DNA of 64,000 nt from Ostrea edulis (GCF_947568905.1 NC_079165.1:23808001-23872000), one strand, 5' to 3'. Positions 1 to 64,000 are shown, counted from the stretch's first letter. The notes: a model not told the origin generated them from the sequence alone. A program made the numbers and translations.

Positions 1-69
1 GAATCCTCGGATATCTCGGGAAGTTTTTTCTCAGTTCCATTGAGTTCGAGATAATGAGGTTTGACTGTA
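1..69. mobile_element. Right end of a Tc1/pogo-type MITE cut by the window edge
   Basis: gttcgagataatgaggtttgactg-TA is a CAGTC-type TIR followed by TA. Confidence 0.6.
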
Positions 70-385
70 TTTTGCACCCACAGTAAGTATTGCCATGGTG
101 AAGGAAGCAGTCTTCCTTGAAATAATGTAGAGGCAAGCATGAGTATAATTTGTTTTTCAGTGGTGAGGTTGGTTGAATTGGGTATTACATGGACATTTTG
201 TATTCTAAAAGAATTCACCACCAGGATGAATTGAACAGATTTGCACTTCATTGATTTCCATATGTCAAATGACTACCTGATTCCAGCCCTCTCAATTCCT
301 CACCTGATTCATGTGTACCATCACTAATCACTGCCGGCTAATGTCGATATTGAACACAGTAATTCAATCACACCCTTCTCTGGTA

Positions 386-530
386 TTGAACTTGAGAATT
401 AAGCTTGAGACTCAATAATATGGGGAGAAAGGGATTTTAGTGGTGTGTCATTGAAGTTGAGAATTAAGCTTGAGACTCAATAATATGGGGAGAAAGTGAT
501 TTTAGTGGTGTGTGATTGAAGTTGAGAAGG
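386..530. repeat. 65-bp tandem duplication (about 2.2 copies)
   Basis: ttgagaattaagcttgagactcaataatatggggagaaag at 392 and 457. Confidence 0.9.
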
Positions 531-2269
531 AGCAAGAACAGGGCTGGTATTCTTTGAGTTTGATTTTTATTTCATTACAAAGAGTGATGAGAAACACGGA
601 ATTGGTGCAGACAAGTGCAGAATGACTCTCGGGTTATTCATTCATAGAAACTGACAAGCATGTCAGGACATTTACCAATTTTCTGAGAGAAATTTGCTGA
701 CGAGATAGAATTTCAGATGGTCACTTGCATTTTGTATTGTGCTTGGCCACTGGCTATTCGGTATGCAGACGTTGACTTTCTCTCTGTTATTGCCAGAAGC
801 TGATAAGGATTAGCAGGGGAACAGAGACTGATGACAGGCTATGGATCCAACAAAGATATGTGTTTGATCACAGATTAGTCATGTTTGCAAAACATTTTCA
901 TGGAAATTGAGGTGGAGACTTTTGAATGTGAAATGAGTGACACAAAACAAGGGAAAAGCTGAAAGTCAAGTGCTGTAATTCATTATCGCGACAGTGGACT
1001 TTGTTTGCCAAGCTCTCGTACACAATCTGCCAAATTTGATTTAATGATTTATAAATGCAATTTTCCTCTCCGGTATCACAGATTATGTCATCAAAAATCA
1101 AATTGTCATTAACTTCTGCATCTCAATCTAAACATTTTCTAATCCCATTGATTGCTTTATTTAACTATCAGTTCTAGGGTGGAAAAACCCTTGTAAATGT
1201 CATAGACAGTACCTGGATGTAGAGCAATATATTGAAAAATGGACGTTAAGCATACAGTTTTCACCTGGAAATACTTACTGGTAAATGACATGTGAGAATT
1301 TCTTTTATTAGACATTTATTTATGGAAAGGTTGCTCTTTGTCGATAATAAGTTCAGCTGAATTCAGGTCGCCGTCATTCTTCTTATCTGTTTATGGATTC
1401 CACAATTTATCATCTGTCTTTAAACATTTATAAACCATTTCAACTTCTACAGTCGGCCAATTTCGACTAAATTTGGCATGATAGCTACTTTGGGTGAAAA
1501 GGATGCTGCAAATTTGCCAAAGGGAAGATGATGAAGAAATGAAGTTTCTGTTAAGAACATATTCTGCTGTAGAATATGTGATAGCTTTTCCATTTGTTTT
1601 GGACACAGGAAATTTATCCTTGGCTTTTGGACCCAGGCGTACAACTGGAAAGCCATATGGTTTTGTGTTCCATAGAGATTCTTCACAAACGCTCCTTGTA
1701 TTGCTTTGCTGGTTACATTCGTATTAGTTGAATTACAGGTTCTCGGAGTGTTCCTACTAGTTTTAGCTAGGGAATCAAAACTCGATTATTACCTTATGGT
1801 TTCACTGAAAGGTGCTTTTAATGACTCGACACAGGACAAAATGAATTGAGATAAATCCCTATGATCACTTGTGTAGAACGTCTTGAAAATTTAATAGCAT
1901 ATTTCAAAATTAAACGCTTTATTCATCACCTAGGCACACAGAATAATACATTGACACAAATGTATTATAAATACCACAGATAATCTAGGAAACCATTGTT
2001 CTCGGGAGACAAATCATCACTTTCAGGCAGACAGGGTGGTGTTTGTTTTCCTAACAATTTCAACTATTCCAGTGAACGGAACATTCGAAAATTAATGTCC
2101 TGATCATTAATGTTGAAAATTTGAAACTCTTTACGTTTCATATATTTTTCAAGCTTGGAATCAGGGATTTGCTAAAATATCATCTTGCTTAAAATATATA
2201 CCCTATTTTTTCAAAATGGTACGAATTTTTCATCTCGGTAAAATAACCACTAATATAGTATTTGTGAAA

Positions 2270-3210
2270 ATGTGGGTTTCTAGGTTACTAAAACTGAAAG
2301 ATGTGGGTTACCAGATTACTAAAATCAAAAGACGTGGGTTACCAGATTACTAAATTCAAAGACGTGGGTTACCAGATTACTAAAATTGATTGCTAGTGTT
2401 ACTAGATTACTAAATCTAAAAGATGTGTTACTAGATTACTAAATCTAAATGATGTGGGTTACTAGATTACCAAATCTAAATGATGTGGGTTACTAGATTA
2501 CCAAATCTAAATGATGTGGGTTACTAGATTACCAAATCTAAATGATGTGGGTTACTAGATTACTAAATCTAAATGATGTGGGTTACTAGATTACCAAATC
2601 TAAATGATGTGGGTTACTAGATTACTAAATCTAAATGATGTGGGTTACTAGATTACTAAATCTAAATGATGTGGGTTACTAGATTACTAAATCTAAATGA
2701 TGTGGGTTACGAGATTACTAAATCTAAATGATGTGGGTTACGAGATTACTAAATCTAAATGATGTGGGTTACTAGATTACTAAATTTAAATGATGTGGGT
2801 TACTAGATTACTAAATCTAAATGATGTGGGTTACGAGATTACTAAATCTAAATGATGTGGGTTACTAGATTACCAAATCTAAATGATGTGGGTTACTAGA
2901 TTACCAAATCTAAATGATGTGGGTTACTAGATTACTAAATCTAAATGATGTGGGTTACGAGATTACTAAATCTAAATGATGTGGGTTGCGAGATTACTAA
3001 ATCTAAAAGATGTGGGTTACGAGATTACTAAATCTAAATGATGTGGGTTACGAGATTACCAAATCTAAATGATGTGGGTTACGAGATTACTAAATCTAAA
3101 TGATGTGGGTTACGAGATTACTAAATCTAAAAGATGTGGGTTACGAGATTACTAAATCTAAAAGATGTGGGTTACTAGGTTACTAATAAAAATATGGATT
3201 ACTAGATTAC
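2270..3210. repeat. 31-bp minisatellite, about 30 copies, in the RARS1 last intron
   Basis: Unit GATGTGGGTTAC(T/G)AGATTAC(T/C)AAATCTAAAT; homogeneous core, degenerate edges. Confidence 0.97.
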
Positions 3211-3439
3211 TGAAGTCTGTTCTTTCTAACAGACAGAGGTATAGGCCAAGAGCTAATGTTGTTGTGCTTTCAAAGAAAAAAACCTGAAGACAACAAACTA
3301 TACAGATCCGTGTAACACTGTACTTTTTTTTTATAACTCTCAATAGTAGTAAAACACTGTTTTATAATGATTAGTTTAACTTGTTAATGGTGTACTATTG
3401 CAAAATGGATCGTTAACGTTTTCAATACTTGTTTTTCAG

Positions 3440-3549
3440 GAGCGATTGTGAAAGTCAACATGAGTCGTCTTCTGCTTTGTGAGGCTACAGCTAATGTCAT
3501 TGCAACCGGATTCAATATCCTGGGAATCAATCCAGTACAGAAAATGTGA
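3440..3549 (+). CDS. RARS1: Last coding exon of cytoplasmic arginyl-tRNA synthetase (upstream exons lie outside the window or were not found)
   Basis: Acceptor tttttcAG at 3438-3439, phase 1. Translates (G)AIVKVNMSRLLLCEATANVIATGFNILGINPVQKM* with TGA at 3547-3549. This matches the metazoan ArgRS C-terminus as I recall it for human ([36 protein letters not shown]). Not in the ORF track. Confidence 0.9.
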
Positions 3550-3607
3550 CCACCTGGCTGACTTTGAGAATTTAATGTATTTCTAAAATCAGAATAATAA
3601 CCTTGGG

Positions 3608-3613
3608 AATAAA
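3608..3613 (+). terminator. Candidate polyadenylation signal of RARS1
   Basis: AATAAA 59 nt after the RARS1 stop codon. Confidence 0.45.
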
Positions 3614-3869
3614 TGTATCGCTGTATTTTGGTCTTCATAATCTACTACTGGGATAGACAACAATGGGCTTGATTCTTTTCCCACTTTTCAAACATTTCTG
3701 TAGTGGGCTGACAACAGACAGGTTGCAGGCTTTAACATTTTTACACGTGATGTTGTGCCTGTCCTAATCTTTACAACCTGGGCTTTCTTTGTTTATATCA
3801 AGTACATGTTATTGACGACAAATACATTTTTTTCAATTGATATAGTTCTTGTTATTTTATTCCGTGCAG

Positions 3870-4565
3870 GAATATATAGTGTGCAGTTATTGACTGGGTT
3901 TCAGGTCGACATACTAGTACTGGATAAAGTATGTAAATGTTGACTTGGTCAGAGGGCGACATCCTAGCAGTGGATACAGAATGCAGTTGTTGACTGGATG
4001 AGAAGGCGATATATTAGAACTGAATACAGTATGCAATTGTTGACTGTGTTACAGGGTGACATACTAGTACTGGATACAGTATGTGATTGTTGACTGAACC
4101 AGAGGACAACATGCTAGTACTGGATACAATAGGTAGTTGTTGACTGGGGTGTAGGGCATCATACTAGTACTGGAAGCAGAATGTAATTGTTGACTGAGTT
4201 ACAGGGTGACATACTAGTGCTGAATACAGTGTGTAATTGTTGACTGGGTGAGAGGGCAACATACTAGTACTGGATACAGTCTGTAATTGTTGACTGGGTG
4301 ACAGGACAACATACTATTTCTGGATACAGTGTGTAATTGTTGACTGGGTCAGAGGGCGACATAATAGTACTTGATACAGTGTGTAATTGTTGACTGGGTC
4401 TGAGAACATACTATTTCTGGATAAAGTGTGTAATTGTTGACTGGGTCAGAGGGTGACATACTAGTTCTGGATACCGCATGTAATTGTTGACTGGCTTACA
4501 GGGCATCATACTAGTACTGGATTCAGAATGTAGTTGTTGATTGGGTCAGAGGGCAATATACTGAT
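3870..4565. repeat. 50-bp minisatellite, about 14 diverged copies
   Basis: Unit like GTTGACTGGGTCAGAGGGCGACATACTAGTACTGGATACAGTGTGTAATT. Confidence 0.93.
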
Positions 4566-4639
4566 ATTGGTCTGACCTGACATAGGAACAGTTTTTGCCC
4601 AACATGATTTGGCAACAATTTGTCAAGGGTCCTAAAATG

Positions 4640-5415
4640 TATGTACTGTGTAAGGGACCTTGGCTAAGCAATCTAAACCTGGATCATTCAGCAGCGAGAC
4701 TCCTGTATTGTGTAAGGGATTAGGCTAGGCTCTGTACTGTATAAGAGACCTAAGCTAGGCAGGCTAAGCAGTGACATTTCTGTACCATGTTAGGGACCTA
4801 AGCTAGGCAGGTTATGCAATGAGAGCTCTGTACTGTCAAGAGACCTAAACTAGGCAGGCTATGCAGTGAGAGCTCTGTACTGTATAAGGAACCTAAGTTA
4901 AGAAGCTTAACAGTGAGAGCTCTATACTGTGTAAGAGACCTAAGCTTGACAGACTAAGGAGTGACAGTTCTGTACTGTGTAAGAGACCTAAGCTTGACAG
5001 ACTAAGGAGTGACAGTTCTGTACTGTGTAAGAGACCTAAGCTTGATAGACTAAGGAGTGAGAGTTCTGTACTGTGTAAGGGACCTAAGCTTGGCAGACTA
5101 AGGAGTGAGAGTTCTGTACTGTGTAAGGGACCTAAGCTTGACAGACTAAGCAGTGAGAGTTCTGTATTGTGTAAGGGACCTAAGCTTGACAGACTAAGCA
5201 GTGAGAGTTCTGTATTGTGTAAGGGACCTAAGCTTGACAGACTTAAGGAGTGACAGTTCTGTACTGTGTAAGGAACCTAAGCTTGACAGACTAAGGAGTG
5301 AGAGTTCTGTATTGTGTAAGAGACCTAAGCTAGGCAGACTAAGCAGTGAGAGTTCTGTATTGTGTAAGAGACCTAAGCTAGGCAGACTAAGCAGTGAGAG
5401 TTTTGTGCTGTGTAA
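4640..5415. repeat. 48-bp minisatellite, about 16 copies
   Basis: Unit like CTGTACTGTGTAAGAGACCTAAGCTTGACAGACTAAGGAGTGAGAGTT; explains ORFs 5194-5466 and 5201-5482. Confidence 0.93.
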
Positions 5416-6699
5416 GGGACTTATAGTTAGAAAGTCTAAGCTGTATGTGGGACTCGTTACTGCCACTTCTGATGCTGAGTGATTGGCGAAGGAAGTATTT
5501 TACCGACTCTGGTGTGACATGCTCTTGACTAAGACAATGAATGTAGATTTCCAACAAATTCCATGTACTACATAGCTATAGAACTGAAGTACTTCATGCA
5601 TGTACGCGTTTCAGGGTCACTTGATTGATCCAGGCATAACTTCTATGGACAATTACCAGTACATAAAATAATTCTCTGAAGAACACATTGATTCAGAGAA
5701 TTTGTGATGAGGCCTCACAAGTTTTCAAAGGACCCTAAATTTATCATTCTTTCCTACGTAATATCTGTCAATGATGTAATTCTGCCTCCTAATGGCACAA
5801 TTTAATGCGTAGAGTGTTAATGGAAGTGAACTTAAAGGCTTCGTCAAAACTGTTGGCACTTGTCTCACATTATTACAAGGAGATTTCTCGTGTGAGGGCA
5901 GGGTGTTCCACGATGGAACCCGGTCCTCAAACTTTTATTTCCGATACCAATCTTGGGCTATTGACCTACAAAAGGGTGCCAGATGACAGTCGGTGTCCTG
6001 GTTTGATTGTGAAGAAAACAAATTGCCTTCAGGCTATATTATCAAACTGTTCATTCTTCATAATTTCTTTGACTTGGCCTAGTCCCTTACTCGGCTATTT
6101 GTCACCTAACACCAGCTTCCTCATTACAGGACCCGCACTACACCTGTTACACAAACAGTTTTTAGATGAAAGTTCATGATATCTTTAAATGTCTGTAATG
6201 TGCAACATATTCAACTTTTTCTCCAGAACCACCTGGTCAATATATCAACCAACTTTTCACAAAGCATCATTGAAATTGAATAAAAGGAATTCAAATTAAT
6301 TTCAATGAATTTAAGGACCGCACTCCCCTTTTAAAGGGAGATAATTTATATTATAAATACTGAAATGGATTTTTTTTTTTTAAAAAGAAATCTTTTTCTG
6401 ACGAAAAGACATTACATTCTTTTTTTTTCAAGATCAGCTGGACTAGAAAATTCATAACTTGAATAAATACTTCCTAATACATATGATACATGTTCAGCTT
6501 TTGTCTTCCCACAAAAATCCCAGGCCAGGAATGAACACGAGAGAGATTCAAAGTTTTAAGTAAGAAAATGTAGAAAAATTCTTTTAAAATTTTCACAAGA
6601 ACCACAATGGTAAAATTGTTTGCCTGCTGGGACGAATGTCCAGAGAGGTATCGTCGTCATACATTTTCTGAATCAATGCATTCTGCAGAGAATTTGATC

Positions 6700-6852
6700 G
6701 CCAGTGGCCAAATAGCTCCTAAACTGGTAGAGCGCCTGGGTGGGGATTCTGGGGGCCCAGATTTGAATCCTGGTCTGGTTTATTGCATTTTCTCCCTTCC
6801 TTCTACATTTAGTGCCGTAGACCAGCCCCTGGAACTGATAGGTGAAATTGCC
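6700..6852 (+). mobile_element. Partial second copy of the tRNA-LTR + PBS element, inverted relative to 8625-8869
   Basis: A box tagctcc..ctggtagagc, B box gatttgaatcc, ...cttccttctaCA-tt-TAGTGCCGTAGACCAGcccctggaactgata. Confidence 0.55.
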
Positions 6853-7496
6853 TAACAAGGGTGACAGGTTCTCAACTTTTTGCTTTGAGCTATGAGGCTG
6901 AAATTTAGCATATAACTTCTACATCCTTATAGATCAATTTTAAGTTCCATCACAGTTGAGTGCATTTTACATGATATATGGAACTTTGTGCCAAATATAC
7001 GAGTAGTTTTCCCGACTTTTCCCCCCACATAATAGTACTATGCTTTAACTTAGGAATCATTATTTTGACATTTATACAAAAAAATTATACAAAGCACTAA
7101 AATGACCAACGACACGAACAACCAGACTGTCAAATTTTCGGGACAACCTATGCCTTCTTGGGGACAAATGAAAAGAATTACATAATGTGGCCAATATTAA
7201 CAGAGAATAATATCAAAACAACAAAAACTACATATAAATACACCTAGCACTACAACTACACTAAATCTACAAACGTATTTACACCACAGACTATATGTTT
7301 TTGGTTTTTAGGTTTGCCAATCAAATTGTTAAAGCGAAGCGAAATAAGACATGTCCTATTCGTCCAAAGATCTGTAGTGTTTCTTGTATTTATATGTAGT
7401 TTTTGTGTTGTTATCATTCTCTGTAGCATGTATATACATGTAAGGTTGACACATTCTAACCGAATTTTTAAGACTTTTTTATACGGAAGCCAATAG

Positions 7497-8471
7497 GTGC
7501 CACTTAATTTATCTGGCGGCCGCCACTTATTATCTGGCGGCCACCATATAGATTAACTGGCGGCCGCCACTTATTATCTGGCAGCCGCCATATAAATTAA
7601 CTGGCGGACGCCACTTAATTTATCTGGCGGTCGCCACTTAATTTATGTGGCAGCTGCCACTTAATTTAACTGGCGGCCGCCACTTATTATCTGGCGGCCG
7701 CCATATAAATTAACTGGTGGCCGCCACTTAATTTATCTGGCGACCGCCAGTTAATCTATGTGGCGGCCGCCACTCAAATTAAATCATTTATATGGCTGTC
7801 GCCAGTTATTCAATTCCTCTCTCTTTCTCTATCTCTCTCTCAAAATGAAAGGGGTGCAATCCCTCCCCAATGCTTAGTAATATGTATGTGATATATATAC
7901 AATTAAGAGCATTAAATTATTGTTTTTCGATTGTACTGTTAAATACGTAGAACCACGGGGCTGACCCTCCATTTTTTTGACAACGTTCAATTTCTGTTAT
8001 TTTCACATGCAAATTAAATTATTTTTACATGTGAAATTAGATTAATTGGTGGATTGGCCCCCATCCCACTCTTTTGGTGGTAGTAATGAATGGTAAAAAT
8101 GTAATAATGAATTAACTGATCAATTGAAGGATGAACGGAGCCCCCTCCCTCCAATTTAGGAGTACGAAGTTTGGACAAAAGAGACATTTTAGGTTCCTTT
8201 TCTGCTTGTCAACAATTATAGAAGACAATTTCTCCTCTGACTGTTCCTATACACGATGCTGCGTGTTAGCGTACTATTCTAAATCTTTCTAAAATAATCA
8301 CTCAGCGATACGAATTACATTGTTTTTGCAATTGGCAGCCGCCATATATACATTAAGTGGCGGCCGCCAGTTAATTTATATGGCGGCCTCCAATTAATAA
8401 GTGGTGGCTGCCAGATAATTAGTGGCAGCCGCCAGATAATAAGTGGCGGTCGCCATTAAATTTAGTGGCAA
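7497..8471. mobile_element. Foldback-type element: both arms are tandem arrays of TGGCGGCCGCCA palindromes
   Basis: Left arm about 7497-7810 and right arm about 8335-8471 are inverted. Termini TGCCACTTAATTTA / TAAATTTAGTGGCA. No TSD recognised. Confidence 0.7.
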
Positions 8472-8624
8472 AATGCAAATGTGATATTATTTATAGAATG
8501 TGTTATTCTATGTGATATTGTGTAATGTCAATTGTTATTCTTTGTCTAACGTGCCTTTATCTGAATAAACATAATAATAATAATACAGTCCTCCCTCCGT
8601 CAATGTTCTGTATACATTGGCAGA

Positions 8625-8869
8625 CATTTCCACTTATCAGCTCCAGGGGCTGGTCTGTGGCACCAAATGCAGCAGGAAGGGAGAAAATGCAATGAACCAG
8701 ACCAGGATTCGAACCCCGGTCCTCTGAATCTTTATAGTCAGGTGCTCTACCAAGCAGTTAGAACAGTAGCAGATGGGTTCAATCACTGGTGGACAGATGG
8801 CCCAGTGGGTAGAGCACCTGACAGGAGATTCAGGGGGCCAGGATTCAAATCCCACTCCTTCCTGTTACA
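8625..8869 (-). mobile_element. TRIM-like element with a tRNA-containing, self-inverted LTR plus PBS (Helenus/TRIMp3-like)
   Basis: 8668-8869 runs TG...CA with inverted ends (tgcagcaggaagg / ccttcctgttaca) and contains two divergent tRNA-like A/B-box units. After a 2-nt spacer comes PBS-like TGGTGCCACAGACCAG (minus strand, 8665-8650). Confidence 0.55.
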
Positions 8870-9939
8870 TACGAATACAATTGTTTACAGTTAAGTTTCG
8901 TCACAGTGGACTGATTTTTGTATTAAGTTTATGAATTTTGTGCTGAATGTACATTTCCAGACTTTTCTGTGCAATGTTTTTAATTAGGAGTCTGAAGTTT
9001 TATATGTGGTTATCAAATAAGTATTAGTTATACACATGTTTTTAAAGATCCATTTTTGATGCAGTTGAATTATTCTAACAAAAATTGTTAAAATTAATTT
9101 CATGGTTGACTGAATTATATGTCCCCTCTTCCAGGGCGAGATATATTGTTTGTATACGTTCTGTCTATCCATCTGTCACAAAATCATGTGAAAGCTTCTC
9201 TTCCTATATAGCTTATCCATAGTCTAAGACGTGAAACTTTGTGCAATGTTTCAATGCCATTTGTAGATTTACATATTGTCAGGACAGGAGGATCCAATTG
9301 TTCCCCTTAAAGATATAGTGGATCTAAGAGGGTGAAGGGTGTAAAATAGCTTGTGAACACTTCTCCTCCCATATGGCTATTCGAATAGCTTTGAAATTTT
9401 GTACGATATACTTCATTATCATTTAATGACGTTCACCTTGTTCTGACCAGGGATCTAATAATTCCTTACAATTTAGAGTGGATCAAAGAGGAGTACGTAT
9501 TTTGTAGCTTTTTTTCATGTACAAGGTTATGTTCACTTTCTTACTGGTACTTCAACATAACAGTCCTTATTTTTGTATCCTATACACATCAATGTTGAAT
9601 TGAATATTTTCTCCATCTTTTCCCTCAACACACAAAGTAGCATTCATAATGTCTATGTTCCTGCTCATGCTTTCTCCTTCACACCATGCAGTACATTAAG
9701 GGGAGGAGGTTGTAATTTGGAGCACTTTCAATTTGAGGAGATGTAACAAAAACAAATTATATCTAATTCTTTTACTCTCTCTAGTTCTCCGATTGTTTTT
9801 ATTGTGCGAGATCTGTAGAATTCAAGGCATACCAACTTGTTATAGAATTTGTCTGATTTGCTGGATCTATTTACAAGAGATCGAAAATCTATATTTCCTT
9901 GTATTGAAAAACAATATCCGCCCATACATCCAAATAGAC

Positions 9940-10175
9940 ATGGTCTGCATGTGATGACACCCCTACAATAAATATGGGGTGTTATTAGAGGGCGTGTAAT
10001 GATATCCCTACAATGAATAGGGGACATGTTATGACATCCCTACAATAGGGGTATATGACATCCCTTCAATAAATTGGGGGCATGTAATGACATCCCTACA
10101 ATAAATTGGGGGCATAATTAGGGGGCATGTAATGACATCCCTACAATAAATTGGGGGCATAATTAGGGGGCATGT
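9940..10175. repeat. Diverged short tandem repeat (ggggcatgtaatgacatccctacaataaatt)
   Basis: Several copies, including a near-perfect duplication at about 10075-10175. Confidence 0.8.
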
Positions 10176-10234
10176 ACAGCTTTTTTTAATACTCTCAGAA
10201 TGAACCCCGTACTAAGTCCTGTTAATTCTTGGTA

Positions 10235-10490
10235 TGCCCTGCTGGGGGTATTATTTCTGTTCATTCATGATCAGTCCTACTGGGGGTATTATTTCTGTTC
10301 ATTCATGATCAGCCCTGCTGGGGGTATTATTTCTGTTCATTCATGATCAGCCCTACTGGGGATATTATTTCTGTTCATTCATGATCAGCCCTACTGGGGA
10401 TATTATTTCTGTTCATTCATGATCAGCCCTACTGGGGATATTATTTCTGTTCATTCATGATCAACCCTACTGGGGATATTATTTCTGCAA
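10235..10490. repeat. 38-bp minisatellite, about 6.5 copies
   Basis: Unit GCCCTACTGGGGATATTATTTCTGTTCATTCATGATCA. Confidence 0.95.
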
Positions 10491-10974
10491 GTTGTTAATT
10501 TTTTAGGGCATCAAAATACGTGATTTTGCTAAATAATACAGGTTTTCATCTACATATTACTGGATAGGCAGTATATATCCCTTAATATGGTTTTTCCTTT
10601 TACACTGAATTTGTTCTTTGTTGATCAATGTTGATTTGTGGTCCTGTTCAACCAAGAAAATTAATGTTTGGAAACTAACAAATTATCAAAAGTATTCGGG
10701 CTATCTTCTGCATACTTGGGAAAAACTCTTCCTACAATAACAACACAAGGAAGGCGTTCAACTTTATTGGAAAACTGCTTTGGTCCATATATCTGTACTT
10801 CAACAACGAAAAATGTCATTTCCTAACATCACCTGACCCAGTAAAATGTAAAACAAAACTATTCTTAAAAGCTTCAAGTAAAAAATATTTATGTTGATAA
10901 TGTGCCAGTACTCTGTTATTTCAACAATAGATTTCACATAAAAAACAAATGGTGTGATATCTATCTCTCCCCCT

Positions 10975-11012
<38 letters not shown>

Positions 11013-11700
11013 AATGCATAGAATATAGCATGTAACTTTTTACAGTGCAATGAAAATCTTGACTGTTGTGAACATGAACTCAAAACATGTGAACCACATG
11101 AAATCTCCATCAACAGCAAGAGTAAATGTTCAAAGTTCAAGTTCAAAAATTGAGAAAAAAATTTGAAACACGTCATCTTCACTCGTGTTTTGCTGAATGA
11201 GCAAATCTAATATATATATACATGTATTTCTACGCAATGCAGTCTTTCTAAAGACATTTTGTTGCACTCTACTGTCATAGTAGAAGACGGAGCATATTTT
11301 TTTATCTTGGTTGTTAAAAAATTTGTGAAAAAAGCTACTGGTCCTTTCAGCAATGGAAGTTTAAAATATTCTTAAGATTATACTTATCAGATAAAATAAT
11401 ATAAAATACAAAACGTGTAACTGCTGTAAAAGCAAACCAAGATCAATCAACACGGTCCTTTGTTATGAAGAGACACACTGTAGCTAATGTAGAAATGAAA
11501 GAAATGCACTGTATTACATTAAACTACGCAAGATGCTGAGTTTTTTCCATCGAATCTGAATTCTAGCTGAGCACAACACGTTATATTGAGAGACAAAAAG
11601 GAGCACAACAACGTATCCCGGTGGGTGTGGGAAGACGGAGCCACTTACAATTCAGTCACTGTATGGTACAGAGGGGAATTTGTGTTTACAGTACAGATGG

Positions 11701-12120
11701 TCAGTCTAGGTATGGAGGAGGAGAATTTGTCAGTCTATGTACCGGGGAGGAGAATTTGCGTTTCCAGTACAGGAACTGCTTTTTCCACTCCATCCACTCC
11801 TTCCATCGTCTCATCTCTGTCTCCTTCCGCTTCAGTCGCTTCTTCCATTCCATATGTGGATTAAAATGTGTGTTTTTATGAAATTTGTACCCTAAATGTT
11901 TTTTCATTCTTCTGTCCTTTGATAGAACTCTATTCTGATACTCCTCTCGGATCCACTCCTCCCCGCGCTGCCTCCAGTCCGGAGGGGAGGGGGCGGGCCT
12001 GACCTCTGAACTTGTAGTTCCTGTTTGAACACTTGGTTTGACAGCTGCGCTCTTTAATGTCTTTCTTCCCTGAATTCTTTTTCTGAGCCTTTCTCTCATC
12101 TCCTCCTCTTTCTTCTCCTC
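11701..12120 (-). CDS. AKAP17A: AKAP17A last coding exon
   Basis: Acceptor tacacAG at 12122-12121, in frame with ORF 11701-12099; includes ...GEEWIREEYQNRVL...; stop TGA at 11703-11701. Confidence 0.82.
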   Translation of the reverse strand, partial: EEKKEEEMRERLRKRIQGRKTLKSAAVKPSVQTGTTSSEVRPAPSPPDWRQRGEEWIREEYQNRVLSKDRRMKKHLGYKFHKNTHFNPHMEWKKRLKRKETEMRRWKEWMEWKKQFLYWKRKFSSPVHRLTNSPPPYLD

Positions 12121-15100
12121 CTGTGTATATACACAAAACTACACAACATTAGCTTCATCTTCTATCTTATATAGAATATGATTTCATTATGTTAAATTCA
12201 TGAACAGTACAAGGGGAATAACTTCTTCATGTATGCATGTTCTTTATTCAAATCACTCAGTTATTTCAATATTGTTGTGGAGCTGTACGTACTGTATAAA
12301 ACGTTTTTTTTTTTACATTGTATTTGGATGCATACAAATTTAATTCCCATCAGAGTACTACATGTAAAAGGCTTTTACAAACACTAGATTTACGACATAT
12401 ATATGTATAAGAAAACTAAAAATACTGCATGTAAAAGGCTTTTACAAACGATAGATTTACTACATATATATGACAATCAAATATCAAAATTTCATCATTA
12501 CAACAGTGGCTTTCATAACTGCCATAAAGCTATTTTTAACAAGTATGCAAGTAGATCAAACATTTAATTTTGATTAAATTGCAGTACCAGTACTTTTGAA
12601 AATATTACAAGGGAAATTTAAAGAAATCTTTTCAATCCTTCAAAAATTATTTACATCGATATATTCAAGGAATTTGCAATGCTAATTTCTCATCTTGTGG
12701 GTTTGTACATTATATAGGATTACTGCTTTTAGGAATTTATTTTTCAACATTAAAGTACATGTACACATAATACACCATCTTCACAAGTCAAGGGTTATTG
12801 TTTCGTTACCTCGGACTAACCCTTGATATCAGTCACCATTCAGTGGTGCAATACACTAAAATTAAATCAGCCAATGATATTCCTTGCTTCAGATGCAAAT
12901 TAAGAACAAAACCAGAAAGCAAAAGATGGTGTCTATTGACGAAAAGGTAAGTGAAAAGCACTTAAAACTTTGTCGAATTGTTTCTTCAAAGAAATAAAAT
13001 TTCCGAAAATCAGTCGACGGTATCTGTTTGCTGGTAACTGGCCACAAATTCTACACCATGTTGCCGTTGCAATGTGTGTTTAGTTTTGTTTTCGGCTGAT
13101 TTTAAAAGCTGTTTTTGATTGGCTAAGCACAACAGGCTACAACACCAATCACTTGTTCTGTCTCGAACCCATGTTTTGAATGGTGATTGATGTCAAGGAT
13201 TAGTGTGAGGTAACGATTCGATAACCCTTGACTTGTGAGATGACAATACACGAGTGTGCACTATACCAGCTGACACTTGCGGTAATTCTACTCCAACAAG
13301 TTTTTGCAAAATATTTAAATCTATTAATTTCTGAGCATATAGAAATATATCTATTGTAAGAATTTTATTTGCTGAAAATATTAAATGAAAAATGATGCTG
13401 AAAAAGTTTATATTTTCAACAAAAATCAATTGTCTAAATCTAAAAAATGTTGTCAAGGGTAATAACTCCTATGCTGGTACGATCTCTATGGTACGAGAAC
13501 TACATGTACAATGATTTCCCGGATTTTGATTTATATATGTATCTATAGAATAGTATACATCACAATGCTGTCATTTTAAACAGTTTTTATGTATTTTCTT
13601 TTATGCTGTTTAACAAAATTGTGCAGTTTTCTGATGTTGAAATATACACGTACTACTGTTTTAACATGCATGTCTGCCACTTTTAAAAGGGTGGCAACAT
13701 GTTCATTTTTATAATTTATGACTTGAATCAATCTATATTCATTGGAAATTAATACAGTTTTTCCACATTGAGTCACATGAGAATGGAGTTACCTTCATGG
13801 TAGTAATGTTTTTTAAACCATATATTATATACACAAATAACAAAGACTTTTAATCTCATTCTTTAAGTATACAACATATCTAAACTTTGATAAATAAATG
13901 ACCATGGTATCCATCTTATGAACTTAAAACCACTTCAGATCTTCCCACCCCACTTATCATTCTGAACTTGAGGGAGGAGATGTCCGGTAAGAATTATATC
14001 ACTACCTTATCTTTCCAGTTTTTCAGGATTTTTTCCCGGAGTTCTGTTTCATGATGAAGGAGTTCCTCCTTCCTTCGTTTTTTGGCCTCCACTTTCTTCC
14101 TCTTAATTTCCTCCGCGAGTTTCGTCTCTTCCTCCACTTGTCTTCGTCGATCCTCCTCCAGTTCTATCTCACGCTGAGCTAAGTCCTTGGATACTTTTGC
14201 AGCCTGTGAATATCAAGTCAAATTATGGATGTCTATCTTTTTTTTTTTAAACTGTCAGAAATAATTTCATTGACATATTTCAGGTATTCAGTGATAATGC
14301 CAGTTACATGTATGAATCTAATATTTTGTATCAAAACATGTCTACATACATGTAGGTGAAATAAAAACTAGATGTTCCTATGTATTATGGGACAATTACC
14401 ACTCTTTCCCCAGTGACCTTCACCAAGGTCATAGTAAACTCTTTCTGGTCATAAGCAACCTTTGTAAAGTATAAATTTCTGACGTGTGTAAATTACAAAA
14501 TAACAGCCAAAGTCTGCTGGAACGGCAGGCTGTCCGACAGCACGATTCCTATGTATGTGTATTTATCTGACTTCAGGCTCCAGGGCCATGAAAACCTAGA
14601 TGAGCTCACTTGCGATCTAAATCTCATTTTCTCATTATATGGTCCTTCTATAAAAATAAGACTTTAATAGATCAATCAAAAGTGAGCTCATTTAAGTTTT
14701 AACTGGAGTGGAGTGAGATATCTGATAATTAGGACAGGCTGACAGACAGCATGATTTCTATATATCTATCTGACTTCATTTGTGTGGCTTACAACCAACA
14801 ACTAAATCGCACAATTTTGAAAAGGCAATGATGCTGGATTTACCCATTGTCTGCATCTTCTTTGACTAATAAAGCAATATACAGACACTCAACAGAGAAT
14901 ATTTACAAAATATCCATGTTACTTTCAAAATATCTTCTACTGGTGGAATTTTCTTCTATAATGCCAGACAAAAATGGGGAAAATGCAACTACTTAGGTTA
15001 GCAGTGTGGCCCATGGGCCTCTTGATTATAACCCTACAGGACCGTCATCCCCTCAAAGTTAGACCGAATATCGGACCCATTCCCAATCACAAAAAGTAAC

Positions 15101-18100
15101 CCATTTTCTAAATATTATGAGCAAACTATAAATTGAAAATATATTGTAAAAAGTAAACTGGCAGGCCGGTGAACAATTGATAAATAGTGTCAAGTCTGAA
15201 TAAATGTAAATGTTTAACTGATTATTTTATCATTCTTATGTTTTAAACTTTATTTGGATGGAAAAGACAGTCACACTCAATTTTCCAAATTTATCAAAAA
15301 CCGATGATTTTCCCAATCAAAGGGGACCCGGTCCCTGTACTAAACAGTGCTGTGACAACCCTGTGGCCTATCAATCCATAAGATCTAACTTTACAAGTAC
15401 ATCTAGTTAATGACCTTTATTCTGTTAAACAGTTCTCCTAACAGACGGATGGATTCCAGTTTCCTCTGAGCTAATAGGAATCTTCTTTCCTCCGTCTGAA
15501 TCTTCACTTGGTATTTCCTCTCATCCTCCAGTCTTTTCCTCTCCTGTGCCCTTTGTCTCCTCTTTTCCTCCCTCTCCCTTCGTCTGTTCTCTCTTTTCTC
15601 TATTTTTTCTAATCGTTTCCGTTCTCTTTCCTTTTCTTCCTCTTCTCTCATCCTCCTTCAAATACAAAATTCTTATAAGTTAATTTTAAATTATCATTTT
15701 TTTTTTATTTTACATAAAAAATAAATGTAATTTGACATGCTCACGTAATACTCTATTTATTAATTGCTATTCCTGGTTCAATCTAAGAAAAACTGTGATA
15801 ACTATGGTAACTGGGCTGTGAATGAGTGCCGGTACATGCTAGAATGACAATTCTGTTTTTAAAAATGTCGTCTTTTTAAATATGTGTGACAATACAGTAT
15901 GTCAAGACAGTATGACTCTACATGATTTTGTACATACCAGTAAAACAAGACGTGTTTGTGAAACATTGATGCCCCTGTACGGCCAAACTCCAAGGTCAAG
16001 GTGTCAAAAATTTTGGTAACATTCGAAATAGGTCTTGTCACAAGGAATACACTTGTGAAATATGAAAGACCTACCACCATCCATTCAAGCGTTATGGCCA
16101 AGATTAAAGTTTTGTGGACAACAGAGAGACAGACCAAAAATTATGTGCCCCTGAACCTCCAATTATGGGTTCATAAAAATGATTAATATGTCCGTTTACA
16201 TGTATGAACAATCAGAAAGAGCAAAGACATTTTTCATAATCCTGATGATCCGCGAACCTATTTATATACATTAGCGACCAGATCAAAACTAGCACTGAAG
16301 CCAATTCACAGTTCGAGCCCGCTAAATCTGAGTCAGGTCAGTGTTAGAACAGATCCCTGGTTTGGAGTCAGATTTGTCAAGCGTTTGTAGCGTCTGATGG
16401 GTTCGCTTTTAGCCCCCCCCCCCCCCCCCCATATATTCCAAATAATATTATATTAATTTCCATCGCAAAATTTTCTCCATACATTTGGCAATAATTTTCG
16501 TTTTGAATTGAAAATAATGATAAAAACGACAAACTTTGCTTTAGACTATTACATAGGATTAAATCTGCTGGATTTGCTTTATGAATTCACTTCAAATTTT
16601 GTGTTTGCTCTCTGATTCCTCTTTGTGGATCAGCGTTGCCAAGTTCTGAGTTCACTAAGGCTGACCAAAAGAAAACCCAGAAAATGGACTCAGGGTTTAC
16701 TTTTCAAAGCCTTTGAGCCAGCTTTCTGTAACCATGGGTCACTTTGGTATTGTACATACACGAGACTGAATATTACGAAATATACGTACTTTTCGTCTTC
16801 TATTCTTTGTTCTTCCTCCTCTCTTTCCTTTCGAACTTTCTCTTCCCTCTCCCTCTCTAACTGTTCTAGTTTTTCACGTTCTATCCGTCGTTTCTTAATA
16901 GATTTGTCAGATAAATGCTTTGTTCGGTCAAAGTCCACCTGGGAAAATTATTAGAATAATATTAATAAGTACATGTGACATTAAAGATTTTCAAATCACC
17001 TAACAGTACAGATGTTGCAAGAAAATACTAATTTCAAATACTATTTAAAAGATGAACTCCACAAAGCTCAAGCTTGGTTGTGGATGACATAAGCAGGAAA
17101 AGTAAAACAGATTGCTTACCTTGATATTAGAAGTATAAGCTTTCTTTTCTTCATCCATCATATACATTAGTTTCATTCCTCGAAGAGAGTCCATGGCCTT
17201 CACAAAACTTATATACTCTTTATACTGTATATACACATCAAAAGTAATGCCTGTGTTAAAATTGAAAGTCTGCAAACCGCTGGATTTCACTGCAGTCATC
17301 TCCTTCCTATAGGGATCCAACATGGGTATATCCATACACCGTACCTCACCGAAACTTTCAAACACCCTTTTTATCACCTGTTCGTTGGGTCTGTCCTTAA
17401 GTCGGTTGGTGAACCATTTTGTTGGCAAGTCTTTCACATGAATTGTATCGGGTCTCTCGCCTGCCTTCATTTCATTCATGTTTTTGGCATCTCTGAAAAA
17501 GGAGTCCCAGTCATGCTGAGAAGGATGACTGACCTTGGCCTCTGCTGCCTTGACCTTTAACACCTCTGAGTAGCCACTGAGTTTTATTGTCTTGGAGTCC
17601 AAACACTGAACGATAGCCTTGATTTCTTGCTTTGTCTCAGCTTCTCCCTCCATCCTCATGAATTCCATTGTACTTTTGATAATTTTCAAGGAAACCAATG
17701 TATGTGGTTTGGCCATGTGCCTGATCTTTTCCATCACTTCCCAGTTGGATATGGACTTCCCTGAAATTAATATCATTTTTATTGAATAAAAGGGGTCAAT
17801 TAATGTTACATGTTTCACTGAATAAATTGGGTCTATTAATATTACACATTTCATTATATGGATGGAGGTCTATTTCAGTAAATAAAATCCAGGTCAATGT
17901 TACATCTTTCACACAATAAAGTGGGGTGTATTAATTTTACGCATTTCAATGAATAAATTGGGACGTATTAATTTTACACATTTCACAGAGTAGATTTTAC
18001 ACATGTCACTGAATAAAGTAGGGACTGGGTGATTTAATTTTTACACATTTCACACAATAAAGTGGGGTGTATTAATTTTACACATTCCACAGAATAAAGT

Positions 18101-19172
18101 GGGTTTTATCAATTTTACACATTTCACTGAATAAAATGGGGTGTATTAATTTTACACATTCCACTGAATAAAGTGGGTTTTATCAATTTTACACATTTCA
18201 CTGAATAAAGTGGGTTGTATCAATTTTACACATTTCACTGAATAAAGTGGGGTGTATCAATTTTACACATTTCACTGAATAAAGTGGGTTTTATCAATTT
18301 TACACATTTCACTGAATAAAGTGGGTTTTATCAATTTTACACATTTCACTGAATAAAATGGGGTGTATTAATTTTACACATTCCACTGAATAAAGTGGGT
18401 TTTATCAATTTTACACATTCCACTGAATAAAGTGGGTTGTATCAATTTTACACATTTCACTGAATAAAGTGGGGTGTATCAATTTTACACATTTCATTAC
18501 ATTAAGTGAACCAGCTAGAACATTCCTCATATTGAAAAACATGCACAACCAATACAAATTATTCAGTAATACAGTACTTAGTTATCAAAAAAGGGATTAA
18601 TACCAAGAATGACCTAAGGGAAGCAAAATTTATTTTCACTTTTCAAAAAATTTACTTAGCATAAGAAATATACAGTGGGTTCCACTTATAATAATCTAAT
18701 ATCACATATTTGTACATGTATATATTTAGGTCAATCTAATCTAACATCGATGCACCAAACCATTTTTTATATATTCCTTTATATTTTTTCTGTATTACGA
18801 ACTTATTGGATATAACGAATTGTGTTTATAATTAATAAAAAATATTCATCCCCAACACTTTGCTATAAGAGTGTTTACTAAAATAATCTGACATTCTTTA
18901 TATACTCTGCCAAAACAGTAGTCAGGGTTTTGACAAAAAGTCATTAGTGTACTCTCCTTTGGGTCATACAGTGACATGCACTGTGTTAAAACTCTAAGTA
19001 CTTCTTGATAAAATGAACTATCTTGTTTTTACACAGAATACTTACCCATCTCTTTAAGCTTTGGCAGTTGTACACATACTGTCAATTTGGCAATGGGCTT
19101 CAAATACAGGCTCTGAGCTTTGTACAGTTCCAAAGCTTCCGACGTATCACTGCATAAAGTTGTCCCAGCCAT
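11701..19172 (-). CDS. AKAP17A: A-kinase anchor protein 17A / splicing factor SFRS17A (XE7) orthologue, about 590 aa, 6 coding exons
   Basis: join(19172-19046, 17760-17120, 16938-16790, 15655-15415, 14203-14006, 12120-11701). All introns are GT-AG and phases are consistent (1,0,2,0,0). N-terminus MAGTTLCSDTSEALELYKAQSLYLKPIAKLTVCVQLPKLKEMGKSISNWEVMEK matches the AKAP17A N-terminus. An RRM-like segment PDTIHVKDLPTKWF..FESFGEVRCMDIPMLDPYR and a long E/R/K coiled coil follow. Confidence 0.93.
12776..13242. mobile_element. MULE-type MITE in AKAP17A intron 5
   Basis: About 65-bp TIR (catc.tcacaagtcaagggttat...tcaccattca) and a 9-bp TSD with one mismatch: ATAATACAC / ACAATACAC. Confidence 0.75.
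14006..14203 (-). CDS. AKAP17A: AKAP17A coding exon 5
   Basis: AAKVSKDLAQREIELEEDRRRQVEEE...LREKILKNWKDK; 198 nt, acceptor cacAG, donor AAG|GTAGT. Not in the ORF track. Confidence 0.85.
15415..15655 (-). CDS. AKAP17A: AKAP17A coding exon 4
   Basis: Charged coiled coil ending ...KLESIRLLGELFNRIK; donor AAG|GTCA. Confidence 0.88.
15830..16190. mobile_element. Helentron-like relic in AKAP17A intron 3
   Basis: caaggtcaaggt..aaaattttggt, acagagagacagac microsatellite and terminal tatgtgcccc...cataaaaa. Similar relics at about 1340-1540, 6180-6480, 9080-9540, 14365-14520, 14800-15025, 26200-26560, 29200-29720 and 34545-35415. Confidence 0.45.
16790..16938 (-). CDS. AKAP17A: AKAP17A coding exon 3
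   Basis: VDFDRTKHLSDKSIKKRRIERE...; acceptor cccAG, donor AA|GTACGT. Confidence 0.88.
17120..17760 (-). CDS. AKAP17A: AKAP17A coding exon 2 (RRM-containing)
   Basis: Acceptor tttcAG at 17762-17761, donor AAG|GTAAGC; lies within ORF 17045-17854. Confidence 0.93.
17780..18500. repeat. 37-bp minisatellite, about 19 copies, in AKAP17A intron 1 abutting the exon-2 acceptor
   Basis: Unit like TTTTACACATTTCACTGAATAAAGTGGGTTTTATCAA. Confidence 0.95.
19046..19172 (-). CDS. AKAP17A: AKAP17A coding exon 1
   Basis: ATG at 19172, donor G|GTAAG at 19045; 42 codons + 1 nt. An upstream acceptor near 19224 implies a non-coding first exon. Confidence 0.9.
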
Positions 19173-19794
19173 TTCTTATTAATCTGTCTGAATTTTAACA
19201 GTTTGATAATTAGGCCTAAGTATCTAAATTGAAGAATAAAAAGAAACAACAACGCAATGCCAATGTAATATTATACATGTAAATAGAGTAGATGTGTCTA
19301 TTATCGGATGTTCGGGGATCTTCGGACAGTTTCTATTATTGCTTATAGTTTTTATGAATAAAATATTATCACTTCCGAAAAAAAATTTCTTGTTTCACTT
19401 TGCTACGTTCGTATTACTCTATCCTTACTGTTATCGGTTATTATTATGAATATTTACAGTATTTATATAGCACATTATATAATATTAAAAAAATTACTCT
19501 AAGCACTTTACATTAAAACAACAATAAACTACAATTAAAAATTGAACATATCTAAAACAGTGTAAAAAAAAAACAAAAAACAGTAATTATAATATTCGTT
19601 TCATTAAAAGAATATGAATTGAAGAATAAAAATTATTATTAAATTATTATTAAAAATTATTCTTTGTTTCAATCATCGTGATTGATTGAGATTCACACAT
19701 GTGGCTTTCCTACTTTCTTCTTTGATTACTTGATGAAAACAGGAAATCTTCGACGAATTCATGACGCAAGTTGATCTACCTTTTCTAGCACGTA

Positions 19795-19963
19795 AATGGA
19801 ATCACCCGAATCAAAAGATAACAGATATATGAATTAAATCAGTCATATTAATGGAATCACCCGAATCAAAAGATAACAGATATATGAATTAAATCAGTCA
19901 TATTAATGGAATCACCCGAATCAAAAGATAACAGATATATGAATTAAATCAGTCATATTAATG
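19795..19963. repeat. Perfect 55-bp triplication upstream of AKAP17A
   Basis: aatggaatcacccgaatcaaaagataacagatatatgaattaaatcagtcatatt x3. Confidence 0.95.
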
Positions 19964-20770
19964 TAAAAATGTGTTGATAAATGTGATTTTGTAAGAAAAT
20001 TATATTTAAATTTAAAGAAAAGTAATGTCTGGTAAACCCCGACCTATAATTTATATATATGTTATTAGAGGTCAGGTTATTCCGGACGGTTTATATTTAT
20101 GAATTTATTTGAGGGCTGGTCGGTATTTTATCCTCATTTTTGTGTTTATTGTTATTATTATTACTTTGTAGATTGATATTTCATTTGAATTTGTTAATAA
20201 ATAGATCTATACAACGTATATATTCATTGATCTGTAATAGATGTATATCAGATCTATACATACGGTAGTAAAAAAAGAAATTGGGGGGGGGGGGGGGGGG
20301 GGACTCGGATGATTCTATTTGATCAACAGGGTGTAGGGGGTGAAAATGTTTCTAATAGCATTGTATCATTTCAGGACATTTTAAAATTAACTCATTTTAA
20401 TTTTAAAAACTATTTTTAAGCAATACTCGATGCCCAAATGTCATGTCCGAAATATGCCGAATCTGGAGGACGATATAACCCGCGCTCTGTCCGATACATG
20501 CCGATGTCAGTTATTGCAGTTTGATCTCCTTTGTATACGATAAGAGTGGTTAAATTACGAGGTGTAATGAAAGAAATAAAACAAGAAAGCACAACTGTGC
20601 CTAGTAAGTAGTTGATGGAAGCCGTGAGTTATCGAGTGACTGTAAATGACGAAAATCGTCTAGGGGTGTCCAATAATAGACGCACCTACTCTATTTCAAA
20701 ATTGAGCTGCTAGGCTAGATATCTAGGTCTACTGAACGCACTGTATGACTAGCCTTTAGATGTTCGTTAA

Positions 20771-22686
20771 AGGGAACGTAGGGTCAAAAATAAAATTTTG
20801 ATATGTGAAAACTGGTACCATGCAGACAACAAAATCTAGCATAGAAAAAATAATTGCTGCTGATAACAAGATTTAATCTGTCATTTACACTGAAAACTGA
20901 GCTGAATGGGAGAATCTCTTATCATGGCGGCTGATGACGTGTATGCGGCAATTCATTACAACTGATGTGCCTATAGCACTAAATGGGTTACAGAGTATCT
21001 ATAATCTAAATATCGGGAGTTCAAGCGAAATTTTGCACTGTGGTCAAAGAAAAAGGAATACATGTATCTACCTTTTAGCATCCCTGATCTCCCCCCAAAA
21101 CTATGAACATTGTGCAATAATTGGATACATATATATAACCTTGGAAGTGAATCTTTTGTTTTTGAACGGCATTTTGAGAAAGAGTCTTTTAAAGAGGATA
21201 TCAGGGTAAGTACCGGTTATATTTGCTTTTTACTCAGTAAATACTAATAATTCTTAATGTGTATAACCAGAGTTTATTTACAACTAACTTTTACTTAATA
21301 TATAATAATTTTCTAATTTAATCTATCCTTATCCAATGAACATTTTGTACAGGCTAAATATGAAGGAATGGGTAAACACTGCTTTTTAAATATTCAAAGT
21401 TAAATTAATATCTATTTAAGTTAAGATATTGGGATACACACCAAAACCTATTAAAAAGAAGATGCAGTAACTAAAATATTTGATGACAGTAAGCCTAAGA
21501 AATAAGAGAAAATAGCTCAAAAAGATGAGGAAAAGCAGGATACATGTAATACTTTCAAAAATCATCACATCACTAGCACATTTTGTATTATACTATTGTT
21601 TTTAAAGAAATTGAAAATGTACAAGTAAACAAATGAAGTATAGTATATATGAAGTATAGTATATATGAAGTAAGTATATATAATTAATTAGTCATTATTT
21701 TTCAGCTAATCCATTTTCTTTTGGAAACCAATGAAAACTCATATGCAGAACCTATTGACCAACCTGGACTATCAGCATCTAAGGAAACAGGTAATTTGAT
21801 GCACTTCTCTATTAAATGATTAACAAAGTTTTACAACCAAGGTCATTTGAATTCCCCCTTTGCAGTTAATCTTTCAATTCTTGACATTTATGTGGTAATT
21901 ACTGCAGGGGTGTAGTGATAATCAACTGATTTGTGCTGTATACAGGTTCACATTGTTAGATTCTCTTGTAAACAGATGTACTAATAAATCAGAAAGAGAG
22001 AAAACTACTATGAAAAATAAACTCTTTGTTGTGTGAAATACATGTACATGTACATGCACTTTCATGAAAATTCATTACTAAAGTTATAAAGTAATGGTTT
22101 GATTTCATTTTTATATTTTCAGCTCAATGAAGACATGAATAGTGACAAAAATATCCCACTCTCAATCCATATTGAAGAATAAATCAACTTTGTGCAACAT
22201 AAACAGATAGAATTGCCCAGTCATTGTCCATCATATGTGCTAAGGAATGTTCAAGTGAAGAATGAAGAAGTGAAGATAATGAACAATCCTGTATAAAGAA
22301 TACAAAATTAAAAGTTTAAGAATTAAGAGTGTCGTTTTCATCAATTTATCCCAATGCATTAGTGTTTTCATTTGAAGCTGCTAATAATTCCTCTTCATTA
22401 TAATCAGGCTCATATTGATATCCTTTGCAGTCAGACATGATCAGATGCTTTCACTGAGAGGCAATTGCCCGGTATACGTCATAAACAGATGGGATTGTGG
22501 GAAATATCTTAAAGAGCGATAACTTTATCTTGCAAAATGGCAGCCTCCAGCAGATGATGTGTAGCTATATTTAATAGCCGATTTCTACACAACAGATTAC
22601 AATCAAATGGAAATAACCAGTGGACTTAATTACTAAATATTTAGTATTTGAAATGTGAAATTATTTTTTTATACCCTACGTTCCCT
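20771..22686 (+). mobile_element. Kolobok-type TIR DNA transposon (1916 bp), non-autonomous or decayed
   Basis: Perfect 14-bp TIR AGGGAACGTAGGGT / ACCCTACGTTCCCT flanked by TTAA at 20767-20770 and 22687-22690. A TTAA TSD with purine-starting termini fits Kolobok rather than piggyBac (CC termini). Confidence 0.8.
20924..22300 (+). pseudogene. Degenerate spliced THAP-like gene inside the Kolobok-type element
   Basis: Clean splice signals: donor AGG|GTAAGT at 21206, exon 21706-21790, acceptor at 22121-22122. Fragments YAAIHYN and SFVFERHFEKESFKEDIR resemble a decayed THAP N-terminus (CxAxxC) and C-x-x-HF motif. Frames contain stops. Confidence 0.42.
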
Positions 22687-22811
22687 TTAAATTTTATAGC
22701 ACTATCCAGCACTACGTAGCCAGATCGCTACTATGTACTAATTTCTGTGGAAACGAGGGGGTTATTTATATCCGGTCTTTCCTATCCCCACAGAAATAAG
22801 GTCGCTACGAT

Positions 22812-24435
22812 CCGGTACATAGAATCACCGAAATTACCGCTAATCACCGAAATTACCAAAGAAATGACCGAAATTACCAATAAAGCTAGGGCCGAAATTA
22901 CCTCAATGTATGTTCAACTAGATACTATCTAGTCACACATCAAATTTCATGACGATTGATAACGGTTTAAAGGAATTGTGGCCATTAAACTGCTTAATGT
23001 AAGCGTAAATTTTATATGAGTTATTTCCCTTTACATACCTCGCGTACACAAACATGAAACAATTTATTTCACGCGCGGTCGTTAGAATGCAATGCACTGA
23101 TATTGTGTTGAATTTGGAATACATTGCCTACCGTATATAGTCGCCTATAAGTCGGTCCGCCTATAAGTCGGTTGTATTTTTGAAGGTTATTTTGTAGGAA
23201 TTTGCCATTGACCCGATTGTAAGTAGGTACAAATTTTTGTCAGAATCAGTTGACAATTTCAAGTCAATGCTCTAGGGTTTTTACCTATGTTTCAAAAAAT
23301 ATTTTGAGAAATTAATAATTATGAGGTGATCAATATCAAGCCATATCTGTTTGGGGTTTAAACGCAACCCTTGATCTACTATTGGCAATGATCACTTGTT
23401 TACCGAAGTAATTACGGTTTCCTAATTACCAGTACCTGACACCATCTTTACTTAGTGGCATGCGCCTCACTAAAACTGTTATTGTGGGATCCTGGTATAA
23501 TTTCTTGTGTCAACAATCGAGTTTTTATGAGTCAAGAATGATGATCTAAATTATCTGTTAACAATATTCAATCTTTTATGAAATATATTTCAGCCGGTAT
23601 ACATATGAATACTTCAATATTACATCGGGTTCGCAATTCAATTTAACCGATAAACAATAAATTAATTAAATTGAATGAAAGAATTAGTTACCGGTGGTAT
23701 GTAAATAAATTGTAAAATAAATAATATACACTTAACTAGATAAAATTATGAAAATATGTAAATACTTGTACTGTATATATAATTTTAAAATACATAAACA
23801 ATACTATGTGTCTAGATATTTGTGAACAATAATCATTTGTGTGGTAGTCCATGATAATCATCGGAGTTGTTTAAAAAACACTACATTACGCCGCCCAGAA
23901 AAATACCAATCTTCTTAGGTCTTCTATAAGTCGGACATAGAGTTTTGGACCAAAAATTGACTCCCAAAAATCCGACTTATAGGCGAGTATATACAGTACT
24001 TTATTAAGTTTTAAATATCAACAAATATATATCGTCGATTTTTTCTTATAAGATCTGCACTTTGCATATCAGATATTGATATATACACCACGTGCCTTAT
24101 GTTTTATATATCGTATTGATTTATACAATAAAGTGTGATAAATACAATGAAATATTTGTCCTGATTTATGTATAGTTATTGCCATTTGGAACTTACTGGC
24201 TAGGCCCCTATTTATAGTTAGCTTTACTGTGTACGAGAGTTCAGTAATGAAAAGTAACTCAGATTCACACTTCTCAATAATTGGTTTTATGGAAACAATT
24301 CCTTCAAATCGTTACCAATCTTCAACTGTAACTAGATGGTATATAGATGAACATATACTGAGGTAATTTCGGTCCCATTACGAGTAATTTCGGTCATTTT
24401 TTTTATTGGTAATTTCGGTGATTCTATGCACCCCT
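22812..24435. mobile_element. TIR element with about 110-bp imperfect TIRs built from GAAATTACC subrepeats
   Basis: gtacatagaatcaccgaaattacc...gaaattacctcaatgtatgttc (about 22812-22930) is inverted at about 24330-24435. Flanked by a 6-bp direct repeat TACGAT. A related fragment lies at about 41520-41620. Confidence 0.7.
23131..23996. mobile_element. Tc1/mariner-pogo type MITE nested in the previous element
   Basis: TIR C(C/T)GTATATA(G/C)TCGCCTATAAGTCGG with TA on both sides. Confidence 0.85.
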
Positions 24436-25859
24436 ACGATCAGCTGACGATCTTGAACGCAGCCGCGATCAACAGTTTAACCAGTTATTCAATCACTGTG
24501 TTTGTTTCGTCAGTCATTAATTTATTTCTGGCAACAAGCTGTCCCACAATACTTACACTAGCAAACTGACTATCCATAAGTTATCTGGTAGCCTATCTAC
24601 AAAGCTTTTCTGTAAGTCATCTCCGATTCAAAGCAACGAGTCAAGACCGGAAAACACGTGTAGCACACTAAATGTTAAATCCGACATAGTCACAATTCCC
24701 GGTTTGATTTGGGTCACTAAAATCGCATTATTTTTTGGGTTGCCTCCCCCTCCCTATGAAAATTCTGCTTATCAAAATATTGTTCCGATGAAAGCTTTCA
24801 TATCTGTTACCTGGCTTTATAGATATTCGCTGATTTGGTTAGATAGATGTACGGAGGGTGCCTTTAACCAGGCCCATAGGCCATTGAATATTTTTATTTA
24901 ATTTTTTTTTTGAAAACTAGATTTAAAAACTTATCCAAAAACATCTTAGATATTTGCTCTAGATATTAAAATCTGTTTTCATCCTAATTTCAAATATAAG
25001 TGAATTGCAATGTAAGCAAAATGTGTGGAATTTTGAAGTTATCGATCATTATTGAAATTGTCATCGAAGTGCTAAAAAATGTTGGGATAGTCGTTGACCA
25101 TTGAGGTATGAGGGAAATTCCACACCCTCCGTATTTTTTTCGTGTTTGTTCAGGAAGATATGTTTTGATGACGGTTTAATGCCGAACTAATCTGTGATTT
25201 AATTATTACTAAATGTACGTTATTTGAAACACGTTTCTTTTCTCAACAGATTTTATTTTCGAACCGAATATTGTGAAAATGATAATATGATAATTTTCAA
25301 ATCTTAGAACGATGGAGCACACACAAACCAGACAGTATGATCAGTAGATGGTGGGGCGCCAAATGAACATAAACTCAAGTAATTGAAGATATGACATATC
25401 ATATATACATTGTATATTATTTAAAGATATCATAAATTCATTTGATGCATGTTCGCAATTCAATTAAAAATATATCTTCAAATAATTAATAACTTCAATT
25501 CTGAATTATTAAGGAGAGAACAATATTAGGCATTGCACCTGCTGTTTGATCCTATTCATGTAATATTTTTTTGCATGAATAAAATAATTCTTACAACAAT
25601 TATTAATTATTACGCATTGAATTGCTCATACATGTAGCAATAATTCTTTTAGAGAGAGCAACTATATGATAAGAGATAAAAAGAGATATCTTTAATTCAA
25701 CATATCCGCAATTGTTGGTATCTTTGAAAGAATTTGAAAATTTATTTACCCTAAACTTATTTCATATACACACTCACACATAAATCATCGATCATCATCA
25801 TCATCATCGGCATTTCGATTAATGTGCAGGATTAGGTGCATCTTCCACAGCAGTGGGCT

Positions 25860-26190
25860 CCCTTTCAGATAACAAGGAAACACAGGTCAGATAGAGAGGA
25901 CACAAAGGTCAGATAAAGAGGACCCAAAGGTCAGATAACAAGGAAACACAGGTCAGATAAAGAGGACACAAAGGTCAGATAAAAAGGACCCAAAGGTCAG
26001 ATAACAAGGAAACACAGGTCAGATAATGAGGAAACAAAGGTCGGGTAATGAGGAAACAAAGGTCAGGTAATGAGGAAACAAAGGTCGGGTAATGAGGAAA
26101 CAAAGGTCAGATAAAGAGGAAACAAAGGTCAGGTAATGAGGAAACAAAGGTCAGATAACGAGGACTCAAGGTCAGATAATGAGGACACAA
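25860..26190. repeat. About 18-19-bp purine-rich minisatellite
   Basis: Units like aaggtcagataatgaggaaaca. Confidence 0.9.
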
Positions 26191-28349
26191 GTCCACAACA
26201 TGCAGTGATATCATTGGCCCCACCTCAAATATAAAAGTGGTAGTCACAAAATGACCAGCACATTTATTAACCATGTTGAAATTTTTGCTCATTACTGATT
26301 TCAATATCATTCCTATGCATACGAAACATGTTGATGGTTAATCCATACACTCTATATATTAGAAATGGTTGTAAAGGCAGAAAATCACGTCTATCACAGA
26401 TTAAGATGATGTCAAAGAGCATTTGATGTCCCCAATTTCCACATGTATCATGAGGGTCGATCATTACCATAGTGCATAATCATAATGTTTAAACCAAGTG
26501 AAACATTTTAGGATTACCCAAATTTTGAGGCAAAGATATGAGGTTTCATGTACCTACATATGTAGCTCTTTGTTATTTTAAGAAAGGGTTAAAGAAAAGT
26601 ATAGGTCTGTATGCTGAGGAGCAATTCAACAATACCCCCAATTACTGTGCAGCCTCAATTTTGTAACCATGTTAATTGAACCTGAATTGGCAAATCTGAG
26701 AACTGACCATACTGAAAAAAAGATGATTCACCTGGAATGATTCAACCATCAAATTCAAGACCCTGATTTGTGATTCAACTGCTTTGTGAATTATCATTTC
26801 ACTCCACTGGCACTCATTGATTGTGAAATGTAGAATAAATTTTTAAAAAACCTGTAAATTACATGTAATAGCAATTTAATATTATGGAATGGCCTTGTAC
26901 ATAAAGAACACACAGTTACATGTTTATAAACATAAATACAACATGCTAAAAATGTCCATCATAAGAATCACAACAGATTTTCAAGAATGATATTTAAATT
27001 GATGTAAATAAATAAATGTACACTGTGGGGGCATTGCATCATACTGTACATCTTCTCATTCAAATAATGCATTCAGGTAAAGACAATGGAAAACTAAACA
27101 GAATGGGGAGGTTCTCTAAAATAAAAACCTTGAAAATTTAAGAAATTCACCTTTTGCAACCTATAGTCATGATATACCTGGTACAACATTCTCTCATACC
27201 CATTTTTAAGATTTACCATTGAGCTACTGGTCTGCTGCTACCATAGCCTCAGTCAACAGAATGTACATGTTATCTATAGACCAAGACTCTGGTGTGTGAG
27301 AAGGAATTCTAATATCAAATAACAGATAATTAAGTTTATGAAAATAATAAATATAATCATGTGGTCATCACAGCAACTTAAAAAACAAATATTCTATCAA
27401 TAATTCATTATCATGAAACATAATCATTATCACGATACATAATGAATGATACACATCTTAAATAGCATTAATTTTATTAAATCAGGGTGATGGTACTGCA
27501 TTTCAATAATTAATAAAAGTTTTATTTATTTATTTTCTATGTATTATGTGTATAACATTCTGTTGTAAGGTATATATGCATTGTAAAGCACCTTTGAGCG
27601 TACATAGTGTATGAAAAGGGTGCTATATAAATATGGTATTATTATTATTAATATTTCATACAACAGTTAATTCTAAACTCAAGGCAGACTTTGAATAAGA
27701 TATTCTCATATATCATATTTTCATATTTGGTACTTCTTGAAAATATTTGGAGAAATGAGTACCTAGCATGCAAGATTTAATAATCATTTCAACACAATGG
27801 CAACATTATGCACAATTTCTTTACAAACGAAAAACAACAATATAAATACGAAAATTCCTATCTATAAATCAAATTCTATGTCTATAAAAAATAAAATGAT
27901 ATGATCACCAAAATATATATGTGCTAAAAGATCTGTATGGATATAGCAAACCATATAAAGATCTGTAGATTGACAGCTTCATGAACAACAAAATCAGGGT
28001 GATGGTACTGCATTTCAAATATTTTATAAACTGTATGCACGATTTTGCAGCCATTCACTTTGGCACAAAACTTGAAATACTATCATAAACATATATATTC
28101 AACTTTGGATATCATCTTAACCCAAAAGAAGACTTGAAGTGTAAACATGTAATGTACAGATTAGAAACAGACTTCAATGTGGCTCCCCTTTGTCATGGAT
28201 GTGGAGGAATATGTGTACTCCTGTTTGAGCATTTAGAAAAGTAAGACTTTCATAACATTATTCAATATATCCCAGCATATACACACCACACACCACAGTC
28301 TTAGTACAGGCAGAAAACTTTAAGTTGTATATAGATACAAGATTCCTTA

Positions 28350-28560
28350 ACGAGAAGTCACATGACGTCTGTTGAAATCTATCTTAATAAGAAGTCACAT
28401 GACATCTGCTGTTAATTTATCTCAACGAGGAGTCACATGACATCTGCTGTTAATTTATCTTAACAAGAAGTCACATGACATCTGCTGTAAATCTTTCTTA
28501 ATAAGAAGTCACATGACATTTGCTGTAAATCTATCTTGAGAAGTCACATGTCTGCTGTAA
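28350..28560. repeat. About 38-bp tandem repeat with GTCACATGAC core, 6 copies
   Basis: aagtcacatgacatctgctgt..at.tatctt repeated; the last copy is truncated. Confidence 0.88.
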
Positions 28561-30111
28561 ATCTGCAAACTGACATATTGTTCTCGGAAGTATCATGCTG
28601 TCTTTACAATTTTATTATGTATTTAATGAAAGAAAAAAGAAAATCACATGCAAAATGTTCTACAAACGAGAATATAAAAAGAGGACATTCTTAATTTGAC
28701 TCAACACCTCTCTGATTACACAGGTCAAGGACATCTTCTGAAGGAAATGACACTGAGGTAGTTAGCATTCACAGTCTATGAAATCAGTTACCATAGTAAC
28801 CGTACACAAATTTAAAGTATTCATGATCATTCATTGCAGTTCTAGTTCCAGTTTTGGCCTACAGTAAAACCAGAACTGGTCACAATGAAACCAGAATTGC
28901 CATGGTCACAGCGAAAATACCACATTATATTTCAGCAAATAACGTTAGCAGTATTTTCGTGGAACCAGTTTTTGTAATTTTCTGAGAAAAAATCCAGTTT
29001 GATTAATATTAGATTTTCTTTTCATTATATAATTCATGTATTACTAAAACTATATACCCGAATATCTTCGAAACATTTCAAAATTTCACCACTTAATACC
29101 CTTATCTTAAAACGGCAAATTTAAAACTCGGTGAAATAAATTCACTCATTAAATTTACTCTACATTAACTTTTTATCCTTCAAAGAGAAAAAGTGAGCAA
29201 GCTCATATATCCTAATTGCCCCCACAATGAATGGCATTGCTATACACCAAATACAACAAATCACTTTTACATCTTAATGTTTATTTGAATGGCAACATGT
29301 TGGGCTTATGGAGCTGGTATACTTTATTATCATATACATTTTTCTTTCTGTATATGTGGTCAATAAAGGAGCCATGTTCAAAAGGGGCATAACTCCCAGG
29401 AAAAAAATCAAATAAGAATTTCCTGCACATATACACTGCAATACAGTGCAATACTATAACCATAAAAAAAAGTTATATGAAATTCAATTCAGAGGAGTTG
29501 CACTGACAAGTTGTTTCAGTGGAATATTTGATTTAAGCAAAACTTCTATGTTTAAGACAGGCATGACTCCCAGTGGAAAACAATTAAATCAGAATTTCCT
29601 TCAAATGTGCATATAACTTAAATTCTGCTAAGCAGTTTCAGATGAGTTGCACCAACAAGAACAGGTCATAAACTTTATACATGTATCCACCACAACTCGT
29701 TGCATGGAGTATAACTACCCTCTTCACCAACCCATTAAAGGTAAACCAATAAACCACATTTATACTCCATCAATGCCCTGATATACATGTCACTTCCTGT
29801 CTTCTATTTTACTGTCATATGTTTTTCACTGTTCATATTGTGATGTTGGAGACACACGCACCAAAGCAACATTTCTGTGTTACCTTTCTGATGTACAATG
29901 AGCAATTTTCGGTACAACAAATCTTGTATGACTTGGCATTATGTTCCAGTATGAACACATGGATACTGTTTCAATATATAGGTGACATTAGGAATCAGGT
30001 CCAAAATGTGAAGAGGGCTTCCCAAGTCTTGTCAACTATCATACTTTATTACCCTTGCTCAAATATATTCTATATATCAAGACAATAACAAAGTATCTTA
30101 TTTACTGTAAA

Positions 30112-30523
30112 CAGGGCTTGAAGCTAACTTTTTATGTCACCAGTCCAGCCAGACTGATGGGGTATAATTTCAACCAGTCCGCAGAAAAATTTACCAGTCC
30201 AACACAGAGTTTTCCAGAAATAATTAAACATATTTCGTTGATGTTATTAAAATGAAATCCAACTCAATATGCCTCAGACAATATTGTAACACTCAAATAT
30301 GGAATTTATACTTACGAATCAGAATAAAAAAATTCTGATTCGTCTGATATCTACAGATCGAAGCATGCCAAATGTGTATAAAATTTCATATTAAGTATAT
30401 TTTCCAAAATGATGCTTTAGAAAATTAACCAGTCCCATCGGACTGACTAAAACAAATGTCGGTCAGTCCGCCAGACTTTTAGCCAGTCACAGACTGACAG
30501 GCATATGTTAATTTCGAGCCCTG
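30112..30523. mobile_element. MITE with CAGGG termini and 5-bp direct repeat
   Basis: TIR CAGGGCT(T/C)GAA(GC/AT)TAAC; flanked by GTAAA on both sides; internal ccagtcc/ggactg subrepeats. Confidence 0.72.
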
Positions 30524-31328
30524 GTAAACATAATTTTTACGTGCAGTATTTATTTCTGTTAAGTCTGCACAGTCCCATGATATCTGTGTCATTCCATACC
30601 AGTGGATTTAAAGCATGTAAGCTAATTTTACGTAAGCTGTATACAACCCAGCGGAATTTCACACACACAGACCAAACCAAATTAATCTGCAAAATTATGA
30701 CTCCGGGAAACTATACATAAGTCGACAGTACATGGTTTTGAGTGAATCTGAATTAGACTAAAACTACTTTTCAATGCATCTAGGCAAAAGTTACAAGGTG
30801 AAAAATGTATACAAGTACAATTAGCAGGGGGGTGTAAATCCCATGACATCATACAGGAGCCTAAAAATTCAAAATCAAACCACCTGAATTCTTATTGATT
30901 CCATGGCAATTTGTTCACTTGACAAAATCCTGTATGTACAAACTACTGTCAATATTCAACATCTGATTTGCAAAAATTTTATTTTCTTAATTTCCCACGA
31001 ATTATTTTTAAAATCTGCAAGCAGTGATGTATAAATTGAATCAAAATTCACAGAAATTATGTTTCGCTAAAAGACCTGGCAAAGCAAATTCACATAAATA
31101 AAATCTCACAAAATTTAAACCTTACTTTGCAGTATAAATAATATTTTACAATCTTATAATATTTCTACAAAATCTATCCTAAACAATTATGTTCACATCT
31201 TATTCAGAAACAACAGAAAATATCTATAATGACATTGTGCTTACTCATCTACATTACTTATAAAATGAAATCATCATGACTTTTCCAATATACATTTATA
31301 AATTTGACACAGTTGCACCTTGCATATT

Positions 31329-32513
31329 TTATGGGAAGTCCATGGGGTTATTTTTATCAGGGGTTGATATCTTAATGCCGTGTATTTTCCAGAGATGCCT
31401 TGTTTTACTGTCTGCCCTGGAATAAAACTTGCCGCACACATTGCACTCAAAATGAGGAATGTCCCCACAGTTATAGCGCTCGTGTCGCATCTGCGACTTC
31501 TTGCTGCTGAAGCCTGATCCACATTTACTGCACTTGAAGACTTTGCTTTTGTTGTGGATCGCATTCAAAGAAATCTTTTTATTCCTGTGCCTGGAAATTT
31601 TCTCACCTCGAGTGTTTTCTGGAAGTTCTGGTAACAGATCGAGGACTTCCACTTCTGGCAGACTGGGCTCTGTTTCAGTTGTTAGATCTAAATCGATCTC
31701 TGAGTCCGCGTAATTACATACAGGCTTATCATCCACAGAGTACGCAGCCTCACATTCAACTCCATCCTCACTGCCGTCAATTACGCATTTTTGACTCATA
31801 AATTCACTTTCATTAACCGTTTCATCTGGAAAAGAATTTTCAGTTTCATTGTCATGAGTGCAATGATCTTTTTCAAAACTGTTTTGGAAATATTGTACAC
31901 GAACAATTCTCTTTGGATTTTGCTTCCTCTTTGGTCGACTCGAGTAGTTGGGTGGTCTTGTTTCTTGGGCTTCCTGATGTTCTTCCTTAATGGCTATATG
32001 TTGGGAAACAGTGGATTCTGTTTCTTCATCCTGGTTTAAAATGAAAAGATTTTGATCCATTTCGATGGTAGAGAGGTTTTCATTATAGGTGTGATCCAGG
32101 GAGGAATTGTGGCTGTCTGGGTCTTCCTCAGATTTCAATTCACCTTCATCCAAATGAGCATTGTTTTGTTGTGCAATAAATTCTATATCAACTTCCTCTT
32201 TAATTTGAAAATTAGTGGAAGGATTAGAGTCCGATTCCTTTGAGATATAAATTGGAATGCTATCTTGTTCTCTGTGAAATTGTTCAAGAGGTGGATTGGC
32301 TAGCCTTTTCCGTCTGTTTTTAAAATTGCTTGAAGGCAAAATCTTGTGAATTTTCACTACATCCTGACTTTCTGAGTTAAGTGTTGACAAACAAATAATG
32401 GCATCTACTTCCACATCACCACAAGCTTGATAGTGTTCTTTACAGATTTGTAAGATGACAGATTGTAGCATACGACAGACATCACCTCTGGGGTGGCCCG
32501 TGTCTTCATCCAT
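31329..32513 (-). CDS. Zinc-finger protein (about 394 aa) with C-terminal C2HC + C2H2 finger pair and an unnamed N-terminal module
   Basis: Within ORF 31329-32645. Acceptor ttttcAG at 32539-32538, first in-frame ATG at 32513 (an upstream coding exon cannot be excluded). Fingers: CSKCGSGFSSKKSQMRHERYNC and CNVCGKFYSRADSKTRHLWKIH. Acidic central linker with NLS-like basic clusters (NRRKR, RPKRK). Confidence 0.88.
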   Translation of the reverse strand: MDEDTGHPRGDVCRMLQSVILQICKEHYQACGDVEVDAIICLSTLNSESQDVVKIHKILPSSNFKNRRKRLANPPLEQFHREQDSIPIYISKESDSNPSTNFQIKEEVDIEFIAQQNNAHLDEGELKSEEDPDSHNSSLDHTYNENLSTIEMDQNLFILNQDEETESTVSQHIAIKEEHQEAQETRPPNYSSRPKRKQNPKRIVRVQYFQNSFEKDHCTHDNETENSFPDETVNESEFMSQKCVIDGSEDGVECEAAYSVDDKPVCNYADSEIDLDLTTETEPSLPEVEVLDLLPELPENTRGEKISRHRNKKISLNAIHNKSKVFKCSKCGSGFSSKKSQMRHERYNCGDIPHFECNVCGKFYSRADSKTRHLWKIHGIKISTPDKNNPMDFP

Positions 32514-32732
32514 GACTGCTAAACTCTCAGCATCTACCTGAAAAAAATAATTCTTGTATATTGTTAGTTTGAAAAATGTTTGTACATAATGTGCACTCTT
32601 TTGTTCACAAATCATAGGCTTTAAATAAGCATGTACATATATCAAAAATGGATTTCTAAATTATGCTTGTATATATAGTAATGAGACAAGAAATGAAAAC
32701 TAAGAATTACAGAAACATTCAAAAGTTATGAG

Positions 32733-33117
32733 AAGTGATGAAAAATCGGATAAATTTCATGATAATCGATCATAATCGGAAGAACTGTATCGATTAATGA
32801 TCGATATAATCGGTATTTACATGTAGTTAATAAATGTTTATTATTTTTTGGGGTTATTTCTATTTAGTTTTATGGATATGTGCAGCATACACACTAGCTG
32901 GTGTCACTGAATTCCCACTTTTCAATGTGGAGTCCACTCTGACTCTCCCCCACATATATCTTGATATAAAAGCGGGATTAACAGTCAGATGAATCTCGGA
33001 TTAGATATTAATTAGTGTACAGGTGAAAATGGATTATGAAAAATAGAATCGATAATCGGAATCGAAGAGCCAAAAACGATCTACAATCGATTGTCGGCGA
33101 CAATCGTTTCATCACTC
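32733..33117. mobile_element. hAT-type MITE upstream of the zinc-finger exon
   Basis: TIR (A/G)AGTGATGAAA and a perfect 8-bp TSD GTTATGAG (32725-32732, 33118-33125). Confidence 0.82.
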
Positions 33118-33214
33118 GTTATGAGCAAGGTTATAGTTTCAGACAAACAGGATAAAAACAAGAAACTGAAAAACCACACCCTTCCCCAACTTTAGTCGCA
33201 GGGGCATAAAAAAA

Positions 33215-33544
33215 GCTTCAATCTACACAACTTAGGAACATTTGCATTTTGATATGATTTATTGTGGCCCTGACTGCGACTGTAGTCTAGAGGTAGAGCA
33301 TTTGCCCCGCATGTAAAAGGTCGGGGTTCGAATCCCAGCCGCAACAGACCCAAGTCGTTATAACAAGTAGTGAGAGTTCCATCACCAAATGCTCGGTATC
33401 AGGTGTGAATGTCACAGGTCTTCAGAGATGACCTTAAAAGTGTATGCCCTGTATCACAGTAGGTGTGGCACGCTAAAGATCCCTCCATGCTTTAAGGCCG
33501 TAAGCGCTGAGCATAGGCCTAAATTTGAAGTCCTTCACCGGTAT

Positions 33545-33579
<35 letters not shown>

Positions 33580-34300
33580 AGGGACGTTAAATAAGATAAA
33601 ATACTGTGGCCCTGCTACTCTTGAAAAGAATTTGTTTAATTAATTCCCTGTATACTCCTATATAAAACCTAGATCTCCAATTATGGCCCCACCCTACCAC
33701 CGAGGCCCCTTAAAGTACACTGAACGAATCTGGAGATGCTTGCAGATTACTATGAGAAATCATAGTTATTATTGAGAAGATTTTTTTCTATATATTCCCA
33801 TCTACAATTGTATTGTGGCCCCACCATACCCCCTGGAATCAGGATTTGAACAAATTTGAATCTACATTACCTGGGTATGCTTGCATATTAATATGACAAA
33901 TCATGCCCCTGTTTTTGTCAAGATAAAGATATTCCCATGTAAAACTTTAATCCTCTATTGTAACCTCACCCTACCCCAACGACCATGATTTAAACAAATT
34001 TAAATCTGCACTATGTCAGGAAGCTTTCATGTAAATTTCAACTTTTCTGGTTCAGTGGTTCTTGAGAAAAAGATTTTTAAATGATTACCTCCCTTTTGAG
34101 GAAGTATGACCCTTCATTTCAACTTTGAATCCCTTTTAGCTAGGGATAATTTGTACCAAGAGTGATTGAAATTGGCTCGGTGGTTCTGGAGAAGAAGATA
34201 TAATGAGAAAAGTTTACAGGTAGGTAGGTAGATGGATGGATGGATGGACAAAAGGTGATCAGAAAAGATCACTTAAGCTTTCAGCTCAGGTGAGCTAAAA
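33215..34300. mobile_element. Helentron-like non-autonomous element with diverged internal repeats (host of the SINE)
   Basis: Repeated tgtggccc.accc.acc units, (GATG)n microsatellite, and terminal hairpin agctcaggtgagct followed by an A tract. Architecture resembles oyster Helentron non-autonomous elements (from memory). Confidence 0.55.
33272..33604 (+). mobile_element. Full-length tRNA-derived SINE
   Basis: A box (tagtctagaggtagagc), B box (ggttcgaatcc), central ggtgtggcacgctaaagatccctc, LINE-like 3' tail, and 9-bp TSD TGTGGCCCT (33263-33271, 33605-33613). Confidence 0.88.
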
Positions 34301-35532
34301 AAAAACTACCGACATTTCTGGGAATGTTGGGTTTATTTATCTACACTGATCTAGAAATATCTTATAGGGATTTTTTTGTTTGAAAAAGATTTTGTATCAA
34401 ATAAAGTGAATTGTTTGTGAACTCTTGTCTCAGTACTGTATGCAGTTGTGATATTCAAACTGTAAGCATCACAAACGAACCCCACTTTGTGGGATTAATT
34501 ATTTGCTAAATTCAAAGTTTACAACTCTTTCAAATAAATGTCAACAGAGCCCAAACTGAAACTTGAGAGGATCTGACACCCATTGATACAAGTTCATTTA
34601 TACATTTTCAATTCAATAGCTGCAGGGAGAGCCCAAAAAGTCGGGAAAACTCTCAAATGTATGAAATCTGCTAAGGCCAAGGTCCACAACTCTTTGAAAT
34701 CAAAAATAAAAAAAGTGAGGGGGGGGGGGGGGGGGGGGCAACAAAACCCAAACTCAAACTTGATCTGAGACCCATTCATATATGTTCAAGTATAAATTTT
34801 CAAATCAATCACTGCAGAGATAGTAAAAAACTGGGGGAAAACTGTCAATGCATTGGCACATTTTTGAACTGGTTGATAACTATAGGCTTTTCCCTGCATG
34901 TAGACGGAACCCTAACAAGGGATTTGTTCTGATGATAGAAATGAACAGAAATACAAACTGGATATCTTACATCCACTGTAAATTTTAGGAAAATATCAAA
35001 TCCCTGGGTCAGAACAATGTAAATTTCATTAAATGATAATGAAGTATTGTACAGAATTTCAAGGTTATCCGACAAACCATATAGAAGAAGTGTTCACAGG
35101 CTATTCTACATCCTCCTCTCTTAAGATCCACTATAACTTTAAGGGTATCAATTGATTCTCATGTCCTGACAATATGCACATTTACAAATGGCAATGAAGC
35201 ACTGTACAATGTTTCAAATCTATCAGATAAGCCATATAATAGGAGAAGTGTTCACAAGCTATTTTACATCCTCCATCGCTCTTAGACCCACTATATCTTT
35301 TGGTATTGTACAAATTGATAAGCCATAGAAGAGGAGAAGCGTTCCAAAGATTTTGAGACAGATTGAGAGAAATTACAAAAACAATATGTCTCCCCTGGAA
35401 GCAGGGAGGCATAATTTATAAAATGCTGGTGTCAAGGTATATGTATGCAAATTAAATCAAACATTAACATCATTAGATTTTGAATTTCAACGGATTGTGG
35501 AAACCAACCATGCTTCAGAAATATGGTTAATA

Positions 35533-36006
35533 CCGTATATACTCCCTATAGGTTGGTTTGCGTATAAGTCGGTTGTATAGTTCTTATATTATTTTGGAGG
35601 GAATTGTCATTGACCCATTTATAAGTTGGTCTATCTTTTTTTCAAGAATCGGTTGACAATTTCAAATCAACGCTCTAATGTTTTTACTTGTGTTTCAAAT
35701 AATATTTTGAGAAATGCGCAGATATTTGTCTAATGATATTTTTTCCCAACAAATCAATTTCATATCAATACTCTTATGTATTTAACTGTGTTCCAATAAT
35801 GTTTAGGGATATGACATCGATATTTCACTTTTTATTCTCAATAAATTAAACAGTTACTATTTTGTTTATTTCGTTCATGTTTTTGTCAATACATTACGCC
35901 ATCCAGAAAAATACCAATCTTCTTAAGACACTCCTGTAAGTCGGACATAGAGTTTTGGACCAAAATTTTACTCCCAAAAATCCGACTTATAGGTGAGTAT
36001 ATACGG
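35533..36006. mobile_element. Second, internally shorter copy of the same Tc1/pogo-type MITE
   Basis: TA-CCGTATATACTC...GAGTATATACGG-TA; internal sequence shared with 23131-23996 (acattacgcc..cagaaaa.taccaatcttctta). Confidence 0.85.
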
Positions 36007-36093
36007 TAATTAGAATAGAGTACATGACCTGTATCGTGATCTATGGCACACGATGTCGATTAGGCCTATTTGCTAGACTGGCTATTCGGTGTA

Positions 36094-36463
36094 TAGTGAT
36101 TTTTCTACATTTTTAACAAGGGTCCTGTGGCTTTTGAATTGGGAAAAATTGTCGACATTTCAGTCAAATTGGGAAAAATCAATTTTATCGTAAATAAGTT
36201 TTAAAATCATATCAAACATTATATTATCTTTATTTTACACATATAATTTTCTTTAACCTTCTAAAATTTTCATCTATTCTATCCAAATCATCATTCCCAT
36301 AACTCTTATGTATATAATTCACATCGAATGTTTTTTTAAATACGTTTTCCTTTCATAATTCTATTATTGGGAAAAATGCAAGCAAAATTGGGAAAAAATT
36401 GGTAATTTTTAGGAGGGGAAAGGGACGAAATTCGGACCCAAAATGGGCCTAAAAAAATCACTG
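36094..36463. mobile_element. Probable hAT-like MITE
   Basis: Short TIR (T/C)AGTGATTTTTT with ttgggaaaaa subrepeats; no clean TSD. Confidence 0.45.
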
Positions 36464-37344
36464 ATGTATGTCTGATTAATACATCACAGTATAACCAAAA
36501 TATACATATTATTATACATACATATGAGAGGTGGTAAATAAGTCTCTGTTTATATATGTAGATATTTGTAGCTGTGACAAGAATAACTTTTCTTTTTATA
36601 ATACCCAGAACTCATACCAAGTTGCTTTTCTATCGTACACACTGCCATTCCTGAGAGTACTAAATCTTGCAAAAACTTCATATCAAAGATCATAAATCAA
36701 TAATTCTGGTCATTAATGAATGAAAATGAAATGTATTAATACTGATCTTTAAATATCATTTAATTTTTTTTTTATTCAGAACTTTTATACAGTCACATTA
36801 TTAATGAGGGATTATTCTACGAAAACAATAAAAATAATTTCTCGTTTCCCCCGGCATGCACAATTTTTAACACAATCACAGATAGATCTACTGTTCCTGT
36901 GGCTGTGCAAGTATAGTGTGTATAAGTATACGATAACAGCTTTTGCAAGATGATGGCAACACCACTGGAAATCCTGACAAAAATGATTGTAGAATGTAAA
37001 TATGAAAAAAAAAAAAATTCAGAAATTTCAAAAAATGAACTGCAGTGCTTCACACCAGCATACTTGAATACAGTACACTTGGAAGGGGCGGGGGGGAGGG
37101 GGGACTGCAGATGCAGCTCCTGCCGAGTGCACGGTGTGGAAGTGGTGCATGGCTGAATGAAAATATCTTTTTTCCAATATATCATATACTGTTTTAGTTT
37201 GCTGTTTCCTTTTATGCAAATTTTGCAGCCTTTCATCTGCATTACTACCAATTTTTGCTTTTTGTTTAATTTTTATTTTTTGTTCTGTCTTTCAAAAGTT
37301 TCATTTTTATTTCATCTTCGTTTGTATCCCTTGTAACTTATTTA

Positions 37345-37460
37345 CTTCACCCTGCTATATATTATTTATTTTATTATTATTATATTTACTATACCCTGCT
37401 ATATATTATTTATTTTATCATTATTATATTACTACACCCTGCTATATATTATTTATTTTA
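37345..37460. repeat. About 45-bp AT-rich triplication
   Basis: accctgctatatattatttatttta x3. Confidence 0.85.
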
Positions 37461-38239
37461 TTATATTTTTCCTTATTTTACATTATAACATTTATAGTGC
37501 TTCTTAACAATTCTTAATGCTGTGGTTTGAATTTAATGCTTAAATTTTATAGTGAAAGACTTTTGTTTGATTTGTATTTAATTCTTAACTTCTGAAACTG
37601 TCTATCTATATAGTATGCATGTAAATATGTGGGTTTTTTCGGTTAAAATTTTGTTTTGCATGCTTACCTTGTGATATTTGTATTTTATTTTGTCTGTGAT
37701 AGTCGGTTTAAGAGCTCTGTAGAGCTACTGTTATTTGTTGTCACTTGTACACAGTGCTGACTTTAACACATGAAGTGCCAATGTGCTTCAAGAGGTATAC
37801 ACAGTGTGAAATGCAGCAGTTCATACCCAAATGAATTTTGAAAATGAAATTTATTTCTTAAATAACATACATATTATATGTTATATAAGTCTCTGAGACT
37901 ATATACAACTACTTTATGTTCCATCATCAGATGAAATACCTATCAACACAGCTTTATTTCGTTATTTTCCAAACATCTATATCGTACCAACCAAGGTAAA
38001 GACTCGAACCGTTGATTGATAAAAACGAAAAAGTGCCAAATGTTTACAAAAAAAAAGAACAGAAATTTAATTCAGTTCGAAATTCCTCGATTGATACAAG
38101 GAATATCATGTTGGAAACCAAATACATAATTATATAATTCCTGAAACCAGCCCCATTAGCTGCAGTGAGATAAGTGAAACTAATATAATGAAATCTCCAT
38201 AGAATTAGCATGATCTTTTGTTGACAAGCACTAAATTTC

Positions 38240-38640
38240 ATTAGAAAAATACCTCGCTCAGTTATTTCGCTACGAACGCCTTCATCTTGAATTTGAAAAG
38301 AAATTGAGTTTGCGTGATCGCAATACACACGAATTTCTGCGCACCCTCTAGCGTGGCGGCAGAACGCTTTACTCGGAATCAGCTCGTATTCAGTTTTACA
38401 CACGGAATGGGGGATTGGAGTGTGGGTGGAGTTATAATCGGGGGGAAAACTTGTACTAGACAAATTGTAGTTTTTCAAAGAAAATTCACTACGGGTATTT
38501 CTGCCCGTTTCTTTTTCTTTCCTTCTGTTTTTAAACAACATTTACTCAGGTTTTTCTCAGTCAGGATTTGAACATAACCCTCACAACTCAACCTGACCGG
38601 GGGTAATAGGGTTTGAATAATTCCCTCTCTCGCACACATT
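38240..38640 (-). promoter_or_regulatory. CpG-rich segment, candidate promoter / first non-coding exon of the zinc-finger gene
   Basis: Locally high CpG, a possible donor GAG|GTAT near 38250, and a CTCF-like motif GCACCCTCTAGCG at about 38341-38353. The link to the zinc-finger gene is inference. Confidence 0.35.
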
Positions 38641-39049
38641 CTCACGGACAGATATTCCTTCTAAACAAAGGCTAGAAGTATTAGACCGTAAAAAACTAGT
38701 AACTGGCTTCTTAAAAAGAGAAAAGTTGGCTATACTAGTAGCCAGCTACTTGAACCTGGAAAAGTTAGCTTCTGGTAGCCAGTTACTAGTAGCCAGCTAC
38801 TAAAAGTAAGAAAAGTTAGCTAATCGTAGCTAGCTAGTACAAAATATAAAAGTTATAATTACTGATAGCCAGCTACCAGATAAAGGTTAATGAGTTCGAA
38901 AATTATTATCTATCAGATTTATTTCTAAAGAGTACGAGGAGTCGTATGAAATTTCATGCTCAATTATCCCCAATTACATAACGTTGCAATGCAAAATACG
39001 AATAAACTTTTTCAACTGAGTATTTACTTTAAAAATGATACGGATTGAA

Positions 39050-39760
39050 TTCAAACCTTCATTCATTTGATATACCATACATTTTGAGATATCTGCTACT
39101 TTTACAATTTGATTCGAGTTACTCTGAAATTCAACATTGGTGTGAATACCGTAAGGTACTTTGTGTTTGTATTAGATATCTGACGAATTTACGACTATAC
39201 ATTTGGCAAGAAGTGATAGAGGGTGTTTTGATACGCCACGAATTTTCAGATATCGCTCTTAAGGAAATCAGCTACTTATACATTTTGATTATCGGTACAA
39301 TGAAATTTCAAGATCTGTGTGAATACCTTAAGGAACTCAATGTTTATATTATATATTTAACTAACTTCCCAACGATACGTATGGCGAGTAGTGATATTGG
39401 GTATCGTGATAGGTCATGAATTTTCAGATATCACGCTTAAGGAAGTCAGCTACTTATACCTTTGTGGCAGATAACCTGAAATTTCAAGTTTTTCGCAAAT
39501 ATCTTAAGGCAATCTATGTTTGTATTAGATATCTCATTAATTTACCAATATACATGTGAAGAGGAGTGGTATTAGATATCTTCATAAGCCATCAATTTTC
39601 AGATATCACCATTACGGAAGTCAGTTACTTATACCTTTTGATTCCTGGTAACCTGAAATTTCAAAATTTTCGTAGATATCTTAAGGAAATTTGTGTTTAT
39701 ATTAGATATTTGACTAATTTACAACTATCAAAGTGAAGAGGAGTGATATTAGGTCCTGCA
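39050..39760. repeat. About 178-bp diverged satellite-like array, about 4 copies
   Basis: aattttcagatatc recurs near 39240, 39418 and 39594, each followed by ggaa.tcag.tacttatac. Confidence 0.8.
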
Positions 39761-40699
39761 CATAACATACATACAGACAGATATTAGTAAAATAAACACA
39801 GATTAAAAGAAGTAGAATACATATAAACTTAAGAAATAATTATGAATGTAAGACAAATAGGAACAAAATGAAGCTTAAAAAGTCGGGTGATAATCTCTAA
39901 GATAATTACTCTTAAAACACACAACACTGGTTGAGTTTCTTATATTTCCACTCAAGGCATAATGGGAAATAATGGAACAACCCATGACAACAATAAAAAC
40001 CATAGGGACGACATATACAATACAAAGACAGAAGACACTCTCGAACATATCACTTATGCAACGATACAAATACATGTATATATATTGGTCATCATTTTAT
40101 CGTCAAATTAAGGAAATAAGAAAATAGCTGTAGTTAAAGTTTTATGATTTTCTCGTTATTGCAACTATTGTAATCTGCTATCTTTTTTGTTCATAAAACA
40201 ATCCTATGAATTCTTCTCCACTTTTCATGTGGTATTGCATATTGTTTATCCCTTTTATTGGGTCCAGTTGGTTTATCTTTATTAAATTTAGATTTCAATA
40301 TTCTGTAAATTTTTCTATCGTCAGTTTTATTAAATAGTAATGGTATTATGTGGAAGGGAATAATTGGTTCTTGTTCCTTAATCAGATGATCAATATTATA
40401 TAATCTCTACTGCTTGTATTACTCCGATAAATCCCCCCCCCCCCCCCCAAAAAAAAATTTAAATTAAAAAAAAAGATTTATTATTAAATATTGTTTGGAA
40501 GTCATTATATTCCCTTCCTCGTTTAGTAACGAGTTTATTAGATAAATATTGTATTTTAATTCCTTCAAATACACCGATTTTTTTTTTTTTTTTAAATGTA
40601 CTTTAAGTTTTATCGTTACATACCAGAGAACACTTTTGTTCCCGTGTCATAGAAATTATTCAAACTTATAGCTAACCATCTCAATGTACTCAAAAGAAC

Positions 40700-40838
40700 A
40701 AAACAAAACACTGTGTTGGTGGTTGGGTTCTTTAATGCTGTTTATTTATCCAGGGGTCCGTGTTTACCCAACTATCTATTTTGTATTGCTTGTAGGAGTT
40801 ATGAGATTGATCACTGTTCGTTATCTTCACCTTGCATC
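40700..40838 (+). mobile_element. Penelope-like 3' tip
   Basis: ccaggggtccgtgtttacccaactatctattttgtattgcttgtaggagttatgagattgatcactgttcgttatcttcacctt. Confidence 0.78.
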
Positions 40839-41090
40839 CTTATTCTACATTGTGGGGGATGATCGTAAACTCGGGGGGGGGGGGATGAAACTGCGGTAAA
40901 ATTGAGTTTTTAAAGTGACTTCGTTTGGTTGGTTACTTTTTAATCTGATTGAGTTAATTTGTAAAGTGTATAACTTATATAGCTTGATATGAAACATGTT
41001 TTTTTTTTATTACTACGATAATATCCAAAGATTATGGCATTTAGCTTTAAAAAGAATCACTGTCCGGGTACATGTGGGAGTGCTGTCCTC

Positions 41091-41106
41091 TGCGCAGGCG
41101 CACGTG
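41091..41106. promoter_or_regulatory. NRF1-like site overlapping an E-box
   Basis: TGCGCAGGCGCA overlapping CACGTG in a CpG-rich patch. Confidence 0.35.
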
Positions 41107-42170
41107 TGTGTAATTGGCGCGAATCCTGCTATTCATAATTATAGCAACAAAACCAGTAAAGCAACTTACAAGATTTACAACCATCACCCAATCGCGCCCA
41201 CTGCAACCCAACCCCCACCCCTACAAAAACCACATACTGACCTTTCACTTTCCTCTCTCTGCCAATCAGTGTTCATCGACGAATATGAATGGGATGGAAC
41301 GGCTTACGATGCTATTTGTGTTATGTAATGAACTAAAGAACGATGAATTATGTAATGAAATTATATCAATATTTCGTTTCATTACCTACATTCTCGTGTA
41401 TATTTTATACTGTAGCGGATGTTCACTGGGACACTGAAAATGAAGTAGATCTATGCTTATAGAGGAATAATCGTCATAATGGCTGAAATTTGAAACTGAA
41501 ATGAATGGGTCCACATAATGACTTAAATTACTGTCATTCACCGAAATTACCAAAGAAATGACTGAAATTACTAATAAATAATGCTGATTATAGTAGACCG
41601 TGACTGAAATTACCAATAATACTGCTTAATTATAATGGGTTCGAATTTTTATCCGGGTTCTTTCCTCTTTAAAATTGCATTTGTCACGAACAAAAGTAAA
41701 ATTTCAAAATATTATTCTTGTACATATCCTCCACTTTCCATCCACTACTTTGGAACATTAAATTGGTGTAACAAGCTACAGAGAGAACTAGGGGACAAAT
41801 ACATTGCACAACCAATACTATCATGTCAACTTTCAATATTGAATGCACAGTTGAATGTTCCAACATGCAATCAGAAATAGCTACATTACAACATGTTATC
41901 TCCGCAAAAAATGAAATCATTGTAGACCAAGGTATCTGGATTAAAAATCTTAGCTATGGCATCTTCAAACTACAAGATCAGCTGATCTAGGAAAAGTTAC
42001 ACACAATTCGAATAGATGCCTCTTTATTCATGGATGACACTGTCGCGTTCCCCACACCAAAGTCTCCTTTGATGTATATGTTCAATATTAAGACACAACC
42101 AAAGGACAGGCAAAATAGTCAAGGCAGCTTGGGAGGGAACAACAATAGTAGAAGTTTTATACAGGACAAC

Positions 42171-43985
42171 GAAAGGTGAAGATAACGAACAGTGATCAAT
42201 GTCATAACTTGTACAAGGAATACAAAATAGAGAGTCGGGCAAACACGGACCCCGGGATATACCAGAAGTCGGATCAGATGCCTAGGAGGAGTAAGCATCT
42301 CCTGTCGACTGGTAAACCTGCCGTGAGCCCTTTATCTTGATCAGATAAACAAAGTAATCCATAGTCAAATTCAATGTGCCAAGGACGGTCTAATAATCGC
42401 CATGAAACACGTCAGACAGCATTTGACCCAAAGATAGGTTGTATTGGCAAATGAGATCATTATAACGACCATAGAATTTGCGAAATGCTGACTTTAAACG
42501 AGAATGTTGAAACACCTGATACACTAACTTGTTTGTCAGTAGCCTGCCTAGATTTAAAAACTGATCATACACAGAACAAGCTCTTGCGTATCGAATCAGT
42601 GTAAAGATATAAACATCATATGCAGATGATAATGGAATATTGCTACATAAATATGGGAAGTTGACGATAGAGAAGCTGAAATCATACCATTTGTCATAAA
42701 GTTTAGTTATTAGTTTGCGTTAAAGGGACTGGTTTACGATTTTTGATAAAAATATTTTTTCATTTTTGATGTTAAACATTTAGAATATAACTCATTTAAT
42801 GTTGACAACCAAATTTTGACCTTCTGAATGCAAGAATAAAAGCAATATTTTAGCCTTGAATCTGTGATATGTAAACAAAGACTCAAGTCTTTTTATGTAT
42901 ACAAAGAAACAAGTGAAATATAATTTTTGTAATATAAAGCATCTTAATTTTACGTAGTCACAAATTTTTAACTTTTAGATGACACATTTTACTCCAAAAA
43001 TACTTGAAATGTGAAAGATATAATAAACTTTGATCGATATCCATTTCTGTTGAAAATTTTGTAAACAATAACATACAGCAATCTTTGTTTACAAAACAAA
43101 TAATGAACTCTCTAAAATGTGCTTCATTTGATAATGTATAACCTTAATTTTTTATGTGAAATCTTTTAAACACATTAGACAGTCGATTTTGATCATTAAA
43201 AGTGAAAAAGAAAATTTTGGGGGAAATCGTGAATCAGTCCCTTTAATATTCATTTTCAGTAAAACATCGAAGTACGAAGCAGATGTGAAGGACTCTGTGG
43301 TATCTTTTATTTCGAGTTCAGAAGAATATATTGAATTGACATATGAATGAAAATGATTATTGTTGATGAAAGGAGAAGATAACGAACAGCGATAGATGAA
43401 ACGTCGACGATTATCTAAATGTCGAGTCGAAGGCCACAGCAAGAAATTGTTTCTTATGTAGAAGCTATTGAATAAACTATGCTTTATAAGAATATAAAAA
43501 CAGGTCAGATAACAAAGGAGCACAATTCATGTCCATGGGAATTCCAATATATTGTTGGAAGACCTGATCATTAAAGACTACGAAGATATTGTCAATGCGG
43601 AACTCCAGCATATTTCTTGTTTCAACTTCAGAGTACTTGTGTGTGGAATCAGAGTGGTAATGTTTTGGATGACAGATCGCTGGATACGAATATTTACTTT
43701 TTCCATCTTTGTTCAAGAATCAAGTGTCCATGATGTCAAAAATTCTCAACTTTTATCGTTAGAAATTTTCGTGTAAATTGTTGAAAGGTCGTACGTTTTG
43801 ATGTTGTTGATTTGAGAAAAGTTTTGCGATTTCAAATTTACTTAAAGTTGTTTGATTATTTTTAGAATCCATATTTGATTTACACCACTTCTGGCATATG
43901 TTGTTGCACAGCACGTTTGGAGTTTTCCTTTACAGCTGTTAATATCAATATTCAAGGAAGAACAGATGGGCAGAACCAAACATCC
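42171..43985 (-). mobile_element. Degenerate Penelope-like retroelement (RT fragment + 3' end), copy A, interrupted by a MITE
   Basis: RT motif QQYIGIPMDMNCAPLLSDLFLYSY (GIPMG motif), a decayed YIDD region, thumb region LLTNKLVYQVFQHSRLKSAFRKFYGRYNDL, and the family 3' end. Multiple frameshifts. Confidence 0.8.
42724..43242. mobile_element. Kolobok-type MITE (519 bp) inserted into Penelope-like copy A
   Basis: TIR AGGGACTG(G/A)TT(T/C)ACGATTT with TTAA duplicated at 42720-42723 and 43243-43246. The paralogous site in copy C (about 47995) has a single TTAA, i.e. the empty site. Confidence 0.88.
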
Positions 43986-44160
43986 AATCAAGGAAGAACA
44001 CATATAAAGGACATAGTACACACTCAAAAGCGGAGCAGAGAAATGTACATGTTGCAACCATGAGAATCAGAAAAACAATCAAAGTCCTGTGCAGCACAAA
44101 CACACAAGGAAACAAGTTTATTTATTTGAACATCTAATATAGAGTACGTGAACTACAGAT

Positions 44161-44410
44161 AAAAGGCGAAGATAACGAACAGTTATCAATTTCATAACTC
44201 CTACAAGCAATACAAAATAGATAGTTGGGCAAACACGGACCCCTGGACACCCCAGAGTGGGAGCAGGTGCCTAGGAGGAGTAAGCATCCCCTGTCGACCA
44301 GTCACACCCGTCGTGAGCCCTATAGTCAGATCAGGTAAACGGAGTTATCCGTAGTCAAAATCAGTGTGCCAAGAACGGCTTAACAATCGGTATGAAACAC
44401 GTCAGACATG
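44161..44410 (-). mobile_element. Penelope-like element 3'-terminal segment, copy B
   Basis: Near-identical to the family 3' end (gaagataacgaacag...ggtgcctaggaggagtaagcatcccc...ggtatgaaacacgtcagaca). Confidence 0.8.
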
Positions 44411-44639
44411 TTGCAGGGAAAAAGTACTATGTTCACAAAGAGACGAAATACACCACTGATAAAGCCAGAACTACAGAGCTGATGCCGTGATGAAATCAGA
44501 TGTTGTTGTCTGTCACCTTCTGTGCAATGACACTGAAAAAGTTGAAAACTCTGAAACTTTGAAGAATACTCCGAAACGTTTTGTATAGCACACAGATTTA
44601 ACACCGTCTAATTCATTGCATGTCAAGTGAAATAATTTA

Positions 44640-45060
44640 GACTTCATCACTATGTTAGAAAATGATGCTGTAAAGTACGACAACATAGGATATATCCTTT
44701 TTTGTGGGGATCTAAATGCCAGGACAAGAACTGCGATATAAAGAACAGACATTCAGATCCTCACATCCCAGCTTTCTTTGAACATGTTGAAAATCTTTTA
44801 AGTTTTAGATGTAGTCATGGTCGTATTGTTAGTGAGAGGGAAAGAGCTTGGATTGGTTTTGCACATCACACGATCAACATTGATTGAATGATAGCACTGT
44901 AGAGGATTGGAATGAAAATTTAGATGTTTCCAATACAATGTAAATAGTGGCTAACTACTTTTGATATCAAATTCATTTTCAAGTAATGTTTTGTATTTCA
45001 AGGTGCATGATCAGCATATTCCAGGGTTGTCAGATCACTCAAGACGTTTTTTTTGGGGGG
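44640..45060 (+). mobile_element. Decayed non-LTR retrotransposon (LINE) APE endonuclease fragment
   Basis: Translates ...IGYILFCGDLNART (44706-44726) and later PGLSDH (about 45021-45040), the GDxNA and SDH motifs of APE endonucleases; stops in between. Confidence 0.55.
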
Positions 45061-46404
45061 GGGGTCCTTTTTCTCCAACGGATGCTGCTTTTTCAACAGG
45101 AGTTTAGTAGATTTACATTTACAGGAACGTGCATGTCAGATTAGTGCCATTTTTCACAAATCTGCGCATGACAGGAAGTCTGAGAACAGTGATCTACCAG
45201 ATTCTGTCTGAAGCTTCCAAACAGCTCGGGATAACCATGAGGTACAAAATACAATTAACAAATGTTGTCAAAGTTAACTTTTTCGTACAAAGGTAGAGAA
45301 ATTGAACGTTAGTTGTTTTATAGATATCTTGAAAACATGTATATAATGTATCTGGCTTATTTATAAATTGTAAACACGATTTGTATAAACGTGGTTTGAA
45401 GGCCTCCTTTAAGTTAATCAAGTGTTTTGGTAACGATAAACCAAATGCGAATATCTTAATTCACCATTTTGACCACACAGCATAGCAAGTGGTTCTGCAT
45501 AGAAGTGACACAGAACTTACAGCTGTTAAACGAACACGTTATGTTATTGAAAATTTCATTAGCAATAAACAAACTGAGAACTACCAGAATTGTTTTTCTT
45601 GAATTTTTTGGGCAAAATTGTGGATATAAATATGTATTTGGTATGTCACATATAAGAGTTCTATATTTGATGTATTTGTGGGCTTCAAATCAAGAATGAA
45701 CTTGGAAGTCATCTATTATATGTTTTGATCACTGTTCGTTATCTTCACCTTTCATGTGAGGACATTGTCTAATGCTGTAGAATATTTGCAACATATTGTG
45801 ACTTATAACCTGAAAATGCATTTCAAGAGAGCAAAATGTTATCTGAAAACAAAAGTAGCTGCTAGCTCGGTATTGCCTACTTTCTATGGAGAAAAACGTG
45901 ATAATATTCATGCAACAAACTTCCCGTCAAAAGCGTACAATGAGTTGAAAATAAGATTTATTAATCAATGGAGTACTAACTTATCTTAATATGCTGTAAA
46001 TCAGAAAGTCAAACTATGAACATATGTCTTATTTAAAATAAGATTTTTTTTCGGTAATAAAGAAAACATCTACATGTACTTTAAAATCTTTGAATTTGCT
46101 CTTATGAATTACCAATTGAAGTCGATAGGCATAAAACATTCCTGACAGTGTATCAGGCCAAACTTTCATAGAAGATGATTCTTTTATCTTTGAATGCCCT
46201 CTATATATTACAATTGTACAAAAAGAAAAGAATTCATGGACTATATTCAAAATTTTAACATTCAGCAGCATTATAAAAGAAGATGTGCTCTTAAAACTTA
46301 AATGCTCCTGAAAGAACCTAAACTGATGAAAAACTTTACATAAATATAGGATCTCCCATGGTTTGATATGATTTATATTCAATGAGTTGTGTGTTTTCTA
46401 TCCC

Positions 46405-46525
46405 CGAGCCTTAGCCTTAGCAAATTTTGCAGCCCTTCACCGGCAATGGTGACGTCCCCATATGAGCGAAATATTCTCGAAAGGGATGTTAAGCAATATA
46501 CAATCAATCATTCAATAAATCAATA
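46405..46525 (+). mobile_element. 5'-truncated copy of a related SINE with (CAAT)n tail
   Basis: ccttcaccgg.a.tggtgacgtc.ccatatgag.gaaa.attctcga.aggga.gttaa shared with 33530-33595. Confidence 0.75.
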
Positions 46526-47099
46526 TGTTTTGTTGTTATTCGCGAAAACCACATATTATATATCTTTTTAATGTAATCCACAATGTATATATAAGATGTA
46601 ACTAAGAAATCCTGACCAGTTCTATTCCTGGATTTTTGTTGAGATCATTTCGCTACGATTAACTATGTACAGGTATGTTGTATTAGCGTTGTACTCTGTC
46701 CTCTGCTAACACAGCTTTTAATTTTCAAAACTCAAATAGAATCATTCATTATGATGAATTTGTTGAAGCAAACAAATGTTTATTCGGTATATACATAAAT
46801 GTGCACACAAATATACATACATAAATACTACATTTCCCATGAAAGTTTCAATGGGGTCTTTAATGCACGAATGTTGACGCTAGGGGGACATTAAAGTCTG
46901 CTTCTGATTAACATATCGTCCTTGTTGTAAAGAATACCCAGCTCTATGCAGTACTTGAACTTCTGTCGTATAATTAAGAAGTAAGGTTCCGCAGTTTCGT
47001 GGATAATACAGAGTAACCTCCGAGGTCGAGATATGTTGTTTTGAGGTATAAAAGCCGTGTTAGCCGAGGTCTTTTGAAACGCAACGGCTTTTATAATTG

Positions 47100-47420
47100 G
47101 TAACCAAAGATGTTATCCTGCATCATCCACGAAAACAAGAATGTTATTTCTATTCTACTAAGGTTCAGAAATATACAGCCGATCGTTTACTTATACAGCT
47201 AGGAATTCGATTACCGTGATATCATGGAATTTTTCGAATTGGACTAGACCTACATGGTTTTTTTTTACTGACGAAAAAGGTGAGATAGTAGAATATACTA
47301 AATCTATTTTGAAAAATGCTTCAGGTATTCGGTTTTATGTTGATGGATTACATCAAGTGCTTTGAATACACAGTCCAAGAAAACTACAAGTACGTAAATA
47401 GGCTTAAATTGTCAGTTGTT
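47100..47420. repeat. Dispersed repeat of unknown class, paralogue of about 54860-55130
   Basis: ttatcctgcatcatccacgaaa...cgtttacttatacagc...ctgacgaa..aggtgag is shared by both copies. Confidence 0.75.
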
Positions 47421-47467
47421 TTCAATATTCTTCAATTGCATTTAAAAATGTGTTTTGCAGCATGAAA

Positions 47468-48690
47468 ACGTGAAGATAATGAACAGTGATCAATCTCATA
47501 ACTCCTATAAGCAATACAAAATAGAGAGTTCGACTGACACCGACCCCTGGATATACCAGAGGTGGGATCAGGTGTCTAGGAGGAGTAAGCATCCCCTGTC
47601 GATCGGTCACACCCACCGTGAGCCATACATTTTGATCAGGTAAACAGAGTTATCCGTAGTCAGAATCAGTGTGCCAAGGGCGGCCTACAATCGATATGAA
47701 ATGCGCCAGACAGTATTTTACCCAATTACAGGTTGTTATAACGACCATAGAATTTGCAAAATGCTGACTTTACACGAGACTGTTGAAACCGCTGTAATAT
47801 CAACTTGTTTATCAGTAGACTGCCTCAATTAAAAACCTGTCGTGCACAGAACAAGCTCTTGCGTATCGAATCATTTGAGAGATATAAACACCATGTGCAG
47901 GCGATATTAGAATGTTGCTACGTAAATATGGGAAGATGATGATATAGAAGCTGAAATCACCCCGTTTATCATAAAGTTTAGTTGATAGTTTGCCATTAAT
48001 ATCTATTTTCAATACAATATATAAATATGACGCAGATGTGGATGACTTTGTGGTGTCTTTTATTTCGAGTCACAGGGATATATCGAATCTACATATGAAT
48101 GAAAATGCTTATTGTTAATGGATAAAACGTCGTTGATATATCTAAATGTCGAGTAGAAGGCCACAGCAAGATATTTTTTCTTCTCATTTAGAAGCTTTTA
48201 AAATAAATTCTGAATCAAAAGAATATATAACAAGTCAGCTAACAAGGAATTACATTTCGTGTCCATGAGAATTCCAACAGAATGTTGAAAGACCTGATCA
48301 CCAAAGACCACGAAGATATTGTCAATGAGGAACTCCAGCTTATTTTTTTTAAATTTCAACTTCAGAATACTTATGTGTCGAATCAGAGTGGTGTTTCAGA
48401 AAGTAATTTTTTGGATGACTGATCACCAGATATGAATATTTCATTGATCAAGTTTTGTTGAAGAAGTAATTGTTTATGATGTCGAAAAGGCTAGCCTTTA
48501 TTTTATCGTGAGGAATGGTCGTGTGAAGTGTTGAAAAGTTGCACGTTTTGATGCTGTTGATTTGATAAAAGCTTTGTGATTTCAAATTTACTGAAAGCTC
48601 TTAAGAATTGTTTTAGAATTCACATTTGATTTACACCACGTCTGTCATATTATGTTGTGCCATAGTAAGTTTATGGTTTTTCTTCACAGC
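47468..48690 (-). mobile_element. Degenerate Penelope-like retroelement, copy C
   Basis: ORF 47812-48012 (LSTKLYDKRGDFSF...SPAHGVYISQMIRYARACS) plus the family 3' end; colinear with copy A. Confidence 0.82.
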
Positions 48691-49169
48691 TGGTAATATT
48701 TTCGTGAGGAGCAAAGATAGGGGCTTGGTAGAACATTTACTGGATACAACGATGTATCGTTGTTTGTAAGGGTTTTTGTGAAGTTTAGGAATCCAGTATA
48801 GGTACGGTAACTCATATTCATTGACTGGACTATTAAATGTCTATATAAACTTGAAGCATGGTTTCAAAGATTTTCATCTTTTGAAAGGGAAGTTGGGGTA
48901 TAAGTACAATCACTAGATGTGGATTTCACGCCAAATTTGTTTAAAACATATTTCTTAATTCTTATGATTATCAATTGAATTATCAGTGATCAACTTTATT
49001 GCTGTATTAACAAAACACGAAGTGAAAGTGAAATGTGGGGTTTCTCCATCAGCTGAAATGTTCTGGTTCAATCCGGAAAGCAGATTGGTAAGAATGATAA
49101 TGTCGTTGCGTATAAGTACGCCAATGGTAAAATAACGAAGTGTGGTTATTATATGAAAAGATCGTCCTC

Positions 49170-49400
49170 AGTCATGGTGGCTCAGTGGTATCTAGAGCGT
49201 TTACTTAGAAACCGGGAGATCATCAGTTTTAGCCCCCCCCCCCCCATCTTCGTGTCATGGCAGCGTCAAACCTAAGAAGTAAATATAGTACAGTGATTGC
49301 TCCTTCGCTAAACACTTGGAATTTAGAAGTGAAAATCACGGGTCACCACTTTGCATTTAAAAGTGAAAATCACGGGTCTTTTGGATATGACCTTAAAAAC
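49170..49400 (+). mobile_element. Degenerate tRNA-derived SINE 5' portion
   Basis: A box gtggctcagtggt and atgaccttaaaa shared with the 33272 SINE; B box decayed. Confidence 0.5.
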
Positions 49401-49800
49401 AAATTGTTGGAAGACCTGATCCCCACAGACTATGTAGTAATCGTTAATGAGGAACTCCAGCACATTTTTATATTGTTTTCAGAGTACCCGAGCCATAGTA
49501 CTATATAGAATGAAAATGGTGTTTAACAAAATAATTTTGAACGACTAATGAGATAAATATATTTTTGAGCTCCATTTTGGTGACGAAACAGCTGTATATG
49601 ATGTCAAAATGCATAGTCTTTAATTTATCGTGAGGAATGGCTATGTGACACTAAGTTTGATTACGGATTACTCAGTTTACCAGATCTAGATAGACGGTGT
49701 GATCGGTCAAAAATAGATGCTTACTCCTCCTAGGCACCTGATCTCACCTCTGTTATGTCCAGGGGTCCGTGTTTACCCAACTCTTAATTTTGCATTCTTT
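49390..49800. mobile_element. Penelope-like fragments: RT piece (-, about 49390-49640) joined head-to-head to a 3'-end piece (+, about 49660-49800)
   Basis: gaagacctgat...gaggaactccagc matches copies A and C; gatgcttactcctcctaggcacctgatc matches the family 3' end. Confidence 0.65.
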
Positions 49801-51489
49801 ATATTTTACATTCTTTCATTTCATTTCATGTATTGTTAGTGACTTGTTTTGAAGTTGTTGTATATAATCAGCTTTTTAATCTGTTATCGTTATTTGCTTG
49901 TATTACAATGAAAGTCTTAGCAATGCATTTAATTACTAGTCACAACTGTTGAAACTAGGGCGATACAAATCTCTTTTTTAACCGTCCGTTCTGATTTCCT
50001 TTGTTTTCCGCACTCTTCAGATATTACGAGAGGTCCTGATCTAAAAGCCGTTTTAGTGTACATTCGATACATGTTTATTTGTCTCAGCTTTCAATGATTA
50101 TGTGGCCAATAACTTGATATGAATTTCAAGATGTGACGATGATAAAAAGTAATCAATTTCTTATATCCTGTTAAGTATGGGCATAAAAATAGCCTTGGAT
50201 AACATGTGAAAGGTGAAGATAACGAACAGTAAAAGACCATGGAAAACAATTGCGTATCAAGTCTAAATCAGATACGAGTCATATTAAAGGAAACCTCGAA
50301 AAAGAAAACCCATTTAATCAAATGCCTTTTAATGGTATTCTGGATTCCCGTTTCTAATGAGGACTTTTTTTCCAAGAATTTAAGACGAGCACTTGTCAAT
50401 ACGTCACTGGATAGTGTCTATGCAAGTTCGTAAAATTTGTTTTGAAAGTTACGAACAAGACGAAAACATTTCCAATTGATATATAAAAGAGGAAATTGCA
50501 CTTTACAGTTCAATTATATCTGTATTAATGTGTTATAAATATAAAAAAAACTTTTTTATTTCATTGCTCTGGATCAACACTGCAGTAGGCAACTGAAATG
50601 TTGCAGGTGGGACATAGAAATTTGACACAAAAAAGAAGTTAAACATCAACATATGAATAAAAATACAATAAAAAGAAATAAATGAATTCAACATCACTTA
50701 TGCTACCATTGTTTTTATACCCTATAATACCAGCAGACTGTATGCGTTCTCCTACATTGTAAATACAGTCTCCTTGTGGAGGCGTCCTGTTACACCCCCC
50801 CCCTTCTCATGGTGTTCATCGAGAGGAAAAGGTGTTTTAAATAAGACATTTAGATAGGCTTTGACCTGAAAAAAGAAATAACATGTCATATTTTAAGATA
50901 CATATATGAAAGGTGAAGATAATGAACAGATTCATAGAAATATCATAATGCAATATTAGATTTTATTAAGCTTCGTCCGTGGTGAACAATGCTAGAATGC
51001 AGTCACATGACAAAAGTGAGTTCCCAAAGAAAATTTTCTCTCTTTCATACAAGACCAAATTGTTTCAAACGTTCCCTTGAAGCCACTGTCCTGGCAGTTT
51101 TGATGCAATAAACACCAATAATATTTTTTTTATATTATAACTGACTATTGTAGAGATATAAGAATTTAATAACGAAGTGAAAAATATTGCAAGTTGAGAA
51201 GTTGTTTTTGGAAAAAAGGATTGTTTTGAATGAAAAATAGGGTCTTTGGAACATTTTTCCCAACAGGAGACACCTGCAGGCATGTTCACGAAACTTTCCT
51301 AAGATATGTCCTAAGATATAACTCATGAAAACAGTTAGGAAAATCCTAAGATGCTTCTCAACGAAATCATATAGGACGTCCTGACTACTCAGGAACATTC
51401 TTATTCCTTTACATGTATTTATACACATGATATTCGTGACATATTTCCGAGTAAACAATTAAAATCTAGACACATACAACTAGAGAAAA

Positions 51490-51620
51490 TACGGCCATTA
51501 TTTATTTAGAAATTCATTTCAAAATTAAGGATTATCTCCCTCATGCATAGCTCTTATCCTTAGACGAATTTGACTCCACTTTCTGACACTCTGTTTTCCC
51601 CTAAAATAGCTCTTACAATC
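51490..51620 (+). repeat. Ribozyme-less fragment of the same 350-nt retrozyme family, opposite orientation
   Basis: atttcaaaattaaggattatctccctcatgcatagctcttatcct...gacgaatttgactc is the reverse complement of about 55640-55780. Confidence 0.75.
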
Positions 51621-51859
51621 GATATGTACTCGTGTCAAGGTCTTTGATACCAATAATTCAACAATTGTTTTGCCGACACAAATCCAACTGGTCTGAATTT
51701 AATTTGTGATTTGTGCGGATTAGTGTGTTATCGTATGTAAGAAGGGGAAGTTCTACTTGATGAGATAGAAAAAAAAAACCCCATCTAATTTAATAAACTA
51801 TCTATCATCGTTACAAATACAGCAGGGAAGAGTGATAAAATTTCTGGGAAGATACATGC

Positions 51860-51860
<1 letters not shown>

Positions 51861-51905
<45 letters not shown>
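51861..51905. repeat. (TA)n microsatellite
   Basis: Uninterrupted TA run. Confidence 0.97.
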
Positions 51906-51907
<2 letters not shown>

Positions 51908-52613
51908 GTTCATCCACTCACAGTCCTTCCTATTCCCAATAGCACAAGGAGGCTATGAATAAATTAGATAATATTGTGGGTTGTCAATGTCTTTAAATGT
52001 CTTTTGAAGGTCACTGTGAGATCTTCGTTTCACTATTATGACTGTAGCCATGTTTATACAAACTTAGGATGATCTTAGGACAAGAGTTATGCTGTCCTAA
52101 AGTTAGGATGAACTTAAGAAGTGTCCTAAATTTAGGAAAGCTTCGAGAACCTGACTTAAGACTAAGACGTGTCCTAGGACATACTTAGGACATATCTTAG
52201 TCCTAAGATAGCTTCGTGAACATGCCTGCTGAAGTGTAGATTATCGTGACGTATTATTTCATTATGGTGTCATATATTCTCAAGTGTATCGAGGTGATTA
52301 TCTATGCAACACACATGGAGCCTTACCTTGACTAGATACGCAACCCAGAGTAAATGTTAAAATATCATCTTTACAATCTTTTCAATGCCAAAACCCTTCC
52401 ATTTCATAAACTCAGGCCCCATAGCGACCTAGCTAAATACATACGGACTATGAATTGATCAAAATCGATTATGGAGTGCATTGCAAATAGAGAAAATGCA
52501 CGTCTAATCACATGAATACCAGGATTTTGAGTTCTCGTAAATTTTTCATTTTGGGAGAAACAATTTATAAAAAGTTGAAAAGAAAAATACTCTCCAAAAG
52601 AGAAATAAACTAC

Positions 52614-52682
52614 TCACGTATGTAGCTTTTCATTCTTTCCAGACTGTCTGCCAACAACGAAAGCAGAAATAATTGCGAAGAC
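52614..52682 (-). CDS. Tetraspanin last coding exon
   Basis: VFAIISAFVVGRQSGKNEKLHT*; acceptor tttttcAG. The AC|GTGAGT overlapping the stop could alternatively be a donor. Confidence 0.8.
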   Translation of the reverse strand, partial: VFAIISAFVVGRQSGKNEKLHT

Positions 52683-55600
52683 CTGAAAAAGGTAGCCTAC
52701 AATATAAACTGTAAATCTTGTAAGATTCACATTTATTCCATTTTCCCTTAACATTCTTACTGACTGAAACTGAAGGTTAACATCTCACAAACTTTAAGTT
52801 TATAAGTAGACTGATCACTGTGTATGAATAAACCTTACCAAAGGAGTGCAACACGAATTTATTATCAAAATAGAATTCAAATGATCGAAATGCAATCACA
52901 AGTAATGTCTTTCAGTTTTTAAAGTGCATTTTTTTTTATTGTGATGATATATCTCAAGCCCTTCACACCGACCTATATTTCAAATTCAATACGCCACTTG
53001 AAGTGGTTAGAGGTAATATCCTGTCATGCTTTTATTTCAAAATCTGAAAGTGCATTTGTTGTGCATTATATCTTGTTATGGGCATGTAAGTTCACTTCAT
53101 TAATATTAGGTAATTAATAGAACTGTTGTAGAGATAGCAATGGTATACAATGGAGACTGAAGAATATAGGAAACTCTGAACAATCATAAATAGCTTCCCA
53201 TCATCTTTACCTCTAAAAGCGAAATAGTAATCGCAACAGCTAGGACACGAGGGGCATTGTCCGTTATCTGGTCATTCAACAGGTCCTTTATAGCTTGATA
53301 ACAACCCTTAATAAAAAAACAATCAAAACAGAGTAGCTTGTGATGCAATGTTAATGGGAAAAGATGTTCAGAATATTACAAAGCATTTTCTTGAAACGTA
53401 AGAAGTGTTCACTCTGAAAGACGAGATGAACTCTTTCATTCTCTTTCTCTTTCTCTAAAATAAGCATTATCAATTTACATACTGATGTTTTACATAAATG
53501 GCAAGATGAGATGCGCTCCAACGAAAACAGAGTAGTTTGATACAGTATGTAGAGCATTCTTTTAAAATTAATAAAAGATGTGTTAATCTCTCGTCAATTG
53601 ACATATTTTGTGAAAGAAATTGATAAAACCTATAAACTCAGCAACATTTATATTCTAATTTATCATAGTGTGTTTTACATGTCCGAATGAGATTGCTAAA
53701 ATAGCGAGGAATAGAGAGAAATTTGAATGTTTCCCATGCATGATTCCCTCTCTTGTCAGTTTCGTATAGTCATTGTTAATACCTTTTTGTTATATGTTTC
53801 TCTTTGGAGAGAGTAATAACATTTTGTCGGGGCGGATTTGTAAGTACTCTCTGTGACCCCGATACAACAGGTCTTAGGAATGTCTGCGTTGGTTTCCTGA
53901 CAGTCTCCTTTAGTCGTGCACCATGTAGTCTGGTCAAAATCATTTGTTGTAGAGTTTACAGGATTTACGCCACAGCAGTCCAGCTATATTCAGTGAAAAT
54001 TATGAAACTATTTGTAAATTGCCGAATAGTGCCGAATACTCCAAATAGAAGATTTGAAAAAAGAAGAAGTCATTACACCCGAAATAGAGAATGATGGAGG
54101 ATTGATACATTTCAATACATTGCAGTATGCAAGGTGAAGATAACGAACAGTGATCAATATCGTAACTCCTACAAGCAATACAAAATAGATAGTTGGGCAA
54201 ACACGGACCCCTGGACACACCAGAGGTGGGATCAGGTACCTAGGAGGAGTAAGCATCCCCTGCTGACCGGTCACACCCGACGTGAGCCCCATATCCTGAT
54301 CAGGTAAACGGAGTTATCCGCAGTCAAATCAGTGTGCCAAGAACGGCTTAACAATCGGAATGAAACATGCTATTCTTTTCGTTAGAAAATTTAACAATTT
54401 CAAACTTACTGACATAAACATGATATTCCATGCATTAGATATGTCGTTTCCTCCATCTGTCGAATCATCCACAAACTTTGTCTTCAGGGACTCTAGAAGA
54501 TGAGATTTAATCTCATTTTCAATCTGAAAATATCAACCAAGCGTGATTCATCAAGGAATGCAAGTACAAAATAAAGGGTTACAGGTACTACCGAGTGACA
54601 AAATGGAGGAAGATAGTCGATACTCAGGAAATATGTCACGAACTTATTTATATGGTTTATTATTTCTAAAACCGCGTTCATGTCACGAAATTCCTCTGCT
54701 CTTCTTCTATATTCAAATTAAATGAAATAACTTGAAATTTATAAACCCCCAACCAAATAGGTGTTCATGAAATTGATATTTCCATGCATTTATGATTGAG
54801 TGAAAATACGAAGAAACACAATGATATGTGATTAAGAATTCTGTTTTAAAATATTTCAAGACCGAGGAGCTTATCCTGCATCATCCACGAAAGTAAGAAC
54901 TTTATTTGTATTTTACAACGACTCAGAAACATAACAGCCAACCGTTTACTTATACAGCAACAAATTAGGTCATCGTGACGTCATGGCAGTTTTAGAAACG
55001 GACTAGGCTTACATGTTTTTTCTGACGAAGAAGGTGAGGTGGTAGGGTATATTAGAAATATTTTGAAAACTATTTAGTTTGATGTTGACAGATTATGTCA
55101 ACTGCTTTGATTACACAGTCGAAGAAAACTACACATGTGTGGACAAGAAAACTACAAATACCTGGACAAGAAAACAACACATGCGTGGACAAGAAAACTA
55201 TGCATACATGGACAAGAAAACTTTACATGCGTGGGCAAGAAAATTACACGTGCGTGGACAAGAAAACTATACATGCTTGGACAAGAAAACTACACATGCG
55301 TGGACAAGAAAACTACATATGCGTGGACAAGAAAACTACACATGCATGGACAAGAAAACTATACATGCGTGGACATGAACACTACACATGCGTGGACAAG
55401 AAAACTACACATGCATGGAAGAGGGCTAACTTGTTTGTCAACTCTATTGTTGTATTAGCAAAATGAAGAAGTGCAAGTGAGATGTGTATCAATTTTCTCA
55501 TAATCAGTTATTTCGTATGAAGTAAAACTTATACGGTACCAATTTTGATGCACCAGATGCGCATTTCGACAAGTAATGTCTCTTCAGTAATGATCATCCA

Positions 55601-58600
55601 AAATGTTTGAAATCCGAAATAACAATAAACTTTTAGAACTATTATAGGAAAAAACAGAGTGCCAAAAAAGTAGAGTCAAATTCGTCCAAGGATAAGAGCT
55701 ATGCATGAGGGAGATAATCCTTAATTTTGAAATGAATTTCTAAATTTTATAACAGCAATTAAATATACATCCGTATTTTCAAGCTAGTAACGAAGTACTT
55801 AGCTACTGGGCTGTAGAGATCCTCGGGGACTAACAGTCCACCAGCAGAGGCCTCGATCCAGGGGTCATAATGTAAAACTTATACGGTACCAATTTTGATG
55901 CACCAGATGCGCATTTCGACAAGTAAAGTCTCTTCAGTGATGCTCAACCGAAATGTTTGAAATCGGAAATAACAATAAACTTTTAGAACTATTATAGGGA
56001 AAAACAGAGTGCCAAAAAAGTGGAGTCAAATTCGTCTAAGGATAAGAGCTATGCATGAGGGAGAAAATGAAGGTATATCGCAGAATGATGATCGCGGCAT
56101 TATTTTGATCTTTGCAATAACCTTGGTAGAATTATATATCATGGATATTTTATGTATTGAGTGATCTTAAGCAAGTGTATTTCTATTTTCAGAAATGTAG
56201 TTGCTTTCATAAATACTAGTTTTCATACATAAACTTGTTCGATGACTCATTTTATCAAGGAAATACTGTACATGGAATGTGTTCTAGTGCTTCCATATTG
56301 TAGTTCATATCTTCCCTGTCAGAATTCACATTTATCAACAAAACTATTTTGAAATTTTATCAACTATTTTGATCTGGTAGTAAAACTGGCTTTCATACAT
56401 ATTGCAAATGTGATACGCGCTCTCTGTTTCTGATGTTCTAAAATATATAATGTGACATATATAAACTATCACACACATTTCTGGAATGTGACATATATAA
56501 ATATCAAACACATTTCTGGAATGTGACATATATAAATATCACACACATTTCTGGAATGTGACATATGTAAATATCACACACATTTCTGGAATGTGACATA
56601 TATAAATATCACACACATTTCTGGAATGTGACATATATAAAATATCACACACATTTCTGGAACTCGGGAACTTTGTGTATTGACTCAGTAACACTTTCCT
56701 CAAGGTACCGTGTAGACCACAGGAGTATAACTATTGTTAGTTATTACGTCATTTCTCATGATAAACCACAGGATAATTTAAAGCACTATATACTTACGAG
56801 ATTTCTATGGATAAACCACAGGGTAATTTAAACCACTGTATACTTACGATATTACTATGGGTAAACCACAGGATAATTTAAACCACTATATACGGACGAT
56901 ATTTCTATGGATAAACTACAGAATAAACTAAACCACTATATACTTACGATATTTCTCTGGGTAAACCAAATGGCGATATTCATTGTTACTTACGCCATTT
57001 TTCATGATATACCACAGGATTATAACCGCTATCTTCATTAGTAACAGTAATAGTACCAAGACTGCGTACTGTAATGCAAGATTAAGAATTTAAGTATAAT
57101 AGTTACACGTTTCTTTTCCTATCTCTCTCTTCCTCCCTTCTCTTCCCCCTCCCTTCTTACTATCTCTTTTTTTTTTATATATGTATTGTGCTTTTCAGCC
57201 TATCTGATCAATGAAATACAAAATAACAATATAGTTGCGATTTTAGCAAGTGTTTAGTTTATATAATTATATAGAAATTCACAACAAATACACACATTTG
57301 ATTATACCTTGTTTCATTTATGTGTACATTTTGATAATTTGCCATTAAAGTTTGAAAAGTGAAGATAACAAACAGTGATCTATCTTAAAACTCCTATTAA
57401 GAATACAAAAACTAAAGTAGGGAAAACATAGACCCCGGAAACACCAGAGGCAAGATCTGTGTAAGTCTTCCATGTTGACCGGTAACATCTGATCAGGTAA
57501 TCGGAGTAATTCGTAGTCAAAAGTCATATATAAAGAACGACCTAACAGTTGGTATGAAACATTCAGAAAGGTTTGACCTAATGACAGGTTGTGTTTGCAA
57601 ATAATATTAAAACGGTCATAGAATTTTGAAAATACTGACTTTGACTAAATGAGTGTATTGAAATCCCTGTAGCATCAACTTATTTGTTAGTAACCTATCT
57701 TGACTTATATATAAACACTTGATCATACGCAGTACATGCTCTCGCGTATCGAGGAAGTTGGGGGACATAAACACCTCATGCAGGTGGTAATGGAATATTG
57801 TTAGATAAATATGGGAAGTTGACGACGGAGAAGCTGCGTAAAGTGAGGTTTCTAATTTGCCGCCAATGCCTATCCAGGGACGAACCAGAATTAAAAAATC
57901 CAGGGAGATCATCATTTATACTCTCAGTCATAAAAATCAATTTGCTAAACACTACTCTGATTCCACCTACAAATACTCTGAAGTTCCGTTTATTTGATGG
58001 AAATAAACGGCTCAGTGTGGGTTTGACGGGTCGACAGGATATGCTTACTTCTTCTAGGCACCTGATCCCACCTCTGGTATGTCCAGGAGTGTATGTTCTT
58101 AATTTTGCATTCCTTATAGGAGTTAGGCGATTTATCACTCTCCTTTATCTTCATCTTTTCATTAAAAAGATGCGGAGTTTCTTATTAACAATATCTAAGT
58201 TTTTAATAATCAGGTCTTCCAACAGTATGTTGGAATTCCAATGGGCACGAATTGCATTACTTTATTACCTGACCTATTTTTTTTGTATTTTTATGAGGCA
58301 GACATTATTGGAAAGCTTCTACTTCAGAAAAAATCTCTTACTGTGGCCTTCAACTCAACATTTGGATACATTGACGACGTATGCTCATTTTAATTCATAT
58401 GTCGATTGGATATATTACAGTGAAATCAAAATAAAAGCCACCTGAGTCTTTCAAATCTGCTTCATACTCAGATATTCTATTGAACATAGAGGTTAACGGC
58501 ACACTAACAACTCAACTTTATGATAAAGGGGATTACTTTAGCTTTTCAATCGTCAAATTGCCTCATATATGTAGCTACATTCCATTTTCAGCTGCATATG

Positions 58601-58767
58601 GGGTTTTTGTCTCTCAACTGATTTGGCACTTGGGGTGTGTTCTGCATATGAACAGTTTTTGAATCGAGACAGGTTACTGATAAATACGTTGATTTTATAA
58701 GGGTTTCAATAGCCTTGATTAAACTCAGCATTTCATGAATTCTATAGTCGTTATATTGATCTAATTT

Positions 58768-58827
<60 letters not shown>

Positions 58828-59681
58828 CTATTGTTAGGTCTAATGCTGTCTGATGTGTTTCATACCAATTGTTAGGTCGCTCTGTACATACATATTTTGA
58901 ATACGGATTACTCCGTATACCTGATCATGATATAGGGCTCACAGCAGGTGTGCATGACTGATCAATAAGGGGTCCTTACTCCTTTTATGCACCTGATCCC
59001 ACCTCTGGTGTGTCCAGGGGTCCGTGTTTGCTGTGGTCTAAATGTGTAATTCTTTATGGTATTTAGGAGATTGAACACTTCATTATCTTTACTTTTTCGT
59101 CTATGGATACAGTGTTCGGTATTGTCCTGGTATTATACATCACGAAATGCCAATGTACCATTGTAAAGTAGTTCACATGTTGAACAGATAGTTAAACTAC
59201 CAAAGCTGATAAACGGTTTTAATTTTATTTCATCGGACACAATATCCACTTGAAATACTTACCGTAACAAGCACGCATCTATTTTGGAAAAAAGCACCAA
59301 AGAATCCAAGAAAGGCCACCAAAAAGAGAAAAACACCGATGAAGATGAATATAATTGTCAGGCTGCCCACTAGGTTTCCCAACTTCCAGTCGTTCACAAC
59401 TATACCGTTCAGAACAGCTTTGATGTCGTCTTTAAGTCCCAATACATTTGATTTCATCAGCGCACCAACTACCAGTAAACCAAGTCCAATGACCTGAAAC
59501 ATTAACCGTGCTGTTAACATTGTTTCATACTATTGCTTTTAAAAAGTACTCCAATTTGTTTTCTCCCAAAATATTTCTTTTAGGAAAGGTGTTGATGCAG
59601 TTGACAAATAATTACCATGAATACAATGTTAATGGACATCAGAAACAGCCGCCCAATTTTCCCACCACAATTGAGAGTCAT
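52614..59681 (-). CDS. Tetraspanin family protein, about 283 aa, 7 coding exons
   Basis: join(59681-59616, 59493-59263, 57068-56994, 54523-54410, 53983-53783, 53306-53211, 52682-52614). All introns are GT-AG and phase 0. Four TM segments; large loop has CCG (LDCCGV), the PxxCC motif (IPKTCC) and GCY. Only the 59493-59263 exon appears in the ORF track. Confidence 0.93.
53211..53306 (-). CDS. Tetraspanin coding exon 6
   Basis: GCYQAIKDLLNDQITDNAPRVLAVAITISLLE; donor GAG|GTAAAG. Confidence 0.9.
53783..53983 (-). CDS. Tetraspanin coding exon 5 (CCG loop)
   Basis: LDCCGVNPVNSTTNDFDQTTWCTTKGDCQETNADIPKTCCIGVTESTYKSAPTKCYYSLQRETYNKK. Confidence 0.92.
54131..54368 (-). mobile_element. Penelope-like 3'-terminal segment in a tetraspanin intron
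   Basis: High identity to the family 3' end; it produces the spurious ORF 54008-54292 (MLTPPRYLIPPLVCPG). Confidence 0.85.
54410..54523 (-). CDS. Tetraspanin coding exon 4
   Basis: IENEIKSHLLESLKTKFVDDSTDGGNDISNAWNIMFMS; donor TCA|GTAAGT. Confidence 0.9.
55110..55420. repeat. 23-bp minisatellite, about 13 copies
   Basis: Unit GTGGACAAGAAAACTACACATGC; explains the three overlapping ORFs at 55079-55466. Confidence 0.95.
55550..55593 (-). ncRNA. Minimal type I hammerhead ribozyme, copy 1 (weakened stem I)
   Basis: Minus strand reads UCAUUA CUGAAGA GAC AUUACUU GUC GAAA UGCGCA UC UGGUGC. Core intact; stem I has 5 bp with two G-U pairs. Predicted cut at 55556|55555. Confidence 0.75.
55900..55943 (-). 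ncRNA. Minimal type I hammerhead ribozyme, copy 2 (better stem I)
   Basis: Minus strand reads GCAUCA CUGAAGA GAC UUUACUU GUC GAAA UGCGCA UC UGGUGC. Stem I GCAUCA/UGGUGC, core CUGANGA and GAAA, stem II GAC/GUC, palindromic stem III AUGCGCAU. AUC cleavage triplet predicts a cut at 55906|55905. Confidence 0.85.
56440..56660. repeat. 35-bp minisatellite, about 6 copies
   Basis: Unit GTGACATATATAAATATCACACACATTTCTGGAAT. Confidence 0.93.
56740..56970. repeat. 50-bp tandem repeat resembling the 3' end and donor of tetraspanin exon 3
   Basis: tacttacga.attt.ctatggataaaccacagg.taatttaaaccact.ta with period 50. Confidence 0.88.
56994..57068 (-). CDS. Tetraspanin coding exon 3 (TM3)
   Basis: YAVLVLLLLLMKIAVIILWYIMKNG; acceptor ttacAG, donor GGC|GTAAGT. 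Confidence 0.88.
57352..59100. mobile_element. Composite Penelope-like cluster in tetraspanin intron 2: copy F (-, about 57352-57890), inverted 3' end (+, about 58010-58160), and RT + 3' end copy G (+, about 58190-59100) split by (TA)n
   Basis: Decayed GIPMG region (ggaattccaatgggcacgaattgc), atacattgacgacgt (YIDD), LTTQLYDKGDYFSF and AYGVFVSQLI, plus three family 3' ends. Confidence 0.78.
58770..58823. repeat. (TA)n microsatellite inside Penelope-like copy G
   Basis: Uninterrupted TA run. Confidence 0.97.
59263..59493 (-). CDS. Tetraspanin coding exon 2 (TM1-TM2)
   Basis: VIGLGLLVVGALMK...LVAFLGFFGAFFQNRCVLVT; donor ACG|GTAAGT. Confidence 0.92.
59616..59681 (-). CDS. Tetraspanin coding exon 1
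   Basis: MTLNCGGKIGRLFLMSINIVFM; donor ATG|GTAATT; acceptor 15 nt upstream of the ATG. Confidence 0.88.
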
Positions 59682-60024
59682 CTTGAATATTGTAATCTGT
59701 TTGGAAAACAAAATGAGGATATTTATGTGGTTTTAATATATTTTTACTATATAAAAGTTATATGAGTTAGTACTAGAATTTAAAAGAGGAGTACTGGATC
59801 AAATACTTATTACAAAAGAAATGACATCTTTAGTTCGTCTTGCGCACATTAAACATTTTCGTTTATCTGATGTTGAAATATGCAAAACTTATGGCTATCA
59901 AGAATGGTGTATTATATTTACACAACGTGTGACATAATATCTGCTGTTCAGAGATTTAGTTCACACATTCCATGTATACACACATTAACAGTCCTCCAGA
60001 AATAGAATTATCTTTAAACCGTTA

Positions 60025-60200
60025 CCTCTCCAGTAAAAAGCGGTCAGAAATTGGAATACACAGGTTTAAATCATGTGCAGTAATAAAACGATATCCCGAA
60101 AGCTCTAGACACTTCAGGAAACATGCATTCCTGAAACGGTAACAAACGCTAGTCAAAATCGATCGCGGGGAAGTCCCATTGATAAAATATAACCAAGATT
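60025..60200 (-). promoter_or_regulatory. Candidate non-coding first exon / promoter of the tetraspanin
   Basis: Donor GAG|GTAACG at 60025 in a CpG-containing patch about 330 nt upstream of the coding exon 1 acceptor. Confidence 0.4.
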
Positions 60201-60714
60201 AACACACAGTTTCGGAAGTTACCTATTTTGTTTTACTTTTTGTGAATAAAAAATATCCGTGTCTAAAATTAACTTGAAAAAGTCTAAAAACGCTTTGCTT
60301 GTGCAAGAAGTAAGAAAATGGAGATTAAATATTTAGTGATATATTCGGATGAATGTAAAGTTATAATTGGATACAACATTAGGGTTGTATTCAATAAACA
60401 TTGAGGCCGCACCCGGAATTAACCTGGGATTGGACCAGTATAACGTTATTTTCACATGAACATATACACCCGGCTTGTCAACCAATAAAAATTATCTCAC
60501 AAGCTACGTTGGAAAGATATTAGTTTTCAAGGGTGTATGGAAATGCAACCCGGGTTGTATTCTATACACTTTGACGACGCAAGCTGAAGCTTCTATGGAA
60601 TGTAACACGGAGTAAATCTCCGTACATCCTTGATTGACCCGGGTGACGAATTTTTTGTATGTAATCAAATATTACATGCAATAACATACCAAACACCAGT
60701 AAAATCAGTTTGCC

Positions 60715-60945
60715 CAGCTATCTATTTTGTATTGCTTATAGGAGTTATGAGATTGTCATTGTTCGCTATCTTCACCTTTCCTTCATTAATTTACTAAGTG
60801 AAATTTCCATAATACTAATATTCAATAATGTTTTGCCATTAATATAAGCCAGGGCATGTATTTGATATATTCTGAAAAATATATATGCGATACATGCTTA
60901 TAGGAGTTATGAGATTGATCACTGTTCGTTATCTTCACCTTTCAT
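60715..60945 (+). mobile_element. Two very short Penelope-like 3' tips
   Basis: ctatctattttgtattgcttataggagttatgagatt...ttatcttcacctttc at about 60715-60780 and 60895-60945. Confidence 0.7.
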
Positions 60946-61249
60946 CCAATGTGTTGGAGGTCTGGGAGTCTAAATCTTGAATGCATGTATTTCATCTTTG
61001 TGAGATTTAACTGTATATTATAAAGTAACAGGTAACTTTAATTGTATAGCTAGTAGAGACCTGATACTTGGACACATGTATAAGCCTACCTTTCTCTTAA
61101 CATATAATGAAGATCAAGGTGATATCTTAAGATTAAAGGCCAACTATGCGTCATTCGCCTTATTTGTCATTTTTCCCAAATCATATTTTCTCAAAAGTCC
61201 AAAAATATTAAAAATCCTAGGTTGGATTTTCTTTATTTTAAAATGTATA

Positions 61250-61782
61250 TGACAAACGGGATGATTTCAGCTTCTCCATCGTCAACTTCCCATATTTGTG
61301 TAGCAATATTCCATTATCACCTGCATATGGTGTTTATATATCTCAACTGATTCGATATGCAAGAGCTTGTTCTGCGTATAGTCAGTTTTTAAATCGAGGT
61401 AAGCTACTGACAAACAAGTTGATGGTACAGGGGTTTCAACAGTCTCGATTGAAGTCAGCATTTCGCAAATTCTATGGTCGTTATAACGATCTAGTTCGTC
61501 AGTACAACCTCGTATTGGGCCAAATGCTGTCTGACGTGTTTCATACCGATTGTTAAGCCGTTCTTGGCACACTGATTTTGACTGCGGATAACTCCGTTTA
61601 CCTGGTCAGGATATAGAGCTCACGGCGGGTGTGACCGGTCAATATGGGATGCTTACTCCTCCTAGGCACCTGATCCCACCTCTGGTGTGTCCAGGGATCA
61701 GTGTTTGCCCAACTATCTATTTTGTATTGCTTATAGGAGTTATGAGATTGATCATTGTTCGTTATCTTCGCCTTGCATCAAT
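61250..61782 (+). mobile_element. Penelope-like retroelement 3' portion, best-preserved copy
   Basis: ORF 61296-61556 (CSNIPLSPAYGVYISQLIRYARACSAYSQFLNRGKLLTNKLMVQGFQQSRLKSAFRKFYGRYNDL...VFHTDC*) followed by the complete family 3' end. Confidence 0.85.
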
Positions 61783-63846
61783 ATCTGAATACTGATACTT
61801 GGACACATGTTTCTCTTAACATATAATGAAGATCGTTATATGTTATGTAATGTATCACGTTTCTCTTATGTTTCTCATTATATGTTAAGAGTACATTATA
61901 CATGTATTAGTTTTTTCACAATTTGAATTACACATTTCTTTTTAAAGTGATTCCACTCTCCTGTTACGTCATAGGTTTTTACAAAATCTTTATTTCATTA
62001 AATTAATGTGTACATGATAGAAATATATATTAAGGAGCAATTTTATTCACTGGGTATTCATAAAAAAAACCTCGCAAACAATTTGATATGAAAACGATTT
62101 ATATTTTCTATGAATAATCAATTATCTATATTACAAAATTGTTGTCAAGGACAAAAACTGTTATGCTGGTATTTCTCTATTGTGTGTTTATTATACAATG
62201 ATTTCCTTCATATCTACAATTAATTCATATACATGTATATTTATAAGGCAGCCGTTTTTAGAAACGGTTGAAATAAAATTTTGTCATTTTAAACAATTTT
62301 TATGTATTGTTATCATGCTATTTTATGGAAATGTGTGACTTTCTGATGTTAATTTAAACTTTTGTTTTTGTGTTTCTGACTTCTTTAAAAATCTGCCAAA
62401 TATATATTTTCTTCTGTTATTGCTTAAATTAACCTATGTCAAATGGGAATCAATTATCCTTTTTACTTTGAACGTTGAATTTTGATAAGTCTCATGATGG
62501 TAGAACTACCTTAAGAGATCTTAATATATAGCAATTCCACGTTTAAGATTTCCTATTGACGAACCATGCATGTTGTATCGTATATTTTGTCGAGGTTTAT
62601 TAACAAAAAGATCAACTGTACAAAACGTATTATCAATTTTTGTAAAATATATATAGATAATTTTTACATAGGGCACATTCTTATCAAGAAAGTTAATTTA
62701 ACATTCTTGTAACTGGGGTCTGATACCCTATATTTGAAACTATGTGGAGACAAAATGATAGGATAGATTTCTTTTATAACATGCACAATAAGAGGCTTGG
62801 TTCTTTAGAACAAAATATTAAAGTTTCAAAGAGTTTGAACTTGAGAAAATATTTACGTATCTGTTTGTGTGATACTACTTGTACCTTAAATGAGGGAAAA
62901 TATGTAAGATATTTTACAAGATGGGCGTAACGTGACTTCAGAATACTAAATAAAACATGCGTTCTAATTCCTTGTATCAAGTATGAATAGCAATGTTTTC
63001 TCTATCACATCTATCGCAGGTTTTTCTTTTAAAATTGGTGACCTTGGCATTTGCTGAAGGACGTTGACTTAAGGTTACCACACATTTTGATTTCATGATT
63101 ACTCTGCGTACCAAATATATGCCTCTTGTATATTTATAACAAAGCTATAGTTAAGAAGAGGATTTAAGATTACTGGTGGTCTTCACCAAAAGTTTACTAG
63201 TGACTTTCAGTTAGATTTAATGCCATTTCATATCACTTGGCCATAAACGTTCGGTGAACCAAATTTTTCAAAACTTCGATAGTCTCTTCTTCACACGATT
63301 GATGACGTAGACAGGAAGTTCTATAATTTTTATCAGTGACCTTGTCTTTGGTAACATAATCTGATTAAAATCAGATTAATTGATTTATGTATAATGAAAA
63401 ATGTAAATGAGCATTAAAGCCTCATTAAATTCAAAATATTTAACGTGACATTAAGTTCTGTTGTATCATTGTTTTAATGTACGATTCCGCACATTAAATT
63501 CATCAACTTTAATGTTCGTTTGGGGGGTACATTAAGTGGTCATTAAATATGACGGTTAACATAGCGGTTGGAAAGTTGGGCAGGTGATGAAACGATGGAG
63601 TCTTCCGCGAGCGAATTTTACTCCAAAATGAGACTGACGAGGAAATTCGAATGATATAAAAACACGATAGTACCCTTTCCGCAAAGCGTCAATCGGCAAA
63701 ACTGTGGATGACTATCAAATGGGTCACACGCACTGTCCAGAGAACAACAGCTAAATACAATGTATAATACTCCAAACAAAAGATATGAAAACATGTAGGC
63801 CTACATGTATGTATACTAATCGATTTCTGTATACATAGTCGAGGAG

Positions 63847-63854
63847 TGACGTCA
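63847..63854. promoter_or_regulatory. Perfect CRE palindrome in a CpG-rich patch at the window end
   Basis: TGACGTCA; no linked gene visible. Confidence 0.3.
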
Positions 63855-64000
63855 TTTCGTGTGTCATAATACGTACGACGAGGCGGATCTAACAACAATG
63901 AACAAGAGGGCGACTTTTGTTATATGTGTGGTAAATGCACACATCAATTCAAATTAAAGATATACATCTATAGCACACACAAAAGCAAATGGATCGCACA

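What the first reader, a model, noticed from the sequence alone, without database searches (positions are those of the whole stretch)
55523..56064. Retrozyme-like unit: paired hammerhead ribozymes 350 nt apart that could excise a circular RNA from a tetraspanin intron
Seen: a 350-nt direct repeat in which each copy, read on the minus strand, has all conserved hammerhead nucleotides (CUGAAGA, GAAA, AUC triplet). Each has a 3-bp stem II, a stem I and a palindromic stem III (AUGCGCAU). Established: minimal type I hammerheads with palindromic stem III are typical of Penelope-like elements and metazoan non-LTR retrozymes, cleave best as dimers, and yield circular RNAs of a few hundred nt. Inference: the two copies can pair through the palindrome, cut at 55906|55905 and 55556|55555, and release a 350-nt monomer (5'-OH, 2',3'-cyclic phosphate) that can be circularised. 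I did not see an ORF in the unit.
Basis: partly seen in the sequence, partly recalled or inferred. Interest (0 to 1): 0.9.

Follow-up and report, generated by a model that had tools for sequence, protein, structure and literature searches.

The report
Hammerhead retrozyme copy in tetraspanin intron
This is one slightly decayed copy of a very abundant, non-coding mobile repeat of a mollusc genome that carries self-cutting hammerhead RNA motifs; this kind of element is already described in mussels, corals and salamanders, so the locus is real but ordinary.

Summary
On the minus strand, 56068-55522 is 1.56 copies of a 350-nt unit: a 163-nt 5'-truncated unit, a full unit and a 34-nt end piece. There are two complete type I hammerhead motifs, with predicted cuts at 55906|55905 and 55556|55555. 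None is expected by chance.

It is not a one-off. The consensus hammerhead occurs at least 6,146 times exactly in this 895-Mb genome. Insertions share a fixed 3' end 34-39 nt (usually 36-38) past the cut site and have variable 5' ends, as expected for reverse transcription of a template longer than one unit. The unit is non-coding and has 39% GC. Penelope-like elements with their own minimal hammerheads are abundant in the same genome.

RNA libraries labelled mollusc hold contigs of one unit plus about k-1 letters, without flanks. That fits circles or multimers, but these contigs match the family consensus, not this copy.

This copy differs from the consensus by 5.1%. Its downstream ribozyme has a weakened helix I. 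It lies in sense orientation between tetraspanin-like exons. Cutting at this locus is untested.

Rfam models do not detect the motif. The partner element was not identified.

The scan has already met this family elsewhere in the same genome.

Verdict: new member of a known kind (metazoan non-LTR retrozyme).

The parts
55522..56068 (-). Whole retrozyme insertion, 547 bp: a 5'-truncated unit, a full unit and a 3' terminal piece
   Evidence: BLAST of the monomer against the locus gives query 188-350, 1-350 and 1-34 in tandem. Repeat D4 has 350-nt spacing.
55906..56068 (-). 5'-truncated upstream unit (unit positions 188-350), ending at the first cut site
   Evidence: It is 94% identical to the matching part of the full unit.
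55900..55943 (-). Upstream hammerhead. Helix I 5' strand 55943-55938; core CUGAAGA 55937-55931; helix II 55930-55918; GAAA 55917-55914; palindromic helix III 55913-55908; U16.1 55907; C17 55906; helix I 3' strand 55905-55900
   Evidence: Read; pattern hit. It differs from the family consensus only at two loop-2 positions.
55556..55905 (-). Full 350-nt unit between the two predicted cut sites, the putative excised monomer
   Evidence: It differs from the 351-nt family consensus at 18 positions, 5.1%.
55550..55593 (-). Downstream hammerhead. Same layout shifted by 350; C17 at 55556. Helix I is weakened: 2.2 C>U gives G.U and 2.6 G>U gives a C.U mismatch
   Evidence: The RNA contigs carry the consensus bases at 55589 and 55593.
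55522..55555 (-). 3' terminal piece (unit positions 1-34), the fixed 3' end of the family
   Evidence: 26 of 28 independent insertions end at unit position 34-39.
59233..59529 (-). Tetraspanin-like coding ORF (TM1-TM2 region), upstream exon of the host gene
   Evidence: Pfam PF00335, E 3.4e-7, 30.6 bits, just below the 32.1 cut-off.
53759..53983 (-). ORF with CCG and further cysteine motifs, probably an exon for the tetraspanin large extracellular loop
   Evidence: Six-frame translation. No Pfam hit, so this rests on the motif only.

Best explanation
The stretch is one insertion of a high-copy, non-coding, non-autonomous retrotransposon of the metazoan non-LTR retrozyme kind.

Inferred life cycle of the family:
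1. A transcript longer than one unit folds so that two hammerheads 350 nt apart pair through the palindrome AUGCGCAU and swap their helix I strands, forming a double-hammerhead.
2. [quoted passage not shown]
3. A host RtcB-type ligase closes the monomer into a circle.
4. A reverse transcriptase, most likely from a Penelope-like element, starts about 34-39 nt (usually 36-38) downstream of the restored junction. It copies more than one lap and stops at a variable point.
5. The result is insertions of 1.1 to 3.9 units with a fixed 3' end and a ragged 5' end.

Shown here: the motif, the copy number, the insertion architecture, the lack of coding capacity, the presence in RNA libraries as a cyclic sequence one unit long, and the co-occurrence with Penelope-like elements.

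Inferred, not shown: cleavage, ligation, the circle as template, and which element supplies the enzyme.

The copy in the window is an older, 5%-diverged insertion. It lies in sense orientation in an intron of a tetraspanin-like gene and is probably passive or only weakly active.
For: - **Motif.** Both copies have all core nucleotides, the G10.1-C11.1 pair, the A15.1-U16.1 pair and C17.
- **Dimer.** Cofolding predicts the double-hammerhead topology. The consensus gives -35.3 against -23.6 kcal/mol for two monomers; this locus gives -30.0 against -20.3.
- **Copy number.** The 41-nt consensus hammerhead has 6,146 exact matches, and the core with helices II and III and any loop 2 has 8,287. The reversed-pattern control has 0. 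Copies lie on all ten large contigs.
- **Architecture.** In 28 independent insertions the 3' end lies at unit position 34-39 in 26, while the 5' end ranges from 1 to 314. Insertions span 382-1352 bp. Clear target-site duplications were seen at L014 (9-12 bp) and L024 (8-15 bp).
- **Non-coding.** The consensus is 351 nt with 39% GC. No stop-free stretch in a trimer exceeds 56 aa.
- **Helix II selection.** Pair-preserving transitions outnumber pair-breaking ones: 72 G.U against 18 A.C at 10.2/11.2, and 201 U.G against 101 C.A at 10.3/11.3. Some preserving variants are shared by all units of an array.
- **RNA.** Two RNA-seq runs labelled mollusc metagenome hold contigs of 380 and 377 nt. These cover one unit plus 24-28 nt, are permuted differently and have no flanks. 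A marine metatranscriptome holds a 321-nt contig.
- **Partner class present.** There are at least 1,102 first-look GIY-YIG candidates. One Penelope-like family with a 973-aa ORF has a min-hammerhead about 46 nt before its 3' end, the same layout as the retrozyme.
- **Literature.** The kind is described in PMC7229834, PMC7761336, PMC4209133 and bioRxiv 10.64898/2026.07.22.740005.
Against: - No Rfam hammerhead model matches the locus, even at E<=10.
- No cleavage, RNA-end or RNase R evidence is available. The runs were Logan contigs only, which cannot tell a circle from a tandem multimer or from DNA carried into an RNA library.
- The unit RNA is not more stable than shuffled sequence: z +0.27 linear and -0.17 circular. 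Published retrozyme circles are described as highly self-paired.
- In the full transcript, the minimum-energy fold puts each palindrome in a local hairpin with the helix I 3' strand instead of in the double-hammerhead.
- No compensatory double change was found in helix II: 0 G-C at 10.2/11.2. The family is too young for covariation.
- Target-site duplications are not above a shuffled-flank control overall.
- The partner element was not found. The apparent similarity to a Penelope-like 3' UTR disappeared when the consensus was tested against shuffles.
Confidence: 0.85

Rival explanations
1. Dead repeat at this locus. The family is a retrozyme, but this copy is an inert relic. Its ribozymes do not cut the tetraspanin pre-mRNA to any meaningful degree and no circle comes from here.
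For: The copy is 5.1% from the consensus, at the top of the 3-18 differences seen in 38 units. The downstream helix I has lost one pair and has two G.U pairs. The enforced double-hammerhead lies 9.6 kcal/mol above the minimum-energy fold, against 3.5 for the consensus. The RNA contigs carry consensus bases, not this copy's.
Against: Both catalytic cores, helix II and the palindrome are intact. The element is in sense orientation inside a transcribed gene, so it is likely to be transcribed. Cofolding of the two motifs still favours the dimer by 9.7 kcal/mol.
Confidence: 0.6
2. Solo pseudo-LTR or 3' remnant of an autonomous Penelope-like element, not an independent non-autonomous element.
For: Partial tandems with a fixed 3' end and 5' truncation are the hallmark of Penelope-like insertions (PMC8557442). 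Penelope-like elements are abundant here and carry hammerheads near their 3' ends.
Against: In 28 insertions with 1.5-kb flanks, the sequence upstream of the repeat differs every time and no reverse-transcriptase ORF is attached. The unit shows no significant similarity to the 3' UTR of the sampled 973-aa family: score 14 against a shuffle mean of 14.5. The hammerhead lacks the extra nucleotide after A9 and the long helix II of the Penelope-like motifs in this genome.
Confidence: 0.07
3. Satellite-type tandem repeat that spread by DNA-level processes such as unequal crossing-over or segmental duplication, with a hammerhead-like motif that has no role.
For: Arrays of up to 3.9 units exist. The RNA fold is not special.
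Against: Thousands of dispersed short insertions lie on all large contigs, each with unique flanks. They share a common 3' end and a ragged 5' end, and some have target-site duplications. Pair-preserving helix II variants are 2.3 times as frequent as pair-breaking ones.
Confidence: 0.04
4. Chance resemblance to a hammerhead in an AT-rich repeat.
For: Rfam models do not score it.
Against: No pattern hit occurred in 100 shuffles of the window. All 11 core positions plus three helices are in the correct order in both copies. The motif is identical in more than 6,000 copies. Four other hammerhead families in the same genome keep the core while helices I, II and III differ in sequence but stay paired or palindromic.
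Confidence: 0.02

Closest known systems
Metazoan non-LTR retrozymes (Cervera and de la Pena 2020, PMC7229834), in particular the 350-390-nt retrozyme of the mussel Mytilus galloprovincialis
   Same: Non-coding repeat of about 350 nt with a type I hammerhead. Thousands of copies, low GC, no LTR. Found in a mollusc, present in RNA, and co-resident with Penelope-like elements.
   Different: The mussel ribozyme self-cleaves as a single motif (about 0.1 per min). Here helix III is only a short palindrome, so a dimer should be needed, as in axolotl. Copies here are mostly dispersed 1.1-1.6-mers rather than long arrays. The RNA is not predicted to be highly self-paired. No sequence comparison with the mussel element was possible.
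Newt and axolotl satellite 2 / retrozyme hammerheads and ASBVd-type double-hammerheads (Forster et al. 1988, as cited in PMC4209133)
   Same: Weak helix III with a palindromic loop. Activity is expected only when two motifs pair, so multimers are cut and monomeric circles are spared.
   Different: Different phylum and no sequence relation. Here helix II is only 3 bp and no loop-loop contacts are recognisable.
Min-hammerheads of Penelope-like elements (Cervera and de la Pena 2014, PMC4209133)
   Same: Palindromic 15.2-16.2 region, G10.1-C11.1 pair, position near the 3' end of a retroelement that inserts as partial tandems. Such elements are present in this genome.
   Different: The retrozyme motif lacks the unpaired nucleotide between A9 and 10.1. 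It has a 3-bp rather than a 5-8-bp helix II and a 6-bp rather than a 3-5-bp helix I. No ORF is attached.
Plant LTR retrozymes (PMC4918200)
   Same: Non-autonomous elements whose transcript is cut by two hammerheads into a monomer that is circularised.
   Different: Plant elements have type III hammerheads inside LTRs of about 350 bp, a primer binding site, a polypurine tract and 4-bp target-site duplications, and depend on Ty3/Gypsy elements. None of that applies here.
[quoted passage not shown]
   Same: A hammerhead on the sense strand of an intron of a protein-coding gene.
   Different: Those are single, conserved, domesticated motifs. This one is a recent transposon copy with no sign of conservation at the locus.

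Membership tests
Hammerhead ribozyme, type I | Core C3 U4 G5 A6 N7 G8 A9 ... G12 A13 A14, with the A15.1-U16.1 pair and H17 at the cut site | tested here: met
   Both copies read CUGAAGA ... GAAA ... U C.
Hammerhead ribozyme, type I | Helices I and II base-paired around the core, G10.1-C11.1 closing pair, open end at helix I | tested here: met
   Helix II is GAC/GUC. Helix I is 6 bp in the upstream copy and 5 bp with two G.U in the downstream copy.
Hammerhead ribozyme, type I | Match to the curated covariance model (Rfam RF00163 and related models) | tested here: not met
   No hit at the gathering score or at E<=10. The whole-genome run scored only 73 of 85,583 candidates and found nothing anywhere, controls included. 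I read this as a limit of the model for motifs without a stable helix III, not as exclusion.
Hammerhead ribozyme, type I | Self-cleavage at the predicted site | not testable with these tools
   Needs in vitro transcription or RNA-end mapping. The available runs were contigs only.
Hammerhead ribozyme, type I | Covariation that keeps the helices | tested here: inconclusive
   Within the family there are no compensatory doubles: 0 G-C at 10.2/11.2. Pair-preserving transitions number 273 against 119 pair-breaking. Across five hammerhead families of this genome the helices differ in sequence but stay paired. Those are not homologous positions.
Metazoan non-LTR retrozyme | Non-coding repeat of about 150-450 bp present as dimers to multimers, each unit with a type I hammerhead | tested here: met
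   351-nt unit, insertions of 1.1-3.9 units, no stop-free stretch over 56 aa.
Metazoan non-LTR retrozyme | Low GC (below 45-50%), no LTR | tested here: met
   GC is 39%. The repeated ends are just the next unit of the tandem. No primer binding site or polypurine tract was searched for.
Metazoan non-LTR retrozyme | Expressed as linear and circular RNA of unit length | tested here: inconclusive
   Contigs in RNA libraries have unit length plus about k-1, are permuted and have no flanks. This fits a circle, but also a multimer or carried-over DNA.
Metazoan non-LTR retrozyme | Co-occurrence with Penelope-like elements that carry hammerheads | tested here: met
   At least 1,102 GIY-YIG candidates, intact ORFs of 787-973 aa, and min-hammerheads at their 3' ends.
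Penelope-like element (autonomous) or its pseudo-LTR | Reverse transcriptase plus GIY-YIG ORF attached to, or sequence identity with, the repeat | tested here: not met
   The sequence just upstream of the repeat differs at each of 28 insertions. There is no significant similarity to the sampled 3' UTR.

The most novel reading that the evidence does not exclude
The nearly invariant 3' end, 34-39 nt (usually 36-38) past the hammerhead junction, combined with 5' ends scattered over more than one lap, would mean that the reverse transcriptase starts at a defined internal site next to the ribozyme. The template would already have its junction restored, that is, a ligated circle. The hammerhead fold itself would be the recognition handle shared with Penelope-like elements, whose own 3' end lies about 46 nt past their ribozyme. 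If so, this young family of at least 6,000 copies would make the unsolved question of how animal retrozymes are mobilised directly testable.
Probability: 0.25. Interest if true: 0.65.

Novelty: new member of a known kind. Interest (0 to 1): 0.3.

Why it matters
Animal retrozymes are a recently recognised source of abundant small circular RNAs, and how they move is still unknown. This locus adds little by itself.

The family it belongs to is more useful. It is very young, has at least 6,000 perfect ribozymes, and has a sharply defined 3' end with a ragged 5' end. The full papers I read here do not report that end structure for animal retrozymes, though I did not survey all the literature. This makes the family a convenient system for testing whether a circle is the template and which Penelope-like element supplies the enzymes.

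The sense-strand position inside an intron is a natural test case for whether such ribozymes harm host transcripts. A 2026 preprint reports that retrozymes are depleted from introns in vertebrates.

Tried and rejected
1. **Rfam scans.** Scans of the window at the gathering score, and of 55400-56200 at E<=10, gave no hammerhead. RF00163 on the whole genome gave nothing, and the search scored only 73 of 85,583 candidates, so it is uninformative.
2. **Link to a Penelope-like 3' UTR.** BLAST of this copy gave 69% identity over 74 nt (E 0.002) to the 3' UTR of the 973-aa family. With the family consensus the local score (14) equals the shuffle mean (14.5). I rejected the link as an accident of this copy's own mutations.
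3. **Partner search.** The partner stays unidentified.
4. **Target-site duplications.** The longest shared word between flanks averages 5.8 against 5.0 in mismatched flank pairs. Only two insertions are convincing. For this copy a 6-bp CTTCAT at both junctions is possible but weak.
5. **Viroid-like rod structure.** Rejected; z is about 0 for both the linear and the circular fold.
6. **Compensatory helix II subfamily (G-C at 10.2/11.2).** None exists.
7. **5' ends at the cut site.** Four insertions begin within a few nt of the cut site (three upstream, one 7 nt inside the unit), but none begins exactly at it.
8. **Run X1.** Its very high depth is of unknown library type, so I did not use it as expression evidence.
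Full report
**What is in the sequence.** On the minus strand, window 56068-55522 is a head-to-tail repeat with a 350-nt period. Two 202-nt copies are 94% identical. Aligned to the unit defined by the two predicted cut sites, the locus has three parts:
- a 5'-truncated unit covering unit positions 188-350 (56068-55906);
- one full unit (55905-55556);
- a 34-nt piece of the next unit (55555-55522).

Each copy carries a complete type I hammerhead. The parts in order are a helix I 5' strand, CUGAAGA, helix II GAC/GUC with a 7-nt loop, GAAA, the palindrome UGCGCA between A15.1 and U16.1, C17, and the helix I 3' strand UGGUGC. A pattern for the core plus helix III matches exactly twice in the 64-kb window and never in 100 shuffles. 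The longest ATG-started ORF in the element is 40 aa. I attribute this to the lack of a stable helix III rather than to the motif being spurious.

**It is one copy of a very large, young family.** The genome assembly has 895 Mb in 52 contigs. The 350-nt unit finds copies about 95% identical on all ten large contigs, from 2,901 first-look candidates. The 41-nt consensus hammerhead has 6,146 exact matches. The core with helices II and III and any loop 2 has 8,287. The reversed-pattern control has none. A consensus built from 38 units is 351 nt long. Sampled units differ from it at 3-18 positions, and the window copy at 18, or 5.1%. This copy is therefore at the old end of the sampled copies. The sample was chosen by similarity to this copy, which may bias these figures.

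**Insertion architecture.** I examined 28 independent insertions, each with 1.5-kb flanks.
- The 3' end lies at unit position 34-39 in 26 of them, reading ...AAGTTTTACAT(T).
- The 5' end falls anywhere from position 1 to 314.
- Total lengths run from 382 to 1,352 bp, that is 1.1 to 3.9 units.
- Flanks are unrelated between loci.
- Two insertions show clear target-site duplications: L014 with 9-12 bp and L024 with 8-15 bp. Overall the flank matches are not above a mismatched-flank control.
- There is no poly(A) or microsatellite tail.

This is the pattern expected from target-primed reverse transcription that starts at a fixed template site and stops early. It is also the partial-tandem pattern of Penelope-like elements (PMC8557442). 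Every insertion contains at least one intact junction between position 351 and position 1. The template was therefore either uncut or religated, not a linear cleaved monomer. Circular RNA as a more-than-unit template was proposed for Penelope-like elements and retrozymes (PMC4209133, PMC7229834). The data here fit that proposal but do not prove it.

**Ribozyme structure and likely mode of action.** As a single motif, helix III can form only two A-U pairs around a GCGC loop. The single motifs fold no better than shuffled sequence. Cofolding two motifs predicts the double-hammerhead: an 8-bp intermolecular AUGCGCAU duplex with swapped helix I strands. The energies are:

| Sequences | Dimer (kcal/mol) | Two monomers (kcal/mol) |
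|---|---|---|
| Consensus | -35.3 | -23.6 |
| Window copies | -30.0 | -20.3 |

In whole transcripts the minimum-energy fold instead puts each palindrome into a local hairpin with the helix I 3' strand. That hairpin would hide the cut site. Enforcing the full double-hammerhead costs 3.5 kcal/mol for a consensus 1.6-mer and 9.6 kcal/mol for the window locus. The active fold is thus an accessible alternative for the consensus and less so for this copy. The downstream helix I of this copy has C>U at 2.2 and G>U at 2.6.

According to PMC4209133, a weak palindromic helix III is typical of canonical metazoan type I hammerheads, and it limits cutting to multimers. The Penelope-like min-hammerheads are marked by an extra nucleotide after A9, a long helix II and a short helix I. 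Those marks are present in the Penelope-like elements of this genome (CUGA[A/C]GA-A-GGGAC...GUCCC-GAAA-AU-UU) but absent from the retrozyme motif.

**Selection on the helices.** The family is too young for covariation, and no G-C double change exists at 10.2/11.2. Counts of single transitions in helix II are nevertheless asymmetric:

| Pair | Pair-preserving | Pair-breaking |
|---|---|---|
| 10.2/11.2 | 72 (G.U) | 18 (A.C) |
| 10.3/11.3 | 201 (U.G) | 101 (C.A) |
| Total | 273 | 119 |

In each pair the two changes are complementary transitions, so strand-symmetric mutation predicts about 1:1. By my arithmetic the excess is about 7.8 standard deviations. Copies are not independent, however, and sequence context may matter. 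Some preserving variants are shared by all units of an array (for example C1:96517036, 96517387 and 96517737). This means they were already in the template, so those variants were able to transpose. I saw no adjacent units sharing a breaking variant in the listed places. I take this as modest evidence that helix II pairing matters for propagation.

Five different hammerhead families in this genome keep the core while helices I and II differ in sequence and stay paired. Their helix III is palindromic in each: AAUU, AGCGCU or AUGCGCAU.

**RNA.** Five runs on record as RNA hold part of the stretch: four small RNA-seq libraries labelled mollusc metagenome and one marine metatranscriptome. Only assembled contigs were available.
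- One mollusc run holds a 380-nt contig covering 55549-55926.
- A second holds a 377-nt contig covering 55522-55895.
- Each is one unit plus 24-28 nt. They are permuted differently and have no flanking sequence.

This is what a cyclic assembly graph gives for a circle or a tandem multimer. The second contig bridges the 55556|55555 junction with more than 31 nt on both sides. These contigs differ from the window copy at 16-18 positions and carry the family consensus. That includes the bases which restore helix I at 55589 and 55593. The expressed molecules therefore come from consensus-like copies, and nothing shows that this locus contributes. Contigs cannot show ends, strand or level, and DNA carry-over cannot be excluded.

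**Host context.** Tetraspanin-like coding ORFs lie on the minus strand on both sides of the element. One is 59233-59529 (PF00335, E 3.4e-7, 30.6 bits against a 32.1 cut-off). The other is 53759-53983 and has a CCG motif but no Pfam hit. I did not build a gene model. A 2026 preprint reports depletion of retrozymes from introns in vertebrates (10.64898/2026.07.22.740005). Whether this copy affects the host transcript is unknown.

**Partner element.** Penelope-like elements are abundant: at least 1,102 GIY-YIG candidates and intact ORFs of 787-973 aa. One family ends about 46 nt after its own min-hammerhead cut site, followed by (TA)n or (TG)n. That layout parallels the retrozyme's 34-39 nt. An apparent sequence link between this copy and that family's 3' UTR did not survive a test with the consensus against shuffles. 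The partner remains unidentified.

**Comparison with what is known, and verdict.** The element meets the descriptive criteria of metazoan non-LTR retrozymes (PMC7229834, PMC7761336): a type I hammerhead, a non-coding unit of about 350 nt, multimeric copies, low GC, no LTR, presence in RNA, and co-occurrence with Penelope-like elements. Circular RNA and self-cleavage, the functional criteria, could not be tested.

It differs from the mussel retrozyme in three ways. It needs a dimeric ribozyme, it is mostly dispersed as 1.1-1.6-mers, and it lacks a strongly self-paired RNA (z about 0). My literature searches found no paper describing this family in oysters. Earlier notes of this scan had already met the same family on other pieces of this genome and called it an oyster retrozyme. 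I did not verify the species.

The finding is real and correctly read. It is a new member of a known kind, and the locus itself is an ordinary, somewhat decayed copy.

Noticed in passing
L041:2700-2900 (minus strand), G000:C9 about 52627241-52627491: A foldback (inverted-repeat) element of about 200 nt. One arm carries a minimal hammerhead (ACUGU CUGAAGA GGC..GCC GAAA GCGC UA). The other arm is its complement with core changes. It has 722 first-look candidates in the genome, matches both strands, and is flanked by microsatellites.
   Followed up: partly
L055:2741-6535 and relatives L033, L036, L037, L042: A Penelope-like element family with a 973-aa ORF. A min-hammerhead (extra A after A9, AAUU helix III) lies about 46 nt before the 3' end, which abuts (TA)n or (TG)n. 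A diverged sister family (L034, L045, L049) keeps the motif with position 7 changed from A to C.
   Followed up: partly
G000:C1:110503255-110510943 (L051) and paired hits such as C2:32785322/32789647: A second Penelope-like family with a 787-aa ORF. It occurs as head-to-tail copies with a 3,717-bp period and as inverted pairs. My motif scan found no hammerhead in it.
   Followed up: no
window 55076-55466: A tandem array of a 23-nt unit (about 17 copies, 60-88% identical) immediately downstream of the retrozyme on the minus strand. It is not part of the retrozyme, because other insertions have unrelated flanks.
   Followed up: no
window 56464-56676 and 56744-57023: Two further minisatellites with 35-nt and 50-nt units, just upstream of the retrozyme on the minus strand, in the same presumed intron.
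   Followed up: no
window 33276-33343 (+): A tRNA-like sequence that just passes the Rfam gathering score (31.3 against 29 bits), with a shortened T arm. It could be a tRNA gene, a pseudogene or a SINE head.
   Followed up: no
window 42393-42719(-), 47815-48069(-), 57348-57915(-), 58435-58659(+), 61242-61553(+): At least five fragments of one dispersed repeat that encode a similar peptide (...FSFSIVNFPYLCSNIP...YARACS...LTNKL...). A second recurring peptide (...GMLTPPRHLIPPLV.PGV...) lies nearby. Both are probably pieces of a transposable element.
   Followed up: no
L037:136-527 and L055:7759-8126: Two of the 27 Penelope-like loci fetched have a retrozyme copy within 1.5 kb of the element's 3' end. 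This is more than copy density alone would suggest (about 0.5-1 expected), but the numbers are too small to judge.
   Followed up: no
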